Shown: positions 1 through 64,000 of the stretch, one piece after another
Numbering within the stretch: the stretch's first letter is position 1
Layout: each line of letters starts with the position of its first letter
Notes under the pieces: generated by a model
Seen by the model: only the letters and a program-made list of their open reading frames with translations
Databases searched by the model: none
What the model was told of the DNA's origin: nothing
Program-made: the position numbers and the translations under genes
Origin: an uncultured Spirochaetaceae bacterium
Lineage (GTDB): Bacteria; Myxococcota_A; UBA9160; UBA4427
Assembly: GCA_964488255.1 (NCBI GenBank)
Contig: CAZAUR010000009.1
Location: 81,581-145,580 of the forward strand
DNA length: 64,000 nt
Direction of reading: 5' to 3'

Positions 1-252
1 CGGAGAAGGCACCTCGCCCTCCTCGTCTTCGAGCTCCTCTTCTCTCCTGGAGGGCTCGGGTCGCGTCGCGCGCGGACCGGACGGCGGACGTGCGGCTTCC
101 TCCGCGGCCTTGGCGGCGCGGGACTTCTCCGCGTCCCGTGGACCGGTCTCGCCGAGATCGATCGCGTAGAGCACCTGGAGCGCGACCTCGCGGCCCGCGT
201 GGCGCGCGCCGCTCGCGTCGTCCGGATTCACGGTTCCGACTTCTTCACTCAC
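1..252 (-). CDS. nusB: Transcription antitermination factor NusB, N-terminal part (gene runs off the left edge)
   Basis: My translation of the minus strand from GTG at 252 gives VSEEVGTVNPDDASGARHAGREVALQVLYAIDLGE..., containing the AREVALQVLY-type NusB N-terminal motif. GTGA start/stop overlap with ribH and the canonical ribH-nusB order support the call. Not in the supplied ORF track because it is edge-truncated. Confidence 0.6.
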   Translation of the reverse strand, partial: MSEEVGTVNPDDASGARHAGREVALQVLYAIDLGETGPRDAEKSRAAKAAEEAARPPSGPRATRPEPSRREEELEDEEGEVPSP

Positions 253-731
253 GCCGTCGTCCCCGCGCCGGAAACCCCGGCGAGCAAGCGGGCCTGCTCC
301 ACCGCCGCGAGGGCAACCTCGCCGCCCTTGTTGCCGTCGCTGCCCCCGGCCCGCGCGAGCGCTTGGTCGATCGTGTCCGTCGTGAGGACCCCGAAGCCGA
401 CGGGCACGTCGCTGCGCTGCATCAGGTCGCGCAGGCCGTCCGTCACTCCCTCACAGACGTAGTCGAAGTGCGGCGTGCCGCCGCGGATGACGGAGCCGAG
501 GGTGACGATGGCGTCGTAGCGGCCAGACTCGGCGAGGCGGCGCGCGGCCTGCGGAATCTCGAAGGCGCCGGCGACCCAGTGGAGCTGGAAATCTTCGTCC
601 CGCGCGCCGTGCTCGAGGAGCGCCTCGCGGGCGCCCTCGATCAGCCGAACCGAGATGAGATGGTTGAAGCGCGAGACGACGAGGGCGATGGAGAGCCCGG
701 TCGCGTCGAGCGACGGCGTGATGCTCTTCAT
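249..731 (-). CDS. ribH: 6,7-dimethyl-8-ribityllumazine synthase
   Basis: 160-aa ORF. IALVVSRFN, WVAGAFEIP and GSVIRGGTPHFDYV are lumazine synthase signatures. ATGA overlap with ribD. Confidence 0.93.
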   Translation of the reverse strand: MKSITPSLDATGLSIALVVSRFNHLISVRLIEGAREALLEHGARDEDFQLHWVAGAFEIPQAARRLAESGRYDAIVTLGSVIRGGTPHFDYVCEGVTDGLRDLMQRSDVPVGFGVLTTDTIDQALARAGGSDGNKGGEVALAAVEQARLLAGVSGAGTTA

Positions 732-1918
732 TTCCGTTTCCTCCCCCGCCCGCGTCCTGCGGACGAACCCGCGGCGTCGGCGAGCAACGCGTGTACGTGG
801 ATATCGTCACCGCGCCGCCGTACGTGCGTCGCCTCGAGTTGCACGGCGTCCTTCAGCCGTCGCAGCGCGAGCGGCCCGAGACCGGCCCGACCGTCGCCCC
901 CGATCAACTTCGGCGCGAGCATCCAGTGTACCTCGTCGACGAGGCCCGCTCGCAGGAGCGCGGCAGAGAGTCCGCCCCCGCCCTCGACGAGGATCGTCGT
1001 CAGCCCTTCCTTCGCGAGGGACTTCAGCGCCTGAGCGAGATCGACGTGCCCGGTGCCGCTCCGACGCACCGGCAGCACGCGACCGACCGCCTCGCGCACC
1101 GCGGCGAGTCCCCGCGCGCGTTCGGCGCAGACGACCCACGTCGATGCCGCCTCGGCGTCCGACAGGAGCCGCGCGTTTGCTGGCACGCGCAAGCGACCAT
1201 CGAGCAGGACCCGGATCGGCGTCCGAACGACTCTTCCGTCCCGGCGCACGTCGAGTCGCGGATCGTCGGCGAGCGCGGTCTCGGATCCGACCATCACCGC
1301 GTCGGCGGCGTCCCGCAGGCGGTGGACGAAGGCGCGGCTCTCGTCCCCGGTGATCCACCGCGACTCGCCGCTCGCGGTGGCGATCCGGCCGTCGAGGGTC
1401 GTCGCGAGCTTGAGCGTGACCCACGGCCGACCCCGCTCGACGGCAGACAGGAATCCGCGGTGCTGGTAGCGACACTCGGCTTCGAGTACGCCGCTCGTGA
1501 CCTCGACCCCTCTGCTTCGCAGCTTTCGGTAGCCCCGGCCGGCGACCTTCGAATGGGGATCCCGGCAGCCGGCGACGACCCGAGCGAGCCCGGCCCGGGC
1601 GATCGCGTCTGCGCAGGGGCCGGTGCGACCCGTGAAGCTGCAGGGCTCGAGGGTCGTGGCCAGGGCAGCGCCGCGCAGCGCGCGCGCGCCGTGTCGACGA
1701 CGGACCGACTCCATCGCGACGATCTCCGCGTGCGCGCCCCCCGGCGGTCGCGTCGTGCCGCGTCCGAGGATGCGATCGCCCCGGAAGACGACCGCGCCCA
1801 CACTCGGGTTCGGATGCACGCGACCGTCCCCGCGCCGCGCCGCCGCGAGCGCCGCGCGCATCATGCGCGTGTCGATCGAGGAGGCCTCGTCGCTCCGCGT
1901 CCGTCGGGCCGGGCTCAT
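728..1918 (-). CDS. ribD: Bifunctional riboflavin biosynthesis protein RibD (pyrimidine deaminase / uracil reductase)
   Basis: Deaminase zinc motifs HAEIVAM and TLEPCSFTGRTGPC, followed by a reductase domain. Start moved to ATG 1918, which forms an ATGA overlap with the nrdR stop. Confidence 0.9.
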   Translation of the reverse strand: MSPARRTRSDEASSIDTRMMRAALAAARRGDGRVHPNPSVGAVVFRGDRILGRGTTRPPGGAHAEIVAMESVRRRHGARALRGAALATTLEPCSFTGRTGPCADAIARAGLARVVAGCRDPHSKVAGRGYRKLRSRGVEVTSGVLEAECRYQHRGFLSAVERGRPWVTLKLATTLDGRIATASGESRWITGDESRAFVHRLRDAADAVMVGSETALADDPRLDVRRDGRVVRTPIRVLLDGRLRVPANARLLSDAEAASTWVVCAERARGLAAVREAVGRVLPVRRSGTGHVDLAQALKSLAKEGLTTILVEGGGGLSAALLRAGLVDEVHWMLAPKLIGGDGRAGLGPLALRRLKDAVQLEATHVRRRGDDIHVHALLADAAGSSAGRGRGRKRK

Positions 1919-2460
1919 CGCCCCGCTCGGAGGGAGCACACCTCGGCGCCCCCGGCATCGCCCGGGCCGCCGTCCCCGCCTTCGTCGCCGCCCTTGTCAC
2001 CGCCCTTGCCGTCCGCCTCGATCGCGTCGAAGAACGCCTCGTAGTCGCGCGGACTACTGAAGTTGCGGAAGACGGAGGCGAAGCGAACCGCGGCGAGCAC
2101 GTCGATGTCCCGGAGCTCGTCGAGGACGCGGCGCCCGATCAGATCGCTCGTGACCTCGCGCTCACCGGATTCCTGGAGCGCGCGTTCGACGCGGTCGACG
2201 AGGCGCTCGACAGCCTCGGTCGAGACGGGACGCTTCACGCACGCGTGCTCGATGCCACGCAACAGCTTGTGGCGGTCGTATTCCTCACGCCGCTCGTCGT
2301 GTTTGATCACGCGCGGCAGGATCTCCTCGACGCGCTCGCGCGTCGTGAAGCGTCGGCCGCACTCGTCGCATTCGCGGCGGCGGCGGATCTCCGACCCGTC
2401 GCGAGCGAGGCGCGAGTCGATGACCCGGTTGCCGTCGTCCGAGCAGAAGGGGCACTGCAC
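1915..2460 (-). CDS. nrdR: Transcriptional repressor NrdR
   Basis: MQCPFCSDDGNRVIDSR...RRRECDECGRRFTTRE zinc ribbon plus ATP-cone. The C-terminal Gly/Asp-rich tail is longer than usual. Confidence 0.92.
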   Translation of the reverse strand: MQCPFCSDDGNRVIDSRLARDGSEIRRRRECDECGRRFTTRERVEEILPRVIKHDERREEYDRHKLLRGIEHACVKRPVSTEAVERLVDRVERALQESGEREVTSDLIGRRVLDELRDIDVLAAVRFASVFRNFSSPRDYEAFFDAIEADGKGGDKGGDEGGDGGPGDAGGAEVCSLRAGR

Positions 2461-2476
2461 GGGCTTACCCTTCCCC

Positions 2477-3748
2477 TCAGTCCGTCTCGTTCCAGCGCGC
2501 CGGATAGAGCGGGAACTCGCGGCAGAGATCCGCGACCTCGTCGCGCACCGTCGCGAGGAGCTCGGCGTTCTCGTGGTCGTTCAGGACGCGCGCCAGGAAG
2601 TCGCCGATCTGCGCCATCTCGCCCTCGCGCATACCGCGGGTCGTGACCGCCGGCGTGCCGACCCGGACGCCGGAGGTGACCGCGGGCTTGCGCGGGTCGA
2701 AGGGGATCATGTTCTTGTTCGCGGTGATGCCCGCCTGGTCGAGGGAGATCTGGGCGGCCTTGCCCGTCACTTCGCGACCGACCAGGGAGAGCAGGAAGAG
2801 ATGGTTGTCCGTCCCGCCGGACACGACCTTGAAGTCCTTGCTCAGCACCGAATCCGACAGCGCCTTCGAGTTGGCCACGATCTGCTCGCAGTAGGCACGG
2901 AAGTCCGGCGCGAGCGCCTCCTTGAAGGCGACCGCCTTTCCGGCGATCACGTGCATGAGCGGTCCGCCCTGCAGGCCGGGGAAGACGGCGCTGTTCAGCT
3001 TCTTCTTCCACTCTTCGTCGCAGAGGATCAGGCCGCCGCGCGGTCCGCGCAGCGTCTTGTGCGTCGTGGTCGTGACGATGTGCGCCTTGCCGACCGGGCT
3101 CGGGTGGACGCCCGCAGCGACCAGGCCGGCGATGTGTGCGATGTCGGCGAAGAGGACGGCGTCCACCTCGTCGGCGATCGACCGGAAGGCGTCGAAGTCG
3201 ATCGTCCGCGAATAGGCGGTCGCACCGCACTGGATCATCTGCGGGCGATGTTCGAGGGCGAGCTCGCGCAGCTTGTCGTAGTCGATGCGCTCGTCTTCCT
3301 CGGTCACTCCGTAGGGCACGATCGTGAAGTGCTTGCCCGAGAAGTTCACGGGGCTGCCGTGGGTCAGGTGGCCGCCGTGGTCGAGGTTCATCGCGAGGAC
3401 GGTGTCGCCGCGATTCAGGACCGCCTCGTAGACCGCCGCGTTCGCCTGGCTGCCGGAATGCGGCTGGACGTTCGCGTGGTCGGCGCCAAAGAGCTCCTTC
3501 GCACGCGCGATCGCGATCTCCTCGATCTCGTCGACCTCTTCGCAGCCGCCGTAGTAGCGCCGACCGGGGTAGCCCTCGGCGTACTTGTTCGTGAGCACCG
3601 AGCCGACCGCTTCGAGCACGGCATCGGAGACGAAGTTCTCGCTCGCGATCAGCTCGATCGAGAGGCCCTGACGGCGGCCTTCGCGACGCACGAACTTCGC
3701 GACGTCCGGATCGGTCCGATCCAGATGGGGGGTGATGGATTGGGACAT
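2477..3748 (-). CDS. glyA: Serine hydroxymethyltransferase
   Basis: 423-aa ORF with [22 protein letters not shown] and the [17 protein letters not shown]-lysine region. Confidence 0.97.
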
Positions 3749-3761
3749 TGCAGAACCCTTG

Positions 3762-3815
3762 AGTCGTTCCTGTCGGAACGTGTGTCGTTTCGCTCGGAAC
3801 GTGTGTCGTTCCTCG
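3762..3815 (-). promoter_or_regulatory. Tandem 21-bp-spaced palindromic elements in the glyA leader
   Basis: The plus strand carries tcggaacgtgtgtcgtt at 3773-3789 and again at 3794-3810. On the glyA strand these read GGAACGACACACGTTCC (perfect 6-bp arms, 5-nt spacer) and AAACGACACACGTTCC, followed by a further GGAACGAC half-site. They end 14-20 nt before the glyA ATG region. Confidence 0.45.
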
Positions 3816-3967
3816 CACGAGCCGAGCGGTGGGGCAGGACCGTGGCTCGCGATGCGATGGGGCGTCTGGGGGGCGAGGATCCGGCCGGAGAATAGCGGGG
3901 GAGTCGCCCCGGGGCACCGATTCCGCCCATTCCGCGCGCACTTGGCCCGACGACCACCTGCGCCGGG

Positions 3968-5233
3968 CTAGGCCCCCGGGCGCGCCAGGATCAGGCTGCC
4001 GTTCGTGCCGCCGAAGCCGAACGAGTTCGACAGGATCCGGTCCACCCGGGCCGATCGCGCCTTGCCGATGACGTGGTCGAGCTCACAGCCCTCGGCCACG
4101 CGGTCGAGGTTGATCGTGGGCGGAAGCAGCTGGGCGTCGAGCGCCCGGATCGAGAGAATCGCCTCGACGGCGCCGGCCGCCCCGAGCAGATGTCCGGTCG
4201 TGGACTTCGTGGCCGAGACCGGGACCGCGTCGTGCCCGGCCCCGAAGACCATGCGGATCGCCTCCGCCTCGACCGGGTCGCCGGCCGGCGTCGCGGTCGC
4301 GTGCGCGTTCACCGCGTCGACCGCGGTCGGCTCGAGCCCCGCGCTCTCGAGCGCTGCCCGCATGCAGCGGATCGCCCCTCCGCCTTCCGCGTCGGGCGCG
4401 CTCACGTGGAACCCGTCGGACGACGCGCCGTAGCCCTCGACGGTGGCGAGCACCTCGGCGCCCCGGGCGCGCGCGTGCTCCTCCGCCTCGAGGACGAGCA
4501 CGCCGGCGCCCTCCCCCAGCACGAACCCGTCCCGATCCGCGTCGAAGGGACGACTCGCGCGCGCCGCGTCCGGGTTCGGCGACAGGGCACGCATCGAAGC
4601 GAAGCCCGCGATGGAGAGGGGCACGATCGGTGCTTCCGCGCCGCCTGCGAGCGCGACGTCCGCGGCCCCACGCGCGATCGTTTCGGCGGACTCGCCGATC
4701 GCGTGGGTGCTCGTCGCACAGGCGGTCGAGTGCGAGAGGTTCGGGCCACCGAGCCCGTAGTGCACGGCGACCATGCCGCTCGGCATGTTCACGATCGAGT
4801 ACGGAACGACGAAGGGCGAGACGCGCCGTGCGCCCTTCGTCTCGAGGATCTTCTGGTTCGCGAAGAGCGTTTCGACGCCGCCCACCCCGGAACCGATCGC
4901 CACCATCGTGCGATTCCGGTCGGTCGCGTCGAAGTCGAGGCCGGCGTGGCGGACGGCTTCCTGCGCCGCGAGCAGCGCATAACGAAGCACCCGATCCATC
5001 CGACGCGCTTCCTTCGCGGGGACGTCGGAGAGCGGCGGCTCGGCGTCCACCTCACAGGCGATGCCGACCGGCAGATCGCTCGTGTCGAAGCGCGTGATCG
5101 TCGCGGCCGCGGCCTGGCCGGCGATCACCGAGGACCAGGTCGCCTCGACGTTCGCGCCGTTCGGCGTGACGCAGCCGAGACCGGTGACCACGACACGGCG
5201 ACGCGGCCCTTCCGACAGTGTCGGGGCGTTCAT
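3968..5233 (-). CDS. fabF: 3-oxoacyl-ACP synthase II
   Basis: 421-aa ORF with RRVVVTGLG, the active-site ACATS region, HATATPAGD and NSFGFGGTN. Confidence 0.95.
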   Translation of the reverse strand: MNAPTLSEGPRRRVVVTGLGCVTPNGANVEATWSSVIAGQAAAATITRFDTSDLPVGIACEVDAEPPLSDVPAKEARRMDRVLRYALLAAQEAVRHAGLDFDATDRNRTMVAIGSGVGGVETLFANQKILETKGARRVSPFVVPYSIVNMPSGMVAVHYGLGGPNLSHSTACATSTHAIGESAETIARGAADVALAGGAEAPIVPLSIAGFASMRALSPNPDAARASRPFDADRDGFVLGEGAGVLVLEAEEHARARGAEVLATVEGYGASSDGFHVSAPDAEGGGAIRCMRAALESAGLEPTAVDAVNAHATATPAGDPVEAEAIRMVFGAGHDAVPVSATKSTTGHLLGAAGAVEAILSIRALDAQLLPPTINLDRVAEGCELDHVIGKARSARVDRILSNSFGFGGTNGSLILARPGA

Positions 5234-5262
5234 GCGTCGGACTCCGGCGCGCGCGTCGGGGA

Positions 5263-5499
5263 CTACTCCTCGACGCGTTCCTTCAGGTAACCGATCGCGT
5301 CGGAGATGGTCTGCATCTTCTCGGCATCGTCATCGGGGATCTCGATGTCGAAGGTCTCTTCGAGGGTCATCACGAGCTCGACGATGTCGAGACTGTCGGC
5401 GCCGAGATCGTCGATGAAGGAGGCGTTCGCAACGGCTTCTTCCTTCGACACACCCAGCTGTTCGACGATCAGATCGGTGACGCGTGCTTCGAGAGACAT
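5263..5499 (-). CDS. acpP: Acyl carrier protein
   Basis: 78 aa with the [14 protein letters not shown] phosphopantetheine site, located between fabD and fabF. Confidence 0.95.
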
Positions 5500-5614
5500 G
5501 GTTCGAGGACCTCCAAACGACTTGTCCTGAATGGGTGGAAAAGGCTAGCGCCGTACCCCCCGTACGGCATGCCAAACGGACCTCAGGCGGGGTCCGGAAC
5601 CGACTCCCAGAATC

Positions 5615-6580
5615 CTAGGAAGCGGTTCCCTCAAGGAATTCGCGGACTTCTTCGAGCCCCGCGAGTGAGGAGAAGTTTGCCCTGCGGGCGCGGCGCTCGA
5701 TGCGCGCGATCAGACCCGACAGCACCCGGCCGGGGCCGACTTCGAGGAAGGCATCGACGCCCTCCTCCTTCATTCGAGCGATCATGTCGCTGAAGCGGAC
5801 CGGCGCCGTCACCTGCTCTTCGAGCAGCGAGGGAATCCGCGACGCATCGGCGTTGGGTGCCGCTTCGACGTTCGTGATCACGGGAGGTTTCGCCTCCGAG
5901 AAGACCAGTCTTCCCAGCTCCGGGGCCAGCTTCTGCGCCGCCGGTTCCATCAGCGCGCAGTGGAAGGGCGCGGAAACCGGGAGACCCACGGTCTTCTTGG
6001 CACCGAGTGCCTTCGCCTTCTCGCAAGCAGCCTCGACGCCGGCCGTGTCACCGGCAATCACGGTCTGCTGAGGCGAGTTGTAGTTCGCAGGGGTGACGAC
6101 GAGGCCCGTTGCCTCGGCTGCGGCGGCGCAGGCCTCGGCGACCTGGTCCGGCGCCAGCGCCATGATCGCGGCCATCGCGCCCTTGCCCTCTGCGACCGCC
6201 TCCTGCATGAGGCGACCCCGCAGATTCACCGTCCGGACGGCATCCTCGAAGGGCAGCGCCCCTGCGGCCACGAGCGCGCTGTACTCGCCGAGGCTGTGTC
6301 CCCCGACGAACGCGGCGCCGAGTGGGCCGGTGGCTTCCTCGAGCGCGCGCAGGAGCGCGATGCTCGTCGTCAGGATCGCGGGCTGCTGGATCTCCGTACG
6401 ACGCAGCTCGTCGTCCGGCCCCTCGAAGCACAGCGTCGAGATCTTCTTGCCGAGCACGGGCTCGAGCGTCGCGTCCGCCTCGTCGAAGACGGCGCGCGCG
6501 GCAGGGGACGCGTCATACACGTCCTTGCCCATGCCAACCTCCTGGGAGGCCTGGCCCGGAAAGAGAAGAGCGAGGGTCAT
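5615..6580 (-). CDS. fabD: Malonyl-CoA:ACP transacylase
   Basis: LFPGQASQ and the GHSLGEYSAL active-site serine motif. Confidence 0.93.
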   Translation of the reverse strand: MTLALLFPGQASQEVGMGKDVYDASPAARAVFDEADATLEPVLGKKISTLCFEGPDDELRRTEIQQPAILTTSIALLRALEEATGPLGAAFVGGHSLGEYSALVAAGALPFEDAVRTVNLRGRLMQEAVAEGKGAMAAIMALAPDQVAEACAAAAEATGLVVTPANYNSPQQTVIAGDTAGVEAACEKAKALGAKKTVGLPVSAPFHCALMEPAAQKLAPELGRLVFSEAKPPVITNVEAAPNADASRIPSLLEEQVTAPVRFSDMIARMKEEGVDAFLEVGPGRVLSGLIARIERRARRANFSSLAGLEEVREFLEGTAS

Positions 6581-6589
6581 GGATCGACG

Positions 6590-6772
6590 CTAGTCGTCGT
6601 CGATCTCGATGATCGTGCGGCCCTTGTAGGTGCCGCAGCTCCCACAAACGCGGTGCGGCGCCTTGGGCGCGCCACATTGCGGGCAGGTGCTCGCGGCCGG
6701 CGCCTGCAGCGCGTCATGTGCTCGGCGCTTGTCGCGTCGCGCCTTCGAGGTCTTTCGCTTCGGTACGGCCAT
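6590..6772 (-). CDS. rpmF: 50S ribosomal protein L32
   Basis: [19 protein letters not shown] with CPQCG...CGSCG zinc ribbon. Start trimmed to the in-frame ATG at 6772. Confidence 0.9.
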
Positions 6773-6868
6773 CGGATCCGTTTCTCCATACATGCCGGCC
6801 GTGCCGACAGGTTCGATTCGTTTCTTCGCAGGCCCTCCGGCCCGCGCGCCTTCACTGCTCTCTCTTGC

Positions 6869-7462
6869 CTACTGCTCGTCCTTGGAATCGAGTTCCAACC
6901 GAGCCTTCAGCCCAGCGAGAGCGGAAAAAGGCGATTCGATCTTTTCGTCTTCACAATCACAACCGGCGTCCTGCGCCGCACCGCAATGCGCGCAGAGTCC
7001 CGGACAATCTTCATCACAGAGGGGTTGGATCGGGATTGCGAGCGCGATCACCTCTCCGAAGAAATCGTCGAGGCCGACGACGGCCCCACGGTACGAGCCG
7101 ACCTCGAGATCCTCTCCGAGGCACACCCCGTTCTCCGCGAGGCCCTGCTCCCCTTCGGGATCGGGTGCCGCCCCCTGGTCCAAGGGTTCGAGCACCAGGC
7201 GGTACGGCTCGCGGAGCGCGTGAGGATAGCGCTTGCCGCACCGGCTGCACTCGAGACCGACCTCGCCCGCCAGATCTCCCTCGATCACCACGTCGTCGGA
7301 GACGCGGCTGGCTTCGAGCGCGAAGCGGAAGGGCTGCTCGACCTCGACGTCCATCGGTTCGCCGGTGGGCTCGCGCGCAGCCCACCACCCCGGCGCGACC
7401 TCGAAGTCGAAGCGCTCCTTGCGGCTGGTGAGCCGCTCGACCTGAATGCGGAAGTCGGGCAT
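6869..7462 (-). CDS. yceD: YceD/DUF177 family protein (23S rRNA accumulation protein)
   Basis: The C-terminal 197 codons of the long track ORF start at MPDFRIQ (ATG 7462). Cys clusters CSRCG and CDEDCPGLCAHCG are present, in the classic position upstream of rpmF. Confidence 0.8.
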   Translation of the reverse strand: MPDFRIQVERLTSRKERFDFEVAPGWWAAREPTGEPMDVEVEQPFRFALEASRVSDDVVIEGDLAGEVGLECSRCGKRYPHALREPYRLVLEPLDQGAAPDPEGEQGLAENGVCLGEDLEVGSYRGAVVGLDDFFGEVIALAIPIQPLCDEDCPGLCAHCGAAQDAGCDCEDEKIESPFSALAGLKARLELDSKDEQ

Positions 7463-7633
7463 GGCGGAGGCGCCGGAGGTCCGGCGTGGGGTCTCGAAAT
7501 GGCTGGGAATTCGGGGGTTTGGGCCGTTGGGCCCGGTGCGGGCCGGGGGATAGCAGAGAGGCGGGCCGGGCAGCAAGGGAAGACGCCGAAACGCGGCCGA
7601 GGCAAACGACAGCTGCGATATGCTCCGCGCGCC

Positions 7634-9055
7634 ATGAGCCCCATCCGCACCCGCTTCGCTCCCAGCCCCACGGGGTTCCTGCACATCGGCGGCGCCCGAA
7701 CGGCGCTGTTCAACTGGGCGCTGACCCGCAAACAGGGCGGCGCGTTGGTGCTGCGGATCGAGGACACCGACCTCGAGCGCTCGACCCGCGAGAGCGAGGA
7801 AGCGGTCCTCGACGGCCTGCGCTGGCTCGGCATCGAGTGGGACGAGGGGCCGCTTCGCCAGACGGACAACGCCGACCGCCACAAGGCCGTCGTCGAGCAG
7901 CTGCTCGAAGAGGGCAAGGCCTATCGCTGCGTGTGCACGAAGGAAGAGCTCGAAGCGCGACGCGACGCGGACATCGCGGCCGGCGGCAAGGGCATCTACG
8001 ACGGGCGCTGCCGCGAGGCCGGCCATGGCGCGGACTGCGGCACGCACACGGTCCGGTTGCGCATCGATCCCGAGGCCTCGCTCCGCTGGGACGATCTCGT
8101 CTTCGGCCCGAGCGGACAGGACGCGTCGGAGATCGGCGACGGCATCATCCGCCGCAGCGACGGCACGCCGCTCTATCACCTGGCCGTCGTGACCGACGAC
8201 CTCGACATGCAGATCACCCACGTGATCCGCGGCGCCGACCACCACAGCAACACGCCCTTCCAGCTCGCGCTCTACCGCGCGCTCGGCGCGGAGCCGCCGA
8301 CCTTCGGGCACGTGCCGCTGATCGTGGCCGAAAGCGGACGCAAGCTCTCGAAGCGAAAGGATCCGGTCTCGATCCAGCAGTTCCAGGCCGACGGCTTCCT
8401 GCCCGAGGCGATGGTCAACTGGCTGGTGCGGCTCGGTTGGAGTCACGGCGACCAGGAGATCTTCTCCCGCGACGAGATCGCCGAGCTCTTCGGCCTCGAC
8501 CACGTCGGCCGCGCCGGCGCGCAGGCGGACCTCGCGAAGCTCGAGTGGCTGAACCAGCACTACATCAAGGAGGCGCCGGCGGACGCGCTCTTCGAAGGGG
8601 TGAAGCCCTTCCTCGATGCGGTCGCCGGTCAGCCTGTCGAGCGCGACGCGAACCTCGACCGCACCCTCGACCTGCTCCGGGAGCGCAGCAGCACCCTCGC
8701 CGAGATGGCGGAGAAGGCGCGCTTCGTGTTGTGCGACGAGATCGAGATCGACGCCGCGGCAGCGAAGAAGCACCTGCGGCCGGTGGCGCTCGAGCCCCTG
8801 GAAGCGTTGATCCCGGCGCTCGAGGCCCTCGATGACTGGAGCGAGGCGAGCCTCGAGCCGGCCTTCGAATCGACCTGCGAAGCGCTCGGTGGCCTGAAGC
8901 TCGGGAAGCTGGCGCAGCCGGTCCGCGTGTCCGTGACCGGGACCGGCGCTTCACCCGGGATCTACGAGACCCTCGAAGTCGTCGGGCAGGCGCGGACGAT
9001 CGCGCGACTGCGCGCCGGCGTCGACGTGATCAAGGCACGAGTGGCGGAAAGTTAG
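7634..9055 (+). CDS. gltX: Glutamyl-tRNA synthetase
   Basis: MSPIRTRFAPSPTGFLHIGGARTALFNW (HIGH motif) and KLSKRK (KMSKS). Start at ATG 7634 inside a much longer spurious ORF. Confidence 0.95.
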   Translation: MSPIRTRFAPSPTGFLHIGGARTALFNWALTRKQGGALVLRIEDTDLERSTRESEEAVLDGLRWLGIEWDEGPLRQTDNADRHKAVVEQLLEEGKAYRCVCTKEELEARRDADIAAGGKGIYDGRCREAGHGADCGTHTVRLRIDPEASLRWDDLVFGPSGQDASEIGDGIIRRSDGTPLYHLAVVTDDLDMQITHVIRGADHHSNTPFQLALYRALGAEPPTFGHVPLIVAESGRKLSKRKDPVSIQQFQADGFLPEAMVNWLVRLGWSHGDQEIFSRDEIAELFGLDHVGRAGAQADLAKLEWLNQHYIKEAPADALFEGVKPFLDAVAGQPVERDANLDRTLDLLRERSSTLAEMAEKARFVLCDEIEIDAAAAKKHLRPVALEPLEALIPALEALDDWSEASLEPAFESTCEALGGLKLGKLAQPVRVSVTGTGASPGIYETLEVVGQARTIARLRAGVDVIKARVAES

Positions 9056-9059
9056 GCTG

Positions 9060-9932
9060 CTACAGAACGTGCAGCAGCCACATCCGCGGCAGGAAGAGGA
9101 TCGCGACGGTCCCGACCGCGATCGCCGGGGCGAAGCCGAAGGGTCGTCCGAGCGCGCCGCGCGAGAGCGCCTGCGCGCCGCCCAGCACGAGGCCGACGAG
9201 CGACGACGCGAGGATCGTGTCGAGCACGCCGAGCGGGCCGACGACGGCGCCGATCATGCCTAGCAGCTTCACGTCGCCGAGTCCGAGTCCAGGGAACCAG
9301 AGCCAGTAGTCCGCTTCGCCCGGCTTGGGCAAGTCCTCGCCCTCCCCCGGCCAGTGCTCGAAGGTCCGCCCCATCGCGACGGAGAAGCGCGCGTGAAGAA
9401 AGGCGACGAGCCAGAGCACGCCGGCGCCGATCGCCGCGCCCGTGCCGGCACGTACCAGCGCTTCGACGAAGGAGCCGCCGCACCAGGCGGTCACGCCGGG
9501 AACGACCACCAGGGCGACCGCCAATCCGCCCAGGGAGATCGAGTCCGGGATGATCTGATGATCGTGGTCGATCATCGCCGCCGCCACGAGGGCCGCCGCG
9601 AAGAGGCAGTAGACCGTCGTCCAGACCGTCGGTCCGAATCGCCAGGCGATCGCCGCGAAGAGGAGTCCGGTCACGGCCTCGACCGCCGGGTACCGCAGCG
9701 AGATCGACGTGCTGCAGGAGCGACAACGACCGCGGAGGAAGAGATAGGAGAGCACCGGGATGTTGTCCCAGGGCTTGATCTGCGTGTCGCACCCGGGACA
9801 GTGCGAGGGCGGACTCACGATCGACTGTCCGAGCGGCACGCGGTGGATCACCACGTTGAGGAACGATCCCACCAGCAGGCCGAAGAGGAGCGCGATCGGC
9901 AGCAGCGCCCCCGGCGCGATCTCGATCGTCAT
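9060..9932 (-). CDS. pilD: Prepilin peptidase / N-methyltransferase (A24 family)
   Basis: LLVGSFLNVVIHRVP, CPGCD...CRSC zinc motif, multi-TM body and GDVKLLG catalytic region. Start at ATG 9932 (MTIEIAPG). Confidence 0.88.
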   Translation of the reverse strand: MTIEIAPGALLPIALLFGLLVGSFLNVVIHRVPLGQSIVSPPSHCPGCDTQIKPWDNIPVLSYLFLRGRCRSCSTSISLRYPAVEAVTGLLFAAIAWRFGPTVWTTVYCLFAAALVAAAMIDHDHQIIPDSISLGGLAVALVVVPGVTAWCGGSFVEALVRAGTGAAIGAGVLWLVAFLHARFSVAMGRTFEHWPGEGEDLPKPGEADYWLWFPGLGLGDVKLLGMIGAVVGPLGVLDTILASSLVGLVLGGAQALSRGALGRPFGFAPAIAVGTVAILFLPRMWLLHVL

Positions 9933-10009
9933 GTTTCCCCCGTTCGACGTGCGTTTCGGCGCCGCACCCAACTCTAGGACGCCCGGCGCACGCGCGCCGA
10001 AGGTCTCGA

Positions 10010-10789
10010 CTACTTGAAGTCCCGCCGACTGAAGATCGTCGTACCGAGCATCAACGTACACGCGGTGTACCCGGCGGCATAGACGATCGCGAGGCCGATC
10101 TCGTTCGTGTCGATCGGCAGTCCGTGCACCGCCTCGAGCGTCTTGTTGAAGACCTCGAAGTCGGGCATCAGCTGGAAGACCCAGGTTCCCATCACGGTCA
10201 CGCTCTCGAGATCCGACTGCTGCGACAACGCCTGCAGGTCCCGCGTGAGGTGGCCGATCATCCAGAGCCCGATCGTGAAGAACGCGGCCAGCATCGGTGT
10301 CGTGAACGCCGAGAAGAGGGTCGCGATCGCGACCAGCACCATCAGCTCGAGACCGATCAGGGCGATTGCCACGAAGTGGTCCCCCGTGACCGGCGCACCC
10401 GCGAGGGCCGAGACGATCCAGAAGGCCACCGCCATCAGCGCGAGCTGGAGCCAGACCGTGAACGTGAGGCCGGCCCACTTCCCGATCAGGAACTCGCTGC
10501 GCGAGACCGGCTTCGAGAGGATCGTGAAGATCGTGCGGCGATCGACTTCGTTGTGGATCAGCCCGATCCCGACGAAGGTCGCGATCCCGGAGCCGAAGAA
10601 CCGGATCGCGCTCATCCCCATGTCCTGCAGGATCTCGTCCACCTCGACGTAGGACAGCGTCGACAGCAACACGCCGGACGCGATCATCAGGAAGCCGAAT
10701 CCGAGCAGCGTGTAGAGCAGCTTGTTTCGAATCGCCTCGCGGACGGTGTTGGTCGCGAGGGCGTGGATACGCCGTAAGGCGCCCATCAT
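10010..10789 (-). CDS. pilI: ABC-2 type transporter permease, in the PilI position of a Myxococcus-type pil block
   Basis: 259-aa multi-TM protein with ABC-2 permease features (VREAIRNKLLY N-terminus). ATGA overlap with the upstream ATPase gene. Confidence 0.65.
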   Translation of the reverse strand: MMGALRRIHALATNTVREAIRNKLLYTLLGFGFLMIASGVLLSTLSYVEVDEILQDMGMSAIRFFGSGIATFVGIGLIHNEVDRRTIFTILSKPVSRSEFLIGKWAGLTFTVWLQLALMAVAFWIVSALAGAPVTGDHFVAIALIGLELMVLVAIATLFSAFTTPMLAAFFTIGLWMIGHLTRDLQALSQQSDLESVTVMGTWVFQLMPDFEVFNKTLEAVHGLPIDTNEIGLAIVYAAGYTACTLMLGTTIFSRRDFK

Positions 10790-11733
10790 GCGTCCCCCCC
10801 GGCCCGCACGGCGTCGAGAAAGACGTCCTCGAGCGAGTTTCGATGCGGTGTGACGGAAACGACCTCGGCGCCGACGCGCATCACCGATTCGAGCACCGCG
10901 TTCACGTCCTTCTCGGCGACCCTCAGCTCGAGTCGCTCGCCCAGCCCGCGCATCTCGAGTTCGAAGCGCTCCTCGAGCTGATCCGCCGTCTCCGGCGGCA
11001 GGCTCGAGATCAAGACGTCGGTCGCGCGCCGGTCGTCGGGCAGGAAGTCTTCCATCTTGCCCTGATGTCGGATCCGACCCTTGACGATGATGGCCACCCG
11101 ATCACAGATCGATTCGACGTCCGAGAGGATGTGCGTGTTCATGAAGACCGTCTTGCCCTCGGCCCGAAGCGAGAGGATCAGGTCGCGGATCTCCATCCGG
11201 CCGAGCGGGTCGAGGCCGCTCATCGGCTCGTCCAGGAAGACCACCTTCGGATCGTGGATCAGCGCCTGAGCGATCCCGACACGCTGTAGCATGCCCTTCG
11301 AGAAGGTGCGCAAGCGCGCGTCCATGGCGTGGCCGAGGTTCACGAGATCGAGGAGGCGCTCGACGCGCTGCGCGCGTTCGGAACCGGCGACCCCGGAGAG
11401 CCGCGCGTAGAAGTCGAGGATCTCGCGCGCGGTCAGGAACGGGTAGAAGTAGGGGTTCTCCGGGAGGAAGCCGATCTGATGGCGGAACTCCGACTCTTCG
11501 ACGTCACAGCCGAGGATCGACGCGCGGCCTTCCGTCGGACGAATCAACCCCATCAGGATCTTGAGCGTCGTGGTCTTGCCGGCGCCGTTCGGCCCTACGA
11601 ATCCGAAGATCTCGTTGTCGACGACCTCGAAGGTCACTCCGTGCAGCACGCGTTTGCGCCTCAGCCCGAATCCCGGGCGGAAGTCCTTCACGACTCCCTC
11701 GACGCGCACGATCTCTCGCGATCCGAAGCTCAC
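10786..11733 (-). CDS. pilH: ABC transporter ATP-binding protein, in the PilH position
   Basis: Walker [10 protein letters not shown], signature FSKGMLQR and Walker [16 protein letters not shown] start at 11733 forms a GTGA overlap with the upstream gene stop. Confidence 0.8.
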
Positions 11734-12698
11734 GCCCCTGTTCCCTCCGACGTCTCGCTCTGCGACGACCCGGGGTCGACGGTCTCGCCTTCGAAGACCG
11801 CCCCGTCCGAGCCATCCGGATGCGAGTAGTGGACTTCGTACCGGGCACCGACATAGCTCGACACGATCTCTTCGCCTTCGATCTGCCAGACGCTCCCGCG
11901 CGAGAGCGACCCGGGCATCGCGTCGGGCTCCGGACTCGGGAGGTTCTCGATCACGCGATGTGGACCGGTCACGAGATCCTCGACCCGCGCGATGTCGCGT
12001 CCGGCGAGCTCGCGATAGGCGGCGCGGGCGCGGTCCAGGAACCGGGCCTTGTATTCGATCTCGATCTCGTCGAGACCCGACTCGTACTTCGCGCGCTCCG
12101 CATCGTCGTCCGTGCCTTCGAGGAGCTGGCGCAGGAATATCTCGGCGACTTCGATGTCGCCGATCTGGCTCTTCAGCCGGGCCACGAGGCGCGGCAGGTA
12201 GGCCGGCGAGCCGGGCAAGCTCATCGCCGTCTCGAGCGTGGTCGCGGCCGCTGGATAGTCGCCGAGATAGTAGAAATGGTTGAAGCCCAGAAAGAAGTAG
12301 TTCCGCCAGTCGTCCGGGTGATGGGCGATCGCGCGGTCGAGCAGGCGATTCGCTTCGAGTACCTGCTCCCGCGAATGCGTCATCCAGACGGCCGCGAAGC
12401 GATAGGGATGTCCGACGTGGGGATTCAGCGTGGTCGTCACGTCGACCAGGCGGCCGAGATGGCTCGCGACCCGCTCGTCGACCGCATCCTGCGAACCCGC
12501 GACCTGGACGGCCTGCAGCCAGTAGTAGTCGGCCAGCAGCGCGTCGAAGCCCAGGCTGGCTGCATCCACCGCATACGGCGCAGGCACGAAATCCTCGCCG
12601 AGATCCGCGCGGGTCTCGATCGGCACGCGCGCGTGGGCCCAACCGGTGAGCACTGCGCAGCCGATCATCGCGAGAATCTGAGGAACCTTCGACGACAC
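11730..12698 (-). CDS. pilG: Exported accessory protein of the pilin-adjacent ABC system, in the PilG position
   Basis: 322-aa ORF with an N-terminal signal-like segment (ILAMIGCAVLTGWAHA), helical-repeat-like body and sensible composition. The assignment rests on gene order only. Confidence 0.45.
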   Translation of the reverse strand: MSSKVPQILAMIGCAVLTGWAHARVPIETRADLGEDFVPAPYAVDAASLGFDALLADYYWLQAVQVAGSQDAVDERVASHLGRLVDVTTTLNPHVGHPYRFAAVWMTHSREQVLEANRLLDRAIAHHPDDWRNYFFLGFNHFYYLGDYPAAATTLETAMSLPGSPAYLPRLVARLKSQIGDIEVAEIFLRQLLEGTDDDAERAKYESGLDEIEIEYKARFLDRARAAYRELAGRDIARVEDLVTGPHRVIENLPSPEPDAMPGSLSRGSVWQIEGEEIVSSYVGARYEVHYSHPDGSDGAVFEGETVDPGSSQSETSEGTGA

Positions 12699-12762
12699 CC
12701 CTCAGGTCTCCGTTCGTCGTTCCATGAGACGATCCGACAGCCTGTGCCGGTCCCGCCTTCGC

Positions 12763-13341
12763 CTAGAAATCGTCCGCCACGAGCACACGTGCGACCTCGT
12801 CGAACATGCGCGCGCCGTTCGTGAACGGCGGGGACTGGTTGCCGCCCTGTCCGGTCTCGCAGAAGTTGCCGAGCCGATCCGGATGCGTGTAGAGCATCAC
12901 CGACAGCGAGGCGTCTCCGTCGAGATTGCCGTAGGCCGTCGACGTGAAGCAGGACTCGGTGCAGGTACAGGTGCCGGTCAGCGGGTCCGTCGGCGTCGCC
13001 GTGTCGTAGTCGAAGAACACGTCGCCTTCCGGCGCCCAGCCGACGGTCGCGAACGCGGCGTTGATCGGCGTGGAGTCTCGCTTGGTCTTTGTCGGCGACG
13101 CCCCGAGCGTGAAGCTCGGCTCCGCCGCGACGGCCACGAAGTCGTTGAACTCCGCGAAGTACGCCTTCTGGGACTTCGCGAGCGAAGCGAGGTTGGCGTA
13201 GGCCTCCGACCGCTTCGAAGTGAGCTGGTAGTTCACGAAGGAGGGAATCGCGACCGACGCAAGCACGCCGATGATCGCGACGACGATCATCAGCTCGATG
13301 AGCGTGAAGCCGCCGTTCCGGTTCCGGTCCGAACGCATCAT
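12763..13341 (-). CDS. pilA: Type IV pilin (prepilin-type N-terminal cleavage/methylation domain)
   Basis: MMRSDRNRNG-GFTLIELMIVVAIIGVLASVAIPSF class III signal. GGGAGAA Shine-Dalgarno lies 6 nt upstream of ATG 13341. C-terminal Cys residues are present. Confidence 0.88.
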   Translation of the reverse strand: MMRSDRNRNGGFTLIELMIVVAIIGVLASVAIPSFVNYQLTSKRSEAYANLASLAKSQKAYFAEFNDFVAVAAEPSFTLGASPTKTKRDSTPINAAFATVGWAPEGDVFFDYDTATPTDPLTGTCTCTESCFTSTAYGNLDGDASLSVMLYTHPDRLGNFCETGQGGNQSPPFTNGARMFDEVARVLVADDF

Positions 13342-13410
13342 GAGTTTCTCCCTGTGGGGTGATTCGCTCCAACGCGAATCGATCCGCCACGCCCCACCCT
13401 TCCAGGGGAG

Positions 13411-13426
13411 AGCAACCCGCGTGCCA
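13411..13426 (-). promoter_or_regulatory. Sigma-54 (-24/-12) promoter of pilA
   Basis: The minus strand reads TGGCACGCGGGTTGCT, an exact TGGCAC-N5-TTGC match, about 70 nt upstream of the pilA ATG. Confidence 0.7.
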
Positions 13427-13653
13427 GAGAGCACGGGACCCGTCTTTCATCGGCAAGAGTCCGGGAACCCTTGAGGTAGGACGAAGGGATCCGCCAGCCC
13501 GGCGCCGACGATCGCGGCGACACGATCCTGTGAGGCCGGACACGAAGTGACGATTCGCGTCACCGGGCGACACCGCACGGCACCGCTCGGCCCTTCCCTC
13601 CATGTCGAACGGAGTGTTCCGCCGGGTCGCGACCTGTCCGCGCGCCCCCCGGG

Positions 13654-13683
13654 TTGACAGTCGCCAGAGCCCGCGGCTAGTCT
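13654..13683 (+). promoter_or_regulatory. Sigma-70-like promoter of tRNA-Glu
   Basis: TTGACA (13654-13659), an 18-nt spacer, then TAGTCT (13678-13683). The tRNA starts 18 nt downstream. Confidence 0.5.
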
Positions 13684-13700
13684 CCGCCGCCTTCCGATGC

Positions 13701-13776
13701 GCTCCCATCGTCTAGTGGCCTAGGACGCGGCCCTCTCAAGGCTGAAACACGGGTTCGAGTCCCGTTGGGAGCGCCA
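13701..13776 (+). tRNA. tRNA-Glu (anticodon CUC), CCA encoded
   Basis: Manual cloverleaf: acceptor GCTCCCA/TGGGAGC, D-arm GTCTAGTGGCCTAGGAC, anticodon stem CGGCC/GGCTG with loop CTCTCAA, T-arm GGGTTCGAGTCCC, then G-CCA. Confidence 0.85.
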
Positions 13777-13787
13777 CGGCGTTTTCC

Positions 13788-13825
13788 GCGTAGCGTGGAC
13801 ATGCCTTTCAGGGCATGTCCTACGC
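13788..13825 (+). terminator. Stem-loop downstream of tRNA-Glu
   Basis: GGACATGCC (13797-13805), loop TTTCAG, GGCATGTCC (13812-13820) form a perfect 9-bp stem, extended by GCGTA/TACGC. No clear U-tract follows. Confidence 0.4.
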
Positions 13826-13833
13826 TTCGCGCG

Positions 13834-13867
13834 CCGCAGGCGCTGGTTGGCCGCAGGCGCTGGTTGG
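13834..13867. repeat. 17-bp direct tandem repeat (2 copies plus a partial third)
   Basis: ccgcaggcgctggttgg occurs at 13834-13850 and 13851-13867, then ccgcgggcgc. Confidence 0.8.
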
Positions 13868-13990
13868 CCGCGGGCGCTTGCGGGTCGCGACTGCTTCCGA
13901 CTCGAAGCCACGCGGCCCCCACCCTTCTCACCTGCGCTCAGCACCCTTCGAGTAGCGCGCCGCCGTTCCCCACGCCGATTGGATCCGCCT

Positions 13991-14569
13991 TTGAGTGCCG
14001 AGTTTGCTTTTGCGTTTCTGGATTGTGAGTTCGGGGGGTTGGATGTCGAGCTGCACGACCTGACGGAGGTCGGGGTCATCCTCACGGATGCGCGGCTGAA
14101 CGAGCTCGGGGAAGCGCAGTGGCGGGTTCGATCGCGGCCGGAGCGGATCACGCCGCAGGCGGCGGAGATCTTCGGCTACGACGAGGCGTTGTGGGCGAAG
14201 GCGCCGCCGGTGCGCCAGGTGCTGACCGAGATCGTCGACATGCTGCCCAAGGATCGCAAGGTGATCCCGGCTGGACAGAACGTCCGCATGGACGTGATCT
14301 TCCTCGAGCGTGCCTTCACGAAGTGCGAGATCGCCTACCCCTTCGACTATCACGTAATCGATCTCGCCACCCTCTTCTACTCGTGGTCGCTCGTGGCCGG
14401 CGAGCCGGCGCGGGCGATCTCGCTGCGCCAGGCGGCGACGACCGCCGGGCTGCTCGGCGAGGGCGGTGTCGCCCATCGCGCCCTCGAAGACGCGCGGCTC
14501 ACCCTCGAGTGCTTCCGCCACTACATCGGTCGCCTCGCGCCGCGCGAGCCTGCAGAGCTGGCGAAGTAG
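13991..14569 (+). CDS. DEDDh-type 3'-5' exonuclease (DnaQ/oligoribonuclease-like)
   Basis: Exo motifs FLDCEFGGLD, GQNVRMDVIFL and HRALEDARLT. There is no ATG near the domain start, so TTG 13991 is proposed and the start is uncertain. Confidence 0.7.
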   Translation: MSAEFAFAFLDCEFGGLDVELHDLTEVGVILTDARLNELGEAQWRVRSRPERITPQAAEIFGYDEALWAKAPPVRQVLTEIVDMLPKDRKVIPAGQNVRMDVIFLERAFTKCEIAYPFDYHVIDLATLFYSWSLVAGEPARAISLRQAATTAGLLGEGGVAHRALEDARLTLECFRHYIGRLAPREPAELAK

Positions 14570-14579
14570 GCGCCGCGGG

Positions 14580-15158
14580 TCAGGCGATCCGGATGCGCCA
14601 CTTGTCCAGGGCGCGTCGGTCGATGCGAGCCAGCAGGTCCCGAGCCAAGCGGCCGGGAGGCTTCGAGGCGTCGAAGCGAAGGGCCGAGGCGAAGTCGAGC
14701 ACGACCGGGTGACCGTCGTCGCCGGCCAGGATGTTGCTGCGATGACGCAGATCGAGGTGCACGACGCCGCGGCCGTGCATCTCCGCGATGGCCGCCTCGA
14801 GCTCGGGGAGGAACGCCTCCGGCAGCGTGCCGCGGAGCGAACGCGAGAGCAGTCGTCCCGGGCGGTACTCGAAGACGAGCGCGAGCGCGTCGACGCGTCC
14901 GAGCAGGCGCGGCACGGCGGCGACGCCGGCGAGGCGTCGAAAGGCCCTCGCCTCCCGACGCAGCAGCAGGGGCGCGAGCAGGTGTCGGACCGGCGCCGAC
15001 CGAGGCGCGTAGTCCTTCACGACGACCGGCGGCGCCCCGTCTCCCTCACCCGCCACGAGCAACACGTCGGGATTCCCGAAGCCCCCCTCGTGCAGGACGG
15101 ACGACGTTCGCGAAGCGAGCGTGTCGCGCGCGAGTACGATCGGCAGCTCCGCGATCAC
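14580..15158 (-). CDS. Minimal protein-kinase-fold protein (RIO / LPS-kinase-like)
   Basis: VVVKDY (ATP lysine), HLDLRHRSNIL (catalytic loop) and LDF (DFG-like). GTG 15158 forms a GTGA overlap with the upstream methyltransferase stop. Confidence 0.6.
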   Translation of the reverse strand: MIAELPIVLARDTLASRTSSVLHEGGFGNPDVLLVAGEGDGAPPVVVKDYAPRSAPVRHLLAPLLLRREARAFRRLAGVAAVPRLLGRVDALALVFEYRPGRLLSRSLRGTLPEAFLPELEAAIAEMHGRGVVHLDLRHRSNILAGDDGHPVVLDFASALRFDASKPPGRLARDLLARIDRRALDKWRIRIA

Positions 15159-15766
15159 GCGGTGAACCCCGCCCGCAGCCAGAATGCGAGCCAACAAAGC
15201 GACACCGCGAGGAGCGTCCCGAGCTCGTTGTTGTCCGAGTAGCGGTCGAGCGCCCAGTCCTCCGCGGGCGCCGGATGCGCGGCGTCCCGCCAGGCGGCGA
15301 GGCGCGGCCACAATGCCGGGACGGCCTCGCGGTAACGGGCGAACCGCTCGCCGTAGCGCACCCCCAGCCGCTCGCTCTCGAGGGACTCCTTCCGCGGGAA
15401 GTAGCGGAGCGCGAACCACGGCCACAGCAGGAGCAGGATCACGACGCCCAACAGACCGCCGATCGCGATCGCGAACCCGGTTCCGATCAGGAGCGTCCCC
15501 AGATACAGCGGATGTCGCAAATGGGCGTAGGGACCCGTCATCGTGAGCGCGTCGTTCTTCACGAGATGCCCGGCGCCCCAGCTGCGCAGCACGAGACCGA
15601 GGAGGATCGGCAGCGCACCCGCGAGCAGGGCCGCGCGACTCGGGACATGGAAGATCAATAGCCAGAGCCCAACGACGTAGAGCGGCAGGAAGCGAGCGCT
15701 CAGGTTCTTCAGGCGGATCGGGTTCCGCATGCGCAGGAGGCTAATCAGCGGCACTCCCGGGAGCAA
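15155..15766 (-). CDS. Membrane methyltransferase of the isoprenylcysteine carboxyl / phospholipid methyltransferase family
   Basis: 203 aa, multi-TM, with the GPYAHLRHPLYLG motif characteristic of the ICMT/PEMT superfamily. Confidence 0.7.
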   Translation of the reverse strand: MLPGVPLISLLRMRNPIRLKNLSARFLPLYVVGLWLLIFHVPSRAALLAGALPILLGLVLRSWGAGHLVKNDALTMTGPYAHLRHPLYLGTLLIGTGFAIAIGGLLGVVILLLLWPWFALRYFPRKESLESERLGVRYGERFARYREAVPALWPRLAAWRDAAHPAPAEDWALDRYSDNNELGTLLAVSLCWLAFWLRAGFTA

Positions 15767-15790
15767 CGACAGGACCCAGCCGAAACGGCG

Positions 15791-16273
15791 CTAGGAGTCC
15801 TTGCGGTCGCTCCTCGGACCGGCGCCCTCGTCGACGACCATCTCCCAGAGCTCCTCGCGCAGACGCTCGCGAAAGGCGGGGTCAGCGGGGACGGGGTCGA
15901 CGTCCGCCGCGAGGAAGTCGAGCAGCTCCTGCGAGTCGGAGGCTTGCCCGCCGGCCTGCCCGGGGGTGGTGTAATCGATCGCTGCTTCGCCGGCGCCGCT
16001 GCGCGGGAAGGGAATCACGTTGCTCGGATCGGCATCGCCGTCGAGGGCCGCTCGCGTCCAGGCGCGGGTGTGGATGATGTTGCCTTCGTCGCGGGGCTCG
16101 CTCGGATCGGACGGGGCCACCGCACGCCGAGTCGTGGACTGCGACGCGTCATCGACTGGTCTGAACCAGTCTCGAATCCCCTGCCAGACCGTTCCGCGCG
16201 CCACTTCTCGTTCACCTCCGCGCCCGCCTGGCCCGGCGCCCCGGCCGAGGGGCGATGGTTCAGCTGACGTCAT
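15791..16273 (-). CDS. Hypothetical protein
   Basis: 160-aa ORF co-directional with neighbours, of non-junk composition, with an acidic C-terminus (DPAFRERLREELWEMVVDEG). No family recognised and the start is uncertain. Confidence 0.4.
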   Translation of the reverse strand: MTSAEPSPLGRGAGPGGRGGEREVARGTVWQGIRDWFRPVDDASQSTTRRAVAPSDPSEPRDEGNIIHTRAWTRAALDGDADPSNVIPFPRSGAGEAAIDYTTPGQAGGQASDSQELLDFLAADVDPVPADPAFRERLREELWEMVVDEGAGPRSDRKDS

Positions 16274-16383
16274 TTCAGAGTGGTGACGTCCATACGCATG
16301 TGTCAGAAGCGAAGCGGATTTTTTATCCGATCCGAATCGCCTCGGGCACGCGTCCCCTCCGGGACGATGGGACCGCGCCCGGC

Positions 16384-17043
16384 TCAGGCGTGTCCGGCGA
16401 GCCCCTCGATCAGCAGCTCGACCAGCGCATCACACGCGCGTCGGAGCTCCTCGCCCTGCGGAATCCGGGTGCAGACCCCGAAGAGGCTGCTCATGTAGAT
16501 CATCGCGATCTGCTCCGGAGGCAGGGAACTCTTCATCTCGCCGCGATCCGTCGCCCGCTGGAGATGACGGGCGAGCTCGTCGGCGAGGGACGGGACGTTG
16601 TGGGAGAGGTCCTGCATGTCCCTCGGGCGCCGCACGTAGAGCGAGAGCATGTCGCCCAACAGGTCCGCCTCGCCCACCCGGGTGTTCTCGTCGATCACGG
16701 CATCGTTCACGCGCCGCAGGAGATCCCGCAGCGACGCGTCCGATTCGCCGAGGACGGCCACGCGCCGTGCGATCCGCGCGCTGATCCGCTGGGCCAGCTC
16801 GACGAGGACGTCGTCCTTGGTCGAGAAGTGGAAGTAGAACGTCCCTCGCGCGACCCCGGCCGCCTTCGCGATCCGGTCGATCTGCGCTGCCGCCACCCCG
16901 ACCTCGCGAAACTCACGCAGCGACGACTCGAAGAGGCGCTCCCGCGTCTCGCTCCGCTTCCGGGCACGCGCGTTCTGGATGACTTCGCCGCCGCCTTCGC
17001 GTGCGCCGAGCCCGTCCGGAACGAGGGTCGAGGGACTTCCCAT
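16384..17043 (-). CDS. TetR family transcriptional regulator
   Basis: HTH region RERLFESSLREFREVGVAAAQIDRIAKAAGVARGTFYFHFSTKDD. Start set at ATG 17043. Confidence 0.85.
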   Translation of the reverse strand: MGSPSTLVPDGLGAREGGGEVIQNARARKRSETRERLFESSLREFREVGVAAAQIDRIAKAAGVARGTFYFHFSTKDDVLVELAQRISARIARRVAVLGESDASLRDLLRRVNDAVIDENTRVGEADLLGDMLSLYVRRPRDMQDLSHNVPSLADELARHLQRATDRGEMKSSLPPEQIAMIYMSSLFGVCTRIPQGEELRRACDALVELLIEGLAGHA

Positions 17044-17059
17044 GCCCAACGGATACGCA

Positions 17060-17075
17060 ACACACTGACGTGTGT
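17060..17075. promoter_or_regulatory. Candidate TetR operator (inverted repeat)
   Basis: ACACAC-TGAC-GTGTGT is a perfect inverted repeat starting 17 nt upstream of the TetR start codon. Confidence 0.35.
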
Positions 17076-17375
17076 CAACGAAAATCGACGGTGTTTCAGA
17101 TCTCGTCGCAACATGGGTAACCGGTCGCGACAGGAACGAAAACGCGACGCCTGACACGTTGCCGTCGGGTCTCCGCCGTTCTCATCATCTCCCGCAGGGA
17201 TGAGAGGGCGCCGAGAGCGGCGCGGGGCGGACGCCGAGACCCCAGGCCCCAGCCACCCGCAGCGATCGAGGCGGGCTGCAGGTGGCTGGCGAGGCGGCCG
17301 GGGTTCGGGGGGGGAGCGCAGCCCGGGGAAGGGGGTGGTCGCGCTGCGTCTCCGCGGTGGGGAGTGGGATTCGAA

Positions 17376-18035
17376 CTACGAGCGGAGGACGCCCTCGAGA
17401 CCGGGCGTACCCGCGGAGATCGCGCGCCGCATGCGATAGAGGTTGGCCTTCACGGCGTCCTCACTCTTGCCGAGGGCGTTCGCGATGGCCCGGATCGGCT
17501 GCTGGCGCAGGTGCTTCAGGTGGAAGATGCGGCGCTGGAGCGGCGTGAGGTCATGAGCGATGACCTCCTCGCAGCGGCCCAGGACGCGGCGCGCGTCGAC
17601 GGTCTCGTCGGCCGGCGGCTCGAACGCCTGGATGTCCAGCGCACCGCCCTCCTCCAGCGGCTCGAGCCGCGGGCGGGGCTTGCGGAAGCGGCGATTCACC
17701 TTGTTCCGGGTCACACCGAAGATCCAGACCAGCAACGCCGACTCGCCCTTGTAGGACGAGAGCGCCGTCATCAAGGTCATGAAGACCTCCTGCGCGACGT
17801 CCTCGGCCTCGCCGGGGTCGCCCAGGCGCTTCAGTGCGAAGCGGTAGACGCGGGGGAAGTAGGTTTGGTAGAGCAGGTCGAAGTGCTCGCGGCTGCCGGC
17901 CAGGATCTGGTCCACCAACTCGCGGTCACAATCCCAGGCCTTCTTCGTTCGCTGCACAGTAGAAGTATTCGGCACGATTTCGTTCCTCGATTCGACGAGG
18001 AGTCGCGCGGGTTCCCGTCCCTCATTCGCACCCAT
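17376..18035 (-). CDS. RNA polymerase sigma-70 family (ECF-type) sigma factor
   Basis: Region 2 YFPRVYRFALKRLGDPGEAEDVAQEVF and region 4 LTPLQRRIFHLKHLRQQPIRAIANALGKSEDAVKANLYRMRR. No anti-sigma gene lies directly downstream. Start uncertain. Confidence 0.85.
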   Translation of the reverse strand: MGANEGREPARLLVESRNEIVPNTSTVQRTKKAWDCDRELVDQILAGSREHFDLLYQTYFPRVYRFALKRLGDPGEAEDVAQEVFMTLMTALSSYKGESALLVWIFGVTRNKVNRRFRKPRPRLEPLEEGGALDIQAFEPPADETVDARRVLGRCEEVIAHDLTPLQRRIFHLKHLRQQPIRAIANALGKSEDAVKANLYRMRRAISAGTPGLEGVLRS

Positions 18036-18227
18036 ACCCGGATAGACCGGATGGGTCGGCTGAGGAAAGAGAGGTTCGGTCTCCCTGACTCGCTTCCAGT
18101 CGATCCGACAGGTCCCTGAACTCCTGCCGGCTGGTCGCGAAAAACCGAACCGCTTGCCCGCTCGAACTCGTCGAGCTTTTTGGCTTTTCGAAAGTCACCC
18201 GGTTGCCCGGGATGAGCCCATTCTAAG

Positions 18228-18243
18228 AGCAATCGATGTGCCA
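18228..18243 (-). promoter_or_regulatory. Sigma-54 (-24/-12) promoter upstream of the ECF-type sigma gene
   Basis: The minus strand reads TGGCACATCGATTGCT (TGGCAC-N5-TTGCT, the same form as the pilA promoter), about 190 nt upstream of the sigma ORF start and in a lower-GC stretch. Confidence 0.6.
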
Positions 18244-18291
18244 GAGCAAGCATTTTCGCTGCGAGCCGCTAAGTGCCCGAAATCATTGAAT

Positions 18292-18307
18292 TGTGATCTA
18301 GATCACG
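18292..18307. promoter_or_regulatory. Palindromic site TGTGATCTAGATCACG (candidate enhancer or Crp/Fnr-type box)
   Basis: GTGATCTAGATCAC is a perfect 14-bp palindrome that fits TGTGA-N6-TCAC(A) and TGT-N10-AC(A). Its centre is roughly 80 nt upstream of the predicted sigma-54 start site. Confidence 0.5.
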
Positions 18308-18414
18308 GGGCGCAGGAAAGTGCGTAGCGCGCCGTCGGAGGGTACTTTTCTGCCCACGGAGACGAGGCTTTTTCCCTTCATTCGGAAGAACCGCGATCGC
18401 GCGCGTGCGGGCGA

Positions 18415-18938
18415 TCAGATCTTGCCCGGGACGACGAACCAGCGGCCCTCTCGCCAGCTCCACTCGTCCGTTCGAAGGAGCGTCGCGTCCCAGAAGCGGA
18501 GCGGCAGATCGTTTCGCCCCGCGAACCGGAGAGAGGCCCGCAGGCGGCCGGTCTCGTCGACCTCGATTCCGAGCAGATCGACCCGGGTGGGCCGGTTGTA
18601 CTCGATGTTCGCCCTGTCGAGCGCGTCCACGAGCGCGGCGTAGTAGTCGGAGTACGCGGCAACGGTCGGGAAGAACTGGCGGACGCTCGGGTCCTCGAAG
18701 GTCGCCCGTGAGTTGAAGCGACGGCTGGTGATCCGCGCGTAGAACACGCTCGAAAGCGGCAGCAGCTGCTCGACCGCTTCCGGCGGAAACGCGGCGGCGA
18801 GCGCGCCGCGCTCGGTGTCGGTCAGCTCGCTGCCCCAATCGGGGGTGCCGGCACCGCCGGGCGGCGTCGCACATCCGATGATCATCGCGACGAGCAAGGC
18901 CGCCGCCACGAACGTCGCCGAGCGCGCTCTCGAGCGGA

Positions 18939-18942
<4 letters not shown>
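18415..18942 (-). CDS. Lipoprotein of unknown function, translationally coupled to ppdK
   Basis: Lipobox LVAMIIGC. TTG 18942 forms a TTGA overlap with the ppdK stop; the longer ORF-track start would overlap ppdK by 76 nt. Confidence 0.55.
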
Positions 18943-21817
<2,875 letters not shown>

Positions 21818-21821
<4 letters not shown>

Positions 21822-23191
21822 AGCCCCTCCTCCAGACGATCACGCAGGGTGTGGACGAGCGTGTCGATCGGAACGCGCTCCTGATTCATCGTGTCGCGGT
21901 CACGCACGGTCACGCAGCCGTCCTCCTCGGAGTCGAAGTCGTAGGTCACGCAGAAAGGCGTCCCGACCTCGTCCTGGCGTCGATAGCGACGACCGATGTT
22001 GCCGGCGTCGTCGTAGAAGGTGTTGAACTGTCCGCACAGCTTCTGGTTGAGCGCCTTCGCGGGCTCGGAGAGCTTCTTCGAGAGCGGCAGCACCGCCGCC
22101 TTGATCGGCGCGAGCGCCGGGTGGAACTTCATCACCGTCCGGGACTCACCCTCCTCGAGCTGCTCGTCCTCGTACGCCGCGACCAGCAGGGCGAGCGACG
22201 TGCGGTCGACGCCGACGGACGTCTCGATGCACATCGGGGTGTAGCGCTCCTTGGTCTGCTCGTCGGTGATGGCGAGCTCCTTGCCGGAGTACTCGGTGTG
22301 CCGGGACAGATCCCAGTCGCCGCGATCGTGGATGCCTTCGATCTCCTGCCAGCCGAAAGGGAACAGGAACTCGATGTCCTCGGCGGCGTTCGCATAGTGA
22401 GCGAGCTCGTCGTCCGCGTGCGGGCGCATGCGCAGGAGCTTTGCATCGAAGCCGATGTCGCGGTGGAACTGGTATCGGTACTCGCGCCAGTGCTCGAACC
22501 ACTTCCCTCGGTCCGACGGATGGCAGAAGAACTCCATCTCCGCCTGCTCGAACTCGCGACTGCGGAACGTGAAGTTGCGCGGCGTGATCTCGTTGCGGAA
22601 GGCCTTGCCGATCTGGGCGATGCCGAAGGGGACCTTCTGGCGGGCGGATTCGCGCACGCGCTTGAATCCCGAGAAGATCGGCTGACAGGTCTCCGGCCGC
22701 AGGAAGGCTGTCGTCGATTCCTCGACGGACGCGCCGATCTGCGTCGAGAGCATCAGGTTGAAGTCCCGCGCCTCGGTGAAGTCGTGGTCGCGGCTCGGGT
22801 CCTTCTTCGTCGTCGCCGCGCAGGGTTCATCGGGGATCTGGTCCGCGCGGAAGCGCTTCTTGCACGCGCGGCAGTCGACCATCGGGTCGCTGAAGTTCTC
22901 GACGTGGCCGGAAGCTTCCCAGGTCCGCGGATGGGAGATGATCGCGCTGTCGATGCCGACGACGTCTTCGCGCTCGCGCACCATCCGGCGCCACCAGAAA
23001 GCCTTCAGGTTGTTCTTGAGCTCGACGCCCAGGGGACCGTAGTCCCAGAACCCGGCGATGCCGCCATAGATCTCACTGGCGGGGAAGATGAAGCCCCGCG
23101 CGGCGCACAGCGACACGAGGGTCTCCATCGCGAGGGGATGGCGCTCGCGCTCTTCGTCATCGAGCGCCGCGTCGGACGGATTTTCGGACAT
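21818..23191 (-). CDS. glyQS: Glycyl-tRNA synthetase (dimeric class II, GlyQS type)
   Basis: RGFIFPASEIYGGIAGFWDYGPLG, FRNEITPRNFTFRSREFEQAEMEFF and an anticodon-binding C-terminus. Start set at ATG 23191 (MSENPSD). Confidence 0.92.
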
Positions 23192-23601
23192 GGGTGGTTC
23201 GCGATCCTGAGGGAGCAGACGCTGGTGGGGACGCTCCAGGGGGTTGGCGTGGCGCGAGGCGTTCGTTCGCTCGCATTCCTTCGTGGGCCCAGCCGGGTCT
23301 CGCTCGACCGGCTGCCGGGTGCCCCGGCGGCTGGGGCGGCCGAGTATCCCGTATTCGGTGGGGCCGGTCGAGGATTCCCAGCAGGGCTGCCGCGATCTGC
23401 CGCAGGCCTGCACCCCGCCCTCGAACGACCGGGCCACGCGTTCGGGACACTGTTCTAGTGCGGGCATCCGCTGGGATCTGCGGCTCCCCTGCGCTGCGGC
23501 GAGGCACGCCCTCGGGTAGCCTTGGCGCCTCTCGCCCGCCTCCGCACCGATCGAGACGCACGAGGCACGGCGGCGGGATCAAGAAAAGGTGAATCCACGC
23601 G

Positions 23602-23868
23602 ATGGAATTCTTCCAGGAGCTCGGCGACCGCACCGGCGCGATCTGGGCCTACTTCCAGGACTCCGAGACCGGCGACCTCACGGTCCTCGGCGCATTGATT
23701 CTGGCGGCCCTCGCGCTCACGACCGCGGCGCGGTGCATTCGCGCGTTCCAGCCAGCGCTCGGCGAGAAGGACCTCACGAGCGTCGTCGGCGTCGGCGCGG
23801 CGATCGCCTCGGTCTTCGGCGCGGTCGGCCTCTTCTTCCTCTACGTGGCGGCGACGTCGGGCGCCTGA
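23602..23868 (+). CDS. Small membrane protein (two predicted TM helices), hypothetical
   Basis: 88 aa with strong G/C third-position bias in this frame and two hydrophobic segments (VLGALILAALALTTAA, VVGVGAAIASVFGAVGLFFLYVAA). Its 3' end converges on recO with a 28-nt overlap. Confidence 0.5.
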   Translation: MEFFQELGDRTGAIWAYFQDSETGDLTVLGALILAALALTTAARCIRAFQPALGEKDLTSVVGVGAAIASVFGAVGLFFLYVAATSGA

Positions 23869-24713
23869 TCGGCCGCTCCACCCCTTCGCTCGTCCGCGGT
23901 CGACGGGGTTGCGTCTCGGGCAGTCGCGGACTCGGCGACCGGCAGCACTTCGTCGAGGAATCGCTCGCTCCGCAGCTCGACGCCCACGTGGAATCGCTGG
24001 AAGCGGAACACGAGCCGAGCTGCCTGCGCGAGCATCCGGGGCGACAGGATCACGCTTTCGACCCGCTCTGCGTCGCACGCGAGCCCCGCAGCGAGACTCC
24101 GCAGGGTGCCGACCTCGACCGGCACGAGCCCGTCGAGGCGCAGGCTGCAGGCGGTGCAGACGATGCCGCCGTCGGACACGTGGAAGTGGACGCGGTGGTC
24201 GTGGGCGATCTCGTCCCCGGCGACCCGACCGCATCGCACGCAGCGCCCGAGTTCAGGGCGAAGACCGAGCGCATCGAGGCCGCGCAGCTCGAGCAGGAGA
24301 CGCAGCGAGGGCGACGGCTCGACCCGCTCGACCAGCCGCAGGCTCCGGATCGCGTAGTCGAAGAGGCGCTCGGCGTCTTCCCCGACCAGGGCCTCCGGGG
24401 CCAGGCGGTCGAGCATCTCGACCAGGAAGCTCGCCAGGGCGTAGCGCGCGGGCGTCCGGCGAAGCCCGAGAAAGGGATCGACCAGCTTCGCGCGCTCGAG
24501 GAAGGCCATCGAAGCCCGCGGCTTGAGGCGCCCCTCGACCGCGAGGTGATTGAACACGTCGAGGGTCCCCGGGAAGCGCCGATGGCTGCGCAGCGCGGAT
24601 TTCGCGATCGCGGTCAGGCGCCCGGCGTCGGACGTGAGGAGATGCACGATGCGATCCGACTCAGCGTAGTCGACGGCGCGCAGCAGCAGCGCCTCGCACT
24701 GGACCTTCGCCAT
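23841..24713 (-). CDS. recO: DNA repair protein RecO
   Basis: N-terminal OB region ALLLRAVDYAESDRIVHLLT and zinc motif CVRCG...CTAC. Confidence 0.88.
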   Translation of the reverse strand: MAKVQCEALLLRAVDYAESDRIVHLLTSDAGRLTAIAKSALRSHRRFPGTLDVFNHLAVEGRLKPRASMAFLERAKLVDPFLGLRRTPARYALASFLVEMLDRLAPEALVGEDAERLFDYAIRSLRLVERVEPSPSLRLLLELRGLDALGLRPELGRCVRCGRVAGDEIAHDHRVHFHVSDGGIVCTACSLRLDGLVPVEVGTLRSLAAGLACDAERVESVILSPRMLAQAARLVFRFQRFHVGVELRSERFLDEVLPVAESATARDATPSTADERRGGAADQAPDVAAT

Positions 24714-24721
24714 CGCGCCGC

Positions 24722-25399
24722 TCAGCGCTCGTCCGCAGCGCGGGAGGCGCCCGGCGCGACCGCATCCGCAGCGAGGCCCAGCACTCCGTCAGGCACCGGA
24801 GGCTCCACCCGGCTGCCGATGGACGGGTCGATTTCGCCCGCCGGGTCGACCTCCGCGCCGGCGGCGTCCGCGAGCGCGCGCACGGGGTCACGCCACACGA
24901 CCACCGCGCGCGAGGGATCCACCGCGCTCGCGCCCACCAGCATCTGCCACCCCGCCTGCAGCACGAGCAGCGCGACGACGAGAATCGCGCCGAGGGCGGT
25001 GAGCGCCGCCGCCTGCTTCGCGCGCCGGCTCGAAGACCGGAGCTCCCAGGCCCCAGCGGAAGGTTCCTGCAGCATGCGCGCGATCGCGTCGTCGACGTCG
25101 AGGCCGAGCGCCGCGGCCACCGTCCGCACGAAGCCGCGGACGAACCCGTCCGTCTCGCCGTCGAACTCGCCGCCCTCCAGACGTTCGAGCGAGCGCAGGG
25201 GGATCCGCGTCATGGCGGCCAGCTCGTCGAGGCTCACGTCCCTGAGCACGCGCTGACGCCGCAGGTACTCGCCGATCGGCGCGCTCTCGAAGGTCTCCGC
25301 GACCTCGGGCGAGGGCTCGTCGGAGAGCGCCGTGGGCGGGGGCGTCACCGCGCCCCGCGTCGTCGCGCCTCCTCTCTGGTGCGTCTCCTGATCGATCAT
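24722..25399 (-). CDS. rodZ: HTH domain membrane protein, RodZ-like
   Basis: HTH IGEYLRRQRVLRDVSLDELAAMTRIPLRSLERLE, a single TM segment (AAALTALGAILVVALLVL) and a position next to a PilW-like TPR gene, as in many bacteria. Confidence 0.6.
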   Translation of the reverse strand: MIDQETHQRGGATTRGAVTPPPTALSDEPSPEVAETFESAPIGEYLRRQRVLRDVSLDELAAMTRIPLRSLERLEGGEFDGETDGFVRGFVRTVAAALGLDVDDAIARMLQEPSAGAWELRSSSRRAKQAAALTALGAILVVALLVLQAGWQMLVGASAVDPSRAVVVWRDPVRALADAAGAEVDPAGEIDPSIGSRVEPPVPDGVLGLAADAVAPGASRAADER

Positions 25400-25440
25400 G
25401 CCCGCCCCGCTCCCTCGAAGGTAGCAGCGGACACGCGTCC

Positions 25441-26265
25441 CTAACGCAGAAGATCCAGGTAGGCCTGGGATTGCGAGCCCCAGTCCGCGTCCGGCGCGAT
25501 CTTCGCCGCCGCCTTGAAGTGCGTGACGGCCTTGTCGCGACGACCGAGGCCGACGAACAATTCACCGAGGCGATAGTTCGCCTCCGCGTGTCCCGAGGCC
25601 GTGAGGCGTCCGGAGTCGAGGGCCTTCTGCAAGGCGCGAATCGCGGCCACATTGTGCCCCTGCTTCGCCTCGAGGATGCCGAGGTTGAGGAGCGCCGGTC
25701 CGAAGCGCGGGTAGAACGTCAGCGCCTCCTGGAACTTCGCTCGGGCCTCGTCGAGCCGGCCGAGCTTCATCAGCGCCCAGCCGCAATTCGAGAGCGGACG
25801 CCAGGGCGTCGAGATCGTGGGGTCGGCGGCGAGGGTCTCGCACTCGACGAGCGCCTCCTCGTAGCGTCCGAGCTGCGAGAGCAGGGCCGACAGATTGAGT
25901 CGGGCGTGCTGCGCCGTCTCGCCGTCCCGCCGACGTTCGGAAAGCTCGATCGCGTCGCGCAGGAATTCCTCGGCGGCCGCGGTCTGGCCCTTGCGCCGAT
26001 ACGCCTCGCCGAGCCAGAGATGCGTCTTCGGGTCCCCGGAATCGAGCTCGAGGGAGCGCGTGAGCTCACGAATCGCCATTCCGGTCCGCCGTGTCGAGAG
26101 ATAGTCGACGCCGAGATCGCGCTTGGCCTCGGCCTCACTGACGTCGAAGGATTCCGCGGTCGGCTCGGTCGTCGTGACGCAGCCGGTCGAGGCCAGCAGC
26201 ATGAAAGCCGCCAGGGCGAGGAACGCGCCCCGACGCACGGTGGTCGTCTTGGATGCCTGTCGCAT
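25441..26265 (-). CDS. pilW: TPR-repeat lipoprotein, PilW/PilF-like
   Basis: Lipobox LLASTGC and about six TPR units. GAGGAA Shine-Dalgarno lies before ATG 26265. Positioned upstream of the rodZ-like gene. Confidence 0.6.
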   Translation of the reverse strand: MRQASKTTTVRRGAFLALAAFMLLASTGCVTTTEPTAESFDVSEAEAKRDLGVDYLSTRRTGMAIRELTRSLELDSGDPKTHLWLGEAYRRKGQTAAAEEFLRDAIELSERRRDGETAQHARLNLSALLSQLGRYEEALVECETLAADPTISTPWRPLSNCGWALMKLGRLDEARAKFQEALTFYPRFGPALLNLGILEAKQGHNVAAIRALQKALDSGRLTASGHAEANYRLGELFVGLGRRDKAVTHFKAAAKIAPDADWGSQSQAYLDLLR

Positions 26266-26332
26266 TTTCGATTCCTCTACTCGGTCGTTCGGTTCCGGGT
26301 CGCGGTCCGGCGGACACCGACCCGCGTGATGT

Positions 26333-27247
26333 TCAGAAGCTCGAGAGCAAGCGTGCCAGGGTCGACGGTCGCTTCCCGCCGTTTCCGCCACGACGCACGC
26401 GGACGAGCGGGATACGGCCGAGCTGGTTTCCGCTGGTGGTCTCGTTCGCAGACTCCGCGGCCTCGTCGGCGTGCCGGAACTTCGAGAGCTTCTGCTCCGG
26501 GGGCGACTTTTCGGTCGCGTTCGCGGACGCCTGCGGCGGGAGCGCGTTCACCTTGGGCTCGTGCGGCTCGTCCGGCTCGTCCGGCTCGTCCGGCTCGACC
26601 ATCGGCTGCGTCTCCTGGGAGACGTCCGGCGGCGGCACGGTCGCGTCACCCGATGCGACGACGACGCCTTCGACGCCCAGGTCGAGCTCCGGCACGCGCT
26701 CCTCGAGGACGAGCTCTTCGGGTGCCTCGGCGGTCGGCGCGGGCGTCGACGGTTCGTTCGGTCGCGCCGGCGGGAGCGGCGCGGGATTCGATGCTTCTTC
26801 GGCGACACGGATCGGTTCGCTCGCGGCCGGCTCCGCCGGCACCGCGCGGGGCGCGGGCGGCAGCTCGAGCTCGCCCATCAAACGACCCCACAGAGCGAGG
26901 GCGCGCGTGCGGCCCTGGCCATCGGTGGCCGCGGCGACCATGTCCTCGTCGAACAGGAAGCCCATTCGTTCGGCTTCGGCGAGAATCGGCTCGAGGGCGG
27001 TGGTGACCGACACATCCGGCTCGATCGATTCCTGATTGCGGAAGACCGCAACCTGGCCGCCCTCGTTCGAGCGGATGCCCAGTGCGAGCCCGATCCCGCC
27101 CCACTCCTCGGCGAAGGCGACGATCGCCGCGCGGGCGGGGCCCACAGGCAGGAAGGCGACGTTCAGAACCGGCGCGTTGAGTGCGGGGCGCAACGCGAGC
27201 AGGCTCGCCTCCGAAAGCGGCAGCGGCTCGGAAAGTCGTCGGAACAT
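26333..27247 (-). CDS. Hypothetical protein with an acidic and proline-rich C-terminal half
   Basis: 304 aa from ATG 27247 (MFRRLSEPL). Structured N-terminal part, then a PAP/DEP-rich region containing DEPDEPDEPHEP (9-bp nucleotide repeat near 26567-26600). No family recognised. Confidence 0.45.
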   Translation of the reverse strand: MFRRLSEPLPLSEASLLALRPALNAPVLNVAFLPVGPARAAIVAFAEEWGGIGLALGIRSNEGGQVAVFRNQESIEPDVSVTTALEPILAEAERMGFLFDEDMVAAATDGQGRTRALALWGRLMGELELPPAPRAVPAEPAASEPIRVAEEASNPAPLPPARPNEPSTPAPTAEAPEELVLEERVPELDLGVEGVVVASGDATVPPPDVSQETQPMVEPDEPDEPDEPHEPKVNALPPQASANATEKSPPEQKLSKFRHADEAAESANETTSGNQLGRIPLVRVRRGGNGGKRPSTLARLLSSF

Positions 27248-27701
27248 GTCTGCTGCATCGGCCCCGGGGCACGAATCTTGAGCCTCACCGGACGGCAGCC
27301 GGAGGGCCGAAACCCCAGACGCCACAAGCCGTTTTCGCTTTCCGAAAACGCCACGGCACCCGGCGTCCGAGACCTTTCGCCGCGCCGCGAGCGGGATACA
27401 ATCCCCCAAGGCCGTGGCCTGAAGGGCCGTGGCGCCGATCCCGAATCCTCCGGATGGCGGCAGCAGCAGCGACCGCGTGAGCCTGGCTCCGGCCGCGCTG
27501 CAGCCTTCCGGCCCGAAGAGAAAAACCTACGCCGCGGCCTCCGACACGAGCCTGCGGCCACTCACTTCCGCGAGCCAGACCGACCCGGTCCGAACGAGCG
27601 TTCGGATCGAATCCTACGAGCACCGCCGCCAATGAAAGGCCGTGCGGCGCTCCACAGCGTGAAGCTCCGGAACGCTCCGGAGCCGGACGAGACATCGAAG
27701 C

Positions 27702-29561
27702 GTGACCGCAACCGACTCCTCTGCCGAGACCTCCGCAAAGTCCTCCGAACAGCTCGAGAGCGTCGCCATCCGCTTCGCCGGTGATTCCGGTGACGGGATG
27801 CAGCTGACGGGTACGAAGTTCACCGACGAGACCGCGCTCGCCGGCAACGACCTCTCGACGTTCCCGGACTTCCCCGCCGAGATCCGTGCACCTGCCGGCA
27901 CGATGGCCGGCGTGTCCGGATTCCAGATCCACTTCTCGAGCCGCGACATCCATACGCCGGCGGATCGACCGGACGTGTTGATCGCGTTCAACCCGGCCGC
28001 GCTTCGCGCGAACGTCGAAGACGTGCGCCCCGGCGGAACCGTGATCATCAACATCGACTCGTTCAACGAGAAGGCGCTCACCCGCGCGGGCTATGACGGC
28101 GACCCGCTGCCCGACCTCCGCGAACGCTTCCAGCTCGTCGAGATCCCGTTCACGACTCTGAACCGCGACGCGCTCCAGGGCCTCGACCTGTCGTCGCGCG
28201 AGATCGACCGCTGCAAGAACTTCTTCGCCCTCGGCGTGCTCTGCTGGCTCTACGGACGACCGATGGACGCCACCGAGCGCTGGCTCGGCGGCAAGTTCCA
28301 GGGTGACGTGCTCGCAGGCAACGTCCGCACCCTTCGCGCGGGCCACGCCTTCGGCGAGACGACGGAGCTCTTCCCCACGTCCTTCGTGGTGCCCGCGGCG
28401 AAGATCGAGTCCGGGACATATCGCAACATCACGGGGAACCAGGCGCTGGCCTGGGGGCTCGTTGCCGCGAGCGTCCAGATGAACCGCGAGGTCTTCCTCG
28501 GCGCGTACCCGATCACGCCGGCGAGCGACGTCCTCCACGAGGTCGCGCGGTTTCGGCACTTCGGAGTGAAGACCTTCCAGGCCGAGGACGAGATCGCTGC
28601 GGTCTCGTCGACGATCGGCGCGGCCTTCGCGGGCAACCTGGCGGTCACCTGCTCCAGCGGACCCGGCTTCGTGCTCAAGCAGGAGGCCCTCGGGCTCGCG
28701 GTCATGACGGAGCTTCCGCTGGTCGCGATCAACGTGCAACGCGCGGGACCGTCGACGGGCTCCCCGACCAAGACCGAGCAGGGCGACCTGCTGGCCACCC
28801 TCTTCGGCCGTCACTCCCAGAGTCCACTCCCGATCATCGCGCCGGCCACCCCCGGTGACTGCTTCCACACGGCCCTCGAAGCGTTCCGGATGGCGGTCAA
28901 GTACATGACGCCCGTGGTCGTGTTGTCGGACGGCTACCTCGCGAACTCCGCGGAGCCCTGGCTGATCCCGGACGTCGATTCCCTCGAACGCTCCGAGATC
29001 GAATTCGCCAACCCGATCGACATCGGCGAGTTCGAGCCCTACTCCCGCGACCCCGAGACGCTCGCGCGGCCCTGGGCGATCCCCGGCACGCCGGGCCTCG
29101 AGCACCGGATCGGCGGCCTCACCAAGGCCGACGGATCGGGCAACGTCAGCTACGACGCCGACAACCACGGCAAGATGGTCCAGCTGCGCAAGCAGAAGAT
29201 CGAAGGCATCGCGAACGACCTGCCGCCGGCCGAGGTCGACGGGCCCGACAGCGGCAAGCTGCTCGTGGTCGGCTGGGGCGGAACGAAGGGCTCGATCACC
29301 GCGGCCTGCGAGCAGGCGCGGGAGAACGGGATGTCCGTGTCGCAGATCCACCTGCGTCACCTGAATCCGTTCCCGAGCAACCTCGGCGACGTGCTCGGCC
29401 GCTTCGAGCACGTGCTGCTGCCGGAGCTCTCGGACGGGCACCTCGCCATGCTGCTCCGCAGCAAGTACCTCGTCGACGTGCAGATGCTCAACAAGATCGA
29501 AGGGCAGCCCTTCAAGATCGGTGAGCTCGTGGACGCGATTTCGAAGCTCTACAAGGGTTGA
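27702..29561 (+). CDS. korA: 2-oxoglutarate/2-oxoacid:ferredoxin oxidoreductase, fused alpha subunit
   Basis: 619 aa with a GTG start. IRFAGDSGDGMQLTG, FPDFPAEIRAP and YPITPASD. Followed by korB. Confidence 0.92.
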   Translation: MTATDSSAETSAKSSEQLESVAIRFAGDSGDGMQLTGTKFTDETALAGNDLSTFPDFPAEIRAPAGTMAGVSGFQIHFSSRDIHTPADRPDVLIAFNPAALRANVEDVRPGGTVIINIDSFNEKALTRAGYDGDPLPDLRERFQLVEIPFTTLNRDALQGLDLSSREIDRCKNFFALGVLCWLYGRPMDATERWLGGKFQGDVLAGNVRTLRAGHAFGETTELFPTSFVVPAAKIESGTYRNITGNQALAWGLVAASVQMNREVFLGAYPITPASDVLHEVARFRHFGVKTFQAEDEIAAVSSTIGAAFAGNLAVTCSSGPGFVLKQEALGLAVMTELPLVAINVQRAGPSTGSPTKTEQGDLLATLFGRHSQSPLPIIAPATPGDCFHTALEAFRMAVKYMTPVVVLSDGYLANSAEPWLIPDVDSLERSEIEFANPIDIGEFEPYSRDPETLARPWAIPGTPGLEHRIGGLTKADGSGNVSYDADNHGKMVQLRKQKIEGIANDLPPAEVDGPDSGKLLVVGWGGTKGSITAACEQARENGMSVSQIHLRHLNPFPSNLGDVLGRFEHVLLPELSDGHLAMLLRSKYLVDVQMLNKIEGQPFKIGELVDAISKLYKG

Positions 29562-29638
29562 CAGCCAGTCAGCTAGACGCGACCGCATCAGGTTCAGGCC
29601 CATATCTTACGGGGCGGCTGAACCAGGAGAACTCAGTT

Positions 29639-30664
29639 ATGGCAGCCGACGCGGCGGTCAAGGTTTCCCGCAAGGACTTCGTCTCGGACCAGGACGTCCG
29701 ATGGTGCCCGGGATGCGGGGACTACTCGATCCTCGCCAACGTCCAGCGTGTGATGCCCGACCTCGGCATCCCGCGTGAGAACGTGGTGTTCGTCTCGGGC
29801 ATCGGCTGCTCGAGCCGCTTCCCCTACTACATGAACACCTACGGGTTCCACACGATCCACGGCCGCGCTCCGGCCTTCGCGACCGGCATCAAGGCGAGCA
29901 ACCCGGACCTCTCGGTCTGGATCGTGACCGGGGACGGCGACGGCCTCTCGATCGGCGGCAACCACCTCCTGCACACGATCCGCCGGAACGTGAACACCCA
30001 GATCCTGCTCTTCAACAACAAGATCTACGGCCTCACGAAGGGCCAGTACTCGCCGACCTCCGACCTCGGCACGAAGACCAAGTCGACGCCCCAGGGCGCG
30101 ATCGATCACCCGATCGACCCGATCAGCTTCGCCCTCGGCTGCGGCGCGAGCTTCGTGGCCCGCACGATCGACGTCGACGCGAAGCACATGCAGCAGACGC
30201 TGACCCGCGCGCACGAGCACGAGGGCACGGCCTTCGTCGAGATCCTCCAGAACTGCCCGGTCTTCAACGACGGCATCTGGGACGAGCTGCAGGATCGCAA
30301 GACCCGCGCGCAGTCCTCCCTCGTCCTCGAGCAGGGCGAGCCGCTGGTCTACGGTCCGCCCGGTGAACGACGCGGCATCGTCTTCAGCAGTGGCATCCCC
30401 TCGGTGATCGAGCTCGCGGACGACGACGACCCGATCGCGAAGGGCGTGGTCGTGCACGACGAGCAGGCCCCGGCGGCATCGTACGCGGGCGTTCTCGCGA
30501 CGCTCCAGCGCCCCGACTTCCCGCTGCCGGTCGGCGTGCTCCGCGCAGTCGAGAAGCTGACCTACGAGGGCATGCTCCAGTCCCAGGTCGACGGCGCGAT
30601 CGCCGAACGCGGCAAGGGCGACCTGAAGGCGCTGCTCCATTCGGGCGACACCTGGCAGATCTAG
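29639..30664 (+). CDS. korB: 2-oxoglutarate/2-oxoacid:ferredoxin oxidoreductase, beta subunit
   Basis: WCPGCGDYSIL and the GDGDGLSIGGNH TPP motif. AGGAGA Shine-Dalgarno lies 8 nt before ATG 29639. Confidence 0.92.
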   Translation: MAADAAVKVSRKDFVSDQDVRWCPGCGDYSILANVQRVMPDLGIPRENVVFVSGIGCSSRFPYYMNTYGFHTIHGRAPAFATGIKASNPDLSVWIVTGDGDGLSIGGNHLLHTIRRNVNTQILLFNNKIYGLTKGQYSPTSDLGTKTKSTPQGAIDHPIDPISFALGCGASFVARTIDVDAKHMQQTLTRAHEHEGTAFVEILQNCPVFNDGIWDELQDRKTRAQSSLVLEQGEPLVYGPPGERRGIVFSSGIPSVIELADDDDPIAKGVVVHDEQAPAASYAGVLATLQRPDFPLPVGVLRAVEKLTYEGMLQSQVDGAIAERGKGDLKALLHSGDTWQI

Positions 30665-30761
30665 TCGCCAAAATGGAAATCGAGCCGGATTCGATCTCGT
30701 GGCAGATCTAGTCGCTCGAATGGCGGCCAATCCAGATTCGGCATCGTGGCAGATCTAGGCC
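30653..30761 (+). repeat. 47-bp tandem repeat (2 full copies plus a 12-15-nt third) derived from the korB 3' end
   Basis: tggcagatctag recurs at 30653, 30700 and 30747. Units 30653-30699 and 30700-30746 match at 34 of 47 positions by my alignment. Confidence 0.85.
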
Positions 30762-31999
30762 CCGGGCCCGACCTGGAGCCCTTCGCGGACCGTCCCGTCG
30801 GGCCGCTCAGTCCCTTTCGAGAGCGCGCCTTTCTGGCAACGTGGACGAGCGGCGCGCTCTCGTCCTCCGCCAACTGGATGCTCGCCTTGAGCGTTCCGGT
30901 GCTCGTCTACGAGCTGACGGAGTCGGTCACCCTGGTCGGGACGGCGGCCGTGGCCGCGAACCTGCCGTCGCTCGTCGGCTCGCCGCTCGGCGGCGTGTGG
31001 TCGGACCGCTACTCGAAGCGGTTCGTGCTGATCGCCGCGTTGCTCGTCCAGATCGCCCTCGCCTTCGCCCTGTATCGCGCCAGCCTGAGCCCGGACCTGA
31101 CCCTTCCCACGCTATTCACGCTCACCACCGCGAACGGACTCGCCTCGTCGGTCAACCTCTCCGCCTATCAGGCCCTCGTCGCCGACGTGGTCCCAACGCA
31201 TGCGGTCCGACCGGCCTACCGCCTGCAGGCGATCCTGTTCAACGCGTCGCGCGCGATCGGCCCGGCGGTCGCCGGCTGGGTGCTCGCGACATGGGGCGCA
31301 CCGACGGCCTTCCTGGTGAATGCGGTCGCGCATCTACCGCTCATCGGGGTGCTCCTCGTGATCCGACCCCGTCGCGTCGCGCGTGCCGAGACCACGAACG
31401 CGCTGCGGGAGATCTTCGAGGCCCTCCATACGACATGGCAGACGCCAGCCTTGCGCGTCTCCCTCGTGACCGTCGCCACGAGCGCCGCGTTCGGCATGAG
31501 CGTGCAGCAGCTCGGCAAAGGCCTGACCGAGCAGGTCTTCCACGTCGACGACGCGGGTCTCGGCCTACTCATCGCCTCGATCGGCGTCTTCGCCGTGGTC
31601 TCGAGCGTCGCCCTCGCCTTCGCGGGTGAGCTTCTGCGCGGCTCGGTGCTGGTCCGCGCCGGGCTCGTGATCTACGGCCTGGGTCTCTTCGTCGTCGCTG
31701 CGACGCCGATCTTCGAGGTCGCGCTCGTGGGCTTCGCGATCACGGGCGTCGCGCACGTCCTGGTGAACATCTCGGTCACGATGGCGATCCAGAGCCACGT
31801 ACCCGACGTCTACCGCGGACGCGTCACCTCCCTGCAGCTGATGGCGATCATCCTCTCGAACGCCTTCGGGGCCCAGCTCGGCGGTGCCCTCGGCGACCTG
31901 GTCGGCCTCCCGTTCGTCGTCGGAGCCTATGGCGCGGCGCTGATCGCCTTCGCGGCGATCGCGCAGTGGGGCATGGGCCGGCTGCACGCGCTCGATTGA
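30746..31999 (+). CDS. MFS transporter
   Basis: About 12 predicted TM segments, with FRERAFLATWTSGALSS and GGVWSDRYSKR (MFS loop 2-3 motif). The putative GTG start at 30746 lies inside the third repeat copy. Confidence 0.8.
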   Translation: MADLGPGPDLEPFADRPVGPLSPFRERAFLATWTSGALSSSANWMLALSVPVLVYELTESVTLVGTAAVAANLPSLVGSPLGGVWSDRYSKRFVLIAALLVQIALAFALYRASLSPDLTLPTLFTLTTANGLASSVNLSAYQALVADVVPTHAVRPAYRLQAILFNASRAIGPAVAGWVLATWGAPTAFLVNAVAHLPLIGVLLVIRPRRVARAETTNALREIFEALHTTWQTPALRVSLVTVATSAAFGMSVQQLGKGLTEQVFHVDDAGLGLLIASIGVFAVVSSVALAFAGELLRGSVLVRAGLVIYGLGLFVVAATPIFEVALVGFAITGVAHVLVNISVTMAIQSHVPDVYRGRVTSLQLMAIILSNAFGAQLGGALGDLVGLPFVVGAYGAALIAFAAIAQWGMGRLHALD

Positions 32000-32233
32000 T
32001 CCTCGCCCGCCGGTGATCGTCCGCGCCGGGCGGTCTCGAATGCGCAGCGCCGCTTCCGATCCGACGCAGGATCGCGCCGGAATTCTCGTCAGGGAAACGT
32101 GGGGCGCCGCCCGTTTCCCATCGACGAACCCGTCGTCCACGACGCGACTAACTCATTGTTTTCATTGACCTATTAGAGCTGACTCCATGTAAGATCGTTC
32201 TCGGAGCGCTCTGGAAAGTGGGATTCCATCCGA

Positions 32234-32716
32234 ATGGAGTTCCCGATGCACCGTCCTTCCTCCCTGCTGCTGGCCGTCCTGGCCGCCGGCATGCTGCTCG
32301 CCGCGCCTGCGCAGGCGGTCCTCCACATCATCAACTTCGACAATCCGGCGATCACCGGCAGCTTCGACGTCGACATCTCCGGCCTGACCTCGGGCGATAC
32401 CGTCGGCTGCAACGGCCCGAGCTTCCCCTGCGACTTCACGTCGTTCGAGGTCACGTTCGGCGGCACGACCTTCGACATCCTCGACTCGAACGAAGTGCTG
32501 AGCGGCACGATGGGCGCGAGCGGGATCGAGAGCCTCTTCGTGCTGATGTTCGACGATGTCGGGACGATGACCTTCGACTCGCTCGAGATGTTCAACGACG
32601 GCACCTACAACATCAATCCGTCGGGCAGCTACACGATCACCGTCGTGCCGGAGCCGGGCACGGCGCTGATGATGGGCCTCGGCCTCGTCGGTCTGGCGGG
32701 TCTTCGCCGACGTTAG
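32234..32716 (+). CDS. PEP-CTERM sorting-domain secreted protein
   Basis: Signal peptide LLLAVLAAGMLLAAPAQA. C-terminus VPEPGTALMMGLGLVGLAGLRRR has the PEP motif, a TM helix and an Arg cluster. GC is locally lower. Confidence 0.85.
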   Translation: MEFPMHRPSSLLLAVLAAGMLLAAPAQAVLHIINFDNPAITGSFDVDISGLTSGDTVGCNGPSFPCDFTSFEVTFGGTTFDILDSNEVLSGTMGASGIESLFVLMFDDVGTMTFDSLEMFNDGTYNINPSGSYTITVVPEPGTALMMGLGLVGLAGLRRR

Positions 32717-32751
32717 GCGAGCCGCGCACCTCGCCCATCGCGAAACGAGAA

Positions 32752-32800
32752 AAGCCGCTCGAGCTGCCTCCGTCGGCAGACTCGAGCGGCTTCTTTCGTT
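32752..32800 (+). terminator. Rho-independent terminator after the PEP-CTERM gene
   Basis: AAGCCGCTCGAGCTGCC-tccgtc-GGCAGaCTCGAGCGGCTT is a long near-perfect stem, followed by CTTTCGTT. Confidence 0.65.
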
Positions 32801-32824
32801 CCTGGCCCGGAGCCGTCAGCGCAA

Positions 32825-32847
32825 GACAGGCCCCAAACGGGCCTGTC
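32825..32847 (-). terminator. Stem-loop downstream of sucD
   Basis: GACAGGCCC-caaac-GGGCCTGTC is a perfect 9-bp stem 24 nt past the sucD stop. The U-tract is weak. Confidence 0.4.
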
Positions 32848-32870
32848 GAGAGGCGCGCAGCGCCGACGGA

Positions 32871-33749
<879 letters not shown>

Positions 33750-33751
33750 GA

Positions 33752-34921
33752 TCAGGCGGCTCCCTTCACGGCGGCGACGGCGAGCTCGCCCGCTTCCTTG
33801 AGCGTCTCGGCCGGCGTGATGTTCAGGTTGGACTGGGCCAGGATCTCGCGTCCCTCGACCGACTTCGTGCCCTGCAGCCGGACGACGAGGGGCACCTCGA
33901 CGCCGAGCTCGTCCGCGGCCGCGACGACGCCCTCGGCGATCAGGTCGCAGCGGACGATGCCGCCGAAGATGTTCACGAGGATCGCCTTCACGTTGTCGTC
34001 GCGGAGGATCAGCTTGAAGGCTTCCTTCACCTTCTCCTTGTCCGCGCCGCCCCCGGCGTCCAGGAAGTTCGCCGGCGTGCCGCCGCAGTGGTGGATCATG
34101 TCGAGGGTCGCCATCGCGAGGCCCGCGCCGTTCACCATGCAGCCGATCGAGCCGTCGAGGCCCACGTAGGCGAGATCGATCTCCTTCGCGGCGCGCTCGC
34201 GCTCGTCCTCTTCCTCGGGGTCGCGGAGCGCCGCGATCTCGGGGTGTCGGTAGAGCGCGTTGTCGTCGAAGTTGACCTTGCCGTCGATCGCGAAGAGGTC
34301 GCCCTCTTCCGTCACGATCATCGGATTGATCTCGACCTGCGAGCAGTCCTTCTCGAGGAAGAGGTCGAAGAGTCCACGCACGAAGGGCACGAACTTGCCG
34401 ACCAGGTCCTTGTCGAAGCCGAGGCGGAAGCCGAGCTCGCGGCTCTGGTAGTCGCGGAGCCCCACGTTCGGGTCGACCAGGGTCGTCAGGATCTTGTCCG
34501 GCGTCTTCTCGGCGACGACTTCGATCTCCATGCCGCCCTCGGTCGACGCGACGATCGCGAACTTCTCCGCCGCGCGATCGAAGAGGATCGCCAGGTAGAG
34601 CTCGTCCTTGATGTTGCTGCCGGCCTCGACGTAGACCTTCCGGACGAGCTTCCCCTCCGGCGGCGTCTGGGGCGTATGCAGCGTCATCCCGAGGATCTCG
34701 CTGGCCGCCGTCTTCGCCTCGGCCGCGCTCTTCACGACCTTCACACCGCCGCCCTTGCCGCGGCCTCCGGCGTGCACCTGCGCCTTCACGACGACCACGG
34801 GCGTGCCGAGATTCTTGGCCGCCCGCTCCGCCTCTTCCGGCGTCGTCGCGAGCGCGCCCTCGGGCACGGCCACGCCGAACTCCCGGAAGAGCTCCTTCGC
34901 TTGATACTCATGAACGTTCAT
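33752..34921 (-). CDS. sucC: Succinyl-CoA synthetase beta subunit
   Basis: [31 protein letters not shown] and the [10 protein letters not shown] region. Confidence 0.96.
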
Positions 34922-34933
34922 GTCGATGAACTC

Positions 34934-37785
<2,852 letters not shown>

Positions 37786-38077
37786 CCTGGCTCCCGCACT
37801 CTCTCGTTTGCCTCGCGGTCGGGGCCCCGAGGCGGTCTCGTAGGCGCACACCCAGGGCCGTGCGGATCCGGGACGGAATCGGCCAGGGCGTTTGCCACGC
37901 AATCGGTTATCGAATCGAAGCGGGTGTGTCGGCGTCGCGGACGGGTCACGACCGCGCGTCGCTTCCGCGCGTCGGCCCGAGGGTCGTCGCGAGGACGACC
38001 GAGGCGTGGCGGGGGGCGGCTCCGGACGTGGCCGGGCATGGACGCCGGACCCGGAAAACGTCGTGAAATCGGCAGGT

Positions 38078-38106
38078 TGGATAGCAACGGGGCCGGGTGG
38101 TGTCAA
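38078..38106 (-). promoter_or_regulatory. Sigma-70-like promoter candidate for aspS
   Basis: The minus strand reads TTGACA (38106-38101), a 17-nt spacer, then TATCCA (38083-38078). This implies a leader of roughly 290 nt. Confidence 0.35.
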
Positions 38107-38155
38107 TCGGGCGTAGGCCCTCCCCCGCCCCGATGGAGGCACTTCGACGCGCGGA

Positions 38156-39592
38156 TCAGTCGAGATCGTTCGCCGACGCCACTCGATTCCGCCCGGCACT
38201 CTTCGCGCGGTACATCGCCTTGTCCGCCGCATCGAGCAGGGGCTCCCGGGTCTCCCCGTGGTCCGGGCAGGTCGCGACCCCGATCGAGATCGAGAGCCGG
38301 TGAGTGCCGTCACGGCCGGCCTCGAAGACGTGCGCCTCTACAGCGGCGCGGATCCGCTCCGCGACCTTCATGGCGATGTCGTGGGGCGTGTCGACGAGCA
38401 GGATCGTGAACTCGTCGCCGCCGTAGCGCGCGAGGGTGTCGACCTGGCGGACGCACTCCTTCAGCAGCTTCGACAGCGACCGCAGGGTGTCGGATCCGAC
38501 CAGATGACCGTAGCGGTCGTTCACGAGCTTGAATCGGTCGAGGTCGAGGAAGAGCACCGAGAGCGGATTGCCGTATCGCTCGGCGCGCTGGATCTCGTTG
38601 TCGACGGTCGCGAGCAGATAGCGGGCGTTGTAGACGCCCGTCACGTCGTCGATGAAGGCGCGCTCCTTCGCATGGTGGTAGCGCTCGGCGGTCGCGAGGG
38701 CGGCGCTGGCTCGGCGGGCGATCGTCTGGGCGGTCGCGAGGTCGGCGTCGTCGAAGCGGCGCCCCTCGGACAGGATCCAGACGTGACCGAGCTCCTGATC
38801 GTCACCACGCAGCGGCACCGAGAGCAGCGCACCCGGCGATTCGAGACCGACCTGACCGAGGGCGTGATTCAGGGGGCCCCACGGCACGACGCCGACCTCC
38901 CCCCGCCCCATCGTCGACTCGAGACTCTTCTCCTCGATCAGGAAGCGCGAGAGGCGATCACGGGTCTCGTCGTCGAAGCCGCGGGCCGCGACCCCGGCGC
39001 CCTGGGGCGCGGGGCTCGGCGAGAAGAAGGCGATGCCCCGGCGACAGCCGAGGCGCTCCAGCAGCAGCTCGAGGGTCTGCGGATAGAGCTTGCCGGGCTC
39101 GAGGCACTGCGCGAGCGGCTCGCAGGCGCGCTCCGTCTCGAGCTGGGAATACAGCTCCGCGCGGTCGCGCTCGGCTTCCAGGAGCTGGGCGACGACGATG
39201 GTCGCCATCGGGAGCGCCTCCGCCTGCGCCATGGGCAGTCGATACAAAGGCGACGCGCCCTCGTCTGCCGGCGGCGGACTCGCCCCGACGTCCGCCGACG
39301 CCACGTCCTCGGACATCGCGATCCGGGCCATCGCGGCCCCGGGCCTGCCCCACTCCGCCCAGACCGGGTCGTCGAGGATCGCGTCGGCTTCCTCGCCGAG
39401 GCCGACCAGCACCAGATAGGGCGCGCCCCGCGACGCGTCGGCGGCGGCCGCGGCGGTCGGAAACGGTGCGCAAGAGAAGCGGTGGGACTGTGAGGCCGCG
39501 GCCAGCCCGGCCACCAGCTGCGACGCGACGGGCGCCGCGCCCTCGCCCACGAGCAGGACGGGGATCGGCGCGCGCGGATCGGACTCGGGCAT
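38156..39592 (-). CDS. Diguanylate cyclase (degenerate receiver-like N-terminus, GAF, GGDEF)
   Basis: VTGVYNARYL, FLDLDRFKLVNDRYGH, the RYGGDEFTILL active site and AMYRAKSAGRNR. Start at ATG 39592. Confidence 0.88.
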   Translation of the reverse strand: MPESDPRAPIPVLLVGEGAAPVASQLVAGLAAASQSHRFSCAPFPTAAAAADASRGAPYLVLVGLGEEADAILDDPVWAEWGRPGAAMARIAMSEDVASADVGASPPPADEGASPLYRLPMAQAEALPMATIVVAQLLEAERDRAELYSQLETERACEPLAQCLEPGKLYPQTLELLLERLGCRRGIAFFSPSPAPQGAGVAARGFDDETRDRLSRFLIEEKSLESTMGRGEVGVVPWGPLNHALGQVGLESPGALLSVPLRGDDQELGHVWILSEGRRFDDADLATAQTIARRASAALATAERYHHAKERAFIDDVTGVYNARYLLATVDNEIQRAERYGNPLSVLFLDLDRFKLVNDRYGHLVGSDTLRSLSKLLKECVRQVDTLARYGGDEFTILLVDTPHDIAMKVAERIRAAVEAHVFEAGRDGTHRLSISIGVATCPDHGETREPLLDAADKAMYRAKSAGRNRVASANDLD

Positions 39593-39693
39593 GCGGGGCA
39601 CCTCCCCACCTTCGAATCGTCGGACGGAGCGCCGACGGCGGACCAAGGGTTACCGAATTATCGGAATGGAAGCCGATCTGCTTGAGACGACCG

Positions 39694-41100
39694 CTAACTG
39701 AGGGGTCGTAGCCACGTTCGGCCGCCGTCCCGCGTGCGCGCCAGGTGACCGTCATCACCCACGCGCCAGCCGCTCTGCCCATCGGGCTCGAACGCGACGT
39801 CTCGCAGGGCAGCGAAGCCCGGCGTTGCGCTCGAAACCGGCTCGAAGCGCCAGTCGTCCGAGTCGGGAGCGCCGCGGAAGGCCTGGCCTTGTCGACCGAC
39901 CGCGATGACGCCGTCCGGCGTCCGCGCGATCGCGAGAAGCGCATGGGACCCCGGCTGCGCGGCGACCCGGAGCGGGCCGACCTCGCCCTCCCCCACGAAG
40001 ATCCGTCCGCGATCGTCGCCTGCGACGAGCCCGGCCGCGGTCACGACGACCGAGCGCAACGAAACACTCTCGCGCGCCTTCACCGTCGCGCTCGGAACGG
40101 GCGCGAGCCGCCCACGCCAATAGCGCGCGAGGAGCCCGGGGTCGTCGTCGAGGAAGTCCTCGTAGCCCCAGGGTGGTGCCCCGAAGATTTCGATGGCCGA
40201 CGCCTCGACGCCCGCGGCTTCGAGTCGCGCGGCGAGCTCCCGGGTCCGCGCTTCGATCCGATCGAAGAGCGCGCTGGGATCCTGGTCCTCCGCATAACGT
40301 CGGATCTCCTCGCGCGTGACGAACGCTTCGACCCGCCACGCAACCGGAAAGCGCGCGAGCGTCTCGGCCGTTCCCTGCAAGCGGTCGGCGTCCTCACGCG
40401 TGAGGTCGACACCGCCGACGCGAAAGCGGAAGGTCGGCAGCCCGGCCGGGTCCCCGATCGATCGCGACGCGAGCACGTCGGTCGCGGGGTCGATCGCGAC
40501 GACCCCGTCGCCGACGGCCCAGCATCGGGGCAGCGGCTGCGAGGCGCAGTCGACCGCTACCAGCGCCTTCGGAGCGGGCACGTCCGGGTCGGCCTCCGGA
40601 CGCGCTGCACGCCACAGGCCACCGCCGTCCACGGTCGCGAGCCAGCGGCCTTCCGAGGCGAGCACGACGGCGCGCCGGGCGTCGATCGCCGCGACGGCGT
40701 GGAGGGGCCAGTCGTCCGCGCGGCCGGGCAGCCTCTGGCGTTCCCATCTCGCGCCGCCGTCCTCGGTCCGCAGGAGCGTTCCCGGGCCGACCGCCCAGCC
40801 GTGGATCGCGTCGGCCATCACGACGTCGGTCAGTCCGGAGACGGGCGGCGTCCGCCCGCGCGACCATGAAGCGCCGCCATCGGTGGTGCGGAACAAGCGG
40901 CCGTCCGCGCTGGCCACGATCGCCTGTCCCGACGCAGGGGCAGCGACCCCGACGAGGTCACCGCTCGGGTGGATCGGCGCAGGCCTGGCTTCGGTTTCCT
41001 CGGCATCGTCGCCGCACGCGAGGGCGAGCCCCACGACCCCCAGCCCGGCGAGGGCCAGCCGCTTCGCGTTCGACGATCTGGGCGATCGCTGCGTTCGCAT
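39694..41100 (-). CDS. BNR/Asp-box repeat lipoprotein (Ycf48-like beta-propeller)
   Basis: Lipobox GLALACG. Four Asp-box-like motifs: TTDGGASW, TEDGGARW, TVDGGGLW and TRDGGRTW. Start at ATG 41100. Confidence 0.7.
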   Translation of the reverse strand: MRTQRSPRSSNAKRLALAGLGVVGLALACGDDAEETEARPAPIHPSGDLVGVAAPASGQAIVASADGRLFRTTDGGASWSRGRTPPVSGLTDVVMADAIHGWAVGPGTLLRTEDGGARWERQRLPGRADDWPLHAVAAIDARRAVVLASEGRWLATVDGGGLWRAARPEADPDVPAPKALVAVDCASQPLPRCWAVGDGVVAIDPATDVLASRSIGDPAGLPTFRFRVGGVDLTREDADRLQGTAETLARFPVAWRVEAFVTREEIRRYAEDQDPSALFDRIEARTRELAARLEAAGVEASAIEIFGAPPWGYEDFLDDDPGLLARYWRGRLAPVPSATVKARESVSLRSVVVTAAGLVAGDDRGRIFVGEGEVGPLRVAAQPGSHALLAIARTPDGVIAVGRQGQAFRGAPDSDDWRFEPVSSATPGFAALRDVAFEPDGQSGWRVGDDGHLARTRDGGRTWLRPLS

Positions 41101-41156
41101 CGGCGCGGAGGATACTGCCCCGGCCGCGCGACCCAAAGCCGCGCGAGCGCTGATCG

Positions 41157-42104
41157 CTACGCGCTCGCCATCGCGAGGCGCATCGACGTCACGCGGCCGA
41201 GCCCGCCGTCCTCGACACACACGGACTCGCCGCCCATCTGCGCGAGCCCCTGCTGGACGGCCTCGGGCGGATGGCCGGTCGGACCGCGGCGATCCGTGTC
41301 CGGGACGTCCACGACCGAGACGAGCACGCCCGTCGGACGGTCGCCGCCGATCGTGCGGGCCAGGATCGTGATCGGCTGGTCCGGCTTCGCTTCGTCGATC
41401 CGCTGGCGGACCAGCTGCGACAGAAGACGCTCGAACACGACGGTCGCGCCGGAGGCACGCGGCAGGTTCGGCGGCATCAGCACCTCGAGGTCGACGCTGG
41501 AGGGCACTTCCTGCGCGACGCGCTCGGTCACGCGCATGATCGCGTTCGCAACGTCGAAGCGACCCTGCTGTGCCTTGCCGCCCCGCAGCGCCACCGACAG
41601 CTCGCGCAGCCATTTCTGGGCGGTCTCGAGCTGGCGCAGACCCGTTTCCATCAGCTGGTGCTGCGCGTCGTTGAGCCGACCGTCGAGCTGCTCCGAGAGC
41701 GTGGATATCGCCTTGAGCGCGTCCGCGATCGGCTCCCCGAGCTCGTCGGCGAGGCTCGTGAGGGGCTCCTCGTTCGACTGCTCCTCGAGCATCACCATCA
41801 CGACGCCGACGCGATCGTCCTCGGCTTCGATCGGAGAACACAATCCGGTGTAGGCATGACCACCTTCGCGGATCTGCAGACGCGCGGCCTGGCCGCGCTG
41901 CAGCACCTGCGCGGTCGCGGTCAGCACGACCTCGCGCGCGCCGCCGCCGAAGACCATCGCCAGGGGCTCGCCGACGGGGTCCTCGTCCATGGGGCAGAAG
42001 CGCTCGCGGAACGACGGGTTCGCGTAGACGACACAACCCTCGGGATCGCCCACGAGGATCGGTGCGTCGAGATGACCGAGTAGTGAGATCTCTTCAGCGC
42101 CCAT
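41157..42104 (-). CDS. PAS domain protein with a histidine-kinase-like C-terminal ATPase fold (no clear H-box)
   Basis: PAS-like ILVGDPEGCVVYANPSFRERF, a helical linker and an HATPase-like C-terminus (ITILARTIGG...VLVSVVDVPD...GLGRV). ATG 42104 is preferred; a GTG at 42176 would read through the 38-bp repeats. Confidence 0.6.
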   Translation of the reverse strand: MGAEEISLLGHLDAPILVGDPEGCVVYANPSFRERFCPMDEDPVGEPLAMVFGGGAREVVLTATAQVLQRGQAARLQIREGGHAYTGLCSPIEAEDDRVGVVMVMLEEQSNEEPLTSLADELGEPIADALKAISTLSEQLDGRLNDAQHQLMETGLRQLETAQKWLRELSVALRGGKAQQGRFDVANAIMRVTERVAQEVPSSVDLEVLMPPNLPRASGATVVFERLLSQLVRQRIDEAKPDQPITILARTIGGDRPTGVLVSVVDVPDTDRRGPTGHPPEAVQQGLAQMGGESVCVEDGGLGRVTSMRLAMASA

Positions 42105-42106
42105 CA

Positions 42107-42206
42107 GTCCCACTCCAGGATGCCGGCTTCGGCAACACTCATTCGTCCCACTCCAGGATGCCGGCTTCGGCAACACTCATTCGTTCCACTCCAGGATGCC
42201 GGCTTC
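42107..42206 (-). repeat. 38-bp tandem repeat (2 full copies plus a 24-nt third) spanning a gene junction
   Basis: The minus-strand unit GAAGCCGGCATCCTGGAGTGG(A/G)ACGAATGAGTGTTGCC lies at 42206-42169 and 42168-42131, with a partial copy at 42130-42107. The two full copies differ at one base. Confidence 0.9.
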
Positions 42207-42743
42207 GTGCATGCGGTGGACCGAGCGCAGCGCCTCGAACCGGTCCATGCCGGAGACCGAGACCAGGTCCGAGAGAGGCGTCATGCCGTCGACCATCGAG
42301 AGCAGGAAACCCGCGGAGGGCGGAAGGTTGCGACCCTGGAGATCCCCGCCGTCCCCCACGACCCGCGGCACCTGCGACAGGTCACCGAGCTCCGCGAGGT
42401 AGCCGCGAAAGAGCCGCGCCCGCAGGAGCTCGATCATCGCCTCCACGTCGAGCTGCCCGTTCGCGGGCACGCTCGTCAGCAGCTCGAGACCGGCTTCCTC
42501 GTTCTCGGCGTGCACCAGGCGTCGCGCGTCCTCGACGATCGAGGTCGAGGCATCCAGCGACTCGCCGCGCGGCTTCGACCGACGATCGGCGTCGCGGATG
42601 TAGTCGAGGGCTTCCTCGTTGCCGGGATCGAGCTCGAGCGCCTCGTTCCAGAGCATGAACGCGTGTGCGACGTCTCCAGTGCCGTAGCACTCGAGACCCT
42701 GCTGCAGCAGCGTCGCCACCTTGTCTTCGTTCGCTTGCGTCAT
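42177..42743 (-). CDS. Small TPR-like protein sharing a C-terminal about 45-aa domain with the J-protein N-terminus
   Basis: 188 aa. N-terminal TPR-like LLQQGLECYGTGDVAHAFMLWNEALELDPGNEEAL. C-terminal SAGFLLSMVDGMTPLSDLVSVSGMDRFEALRSVHRMHEAGILE aligns with [43 protein letters not shown] in the J-protein. Confidence 0.6.
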   Translation of the reverse strand: MTQANEDKVATLLQQGLECYGTGDVAHAFMLWNEALELDPGNEEALDYIRDADRRSKPRGESLDASTSIVEDARRLVHAENEEAGLELLTSVPANGQLDVEAMIELLRARLFRGYLAELGDLSQVPRVVGDGGDLQGRNLPPSAGFLLSMVDGMTPLSDLVSVSGMDRFEALRSVHRMHEAGILEWNE

Positions 42744-42792
42744 CGGCCGTCCCTGGCTCGGAGAGAGCGAGTGATTGGGATCGCTGCTTCGA

Positions 42793-44360
<1,568 letters not shown>

Positions 44361-44364
<4 letters not shown>

Positions 44365-45749
44365 GAGGTCTCCCCTCCGCGCGCTGCATCGCGCGCTCCA
44401 ATACGCACGGCGGCCAGCGCCCGCCGTGCTTCCAGATCTTCTTCGTCGAACTTGAGCGCCCGCTCGAAGCAGCTCACCGCTTCGTCGAGGTCACCCTGCT
44501 CCTTGTGGATCCGTCCCAGCATCGTGTGCGCCGAGGCGGACTCGGGCTGGCGGATCAGCAGCGTCTCGATGTATTCGCGCGCCTCGTCCCACTTCTCGAG
44601 ACGCAGACAGATGCGACCGGCGCGCTCGTTGAGCTCCGGGTCATGCGGGCGGTAGGGCAGCACGTCCTCGAGCAGGCGCAGCGCTTCGAAGAGCTCGCTG
44701 TCGCTCATGCGGTCGGACGGCTTCGCGAGCAGGTTCGCGGCGCGCGCGCCGGCGGCGGCGATCTTGAGGCTACCGAGGGCTTCCTTGAACTCGGAGCGGC
44801 CCGGGTCGAAACTGATCGCGATGCGGATGCTCGCCTCCGCCTCCTGCAGACGGCCCGCCTGCTGCGACGTCTGGGCGGCGCGGAAGATCTCGTCCGCCTG
44901 GGCACGACGCGCGGCGATCGCCGCGTGGTTGATCTTGAAGGGCATCCGCTGCTTCAGGCGCTCGAGCTTCGTGAGCGGGCGCGGCTTGGCGGGCCGCGCT
45001 TCGGCGTCGGGCGTCGTGCCCGCGGCTGGCGACTCCGGAACGGCCGCGGCATCGACCGGCGACGCCTCGGGCGCGGATTCGGCCGGCTGGTTCTGGACCT
45101 GACACAGCTCCGGATCCGACAGGATCTCGTGCGCCTCGAGGACCTTCTTGAAGATGCGATCGAGACGTTCACCGTAGTTCCCGATCTCCTTGCGGAAGTA
45201 GCGATCGGGATGGAATTCCTTGGAGAGCTTGAAGTAGGCCCTCTTCACGTCCTTCGGCTGGGCACCGGGCTGGACGCCGAGCAGCTCGTGATAGGGCCGA
45301 CCCAGGGAGGCTTCGTACTCGAGGATCCGACGCTGCACGTCGAGATCGATCTCGAGGGCCTCGTCGAGCACGCTCTCGTCGATGCTGACCGGCGCGGCGG
45401 GCGGCGCCTCGGCGGCATCGACCGGCGGCGCTTGGTTCGCTTCGGCGTCGGACTCGGATGCGGTCTCGCTCGCGCTTTCGGTCGACGCGTCCGCGCCGCC
45501 GACGACTTCGAGCCAGCCTTCTCCGAGCCAGCGCGCGAGACATGCGTCGACTTCCTCGGGCGGGATGCCCCCGATCTCACGCAGCAATCGCCACGGCGTC
45601 GCGCCGTCGATGCGCGAGAACAGGTATCCCTCCGCTGCGCTCGAAACGAGCTGCGTCCCGTCGCACCCGCTCACGAGTGCCAACACCTGTTCCATGTGAT
45701 CCGTGGCGTCCGCCAAGACCGAGCTCCCATTGCTCCATGCAGGGAACAC
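44361..45749 (-). CDS. J-domain protein with an N-terminal partner-like domain and C-terminal TPR repeats
   Basis: J-domain [32 protein letters not shown] (HPD motif) with a TPR-like C-terminal third. Start uncertain (M1 or M19). Confidence 0.8.
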
Positions 45750-45950
45750 CCGGCGGGCGCTCCCCTACTCCACTCTTTTCGGCCGACGACCGGCGAAGAA
45801 TGAGCAAGGAGCGCGCTCTGGCAGGACTTTCGATCGAGACGCATCCGACGAAGGGAAACGCCCCGCGGGGCTCCAGATCGAAGTCAGGTGGAGTCGGTCC
45901 CGGTCCGGGTCAGCCCGCCGGCCCTTCGACCGAGCCCTCAGCCCAGCGCT

Positions 45951-46868
45951 TCAGCGCGACAAAAGATGTTCGAGGATCGCGTTCTGGGCGTGCAGGCGGT
46001 TCTCGGCCTGGTCGAAGACGATGCTGCGGGGCCCGTCGAGGACCTCGCCGGTGACTTCCTCGCCGCGGTGGGCCGGCAGGCAGTGCATCACGCGCGCATC
46101 GTTCGAGTGGGAGAGGAGCTCTCCATTCACCTGGTAGTCCCGGAAGATCTTCCGGCGGATCTCCGCCTCTTGCTCCTGGCCCATGCTGGTCCAGGTGTCG
46201 GTGTAGACGAAGTCGACGCCGCGGACGGCTTCCATCGGATCCTCCGTGAGCTCGATCTCGGCGCCGCTCTCGCTGGCGAGGGGGCGGGCGCGCTCGAGGA
46301 TCCGGGGCGAAGGGCGATGGCTCGCCGGGGTCGCGATGTGCAGCCGGAGGCCGAGCACCGCCGCCAGCAGGATCAACGAGTTCACGACGTTGTTGCCGTC
46401 GCCGACGTAGGCGATCGACGCCTCCTGGGGCTTCACGTACTGCGCGATCGTCACGAGGTCGGCCATCGCCTGGCACGGATGCAGCAGGTCGGTCAGGCCG
46501 TTGATCACCGGGATGGTCGCGTCCGCCGCGAGCTGTTCGACCAGCTCGTGCGAGAAGGTCCGCGCCATCAGGCAGTCGACCCAGCGCGACAGCGCCCGCG
46601 CCACATCGGCCGGAGACTCCCGCGTGCCGATCCCGATCTGCTCGGGCTTGAGCAGGATGCCGTGACCGCCGAGATGCGCGATCCCGGCTTCGAAGGTGAC
46701 GTGCGTTCGCAACGACGGCTTCTCGAAGTACATCGCGAGGGTGCGCCCTTCGAGGGTGCGCGGTCGCTTGCCCTCTCGATGGGCCGTCCGCAGGCTCGCC
46801 GCCCGATCCGCCATCGACCACAGGTCGTCGGCGCTCCAGTCCGCCACGCTCAGGAAGTCCTTGGGCAT
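45951..46868 (-). CDS. argF: Ornithine carbamoyltransferase
   Basis: FEKPSLRTHVTFE, HPCQAMADL and MHCLPAHRGEEV. Confidence 0.93.
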   Translation of the reverse strand: MPKDFLSVADWSADDLWSMADRAASLRTAHREGKRPRTLEGRTLAMYFEKPSLRTHVTFEAGIAHLGGHGILLKPEQIGIGTRESPADVARALSRWVDCLMARTFSHELVEQLAADATIPVINGLTDLLHPCQAMADLVTIAQYVKPQEASIAYVGDGNNVVNSLILLAAVLGLRLHIATPASHRPSPRILERARPLASESGAEIELTEDPMEAVRGVDFVYTDTWTSMGQEQEAEIRRKIFRDYQVNGELLSHSNDARVMHCLPAHRGEEVTGEVLDGPRSIVFDQAENRLHAQNAILEHLLSR

Positions 46869-46902
46869 CAGGAGACCATCCGAATCGACGCGTACTTCCG
46901 CA

Positions 46903-47757
46903 TCAGGGCACCAGCAGCGTGCCGACGCCGGCGTCGTCGCTGAAGATTTCGAGCAGGACGGCGTGCTGGACCCGGCCGTCGACGACGTGGGTGCGCGCGA
47001 CGCCGGCGGAGAGGGCCTCCATGCAGCACTCCATCTTCGGGATCATGCCACCCTTGATCGTGCCGTCGCCGATCAGCTCGCGGCATTGCTCGGTCGTGAG
47101 CTCGCTGATCAATTGACTTCGTCCGTCGAGGACGCCCTCGACGTCGGTCAACAGGATCAGCTTCTCGGCGCCGAGCGCCGACGCCAGCGCGCCGGCCGCC
47201 TCGTCCGCGTTCACGTTGTGCGAGACGCCGTCGGCGTCGACGCCGATCGGCGCCACGACCGGGACGAAGCCCGCGTCCTGCGCGGCCATCACGATGTAGG
47301 GGTCGACGCGGCTCACCTCGCCGACCCGGCCGAGGTCCTGGCCGTTGATCCGCTTCTGCTCGACGCGCAGCATGCCGCCGTCGCTGCCCGTGAAGCCGAC
47401 ACCGGAGCCGCCCGCCTGCTGGATGAGCTGGACGATCTCCCGGTTGATCCGCCCCCCGAGCACCATCTCGACGACTTCCATCGTCTGGGCGTCGGTCACG
47501 CGTCGCCCCTCGACGAAGGTCGACTGCTTGCCCATCGCCTCGAGGGTCTTGCCGATCTGCGGGCCGCCGCCGTGGACGATCACCGGGCGCACGCCGATGT
47601 GCTTGAGCAGCACGACGTCGGCCGCGAAGGACGCCTGGAGCGCCTCGTCGGTCATCGCGTGGCCGCCGTACTTGATGACGATGGTCTTGCCCATCAGGCG
47701 CTGCATGTAGGGCAGCGCCTCCATCAGGACCTTGGCTTTGTCGACGAGCTGCTTCAT
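46903..47757 (-). CDS. argB: Acetylglutamate kinase
   Basis: IVIKYGGHAM, VIVHGGGPQIG and the NVNADEAAGALA region. Confidence 0.94.
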   Translation of the reverse strand: MKQLVDKAKVLMEALPYMQRLMGKTIVIKYGGHAMTDEALQASFAADVVLLKHIGVRPVIVHGGGPQIGKTLEAMGKQSTFVEGRRVTDAQTMEVVEMVLGGRINREIVQLIQQAGGSGVGFTGSDGGMLRVEQKRINGQDLGRVGEVSRVDPYIVMAAQDAGFVPVVAPIGVDADGVSHNVNADEAAGALASALGAEKLILLTDVEGVLDGRSQLISELTTEQCRELIGDGTIKGGMIPKMECCMEALSAGVARTHVVDGRVQHAVLLEIFSDDAGVGTLLVP

Positions 47758-47795
47758 GGATCCGTGTGCAGGGGGCCCTCAACGTACGTCGCGGC

Positions 47796-49364
47796 CTACG
47801 ACCGCGCGTTCTTCCGGGCTTCTGCGACCTCCTCGATACTTTGAAGCAGGGAACGGTACAGGAGGACGTTGCGGACGGCCGCCGAAAAGGCCGCGCCGAG
47901 CACTTCCGCCGTTCGCGGGGACGCGGGGGCGCCCTCGGGCAGGAACGCCCGCAGGACGCCTACGGCCTTCTCCCGGAGCCGGATCGGCACGCAGATGAAG
48001 GGCCGCGGCAGCCCGTCGTCCGGGGTATCGACCGCCGGATCGAATCGGCCGTCGTCCGCGGGCTTCGGCGCGGCCACGAGCTGCGAGGCCTGCAGCACGC
48101 CCCCGGTGAGCCCGCGATCGAGGGGCAGCGTCTCGCGATCCGCGGCGATGCCCCCGTCGAGTCCGGCTTCCAGAACGAGCTCCGTGCCCTCCTGGTTCGT
48201 CAGGTAGAGCGAGACGGGCGCCGCGTGCAGCCGCTTCGCGACGGCATCGAGGGCCGAGCGCATCACGCGATCGGGCTCGACCTCGGCCGCGACCGATTCG
48301 CAGACCGCCTGGGCGAGCTCCGCGTCGCCGTCGACGCTGTCGAGCAGGTCGAGCGTTGCGATGCCGTCGCTGAAGGTCGTCGTCCCGTCGCCTCCGTCGC
48401 CGGTCCCCGCCAACAGCTGTTCGACCTCCGGGTCCGCCGCCAGGAACTCGGAGATCTGCATCCCGAGCAGGCGCAGCACGTTCGTCTCCTCGAGCGAGAG
48501 CCCGTCCGCGTCCTCGCCCTCGGTCAGGCAGAGGACACCGACCGGCACACCCAGACACACGAGCGGCACGCACGCGAAGCCCTGGGTGTCGTAGTTGCCC
48601 GGACCGCGGCCGGAGAAGCGCGAATCCACTTCGACGTCGGGGACGCAGAGGACGTTGCCGTCGGCGAAGCAGGTGCCGGAGGCGCCCTCCCCGATCTTGC
48701 GCGCCGACATGGTCGTCGTGTCGATGTCGGTCCCCCGCGCAGCGACCACCGACAGGAACTCGCGGTCGGCGTCCGCGAGCATCAGGCTCGCGCGACTCGC
48801 CTGGAGCACGATGCTCGCTGAATCCACGATCCCCTGACGCAGAACCGAGACGCGCTCCTCGGGCGCTGCCAGGCGCACGACCTGGGACAGCCGCTCCATG
48901 CCTTCGACGAGCCGGTCGATCCGCTGGCGCAGACGCTTGCGCGCGGCGTTCGCCTCGTAGCCCTCGAGCGCGCGCCCGACGGCGAGGACCAGCTCTTCGT
49001 CGTGGAGCGGCTTCGCGAGATAGTCCGCGGCGCCGAGCCGCAGCGCCTCGAGCACGATCTCCTGATCGGTGGAGGCGGACAGCATGATCACCGACAGCTC
49101 CGGGCGCATCTCGCGGATCACCGCCAGGACCTGGATGCCGTCGATGTCCGGCAGCCGCACGTCGAGCACCACGACCCCGATCGCCGGATCCGCCGCGCGC
49201 TCGATCGCGGCTTCGCCCGTGTCGGCGCGCACGGTCTCGAATCCGCCCTCAGTCAGGATCTCGTCGATCGCCTCGAGGAAGAAGATCTCGTCGTCGACGA
49301 TCAATACGCGGCTGCGCGCTGCGCGCGCGGGCCGGCTCGGCGTCTCACTCATGTGTCCCCCCAA
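47796..49364 (-). CDS. Response regulator with a receiver domain and two GAF domains (no recognisable output domain)
   Basis: Receiver VLIVDDE...VVLDVRLPDIDG...YLAKP, followed by two GAF-like segments (GFACVPLVCLGVPVGVLCL; FICVPIRLREKAVGVLRAF). Confidence 0.8.
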   Translation of the reverse strand: MGGHMSETPSRPARAARSRVLIVDDEIFFLEAIDEILTEGGFETVRADTGEAAIERAADPAIGVVVLDVRLPDIDGIQVLAVIREMRPELSVIMLSASTDQEIVLEALRLGAADYLAKPLHDEELVLAVGRALEGYEANAARKRLRQRIDRLVEGMERLSQVVRLAAPEERVSVLRQGIVDSASIVLQASRASLMLADADREFLSVVAARGTDIDTTTMSARKIGEGASGTCFADGNVLCVPDVEVDSRFSGRGPGNYDTQGFACVPLVCLGVPVGVLCLTEGEDADGLSLEETNVLRLLGMQISEFLAADPEVEQLLAGTGDGGDGTTTFSDGIATLDLLDSVDGDAELAQAVCESVAAEVEPDRVMRSALDAVAKRLHAAPVSLYLTNQEGTELVLEAGLDGGIAADRETLPLDRGLTGGVLQASQLVAAPKPADDGRFDPAVDTPDDGLPRPFICVPIRLREKAVGVLRAFLPEGAPASPRTAEVLGAAFSAAVRNVLLYRSLLQSIEEVAEARKNARS

Positions 49365-49412
49365 CGAACCCGGGTCCCAGGACCCGCGTCCAGCGCAGCG
49401 TCGCTGCGCGCT

Positions 49413-50785
<1,373 letters not shown>

Positions 50786-50789
<4 letters not shown>

Positions 50790-51331
50790 GGCAGCGTCTC
50801 CAGCGAGATGTTCGCATTCGTATAGATGCAGATCTCGGCGGCGACCTCGAGGGCCGCGCGGACGATCTCCTCGGCCTCGAGCTCCGTGTGCCGCATGAGC
50901 GAGCGCGCCGCCGCGAGCGCGTAGGACCCGCCGGAGCCGATCGCCGCGACGCCGTCGTCGGGCTCGATCACGTCGCCGTTGCCCGACACCATGAGCAGCG
51001 TCTCGGCATCGCCTAGCAGGATCATCGCCTCGAGCTTCCGCAGCACGCGATCCGTCCGCCAGTCACGCGCGAGCTCGACCGCCGCGCGGCGGACGTTCCC
51101 CGGATGGGTCTCGAACTTGCCCTCGAGCCGCTCGAGCAGCGTGAGCGCGTCCGCGACGCCCCCCGCGAAGCCCACGAGCGCGCGTCCCTTGCCGACCTTG
51201 CGGACCTTGTCCGCGCCCTGCTTCATCACGGTCTCGCCGAGGGTGACCTGCCCGTCCGCGCCGAGCGCGAGCCGCCCGTTGCGCAGGACCGCGACCACCG
51301 TCGTCGAGCGTGCTTTGTCCGATCCGTTCAT
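50786..51331 (-). CDS. hslV: ATP-dependent protease subunit HslV
   Basis: [22 protein letters not shown] (N-terminal Thr nucleophile region) and [14 protein letters not shown]. Overlaps hslU. Confidence 0.95.
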
Positions 51332-52329
51332 CGTTGCGTCTTCTTCTTTCGTCGCTGCGGAGCGCCACCGCTCGCGGACCCGCCGTTCGGCAGCGCGCGG
51401 GGGTGGGCCCGATCATAGACGTCGCGCAGGTGCTCGATCGACACCGCGGTGTATTTCTGGGTGGTCGAGAGGCTCGCGTGCCCGAGGAGCTCCTGGATCT
51501 CGCGCAAGTCCGCGCCCATGTCGAGCAGGTGGGTCGCGTAGCTGTGCCGCAACCGGTGCGGATGGACGTGCTCGCCCAGGTCCGCCCGCACGGCGCGTTC
51601 GCCGAGGATGCGCCGGGCCTCGCGCGCAGCCAGGCGCCGGGGCTGCTCTTCGCGCCGCGCACGCAGCGAGATGAAGAGCGGCTCGCTCATCAGGCCGGGG
51701 TGACGACGCACGTCGAGCCAGGCCGAGAGCGCCTCCCGCGCCTGCGCGGGGATCGGCACGATGCGCTCCTTGCCGCCCTTGCCCATCACGCGCACTTCCT
51801 GGGCGCGCAGCTCGAGGTCGCGCACGTCGAGCGCGACGAGCTCTCCGATCCGGATGCCGGTACCGTAGAGCAGCTCGACCAGGGCGCGATCGCGCAGGGA
51901 CATCCACGTGTGTCGCCGCGCGCGGTCACCGCCCTCCGGCGCGGACTGGTTCACGACCCGCTCGTCCTTCGTGATCAGCTGCTCGCAATCGTCGACCGAC
52001 AGCGGTCGCGGCAGCCGCTTCTCGAGCTTCGGCATCGGCAGCCCCGCCGTCGGGTCGTCCCCACGGACGCCCTCTCGAACGAGCCAGCGAAAGAAGCAGC
52101 GCACACTCGCGAGCTTGCGCCCCATCGTGGCCGGGCTGCGGCGTCGATGCAGACTCGCCAGCCAGGCGCGCACGTGGTCCGCGTCGACCGCCGCCGGCTG
52201 CACCTCGGAGCCGGTGTGCACCGTCAGCTGCCGCACGTCGGACTCGTAGGCGCGCCGCGTATTCGGCGAGAGCCCGCGCTCGATCCCGAGATGGCGGCCG
52301 AAGTCGTCGATCGCCTGGCTCCAGTTCAC
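51328..52329 (-). CDS. xerC: Tyrosine recombinase XerC/XerD family
   Basis: Catalytic region [42 protein letters not shown] 52329 ([10 protein letters not shown]) is proposed. Sits in the housekeeping trmFO-xerC-hslVU context. Confidence 0.85.
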
Positions 52330-52360
52330 GCCTCGACCCTTTCCATCGCGCTGCTCGCGA

Positions 52361-53785
52361 TCACGCCGCGACCCCCTCGAGATATTCCGTGAGGCGTTCG
52401 AGGGCGCGCTCCGCGAGCTTCTGGTTCTTCTCGCGCTTCGGGAGCTTCTTGCGTCGTCCGCCCTCCGGCCGCGGCGGCCGCAGCACATCGCGATCGAGGG
52501 CTGGAAAGAGCCCGTAGTTGACGTTCATCGGCTGGAAGTGCTTCGCGTCGGCGTTCTGCAGATGCCGCAACAACGCCCCATGCGCGGTCTCGGGCGGCGG
52601 CGCCGCGTGCGGCAGACCGAGCACGCTGCGCGCGACGTCGACACCGACGAGCAAGCCGAGCGCCGCCGACTCGACGTAGCCCTCGACGCCGGCCATCTGC
52701 CCGGCGAGGTGCACGCCGGGGAGTGCCCTCAGCTGCAGGCGCTCGTCGAGCTTGGTCGGCGCGTTCACGTACGTGTTGCGATGAATCGAGCCGAAGCGCG
52801 CGAAGACCGCCTTCTCGAGCCCGGGCAGCATGCGGAAGATGCGCTTCTGCTCGCCGACACGCAGCTTCGTCTGGCAACCGACGAGGTTCCAGAGCGTGCC
52901 CTGGGCGTCCTCCTGTCGGAGCTGCACGACCGCATGGGGACGCTTGCCGGTCCGCGGGTCCATCAGGCCCACGGGCTTCATCGGACCGAACGCCAGGGTG
53001 CGACGCCCCCGCCACGCCATCTCCTCGATCGGCAGGCAGCCCTCGAAGTAGAGCGCCGCCTCGAACTCGTGGAGCGGCACGGTCTCCGCTTCGAGCAACG
53101 CGTCGACGAGCGCCTCGTACTCGTCCCGGGAGAGCGGCACGTTCAGGTAGTCGCCCGCCTCTTCATCGCCCGTGTCATAACGCGATGCGCGGAACACGAC
53201 GTCCGTGTCGATCGAGTCCGCGTAGATCGTCGGGCTGATCGCATCGTAGAAGTAGAGGTACTCCTCACCGAGCACCCGGCCGAGATCCGCGGCAAGGTCG
53301 CCGTCCGTGAGCGGACCGGTCGCGAGGATCACCGGGCGCTCGTCCGGGATCGTGACCACGCGCTCGCGCACGATCTCGATGTTCGGGTGGTTCTCGATCG
53401 ATTCGGTGATCGTGCGGGCGAAGCGAACGCGGTCGACCGCGAGGGCCTTGCCGGCGGGCACCGCCGTCTCGTCCGCTGCGCGCAGGACGAGGGAGCCGAG
53501 CCGGCGCATCTCCTCCTTGAGCAGACCGACGGCGTTGCCGAGCGTGTTGGCGCGGAGCGAGTTGCTGCAGACGAGCTCGGCGAAGTCCTCCGAGGCGTGG
53601 GCCGGGGAGAGCTGCTCGGGCTTCATGTCGTAGAGGCGGACGGGGACGCCGCGGATCGCGAGCTGCCAGGCAGCTTCACTGCCCGCCAGTCCGGCGCCGA
53701 TCACGCTGACGGGCGGAGGAGTGCCTCCGGCGGACTGGCCGGTCCGCCCCTCCCCATCACCCGCTTCGCCACCCGACGCGACCAC
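52361..53785 (-). CDS. trmFO: Methylenetetrahydrofolate--tRNA-(uracil-5-)-methyltransferase TrmFO
   Basis: VIGAGLAGSEAAWQ FAD fold and FAELVCSNSLR. GTG 53785 is preceded by AGGAG 8 nt upstream. Start is of moderate confidence. Confidence 0.88.
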   Translation of the reverse strand: MVASGGEAGDGEGRTGQSAGGTPPPVSVIGAGLAGSEAAWQLAIRGVPVRLYDMKPEQLSPAHASEDFAELVCSNSLRANTLGNAVGLLKEEMRRLGSLVLRAADETAVPAGKALAVDRVRFARTITESIENHPNIEIVRERVVTIPDERPVILATGPLTDGDLAADLGRVLGEEYLYFYDAISPTIYADSIDTDVVFRASRYDTGDEEAGDYLNVPLSRDEYEALVDALLEAETVPLHEFEAALYFEGCLPIEEMAWRGRRTLAFGPMKPVGLMDPRTGKRPHAVVQLRQEDAQGTLWNLVGCQTKLRVGEQKRIFRMLPGLEKAVFARFGSIHRNTYVNAPTKLDERLQLRALPGVHLAGQMAGVEGYVESAALGLLVGVDVARSVLGLPHAAPPPETAHGALLRHLQNADAKHFQPMNVNYGLFPALDRDVLRPPRPEGGRRKKLPKREKNQKLAERALERLTEYLEGVAA

Positions 53786-54028
53786 TGCCTCGCTCCTCTG
53801 CCGATCGATGGCACGACGCACACGGCGACTGGACCACGCCGCCCTCGGTCGCGGGCAGCGGGTCGTCGATTCGCGCGGGGCCGTTCGACAGCGCCGACCC
53901 TTCGGCCGGCCACTCTTGTTCGGGGGGTCGCCCTGTCCACGGGGCGTCGGACCCAGCGTAGCGAAGGGCCGCTCCTCCTGCGGCCTCCGCCCCCCATTCA
54001 CTGCCCGTCGCGCGCACGGAGGCGGGGC

Positions 54029-55264
54029 TCAGCCGCTGCGGTGGAAGCGCCCGTCGCGCTCGATTCCGATCCGGCCATCGAGCTCGAGATCGATCAGTCG
54101 CTCGGCCAGCTGCGCCGGCTCGGCGTCGATCCGTTCGGTCAACGCGTCGAGCGAGAGCGGTTCGTCGGCCAGCGCACGCAGGATCTCGCCCTCGAGCGCG
54201 TCGCGCGATCGGGGTTCGCTGGCTCGCGTGGCGGGTGTGGAGATCGGCGTTCGCTCGGGCCGCTCCGCGCTTCCCTCCTCGGTCCAGCCGAGATCCTCGA
54301 GCACGTCCGCAACCGACAAGATCGCCCTCGCCCCGTCCCGCAGGAGCCGATTGCTGCCGACCGCGAAGGGACCCTCGAGCGCACCCGGCAGGACGAAGAC
54401 CTCACGGCCTTGCTCGAGGGCATGACGGACGGTGATCAGCGAGCCGCTCCGGGCTCTCGCCTCCGAGACGATCACCCCCTGGCACAGCCCGCTGATGATT
54501 CGATTGCGGAGCGGGAAGAGCTCCCGGCGCGGCGAGGTGCCGAGCGGCATCTCCGAAACCACCGCGCCGGACGCGGCGACCTCCTCCGCGAGGGCACGAT
54601 GTTCCGGGGGGTAGGTCTGGTCGATGCCGCAAGCGAGGACGCCCACGCTCACCCCGCCGGCTTCGAGGGCGCCGCGGTGGGCCTCCGCGTCGATGCCACG
54701 CGCGAGCCCGGACACGATGGTGAGCCCGCGCGCCGCGAGGCCACGCGCGAGGCGACGCGTGTGGGTCCGCGCGGCGCGGGTCGCGGCGCGCGCCCCCACG
54801 ATCGCGATGGCCGGAGCGCCGAGCGCGCGCGGATCGCCACGCACGAGCAAGACCGGCGGCGCATCGGCGAGCGCGGCGAGGCGCGCCGGATAGTCGGGGT
54901 GCCCGAAAGGCAGTAGCCGCGCGTCGATCCGCTCGAGCGCGCGCACGTCGCGCTCGATGCGCGACGCGTTCACGCCACCCGCACTCGTGGCGAGGCCGGG
55001 GGGCAACGACGGCGGATCGTTCAGAACGCGGCGCGGATCGCGGACGCGCTCGAGCCGGTCGCGCACCCGCTCGGGAACGAAGGCGAAGCGGCGCTGGAGG
55101 CGGAGCCAGTCCGGCGCCTGCGCCGGCGCGAGCCCGCCTCGCTCGGGCGGCGTCGCAGGCGGAGATTCGAGCGGAGATGTAGGCGCGGACTCGGACGAGA
55201 GAGACGAATCGATCGAATCGGAGGCGGCGATGACGAACCTCTCGGGACCGGGACCACGCAGCAA
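54029..55264 (-). CDS. dprA: DNA processing protein DprA (Smf)
   Basis: IAIVGARAATRAA, IVSGLARGIDAEAHRGAL, FPLRNRIISGL and VVSEARARSGSLITVRHALEQGREVFVLPG. Confidence 0.9.
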   Translation of the reverse strand: MLRGPGPERFVIAASDSIDSSLSSESAPTSPLESPPATPPERGGLAPAQAPDWLRLQRRFAFVPERVRDRLERVRDPRRVLNDPPSLPPGLATSAGGVNASRIERDVRALERIDARLLPFGHPDYPARLAALADAPPVLLVRGDPRALGAPAIAIVGARAATRAARTHTRRLARGLAARGLTIVSGLARGIDAEAHRGALEAGGVSVGVLACGIDQTYPPEHRALAEEVAASGAVVSEMPLGTSPRRELFPLRNRIISGLCQGVIVSEARARSGSLITVRHALEQGREVFVLPGALEGPFAVGSNRLLRDGARAILSVADVLEDLGWTEEGSAERPERTPISTPATRASEPRSRDALEGEILRALADEPLSLDALTERIDAEPAQLAERLIDLELDGRIGIERDGRFHRSG

Positions 55265-55333
55265 AGCACGGAGCGCGAGCGCCGTCTCGCGCGGAACCCG
55301 CGTTCACGCCCTGCTCGCTCGCGATGCGAAGCC

Positions 55334-55379
55334 CAAAACGAGACGAGCCCGCGTCCGGAAACGTGGGCTCGCTCGTCTA
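55334..55379 (-). terminator. Candidate terminator after the LysM gene
   Basis: The minus strand has GACGAGCGAGCCC...GGGCTCGTCTCG followed by TTTT. The stem is imperfect, with 7-8 GC-rich pairs. Confidence 0.4.
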
Positions 55380-55418
55380 TGGGCTCGATTCCGGGCGCGT
55401 GCGCCCGGAACGTCGCGC

Positions 55419-57047
55419 TCAGTTCTGGGCGAGGGTCCGATCGACGACCGGCCGAACCGAGTCCCCGACGGCGATCTCGCGATCGGCGTAGAGCACGAAG
55501 GCGACGGAGCTCTCGGCGTCGACGGTGACGACCACGAGGGTCGCGACCGGCGTATCCGGCGTGCGCACGTCGACGCGTCGCTCGCGTTCGTTGAAGATCC
55601 GGCCGCTCGCGAAGACCTCGAGCTCGCTGCCGACCTCGAGGCCGTGGAACTCGCCGCGGTTCAGGTAGACGTACTCGCCGTCCGCCGCGAGGGTGCGATC
55701 CGACGGCAGGTAGACGACCTGACCATCGATCGCGTCCGGCGTCGACCGTAGGGACACGCGGCGCGGGAGCTGCTCCCGAACCATGATGCGCGCGCCGCGT
55801 CGGAACTCGGAGTAGGACTGGCGGATCTCCGCGATCGACGTGTCGCCGGTCAGCTCCTTCACCTCGAGCCAGCCGAGGTTCTCGACGTGATGGCCGAGGA
55901 GTCGGTTGGTCTCGATGTCGCGGACGTCGCCGAGGATCTCGAAGATCATGTACTGGTCGCCGACCTCGGCGTCCCCTTCTCCGATCCCGACGAAGACCTC
56001 GTCTCCCGCGGACAGGAAGGTCCGCGGCGAGGGGCTCTCGACGATCGTCGACGCGCCCTGCACGGCGTCCGTCGAGACGAAGCCGTACGAGTCACGGCGC
56101 GCGATCGTGATCGCACGACCGGCGGGTTGGGCGCTCGGCTCCTCGCCGGGAATCGCGACCGGGAACGCGTCGAGGGTCGACGGGTCGTCCTCGAGCACGG
56201 GCTCCATCGCCGCCAGGGGCGCAGGCTCTTCTTCGACCGAAATCGGCGGCAGCTCTTCGAAGACCGGCGCGTCGGTCGGCGCGGTCTCGTCGACGCTCGC
56301 CACGGTCTCTTCGACGACGGGTGCTTCGAGGAAGGACTCCGCCTCCGCGTCCGTGACGACGCGCATCTCGTTCGCGGTGATCCAGATCCGGTCCCCGGGC
56401 ACGATCAGGTGCGGGTTCGCGATGTCGTCGTTGTCGATCCAGACCGAGGGCCAGACCCAGGGCGTGCCGAGGTAGGCGGCCGAGAGGTCCCAGAGCGTGT
56501 CGCCGCGGGCGACGGTGTGCAATCGACCCGTGCGACCCCGGTCGTCGACGCCCACCGGACCGAGCACGACGCCGGCGACCGTGGTCGGTGCGGCGGTCTC
56601 GGGCTGGAGCGTGACGCCGGAAACATCGGCTTCGGTGGAATCGGGCGTGGCGATCTCGGCGACGGTGTCGATCGATGCGGGCGCGGCGGCCTCGGCGACG
56701 GTGTCGATCGATGCGGGCGCGGCGGCCTCGGCGACGGTGTCGATCGATGCGGGCGCGGCGGCCTCGGCGACGACCTCGGCCGCGTTCGGATTGCCCTCCT
56801 CGGGCGCGGTCGCCGCGACGACGGTGTCGTCATCGAACGTCGGCGCCGCTTCGGTCGGCTCGGCGACGGTCGCCGGGTCGAACTCGGGATCGTCGAACTG
56901 ATCCCAGGCGAGTGCGTCGTCGGTCGCCGCGGCGGCGGCCGGGACTTCCACCGCGGGTGCAGGCGCTTCGGCCACGTCCTCGGCAACGGCACCCCCGGCG
57001 ATCATCAGGGCCACCAGCGTGACGGAAAAGAGAAGGATTTCCCTCAT
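55419..57047 (-). CDS. LysM peptidoglycan-binding protein, TsaP-like
   Basis: Signal peptide ILLFSVTLVALMIAGGAVA, an acidic Ala/Pro-rich region with three 12-aa repeats and a LysM domain (HTVARGDTLWDLSAAYLGTPWVWPSVWIDNDDIANPHLIVPGDRIWI), then a C-terminal domain of about 300 aa. GGAGGA Shine-Dalgarno precedes ATG 57047. Adjacent to dprA. Confidence 0.75.
   Translation of the reverse strand: MREILLFSVTLVALMIAGGAVAEDVAEAPAPAVEVPAAAAATDDALAWDQFDDPEFDPATVAEPTEAAPTFDDDTVVAATAPEEGNPNAAEVVAEAAAPASIDTVAEAAAPASIDTVAEAAAPASIDTVAEIATPDSTEADVSGVTLQPETAAPTTVAGVVLGPVGVDDRGRTGRLHTVARGDTLWDLSAAYLGTPWVWPSVWIDNDDIANPHLIVPGDRIWITANEMRVVTDAEAESFLEAPVVEETVASVDETAPTDAPVFEELPPISVEEEPAPLAAMEPVLEDDPSTLDAFPVAIPGEEPSAQPAGRAITIARRDSYGFVSTDAVQGASTIVESPSPRTFLSAGDEVFVGIGEGDAEVGDQYMIFEILGDVRDIETNRLLGHHVENLGWLEVKELTGDTSIAEIRQSYSEFRRGARIMVREQLPRRVSLRSTPDAIDGQVVYLPSDRTLAADGEYVYLNRGEFHGLEVGSELEVFASGRIFNERERRVDVRTPDTPVATLVVVTVDAESSVAFVLYADREIAVGDSVRPVVDRTLAQN
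56655..56772. repeat. 36-bp in-frame tandem repeat (3 copies plus a partial) inside the LysM gene
   Basis: ctcggcgacggtgtcgatcgatgcgggcgcggcggc occurs three times and encodes ASIDTVAEAAAP. Confidence 0.85.
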
Positions 57048-57335
57048 GTGTTCCTCCATGGAGCGGACCCGCGATCGCATTGCGCTCGGGGTCGGAGGAC
57101 GTGGGCCCGTCGACGGACACACGTTCCCCTCCGGCCTGTCTATCGGCCCACACCGGGGAACTCTTGAACCGAGGAGCGGTGCTGACGGCCACGCCTGCAT
57201 ACCGGGTCGACCGGAGGGGAAATCCCTCAATCCTCAGCGGAATTCCGGTGATCGTCGACACCGAAACCATGACGGCCCGCTCCAGTCGGACCGGAACCGG
57301 CCGCTCGAACGGGTTCGAGGACGAGAGGCTGCGGG

Positions 57336-60026
57336 CTAGCCGGCACTCTCGAGGCGGGCGATCCGGGACTTCGCCTCTTCGAGCCAGACCGGCTCGCTCG
57401 GGGTCAGCCCCCGCTCGGCCGCCGCCTTCACCAGCCGCTCGTAGTACTCGACGCTCGTGCGGCTCGTGGCGATGGCTTTGTCGTTGTTCTGGCTCTCTTC
57501 GTAGGCCTGGGCGAGGTGGTTGTGGACGACGCCCTGCACCTCGAAGGCTTCCGACGGAAAGCGGTCGGCGGCCTCTTCGAGATAGCCGATCGCTGCCGAG
57601 GGCAGCCCGCGCTTGAGCAGCACCCAGCCCAGGGTGTCCGCGGCGTTGCCGTCGTCGGGCAACGCTTCCTTCGCCTCTTGCGCCAGCTCGAGCGCGCGAT
57701 CGAGATCCCCGCCGTGCTCGGCGAGCAGATACGCGAGGTTGTTCTTCGCGAGCGACATCTCCGGGTTGAGCGAGATCGTCTTCTCGTACGCCGCGAGGGC
57801 ATCGTCCGTCTGTCCGAGGCGATCGTAGGCCTGCGCCAGCCGGTACTGGATGTCGGCTGATTCCGGGAGCGACGACGCCGCCGATTCGAGTGTCGTGACG
57901 GCGCCCGCGGCGTCGCCCAGGCGACTCGCGATCTCGGCGAGGGTGATCTGCGCGCTCACGTTGCGCGGCTCGATCTCGATCGCCCGGCGCAGGGCCGCGC
58001 GACCCCCGTCGAGGTCACCGCCCGTGACGAGCGCTTCGCCGAGGAGCTCGGCCAGCTCGGTGTTCTCCGGGCTCGCCTCCGAGGCGGCCCGGGCGCGTGC
58101 GAGCGCCTGGTCGTCGTTCCCCGCGTTGCGGTCGATCATGATCAGCGTCCGGATCACCTGGGGATTGCCCGGCGCCAGCGCGTCGGCGCGCTCGAGCTTG
58201 CGCGTGCCCTCTTCGACCCGGCCATAGGCGAGATCGATCCGCCCGAGGGCGAAGAACGCCGCGGCGTCCCACTGATCCTCGGGCACCGTCGCGATCTCCT
58301 CGTAGGCCTCCTGCGTGCGCCCCACCCGGATCAGGCTCTGACCCACCGCGATCCGGACCGGCATGTCGCCGGGCCGGCTCTGGAGATACGTCCGTCCGTT
58401 CTCGATCACGAACTCGTGCTCGCCGAGGCTCTGATAGACCTGCGTCAGCAACTTGCGCGCATCGAGCAGTCCGGGCTCGGTCTCCAGCGCGGCTTCGAGC
58501 TCGACCCGGGCACGGGCCAGCTCACCCGAGGCAGCGAGGGTGGACCCGAGGACGTAGCGGGCCTGGCCCCAGTCGGGTCGCGCCTGCAGCGTCGTCTCGA
58601 GGGAGGCCTTGGCCGCCGGAAGATCGTCCTCGGCGAGCTCGATCTTCGCCTTCACGAAGTTGGCCTCGGGCGCATCGGGGGTGTCCGCGAGGACTTCGTC
58701 GACGATGCCGCGACCCCGCTGGATGGTGTCCGCGTCGTCGTCGCGATAGCCGAGATCGATCAGCAGCTCCGCGACGCGCAGCTTTGCGGGAACGCTCTCC
58801 GCGTTGGCCGCGACCGCCGCCTCGGCCGCCGCGAGCGCACCGCCGAGATCACCCTGGGTTCCGAGGTAGGCCGAGAGCACGAGCTGGGCGTCGGCGTTGT
58901 CCGGCGCCTCCTCGGTCGCGCGCCGGATCATTTTCTGCTCTTCCTCGGAGAGCCCGTCCGCGCGGTAGAACTGGGCCATCTGGTAGATGAGCTGGATCTT
59001 GCCCTCGCTCTTCGACACGCCTTCTTCGAGGGTCGCGATCGCGGCATCGCTGTCGCCACGGCTGCGCTGGACGAGGGCCTTCAGCGTATAGGCGCCGTTG
59101 ATCGCCTCCTCGCGCAGGACGTTGTAGAGGAGGGTCGTGGTGCCGGGATCTTCGGTGTCCCCGTCCGCGGTGGGTCGCTCGATCGGCGCGGCGTTCGCGA
59201 GCTCGATCAACCGCTCGAGCAGCACGTCGGCCTCGTCGTTTCGATTGCCGGCCCGGAGCACGAGACGCGTGAGCGTGTGGGCGCCGAGGTAGCTCGGTTC
59301 GAGATCCAACAGCGCGCGGTAGACGGACTCCGCTTCTGCGCCCTTGTCGTGTCGCTCGAGGAACCCGCCGAGCAGGAAGCGGAACGCTGCGGCGTCCGGC
59401 GCGGCAGCGACGGCCGCACGGAAATCGGACTCGGCGCCTTCGAGGTCGTCGCGGTTCTCGCGGGCCTGCGCGCGAAGCGTGTGGCCGCGCGCGTTGTTCG
59501 ACTCGATTCGCAGGACCGCTTCGGCCTGCTCGTTGGAGAGGTCGTAGTCGCCGATCGCGGCGGAGATCGTGCCGTAGCGGAGACGCGCCTCGATGTTGTC
59601 GGGCGCGACGCGAACCGTCTCCGACATCTCCCAGTAGGCTTCTCGGGGCTTGTTCACACGCAGGTACGCGAGCGAGAGCTGCTCGTGGGCGTCCGCGTTC
59701 TCGGGGTCGAGCTGGAGCACGTTCTTGTACTCGATGATCGCCTCTTCGTCCTTCGATTCCTCGACGTAGGCTTCGCCGCGGGAGAGAAACTCGGCGATGC
59801 GCTCTTCGTCGTTCGCGCAGCCCGCCGCGAACACGGCGAGCACGACGAGCGCGACCCAGCCGGCACCGGGAAGCGGACGAGCCGATCGACTGCGAGAAGG
59901 CAGGCCGAAGAGGCGATCGGAACGAAGGAGAGAGCCCGAAGACGTCACGCTGGATCCTTTACGCGCCGCGCCGCGGAGCGACGCAGGCAGAGCCCGGGAG
60001 ATTCGAGAGGCGAGAGAGTGCGCCAT
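57336..60026 (-). CDS. prsT: Large TPR-repeat lipoprotein, PrsT-like (PEP-CTERM system associated)
   Basis: 896 aa with lipobox VFAAGC and TPR units throughout. Size and architecture match my recollection of the PEP-CTERM TPR lipoprotein family. It sits next to polysaccharide genes, and a PEP-CTERM substrate is in the window. Confidence 0.55.
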   Translation of the reverse strand: MAHSLASRISRALPASLRGAARKGSSVTSSGSLLRSDRLFGLPSRSRSARPLPGAGWVALVVLAVFAAGCANDEERIAEFLSRGEAYVEESKDEEAIIEYKNVLQLDPENADAHEQLSLAYLRVNKPREAYWEMSETVRVAPDNIEARLRYGTISAAIGDYDLSNEQAEAVLRIESNNARGHTLRAQARENRDDLEGAESDFRAAVAAAPDAAAFRFLLGGFLERHDKGAEAESVYRALLDLEPSYLGAHTLTRLVLRAGNRNDEADVLLERLIELANAAPIERPTADGDTEDPGTTTLLYNVLREEAINGAYTLKALVQRSRGDSDAAIATLEEGVSKSEGKIQLIYQMAQFYRADGLSEEEQKMIRRATEEAPDNADAQLVLSAYLGTQGDLGGALAAAEAAVAANAESVPAKLRVAELLIDLGYRDDDADTIQRGRGIVDEVLADTPDAPEANFVKAKIELAEDDLPAAKASLETTLQARPDWGQARYVLGSTLAASGELARARVELEAALETEPGLLDARKLLTQVYQSLGEHEFVIENGRTYLQSRPGDMPVRIAVGQSLIRVGRTQEAYEEIATVPEDQWDAAAFFALGRIDLAYGRVEEGTRKLERADALAPGNPQVIRTLIMIDRNAGNDDQALARARAASEASPENTELAELLGEALVTGGDLDGGRAALRRAIEIEPRNVSAQITLAEIASRLGDAAGAVTTLESAASSLPESADIQYRLAQAYDRLGQTDDALAAYEKTISLNPEMSLAKNNLAYLLAEHGGDLDRALELAQEAKEALPDDGNAADTLGWVLLKRGLPSAAIGYLEEAADRFPSEAFEVQGVVHNHLAQAYEESQNNDKAIATSRTSVEYYERLVKAAAERGLTPSEPVWLEEAKSRIARLESAG

Positions 60027-60274
60027 CGCCCCATGCCGTGCAAAGCCGGCAAGTCACCGGCACGCCGCCAGAAACGACGTCTGGCGGGCGTGGGACGAGC
60101 CTCGGGCTCATCGGCAGGACCGCGCCGGCACTCGAGCGTCGCGGGCGGCTTCGGAGCGCGGTTCCGGGGGCCTCGGGCCTCGGTGGAGGCTTCGGCAGCC
60201 GGCGTTGTCCCGGGCGTGGGCGTGCCTCGGTCAGGACGTTCGGTCCGGGTGTAGAGAGGCCGCGCGCGTGGGCC

Positions 60275-60961
60275 TCAGTCGGCCTCGTTCGGGATCACGT
60301 AGCGCTTGCCCTCTTGCGCCAGCCAGCCGGAGGTCTTCAGCTGCTTGATCGCCCGGGTCACGGTCTCCCGGGACGTGCCGACCATGTCGGCGATCTGCTG
60401 GTGCGTGAGCGACGGCGTCATGCGTAGGCCGCCGGTCGATTCGTCCGAGCGCGCGATCCGCTCGAAGAGGTTGCGGGTCCGCTCCTCCACGCCCTGGAAG
60501 GACAAGGAGCGCGCCTGCTCGTTCGTCTCGCGCAGTCGATTCGCGAGCTCCTCGATCACCGACAGCGCGAGGTCCGGGCTCTGGCGGAGCAGGTCGATGA
60601 AGTCGCGCCGCGAGAGCGCGAGGAGGACGGAGTCTTCGAGGGTCTTCACGCTCGCGGAACGCGTCTCGTCGCCGAGCAGCGCCATGTCGCCGAAGAAGGC
60701 GCCGGCCTCGAGGAAGTTCATGATCTTCTCACGCCCGTCCTCGGACGCCTTGGTGACCTTCGCTCGCCCTTCCCGGATCACGTACATGTAGTCGCCGGGA
60801 AGCCCCTCCTCGACCACCGTCGCATTCTTCGGGAAGCGACGCTCGATGAGGTGCGTCGCGAGCTCTTCGAGATCGGCCTCGCCGACCCGCCCGAAGAGCG
60901 GAATCGCGCGAAGGGAATCCAGGACGTCCTTTCGGACCGAGCCAGTCGTCTGCATCGCCAT
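60275..60961 (-). CDS. Crp/Fnr family transcriptional regulator
   Basis: cNMP-binding domain (IPLFGRV...GDYMYVIREGRAKV...FFGDMALL...RSASV) and C-terminal HTH (LTHQQIADMVGTSRETVTRAIKQL). Start at ATG 60961. Confidence 0.88.
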   Translation of the reverse strand: MAMQTTGSVRKDVLDSLRAIPLFGRVGEADLEELATHLIERRFPKNATVVEEGLPGDYMYVIREGRAKVTKASEDGREKIMNFLEAGAFFGDMALLGDETRSASVKTLEDSVLLALSRRDFIDLLRQSPDLALSVIEELANRLRETNEQARSLSFQGVEERTRNLFERIARSDESTGGLRMTPSLTHQQIADMVGTSRETVTRAIKQLKTSGWLAQEGKRYVIPNEAD

Positions 60962-61065
60962 CCTCGTCACCGTGGAGATCCGATCCCGGCCCACCCCCGA
61001 GCCGTCGGATCGGCGGCGATCCCTCGCCGCACCCGGGATCGTACGTCCCAACCCCGCCTTGGCTT

Positions 61066-61081
61066 AGTGACCGCCATCACA
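61066..61081. promoter_or_regulatory. Crp/Fnr-type box upstream of the Crp-family gene
   Basis: AGTGACCGCCATCACA matches 9 of 10 positions of TGTGA-N6-TCACA and lies about 110 nt upstream of the regulator start codon. Confidence 0.45.
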
Positions 61082-61154
61082 AATCCGGGGACACCGTGAC
61101 GAAAGAACCCCGCTTCGGGTGACCGAGAGCCACCCGTGGGTGCCGCGAAGCCCT

Positions 61155-62492
61155 TCAAGTCCTCGCAGCCGCGTCCGCGACCCCCACGCCGGAATACACG
61201 AAGCCGAGTCCGCGCATCGTCTTCGCATCGTAGATGTTGCGCATGTCCACGATCCGCGGCGTCGCCATCAGCGCCTGGACCCGCTCGAGGTCGAGCATCC
61301 GGAACTGGTTCCACTCGGTCACGATCGCGGCGGCGTGCGCGCCGTCCAGCGCTTCGTAGGCGTCCTTGCAGCCGACGAGCTCGGGTAGCTCCGCGAGCGC
61401 GTGCTCGAGGGCGGCCGGGTCGTAGGCGCGGACCGAGGCGCCGCGCTCCTGAAGCGCGCGCACGATGTCCATGGCCGGCGCTTCCCGGATGTCGTCGGTC
61501 TCCGGCTTGAAGGACAGGCCTAACACGGCGACGACCTTGCCCTCGACCTCGCCGTCGAGGGCGGCGATGACCTTGTCGATCATGCGCGTCCGCTGCCGGT
61601 CGTTCGCGCGGATCGACGCTTCGATGATGCCGAGCTCGTGACCGAGCTCCCGCGCGAAGTGGACCGCGGCGCGATTGTCCTTCGGAAAGCAGGATCCGCC
61701 GAAGCCGGGACCGGCGTGCAGGAACTTCTTCCCGATTCGCCCGTCGAGGCCCATCACACGCGCGATCGCCTGGACGTCGCCGCCGACCGATTCGCAGAGC
61801 ACGGACATCTCGTTGATGAAGGAGATCTTCGTCGCCAGGAAGGCGTTCGCGGCGTACTTCGAGAGCTCCGCTGTGTGGATGTCGGTCTCCACGAAGGGCG
61901 TCTCGTTCAGGTAGAGCGGCCGATAGAGATCCTTCAGGATCGCGAAGGCCTGCTCGTCCTCGCCGTCGGTGCCGATCACGACGCGATCCGGTCGCATGAA
62001 GTCGCCGATCGCGGCGCCCTCCCGCAGGAACTCGGGATTCGAGGCGAGGCTGTATCGGATCGTCTCGCCGCGCTTCGCGAGCTCCTCGTCGATGCACTCG
62101 CGGGTGAACTTCGAGGTGCCGACGGGGACGGTGCTCTTGGTGACGACGACCTTGTAGCCGTCCATCTCGCGTCCGATCTGACGCGCGACCGCCTCGACGC
62201 GCGAGAGATCGGTGCTCCCATCGGGCTTCGGAGGCGTTCCGACCGCGACGAAGAGCACGAGCGCCTGCTCGATGGCGTGCTCGGTGTCGGTCGTGAAGGA
62301 GAGACGGCCCGCCTGCACGTTCCGCCGCACCAGATCCTCGAGCCCGGGCTCGTAGATCGGGATCTCGCCTCGAAGGAGACGATCGATCTTCTCCGCGTCC
62401 GAGTCGACGCAGGTGACGTTGATCCCGAACTCGGAGAAACACGCACCGGTGACGAGGCCGACGTAGCCGGTTCCGATCACTGCGATGTTCAT
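61155..62492 (-). CDS. ugd: UDP-glucose 6-dehydrogenase
   Basis: MNIAVIGTGYVGLVTGACF, GGSCFPKD (catalytic Cys) and a UDP-binding C-terminal domain. Confidence 0.92.
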   Translation of the reverse strand: MNIAVIGTGYVGLVTGACFSEFGINVTCVDSDAEKIDRLLRGEIPIYEPGLEDLVRRNVQAGRLSFTTDTEHAIEQALVLFVAVGTPPKPDGSTDLSRVEAVARQIGREMDGYKVVVTKSTVPVGTSKFTRECIDEELAKRGETIRYSLASNPEFLREGAAIGDFMRPDRVVIGTDGEDEQAFAILKDLYRPLYLNETPFVETDIHTAELSKYAANAFLATKISFINEMSVLCESVGGDVQAIARVMGLDGRIGKKFLHAGPGFGGSCFPKDNRAAVHFARELGHELGIIEASIRANDRQRTRMIDKVIAALDGEVEGKVVAVLGLSFKPETDDIREAPAMDIVRALQERGASVRAYDPAALEHALAELPELVGCKDAYEALDGAHAAAIVTEWNQFRMLDLERVQALMATPRIVDMRNIYDAKTMRGLGFVYSGVGVADAAART

Positions 62493-62531
62493 GCTGCGCG
62501 TGCCCCCCGACCCGTGCTTCGAGCTTCTTGC

Positions 62532-63671
62532 CTAGCCGCTTGAGCCTGCCTGCGTCGAATCTGCCGGCTGCGCGTCCGAATCGGCGCACACTTCGGCTTC
62601 TCCGGAGGTGTCGCTGGGGGAATCCCCCAGGATGTCCAGCGAGAACGCGTCGAGATTGCGAAGGAGTCGGATCGTCACGGCCACCACTGCGGCGAGATAG
62701 AGGAACGCGATCCAGCCGTCGATCTGCGAGAACGACACCGCGATCATGCAGAAGCAGGCCGTCAGAAAGTAGAGCATCAGGACCGCGCTCCGGTGCGAGC
62801 CCTCGCGGTGGAGCAGCCGGTGGTGCATGTGGAGCCGGTCCGGCGAGAAGACGCCGCGACCGCTGCGCAGGCGCCGCACGATCGACAACAGCGTGTCGAG
62901 CAGCGGGATCGCCAGCGCGATCAGGGGCACCAGGAACGCGAGCAGCGCCGTCTTCCGGTAGCCCTCGAGGGCGAGCACCGCGAGGCCGAAGCCGATGAAG
63001 AGCGACCCGGTATCACCCAGGAAGATGCGGGCGGGCGGGAAGTTGAAGGGCAGATAGCCGATCAGCGCCGCGAAGAGCGCGAGCCCGACCACGACGCCGA
63101 CCCATTGCCCCGCCTGCCAGCAGATGATCGTCAGGGTTCCAGCGATGATCGCGCCAATCCCCGACGAGAGTCCGTCTAGCCCGTCGATCAGGTTCATCGC
63201 GTTCGTGACACCGACGATCCAGAGCAACGAGACCGGCCACATGATCCAGGCCGCCACGACCTTCGTCTCGGCAGCGATCGGGTCGGTGAAGACGTCGAAG
63301 CGGAAGCCCGCCTCGATCGCGATCGCGGCCGCCAGGATCTGAAACGCCAGCTTCACGAAGGGGCGCACGTTCAGCCGATCGTCCCAGACGCCGACGGCGA
63401 TCAGGACCAGGGCGCCCAGACCGAATCCGGCGATCCGCGACGGCAAGGCGCCTTCCGCGGAGATGGCCATCGCAGTGACGAGACCGGCGGCACACCCGAT
63501 GGCGGCCGCCAGGCCTCCGAGGAGCGGCATCGCCGCGCGCTTGCTCACCTTCCGCTCGTTCGGCCGATCGACGGCGCCGATGCGGGTCGCCAGGCGGATC
63601 ACGAACGGAGTCGTCGCCGCGGCAGCGAGCGCGGATACGGCGACGATCGCGATGGCGTGAAGCGGTTCCAA
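62532..63671 (-). CDS. Polyprenyl-phosphate sugar-1-phosphate transferase (MraY/WecA family)
   Basis: About 10-11 TM segments, with VDRPNERKVSKRAAMPLLGG, NAMNLIDGLDGL and LGDTGSLFIG. Confidence 0.85.
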   Translation of the reverse strand: MEPLHAIAIVAVSALAAAATTPFVIRLATRIGAVDRPNERKVSKRAAMPLLGGLAAAIGCAAGLVTAMAISAEGALPSRIAGFGLGALVLIAVGVWDDRLNVRPFVKLAFQILAAAIAIEAGFRFDVFTDPIAAETKVVAAWIMWPVSLLWIVGVTNAMNLIDGLDGLSSGIGAIIAGTLTIICWQAGQWVGVVVGLALFAALIGYLPFNFPPARIFLGDTGSLFIGFGLAVLALEGYRKTALLAFLVPLIALAIPLLDTLLSIVRRLRSGRGVFSPDRLHMHHRLLHREGSHRSAVLMLYFLTACFCMIAVSFSQIDGWIAFLYLAAVVAVTIRLLRNLDAFSLDILGDSPSDTSGEAEVCADSDAQPADSTQAGSSG

Positions 63672-63754
63672 GGGGTCGACTTCTCATCGCCCGCGCGCGC
63701 GAAGGGATCGCGCGGCGACGCGGAGTTGGATGGGGAACGACGGACGTGTCCCGG

Positions 63755-64000
63755 CTAGTAGTACCCGTACTGCTCGCGGCTGGCCTCGGACCCGTTGAGC
63801 ACGAGGCCGACGACCTTCCGTCGATCGAGGATGTCGAGCGCGGCCTGCACCTCTTCGCGAGGCGTGGCGCCGGCTCGCACGACCATCACGAGGCCGTCGC
63901 AGAGCTCCGACACGCTCTTGGCGTCCGGCAGTCCGAGGCACGCCGGCGTATCGAGGATCACGCGGTCGTAGCGGGTCGCGACCTCTTCCGTGAGCTTCCG
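63755..64000 (-). CDS. C-terminal fragment of a polysaccharide-synthesis P-loop tyrosine kinase (BY-kinase-like); the gene runs off the right edge
   Basis: My translation to the window edge gives RKLTEEVATRYDRVILDTPACLGLPDAKSVSELCDGLVMVVRAGATP...SREQYGYY. The YDxVIxDTP Walker-B-like motif and a Tyr-containing tail are present. Confidence 0.6.
   Translation of the reverse strand, partial: RKLTEEVATRYDRVILDTPACLGLPDAKSVSELCDGLVMVVRAGATPREEVQAALDILDRRKVVGLVLNGSEASREQYGYY

Follow-up and report, generated by a model that had tools for sequence, protein, structure and literature searches.

Prokaryotic genes very commonly meet in overlapping stop/start junctions, which are hard to alter, one mutation affecting two genes. 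Simple-sequence contingency loci, for their part, undergo phase variation through slipped-strand mispairing. Judged by architecture, the closest described system to the locus reported here is the mycobacterial MIRU, exemplified by tandem units of 77 bp or 53 bp in the senX3-regX3 interval (Supply et al., 1997, as relayed in PMC12548453, PMC3184786 and PMC4213456). These secondary accounts give three 77-bp units for H37Rv and two 77-bp units plus one 53-bp unit for CDC1551, and ascribe promoter activity to the senX3-regX3 MIRU region (PMC12548453, PMC3184786, PMC4213456). According to PMC3184786, MIRU are a dispersed and presumably mobile family of some 40-50 loci per genome, with no sequence relationship to the genes on either side. 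Furthermore, reinitiation of translation after termination drops steeply with distance and is nearly lost at about 20-38 nt in native gene pairs (PMC10666635), and short ORFs that do no more than deliver ribosomes are a recognised idea (PMC12548453).

Here we describe a 38-nt tandem repeat of about 2.6-2.7 copies on the minus strand of the window (the whole 64-kb stretch of DNA analysed), which occupies 42206-42107 between a gene for a 188-aa protein and a downstream PAS gene. We class it as a junction repeat of local origin, with coupled filler ORFs: a minor variant on known systems and not a new mechanism. Its copy number varies among close relatives, and we consider it probable that microhomology framed the repeat, that slippage gave rise to it, and that it is tolerated since each unit re-creates the coupling signals of the junction. 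Like the MIRU, it consists of short tandem units (tens of bp), lying between co-transcribed genes in the MIRU case and between same-strand cluster genes here; a small ORF within each unit overlaps its neighbours at both start and stop, such that translation can pass on, and copy number is polymorphic among strains (here 0, 1 or 2 extra units). The two differ in that our 38-nt unit sits at the lower edge of the size range of about 40-100 bp given in PMC3184786, in that no promoter-like site was found at this repeat, and above all in origin: whereas the MIRU are dispersed and unrelated to their flanks, the present unit consists of codons taken from its two flanking genes and is confined to a single locus in the 64 kb. 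The array may in this sense be regarded as a locally born counterpart of the mycobacterial MIRU repeats.

Other known systems resemble the locus in part. The -4 and -1 links, with a GGAG in the 3' end of the preceding ORF, are those of termination-reinitiation at ATGA and TGATG (Huber et al., 2019, PMC6728339; PMC10666635), although the classical case has one overlap between two real genes and the present one has three in series, with two filler ORFs of 12-13 codons. Ribosome-delivering short upstream ORFs and bicistronic design cassettes (PMC12548453) share the idea that a short ORF would only bring the ribosome to an overlapping start; those, however, are 5' leaders or engineered, while here the short ORFs lie between natural cistrons and came about by duplication. 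With contingency loci the array has in common a tandem period that is not a multiple of three, a variable copy number and, probably, slippage. Unlike them, it has a long unit (38 nt) in few copies, lies outside the coding sequences and switches no frame off; at a contingency locus a change in copy number switches expression by shifting a coding frame or promoter spacing, whereas here both coding sequences and the stop-start chain follow one logic at 0, 1 or 2 extra units.

Tandem Repeats Finder places the array at 42107-42207 (period 38, 98% matches) with a score of 195, among the two top scores in the window, and in a rotated register the 38-mer GAATGAGTGTTGCCGAAGCCGGCATCCTGGAGTGGGAC is present twice with 38/38 identity; both results bear out the 38-bp tandem duplication put forward in an earlier note on this DNA. 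That 38-mer was found at no other site in the 64 kb, and 0 of 100 shuffles of the window matched it. Reading along the minus strand, ...CAC directly precedes repeat unit 1, which contains the upstream gene's final nine codons, the stop TGA at 42179-42177, the ATG at 42180-42178 and the spacer GTGTTGCC. Unit 2 departs from unit 1 at the single base that the earlier note had pointed out, an A-to-G change (AAC to GAC), and partial unit 3, which is followed by TGATGG (as TGATGGGCGCTGAAGAG...), is at the same time the 5' region of the PAS gene. The Shine-Dalgarno-like GGAG of unit 1 recurs at 42154-42151, before ATG 42142, and within the partial unit at 42116-42113, before the PAS ATG 42104, with the same distance of 8 nt to all three ATGs (Table 1). 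From the upstream stop to the PAS ATG there are 72 nt in the window and 34-39 nt in lineages with one extra unit.

Table 1. Positions of the repeat units, sequence motifs, mini-ORFs and neighbouring genes in the window.
Feature	Position	Strand	Description
J-domain/TPR protein gene	45749-44361	minus	First listed gene of the cluster
Hsp70 gene	44364-42793	minus	Between the J-domain/TPR gene and the 188-aa gene
Upstream gene, 188 aa	42177..42743	minus	No Pfam family; C-terminus ...HEAGILEWNE, then stop
Repeat unit 1 (genic copy)	42169..42206	minus	Sequence GAAGCCGGCATCCTGGAGTGGAACGAATGAGTGTTGCC
GGAG, Shine-Dalgarno-like	42189..42192	minus	8 nt before ATG 42180
Mini-ORF 1	42139..42180	minus	MSVAEAGILEWDE, then stop; 13 codons; ATG overlaps the upstream stop (ATGA, -4)
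Repeat unit 2 (full intergenic copy)	42131..42168	minus	Sequence GAAGCCGGCATCCTGGAGTGGGACGAATGAGTGTTGCC
Mini-ORF 2	42104..42142	minus	MSVAEAGILEWD, then stop; 12 codons; ATG overlaps the mini-ORF 1 stop (ATGA, -4)
Partial unit 3	42107..42130	minus	24-mer GAAGCCGGCATCCTGGAGTGGGAC (GAAGCC...GGGAC), directly 5' of the PAS start
Downstream PAS gene, 315 aa	41157..42104	minus	N-terminal Pfam PAS_4, E 9e-8; starts MGAEEISLLGHL
GAAG, right border (PAS codons E4-E5)	42092..42095	minus	Read from the sequence; pairs with the left-border GAAG at 42206-42203
BNR-like lipoprotein gene		minus	Directly after the PAS_4 gene in the cluster
GAF-GGDEF protein gene	39646-38156	minus	After the BNR-like lipoprotein gene

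Two mini-ORFs lead from one gene to the other through the links ATGA, ATGA and TGATG (-4, -4 and -1), the TGA of mini-ORF 2 sharing A 42104 with the PAS ATG. Both mini-ORFs and this chain had been described in the earlier note, where every coordinate proved exact, and the EAGILEW of the upstream C-terminus is repeated in both mini-peptides as stated there. The chimera MSVA+EAGILEWDE, followed by a stop, joins residues 1-4 of the PAS protein in frame to the upstream C-terminal 8-9 residues. Both mini-ORFs are probably meaningless reading frames.

The flanking genes belong to a cluster of same-strand ORFs that overlap or sit close together and whose order is kept in relatives; the closest named records are labelled 'MAG: Myxococcota bacterium'. 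Conserved in uncultured marine and sediment Myxococcota, the 188-aa protein has 203 homologues at E<=1e-3, and most of the 120 homologues among the matches listed end in ...AGI(L/V)EW... Its C-terminal segment has 35% identity over 51 aa with the N-terminus of the J-domain protein and appears on this basis to belong to a folded domain, not to form a free linear tail. For the PAS gene, the start given here is also the one called in relatives. A 780-aa ORF at 39694-42036 was set aside: in its 5' half, a high-GC shadow frame overlies the PAS gene, and the real gene within that region is the downstream BNR-like lipoprotein, so called in relatives.

The composition of the unit points to where it came from. 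Its first 24 nt are eight sense codons of the upstream gene (EAGILEW-D/N), and its other 14 nt, GAATGAGTGTTGCC, comprise that gene's last codon and stop, the ATGA-overlapped ATG and then AGT GTT GCC. Among 101 orthologous junctions from uncultured Myxococcota, about 78 have a plain ATGA or GTGA overlap between the two genes and a PAS protein that begins MSxAEE(I)SLLGHL; for example, L019 and L092 read ATGAGCGTGGCCGAAGAG (MSVAEE). The spacer, as ATGAGTGTTGCC-GAAG, matches this ancestral PAS start (MSVAE). The unit is thus a copy of the entire ancestral stop/start overlap junction, with the upstream stop, the GGAG and the PAS ATG plus four codons. The earlier note had taken it for a gene 3' end, which is right for the upstream 3' codons but leaves out the GGAG and the PAS ATG with its first four codons (MSVA).

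The borders of the unit, with a slash at the boundary, are CAC/GAA GCC on the left and GCC/GAA GAG on the right; GAAG is common to both, and both are Glu-codon boundaries, each in its own gene's frame. The same two GAAG motifs lie exactly 38 nt apart in relatives without the duplication, L017 for example. The period thus equals the GAAG-GAAG microhomology distance, as expected for slippage. Because both borders fall at a GAA-G codon boundary, the chimeric mini-ORF is read in frame and stops at the ATGA of the following unit, and the 3n-1 period likewise follows from the ATGA overlap together with in-phase borders, and is not a separate feature. We envisage an ancestor in which ...EAGILEWDE-TGA overlapped ATG-AGT-GTT-GCC-GAA-G.. 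(ATGA, -4) and in which the GAAG...GAAG microhomology would have framed a 38-nt tandem duplication, most likely through replication slippage. The history must have been more than a simple duplication, since the last junction, TGATGGGCGCT, lacks 3 nt relative to the spacer and is several substitutions apart from it. Recombination between divergent alleles was considered as the origin and rejected: when trees of the Hsp70 end, the 188-aa gene and the PAS gene were compared, the window grouped with L001 on both sides of the junction, with no sign of a chimera.

The duplication was found in four close lineages, with one or two extra units. Two are carried by the window and by the JGI contig Ga0114934_10015164 (L006/L149); one is carried by L001-L004 (period 41, mini-ORF MTVTEAGILEWD), by L153-L158 (period 38, six contigs from six samples, mini-ORF MSVVEAGILESD) and by L086 (mini-ORF MRFAEAGIREWD). 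Across the four lineages the mini-ORFs are intact in five of five cases, and the stop-start links are all -4, -1 or +1. In the comparison of the orthologous junction in related genomes that the earlier note had proposed, the chain is intact in these four lineages, and the roughly 78 of 101 junctions mentioned above have the plain overlap. Between the window, L001 and L153, the flanking genes share 92-95% identity (about 7% nucleotide divergence); a duplication common to lineages so diverged must be old at its first step, whereas the second step is recent, since the full units are identical in the rotated register (38/38). Where the earlier note left the choice between 'recent' and 'conserved', both words apply, one to each duplication.

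One relative, L005, is without the duplication and shows a plain ATGA overlap (GAC GAA TGA GCG CTG AAG). It nests within the duplication-bearing clade (98-100% bootstrap) and is 99.2% identical to L153 over the 1,513 nt compared, with one difference in the first 1.25 kb or so and four differing sites in the gene's last 45 nt, next to the repeat. From this placement and this near-identity it follows that units are not only gained but also lost, and this at the time scale of strains. The register of the L005 deletion is unexpected, the crossover lying after ATG(A/G)G and not within the perfect 24-mer. In L086, the intergenic 24-mer is identical to that of the window at 23 of 24 positions, and the genic copy of L086 is 5/24 different from it; its duplication may be due to common descent or may be independent. 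No order of clades A, B and C is supported in NJ bootstrap trees. Further close relatives came from a cluster look-up, namely P0122 (ending EWD, clade A) and P0124.

Remodelling of the junction is seen in L009, L085, L087 and L143-L148, the only sizeable clade with non-overlapping junctions. Here the overlap is lost, the upstream protein ends in EWD and a stop, and the junction consists of TGA, 1-6 variable nt and ATG GGC GCY GAA G, a start sequence equal to the derived last-unit sequence of the window (TGATGGGCGCT). These lineages group with the duplication-bearing ones, with only modest support, and we tentatively infer from their junction sequence that they descend from a duplicated ancestor collapsed through the 24-mer. 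The locus presents a natural series, from the plain ATGA overlap through one and two extra units to a collapsed form and remodelled junctions.

Turning to expression, co-directional overlaps of -4 or -1, as in coupled gene pairs, are present both in the ancestral ATGA/GTGA junctions (about 78/101) and at each link in the window (-4, -4, -1). Because reinitiation is nearly lost at 20-38 nt (PMC10666635), a bare gap of 72 nt would uncouple the two genes, whereas a chain of overlaps would not. Each unit retains the ancestral arrangement of stop, GGAG and ATG. On this reading, a ribosome would stop at TGA 42179-42177, restart at ATG 42180, read 13 codons and terminate on the next ATGA; a second restart at ATG 42142 would be followed by 12 codons and by termination on the TGATG at the PAS start. 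Alternatively, ribosomes might load de novo at every GGAG-ATG. The 188-aa protein is unaltered, still ending in unit 1, as is the PAS protein, still beginning after the last unit; the mini-ORF peptides would have no function of their own, ribosomes just being passed through. We infer such a serial termination-reinitiation relay, with translation of the mini-ORFs, from the sequence. The PAS gene may also have no need of a relay and be translated from its own GGAG-ATG, and the repeat may have no effect on PAS expression or a mildly harmful one.

The array behaves as a small variable-number tandem repeat, with an old first duplication, a recent second one and units that are also lost; it most likely survives because it is self-consistent, and is tolerated rather than demonstrably selected. 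The locus shows that a whole junction can be duplicated without harm to either protein, the copy bringing its own stop, ribosome-binding motif and start, and the array could serve as a test bed for the distance and efficiency of ribosome relay via serial overlaps, as the series of junctions could for the way overlapping junctions evolve.

Substitutions among the four lineages bear on what might be under selection. Against the four-lineage consensus, the mini-ORFs have seven non-synonymous codon changes and one synonymous one, where random substitution is expected to give a non-synonymous share of about 78%. The changes include W to S (L153) and L to R (L086), at residues conserved in the parent protein, so the mini-peptide is not conserved as a peptide; the N-termini vary freely as well (MSVA, MSVV, MTVT, MRFA). 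Judged by these substitutions, the mini-peptides evolve neutrally. As for the relay, only 10-12% of all single substitutions, when enumerated, would break it, and nine changes without a break in the four lineages are not significant (P ~0.3-0.4). Intactness is, moreover, expected by construction; with this P value it is therefore not evidence of selection, and we dropped it as proof. The translational-coupling ladder of the earlier note is plausible and fits the five intact mini-ORFs, but their intactness lends it no statistical weight. Seven of the nine changes in the four lineages lie in the 9 nt of codons 2-4 (the spacer) and two in the 24-mer, a distribution suggestive of constraint on the 24 nt before the PAS ATG, most simply as the PAS ribosome-binding region.

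No RNA element, promoter or terminator was detected over the repeat. A scan with Rfam 15 returned no family at gathering score over the repeat, the sole sub-threshold match within 41000-43000 being sX9 at 41073-41170 (26.6 bits versus 44); folding of the junction gave z = +0.58, that is, no excess structure; and a promoter and terminator scan over the repeat gave no match.

Short tandem repeats are prone to mis-assembly, and k-mers shorter than the array fix its copy number poorly, yet the array is almost certainly no artefact of assembly or sequencing. The same array is present, identically, in the independent JGI contig, and homologous arrays of one extra unit, with substitutions of their own, were seen in 11 further contigs that stem from various samples and assemblers. 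Logan contigs from three independent runs (SRR5211068, SRR6056609, SRR6056610) carry the unit-1 SNP and break at the predicted graph nodes: they stop at ...GCCGGCATCCT or start with GTTGCCGAAGCC...GGGACTGATGG, which are the two branch nodes of a k=31 de Bruijn graph that a 2.6-copy array makes and a 1.6-copy one does not. These breaks fit at least two full units and, with regard to the read-level check that the earlier note had proposed, speak for a real array. For annotation they are also a warning: repeats of this kind interrupt short-read contigs and give rise to tiny ORFs which are not necessarily genes. That a real array might act as a phase-variation switch, with slippage by one unit changing the frame and turning the PAS gene on or off, was suggested in the earlier note and is in keeping with a period that is not a multiple of three, with copy number differing between close relatives and with the resulting changes in the relative frame of the two genes (with two extra units they share a frame, a single TGA between them). 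Every unit, however, comes with a stop and a start of its own, the repeat is external to both coding sequences, and 0, 1 or 2 extra units give the same upstream protein, the same PAS protein and the same chain; just two or three long units are, besides, unlike classical contingency tracts. Copy number and frame do vary as that note held, but no on/off switch is predicted, and such a role seems highly improbable. Only in the window, where the PAS frame is open from 42176, right behind the upstream stop, and coincides with the frame of the upstream gene, could the PAS protein instead be extended (start at GTG 42176 or TTG 42173, with 24 extra residues) or fused to its neighbour by read-through of TGA 42179-42177 (a 528-aa fusion). 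We hold this to be very unlikely: the upstream and PAS genes are in different frames in L153 and L001, the PAS frame of L086 is open for just 39 nt with no start codon there, the extension is a frame-shifted reading of the repeat (VLPKPASWSGTNECC...) without conservation, and the PAS protein begins M(S/G)xAEE in all relatives.

In other readings the array itself does something. The mini-peptides repeat the conserved C-terminal EAGILEW, and the TPR, J-domain and Hsp70 proteins of the operon could bind peptide tails, so that MSVAEAGILEWD(E) might mimic the 188-aa C-terminus as a decoy competing for a partner. This suggestion, too, goes back to the earlier note and did not survive the substitution data, in which non-synonymous changes outnumber synonymous ones seven to one, conserved residues are hit (W to S in L153, L to R in L086) and the N-terminal residues are unconstrained; the parent C-terminus, moreover, apparently belongs to a folded domain, as its match to the J-domain protein indicates. 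Functional micro-peptides have accordingly little prospect of being the explanation, of the same small order as the phase switch. Less remote, though still unlikely, is an adaptive expression tuner, in which unit number would be selected and would set the ratio of 188-aa to PAS protein as a strain-level rheostat. Very close relatives do have 0, 1 or 2 extra units, the array has been kept across about 7% nucleotide divergence, conservation extends to the 24-mer before the PAS ATG but not to the spacer, the deep conservation of the ATGA overlap (about 78/101 junctions) makes coupling seem important, and reinitiation is strongly distance dependent (PMC10666635). There is, on the other hand, no statistical signal of selection on the relay (P ~0.3-0.4), and most lineages, and also the strain-level relative L005, are without the array. 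A slippage-born repeat that is tolerated is the preferred account. Perhaps, as a rather speculative extension to which we give somewhat more room than to the tuner, the junction repeat is an evolutionary device: the first unit would keep the upstream stop and the last unit the downstream start, freeing each from the other, collapse would fix the remodelled junction, and copy number (0, 1 or 2 extra units) would serve within populations as an inherited rheostat for the proportion of one protein to the other. If true, it would explain the grouping of the non-overlapping clade and its derived last-unit sequence.

Elsewhere in the window, a second gene end is triplicated at 35944-35983 (13 nt x 3), suggestive of a genome prone to slippage.

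Along minus-strand positions 42179-42104, the ORF of the 188-aa protein and the downstream PAS ORF share a single reading frame, given the two extra units (copies of the 38-nt junction repeat beyond the one inside the 188-aa gene) carried by the window. The TGA at 42179-42177 is the sole stop separating the two ORFs in this shared frame, and its read-through, if it occurred, would yield a 528-aa fusion of both. At the orthologous loci L153 and L001, each with one extra unit, the frame of the PAS gene differs from that of the upstream gene.

Differences between L153 and L005, a relative lacking the duplication, cluster at the junction repeat: a single difference is found across the first ~1.25 kb compared, versus four within the final 45 nt at the 3' end of the gene for the 188-aa protein, and the two loci also differ in whether they carry the extra 38-nt unit. 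In L086, a ~80%-identical relative, the intergenic 24-mer (the partial last unit directly before the PAS start; L086 3040-3110) matches that of the window at 23/24 positions, whereas it differs from the genic copy of L086 itself at 5/24; this pattern may reflect an old duplication held in common, an independent one, or recombination.

A shared domain links the 188-aa protein, at its C-terminal end, to the J-domain/TPR protein, at its N-terminal end: pairwise comparison gives E 4e-5, with 35% identity across 51 aa. This domain is probably folded, and the EAGILEW codons of the junction repeat appear to form part of it.

Further tandem repeats were found in the window (see table). The 13-nt repeat marks a second gene 3' end that is tandemly triplicated; a 779-aa ORF ends within its first unit, at a TAG stop (35976-35974) that is replaced by CAG in the second and third units. 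The 17-nt repeat is located in a gap between ORFs, and the 36-nt repeat is probably an in-frame coding repeat of 12 residues, as its period is a multiple of three.

Coordinates of tandem repeats and other features in the window
Feature	Position	Strand	Details
13-nt tandem repeat, x 3.1	35944-35983	minus	units GAAGGACTAGCGC / GAAGGACCAGCGC / GAAGGACCAGGGC
17-nt tandem repeat, x 2.7	13833-13878	plus	GCCGCAGGCGCTGGTTG; 96% identity
36-nt tandem repeat, x 3.6	56642-56772	both	within long ORFs on both strands; 96% identity
779-aa ORF	38313-35974		
188-aa protein	42743-42177	minus	
J-domain/TPR protein	45749-44361		
780-aa ORF	39694-42036	minus	mechanical listing
sX9 match	41073-41170	plus	26.6 bits; E 0.03

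The mechanically listed 780-aa ORF was rejected: its 5' half overlies the PAS gene as a high-GC shadow frame, and the gene actually present encodes a BNR/PSII_BNR-like lipoprotein that starts after 41157 and is called so in relatives. Antisense to the boundary between the PAS and lipoprotein genes lies an Rfam match to the Xanthomonas sRNA sX9, which falls below the gathering score of 44 and is probably due to chance.
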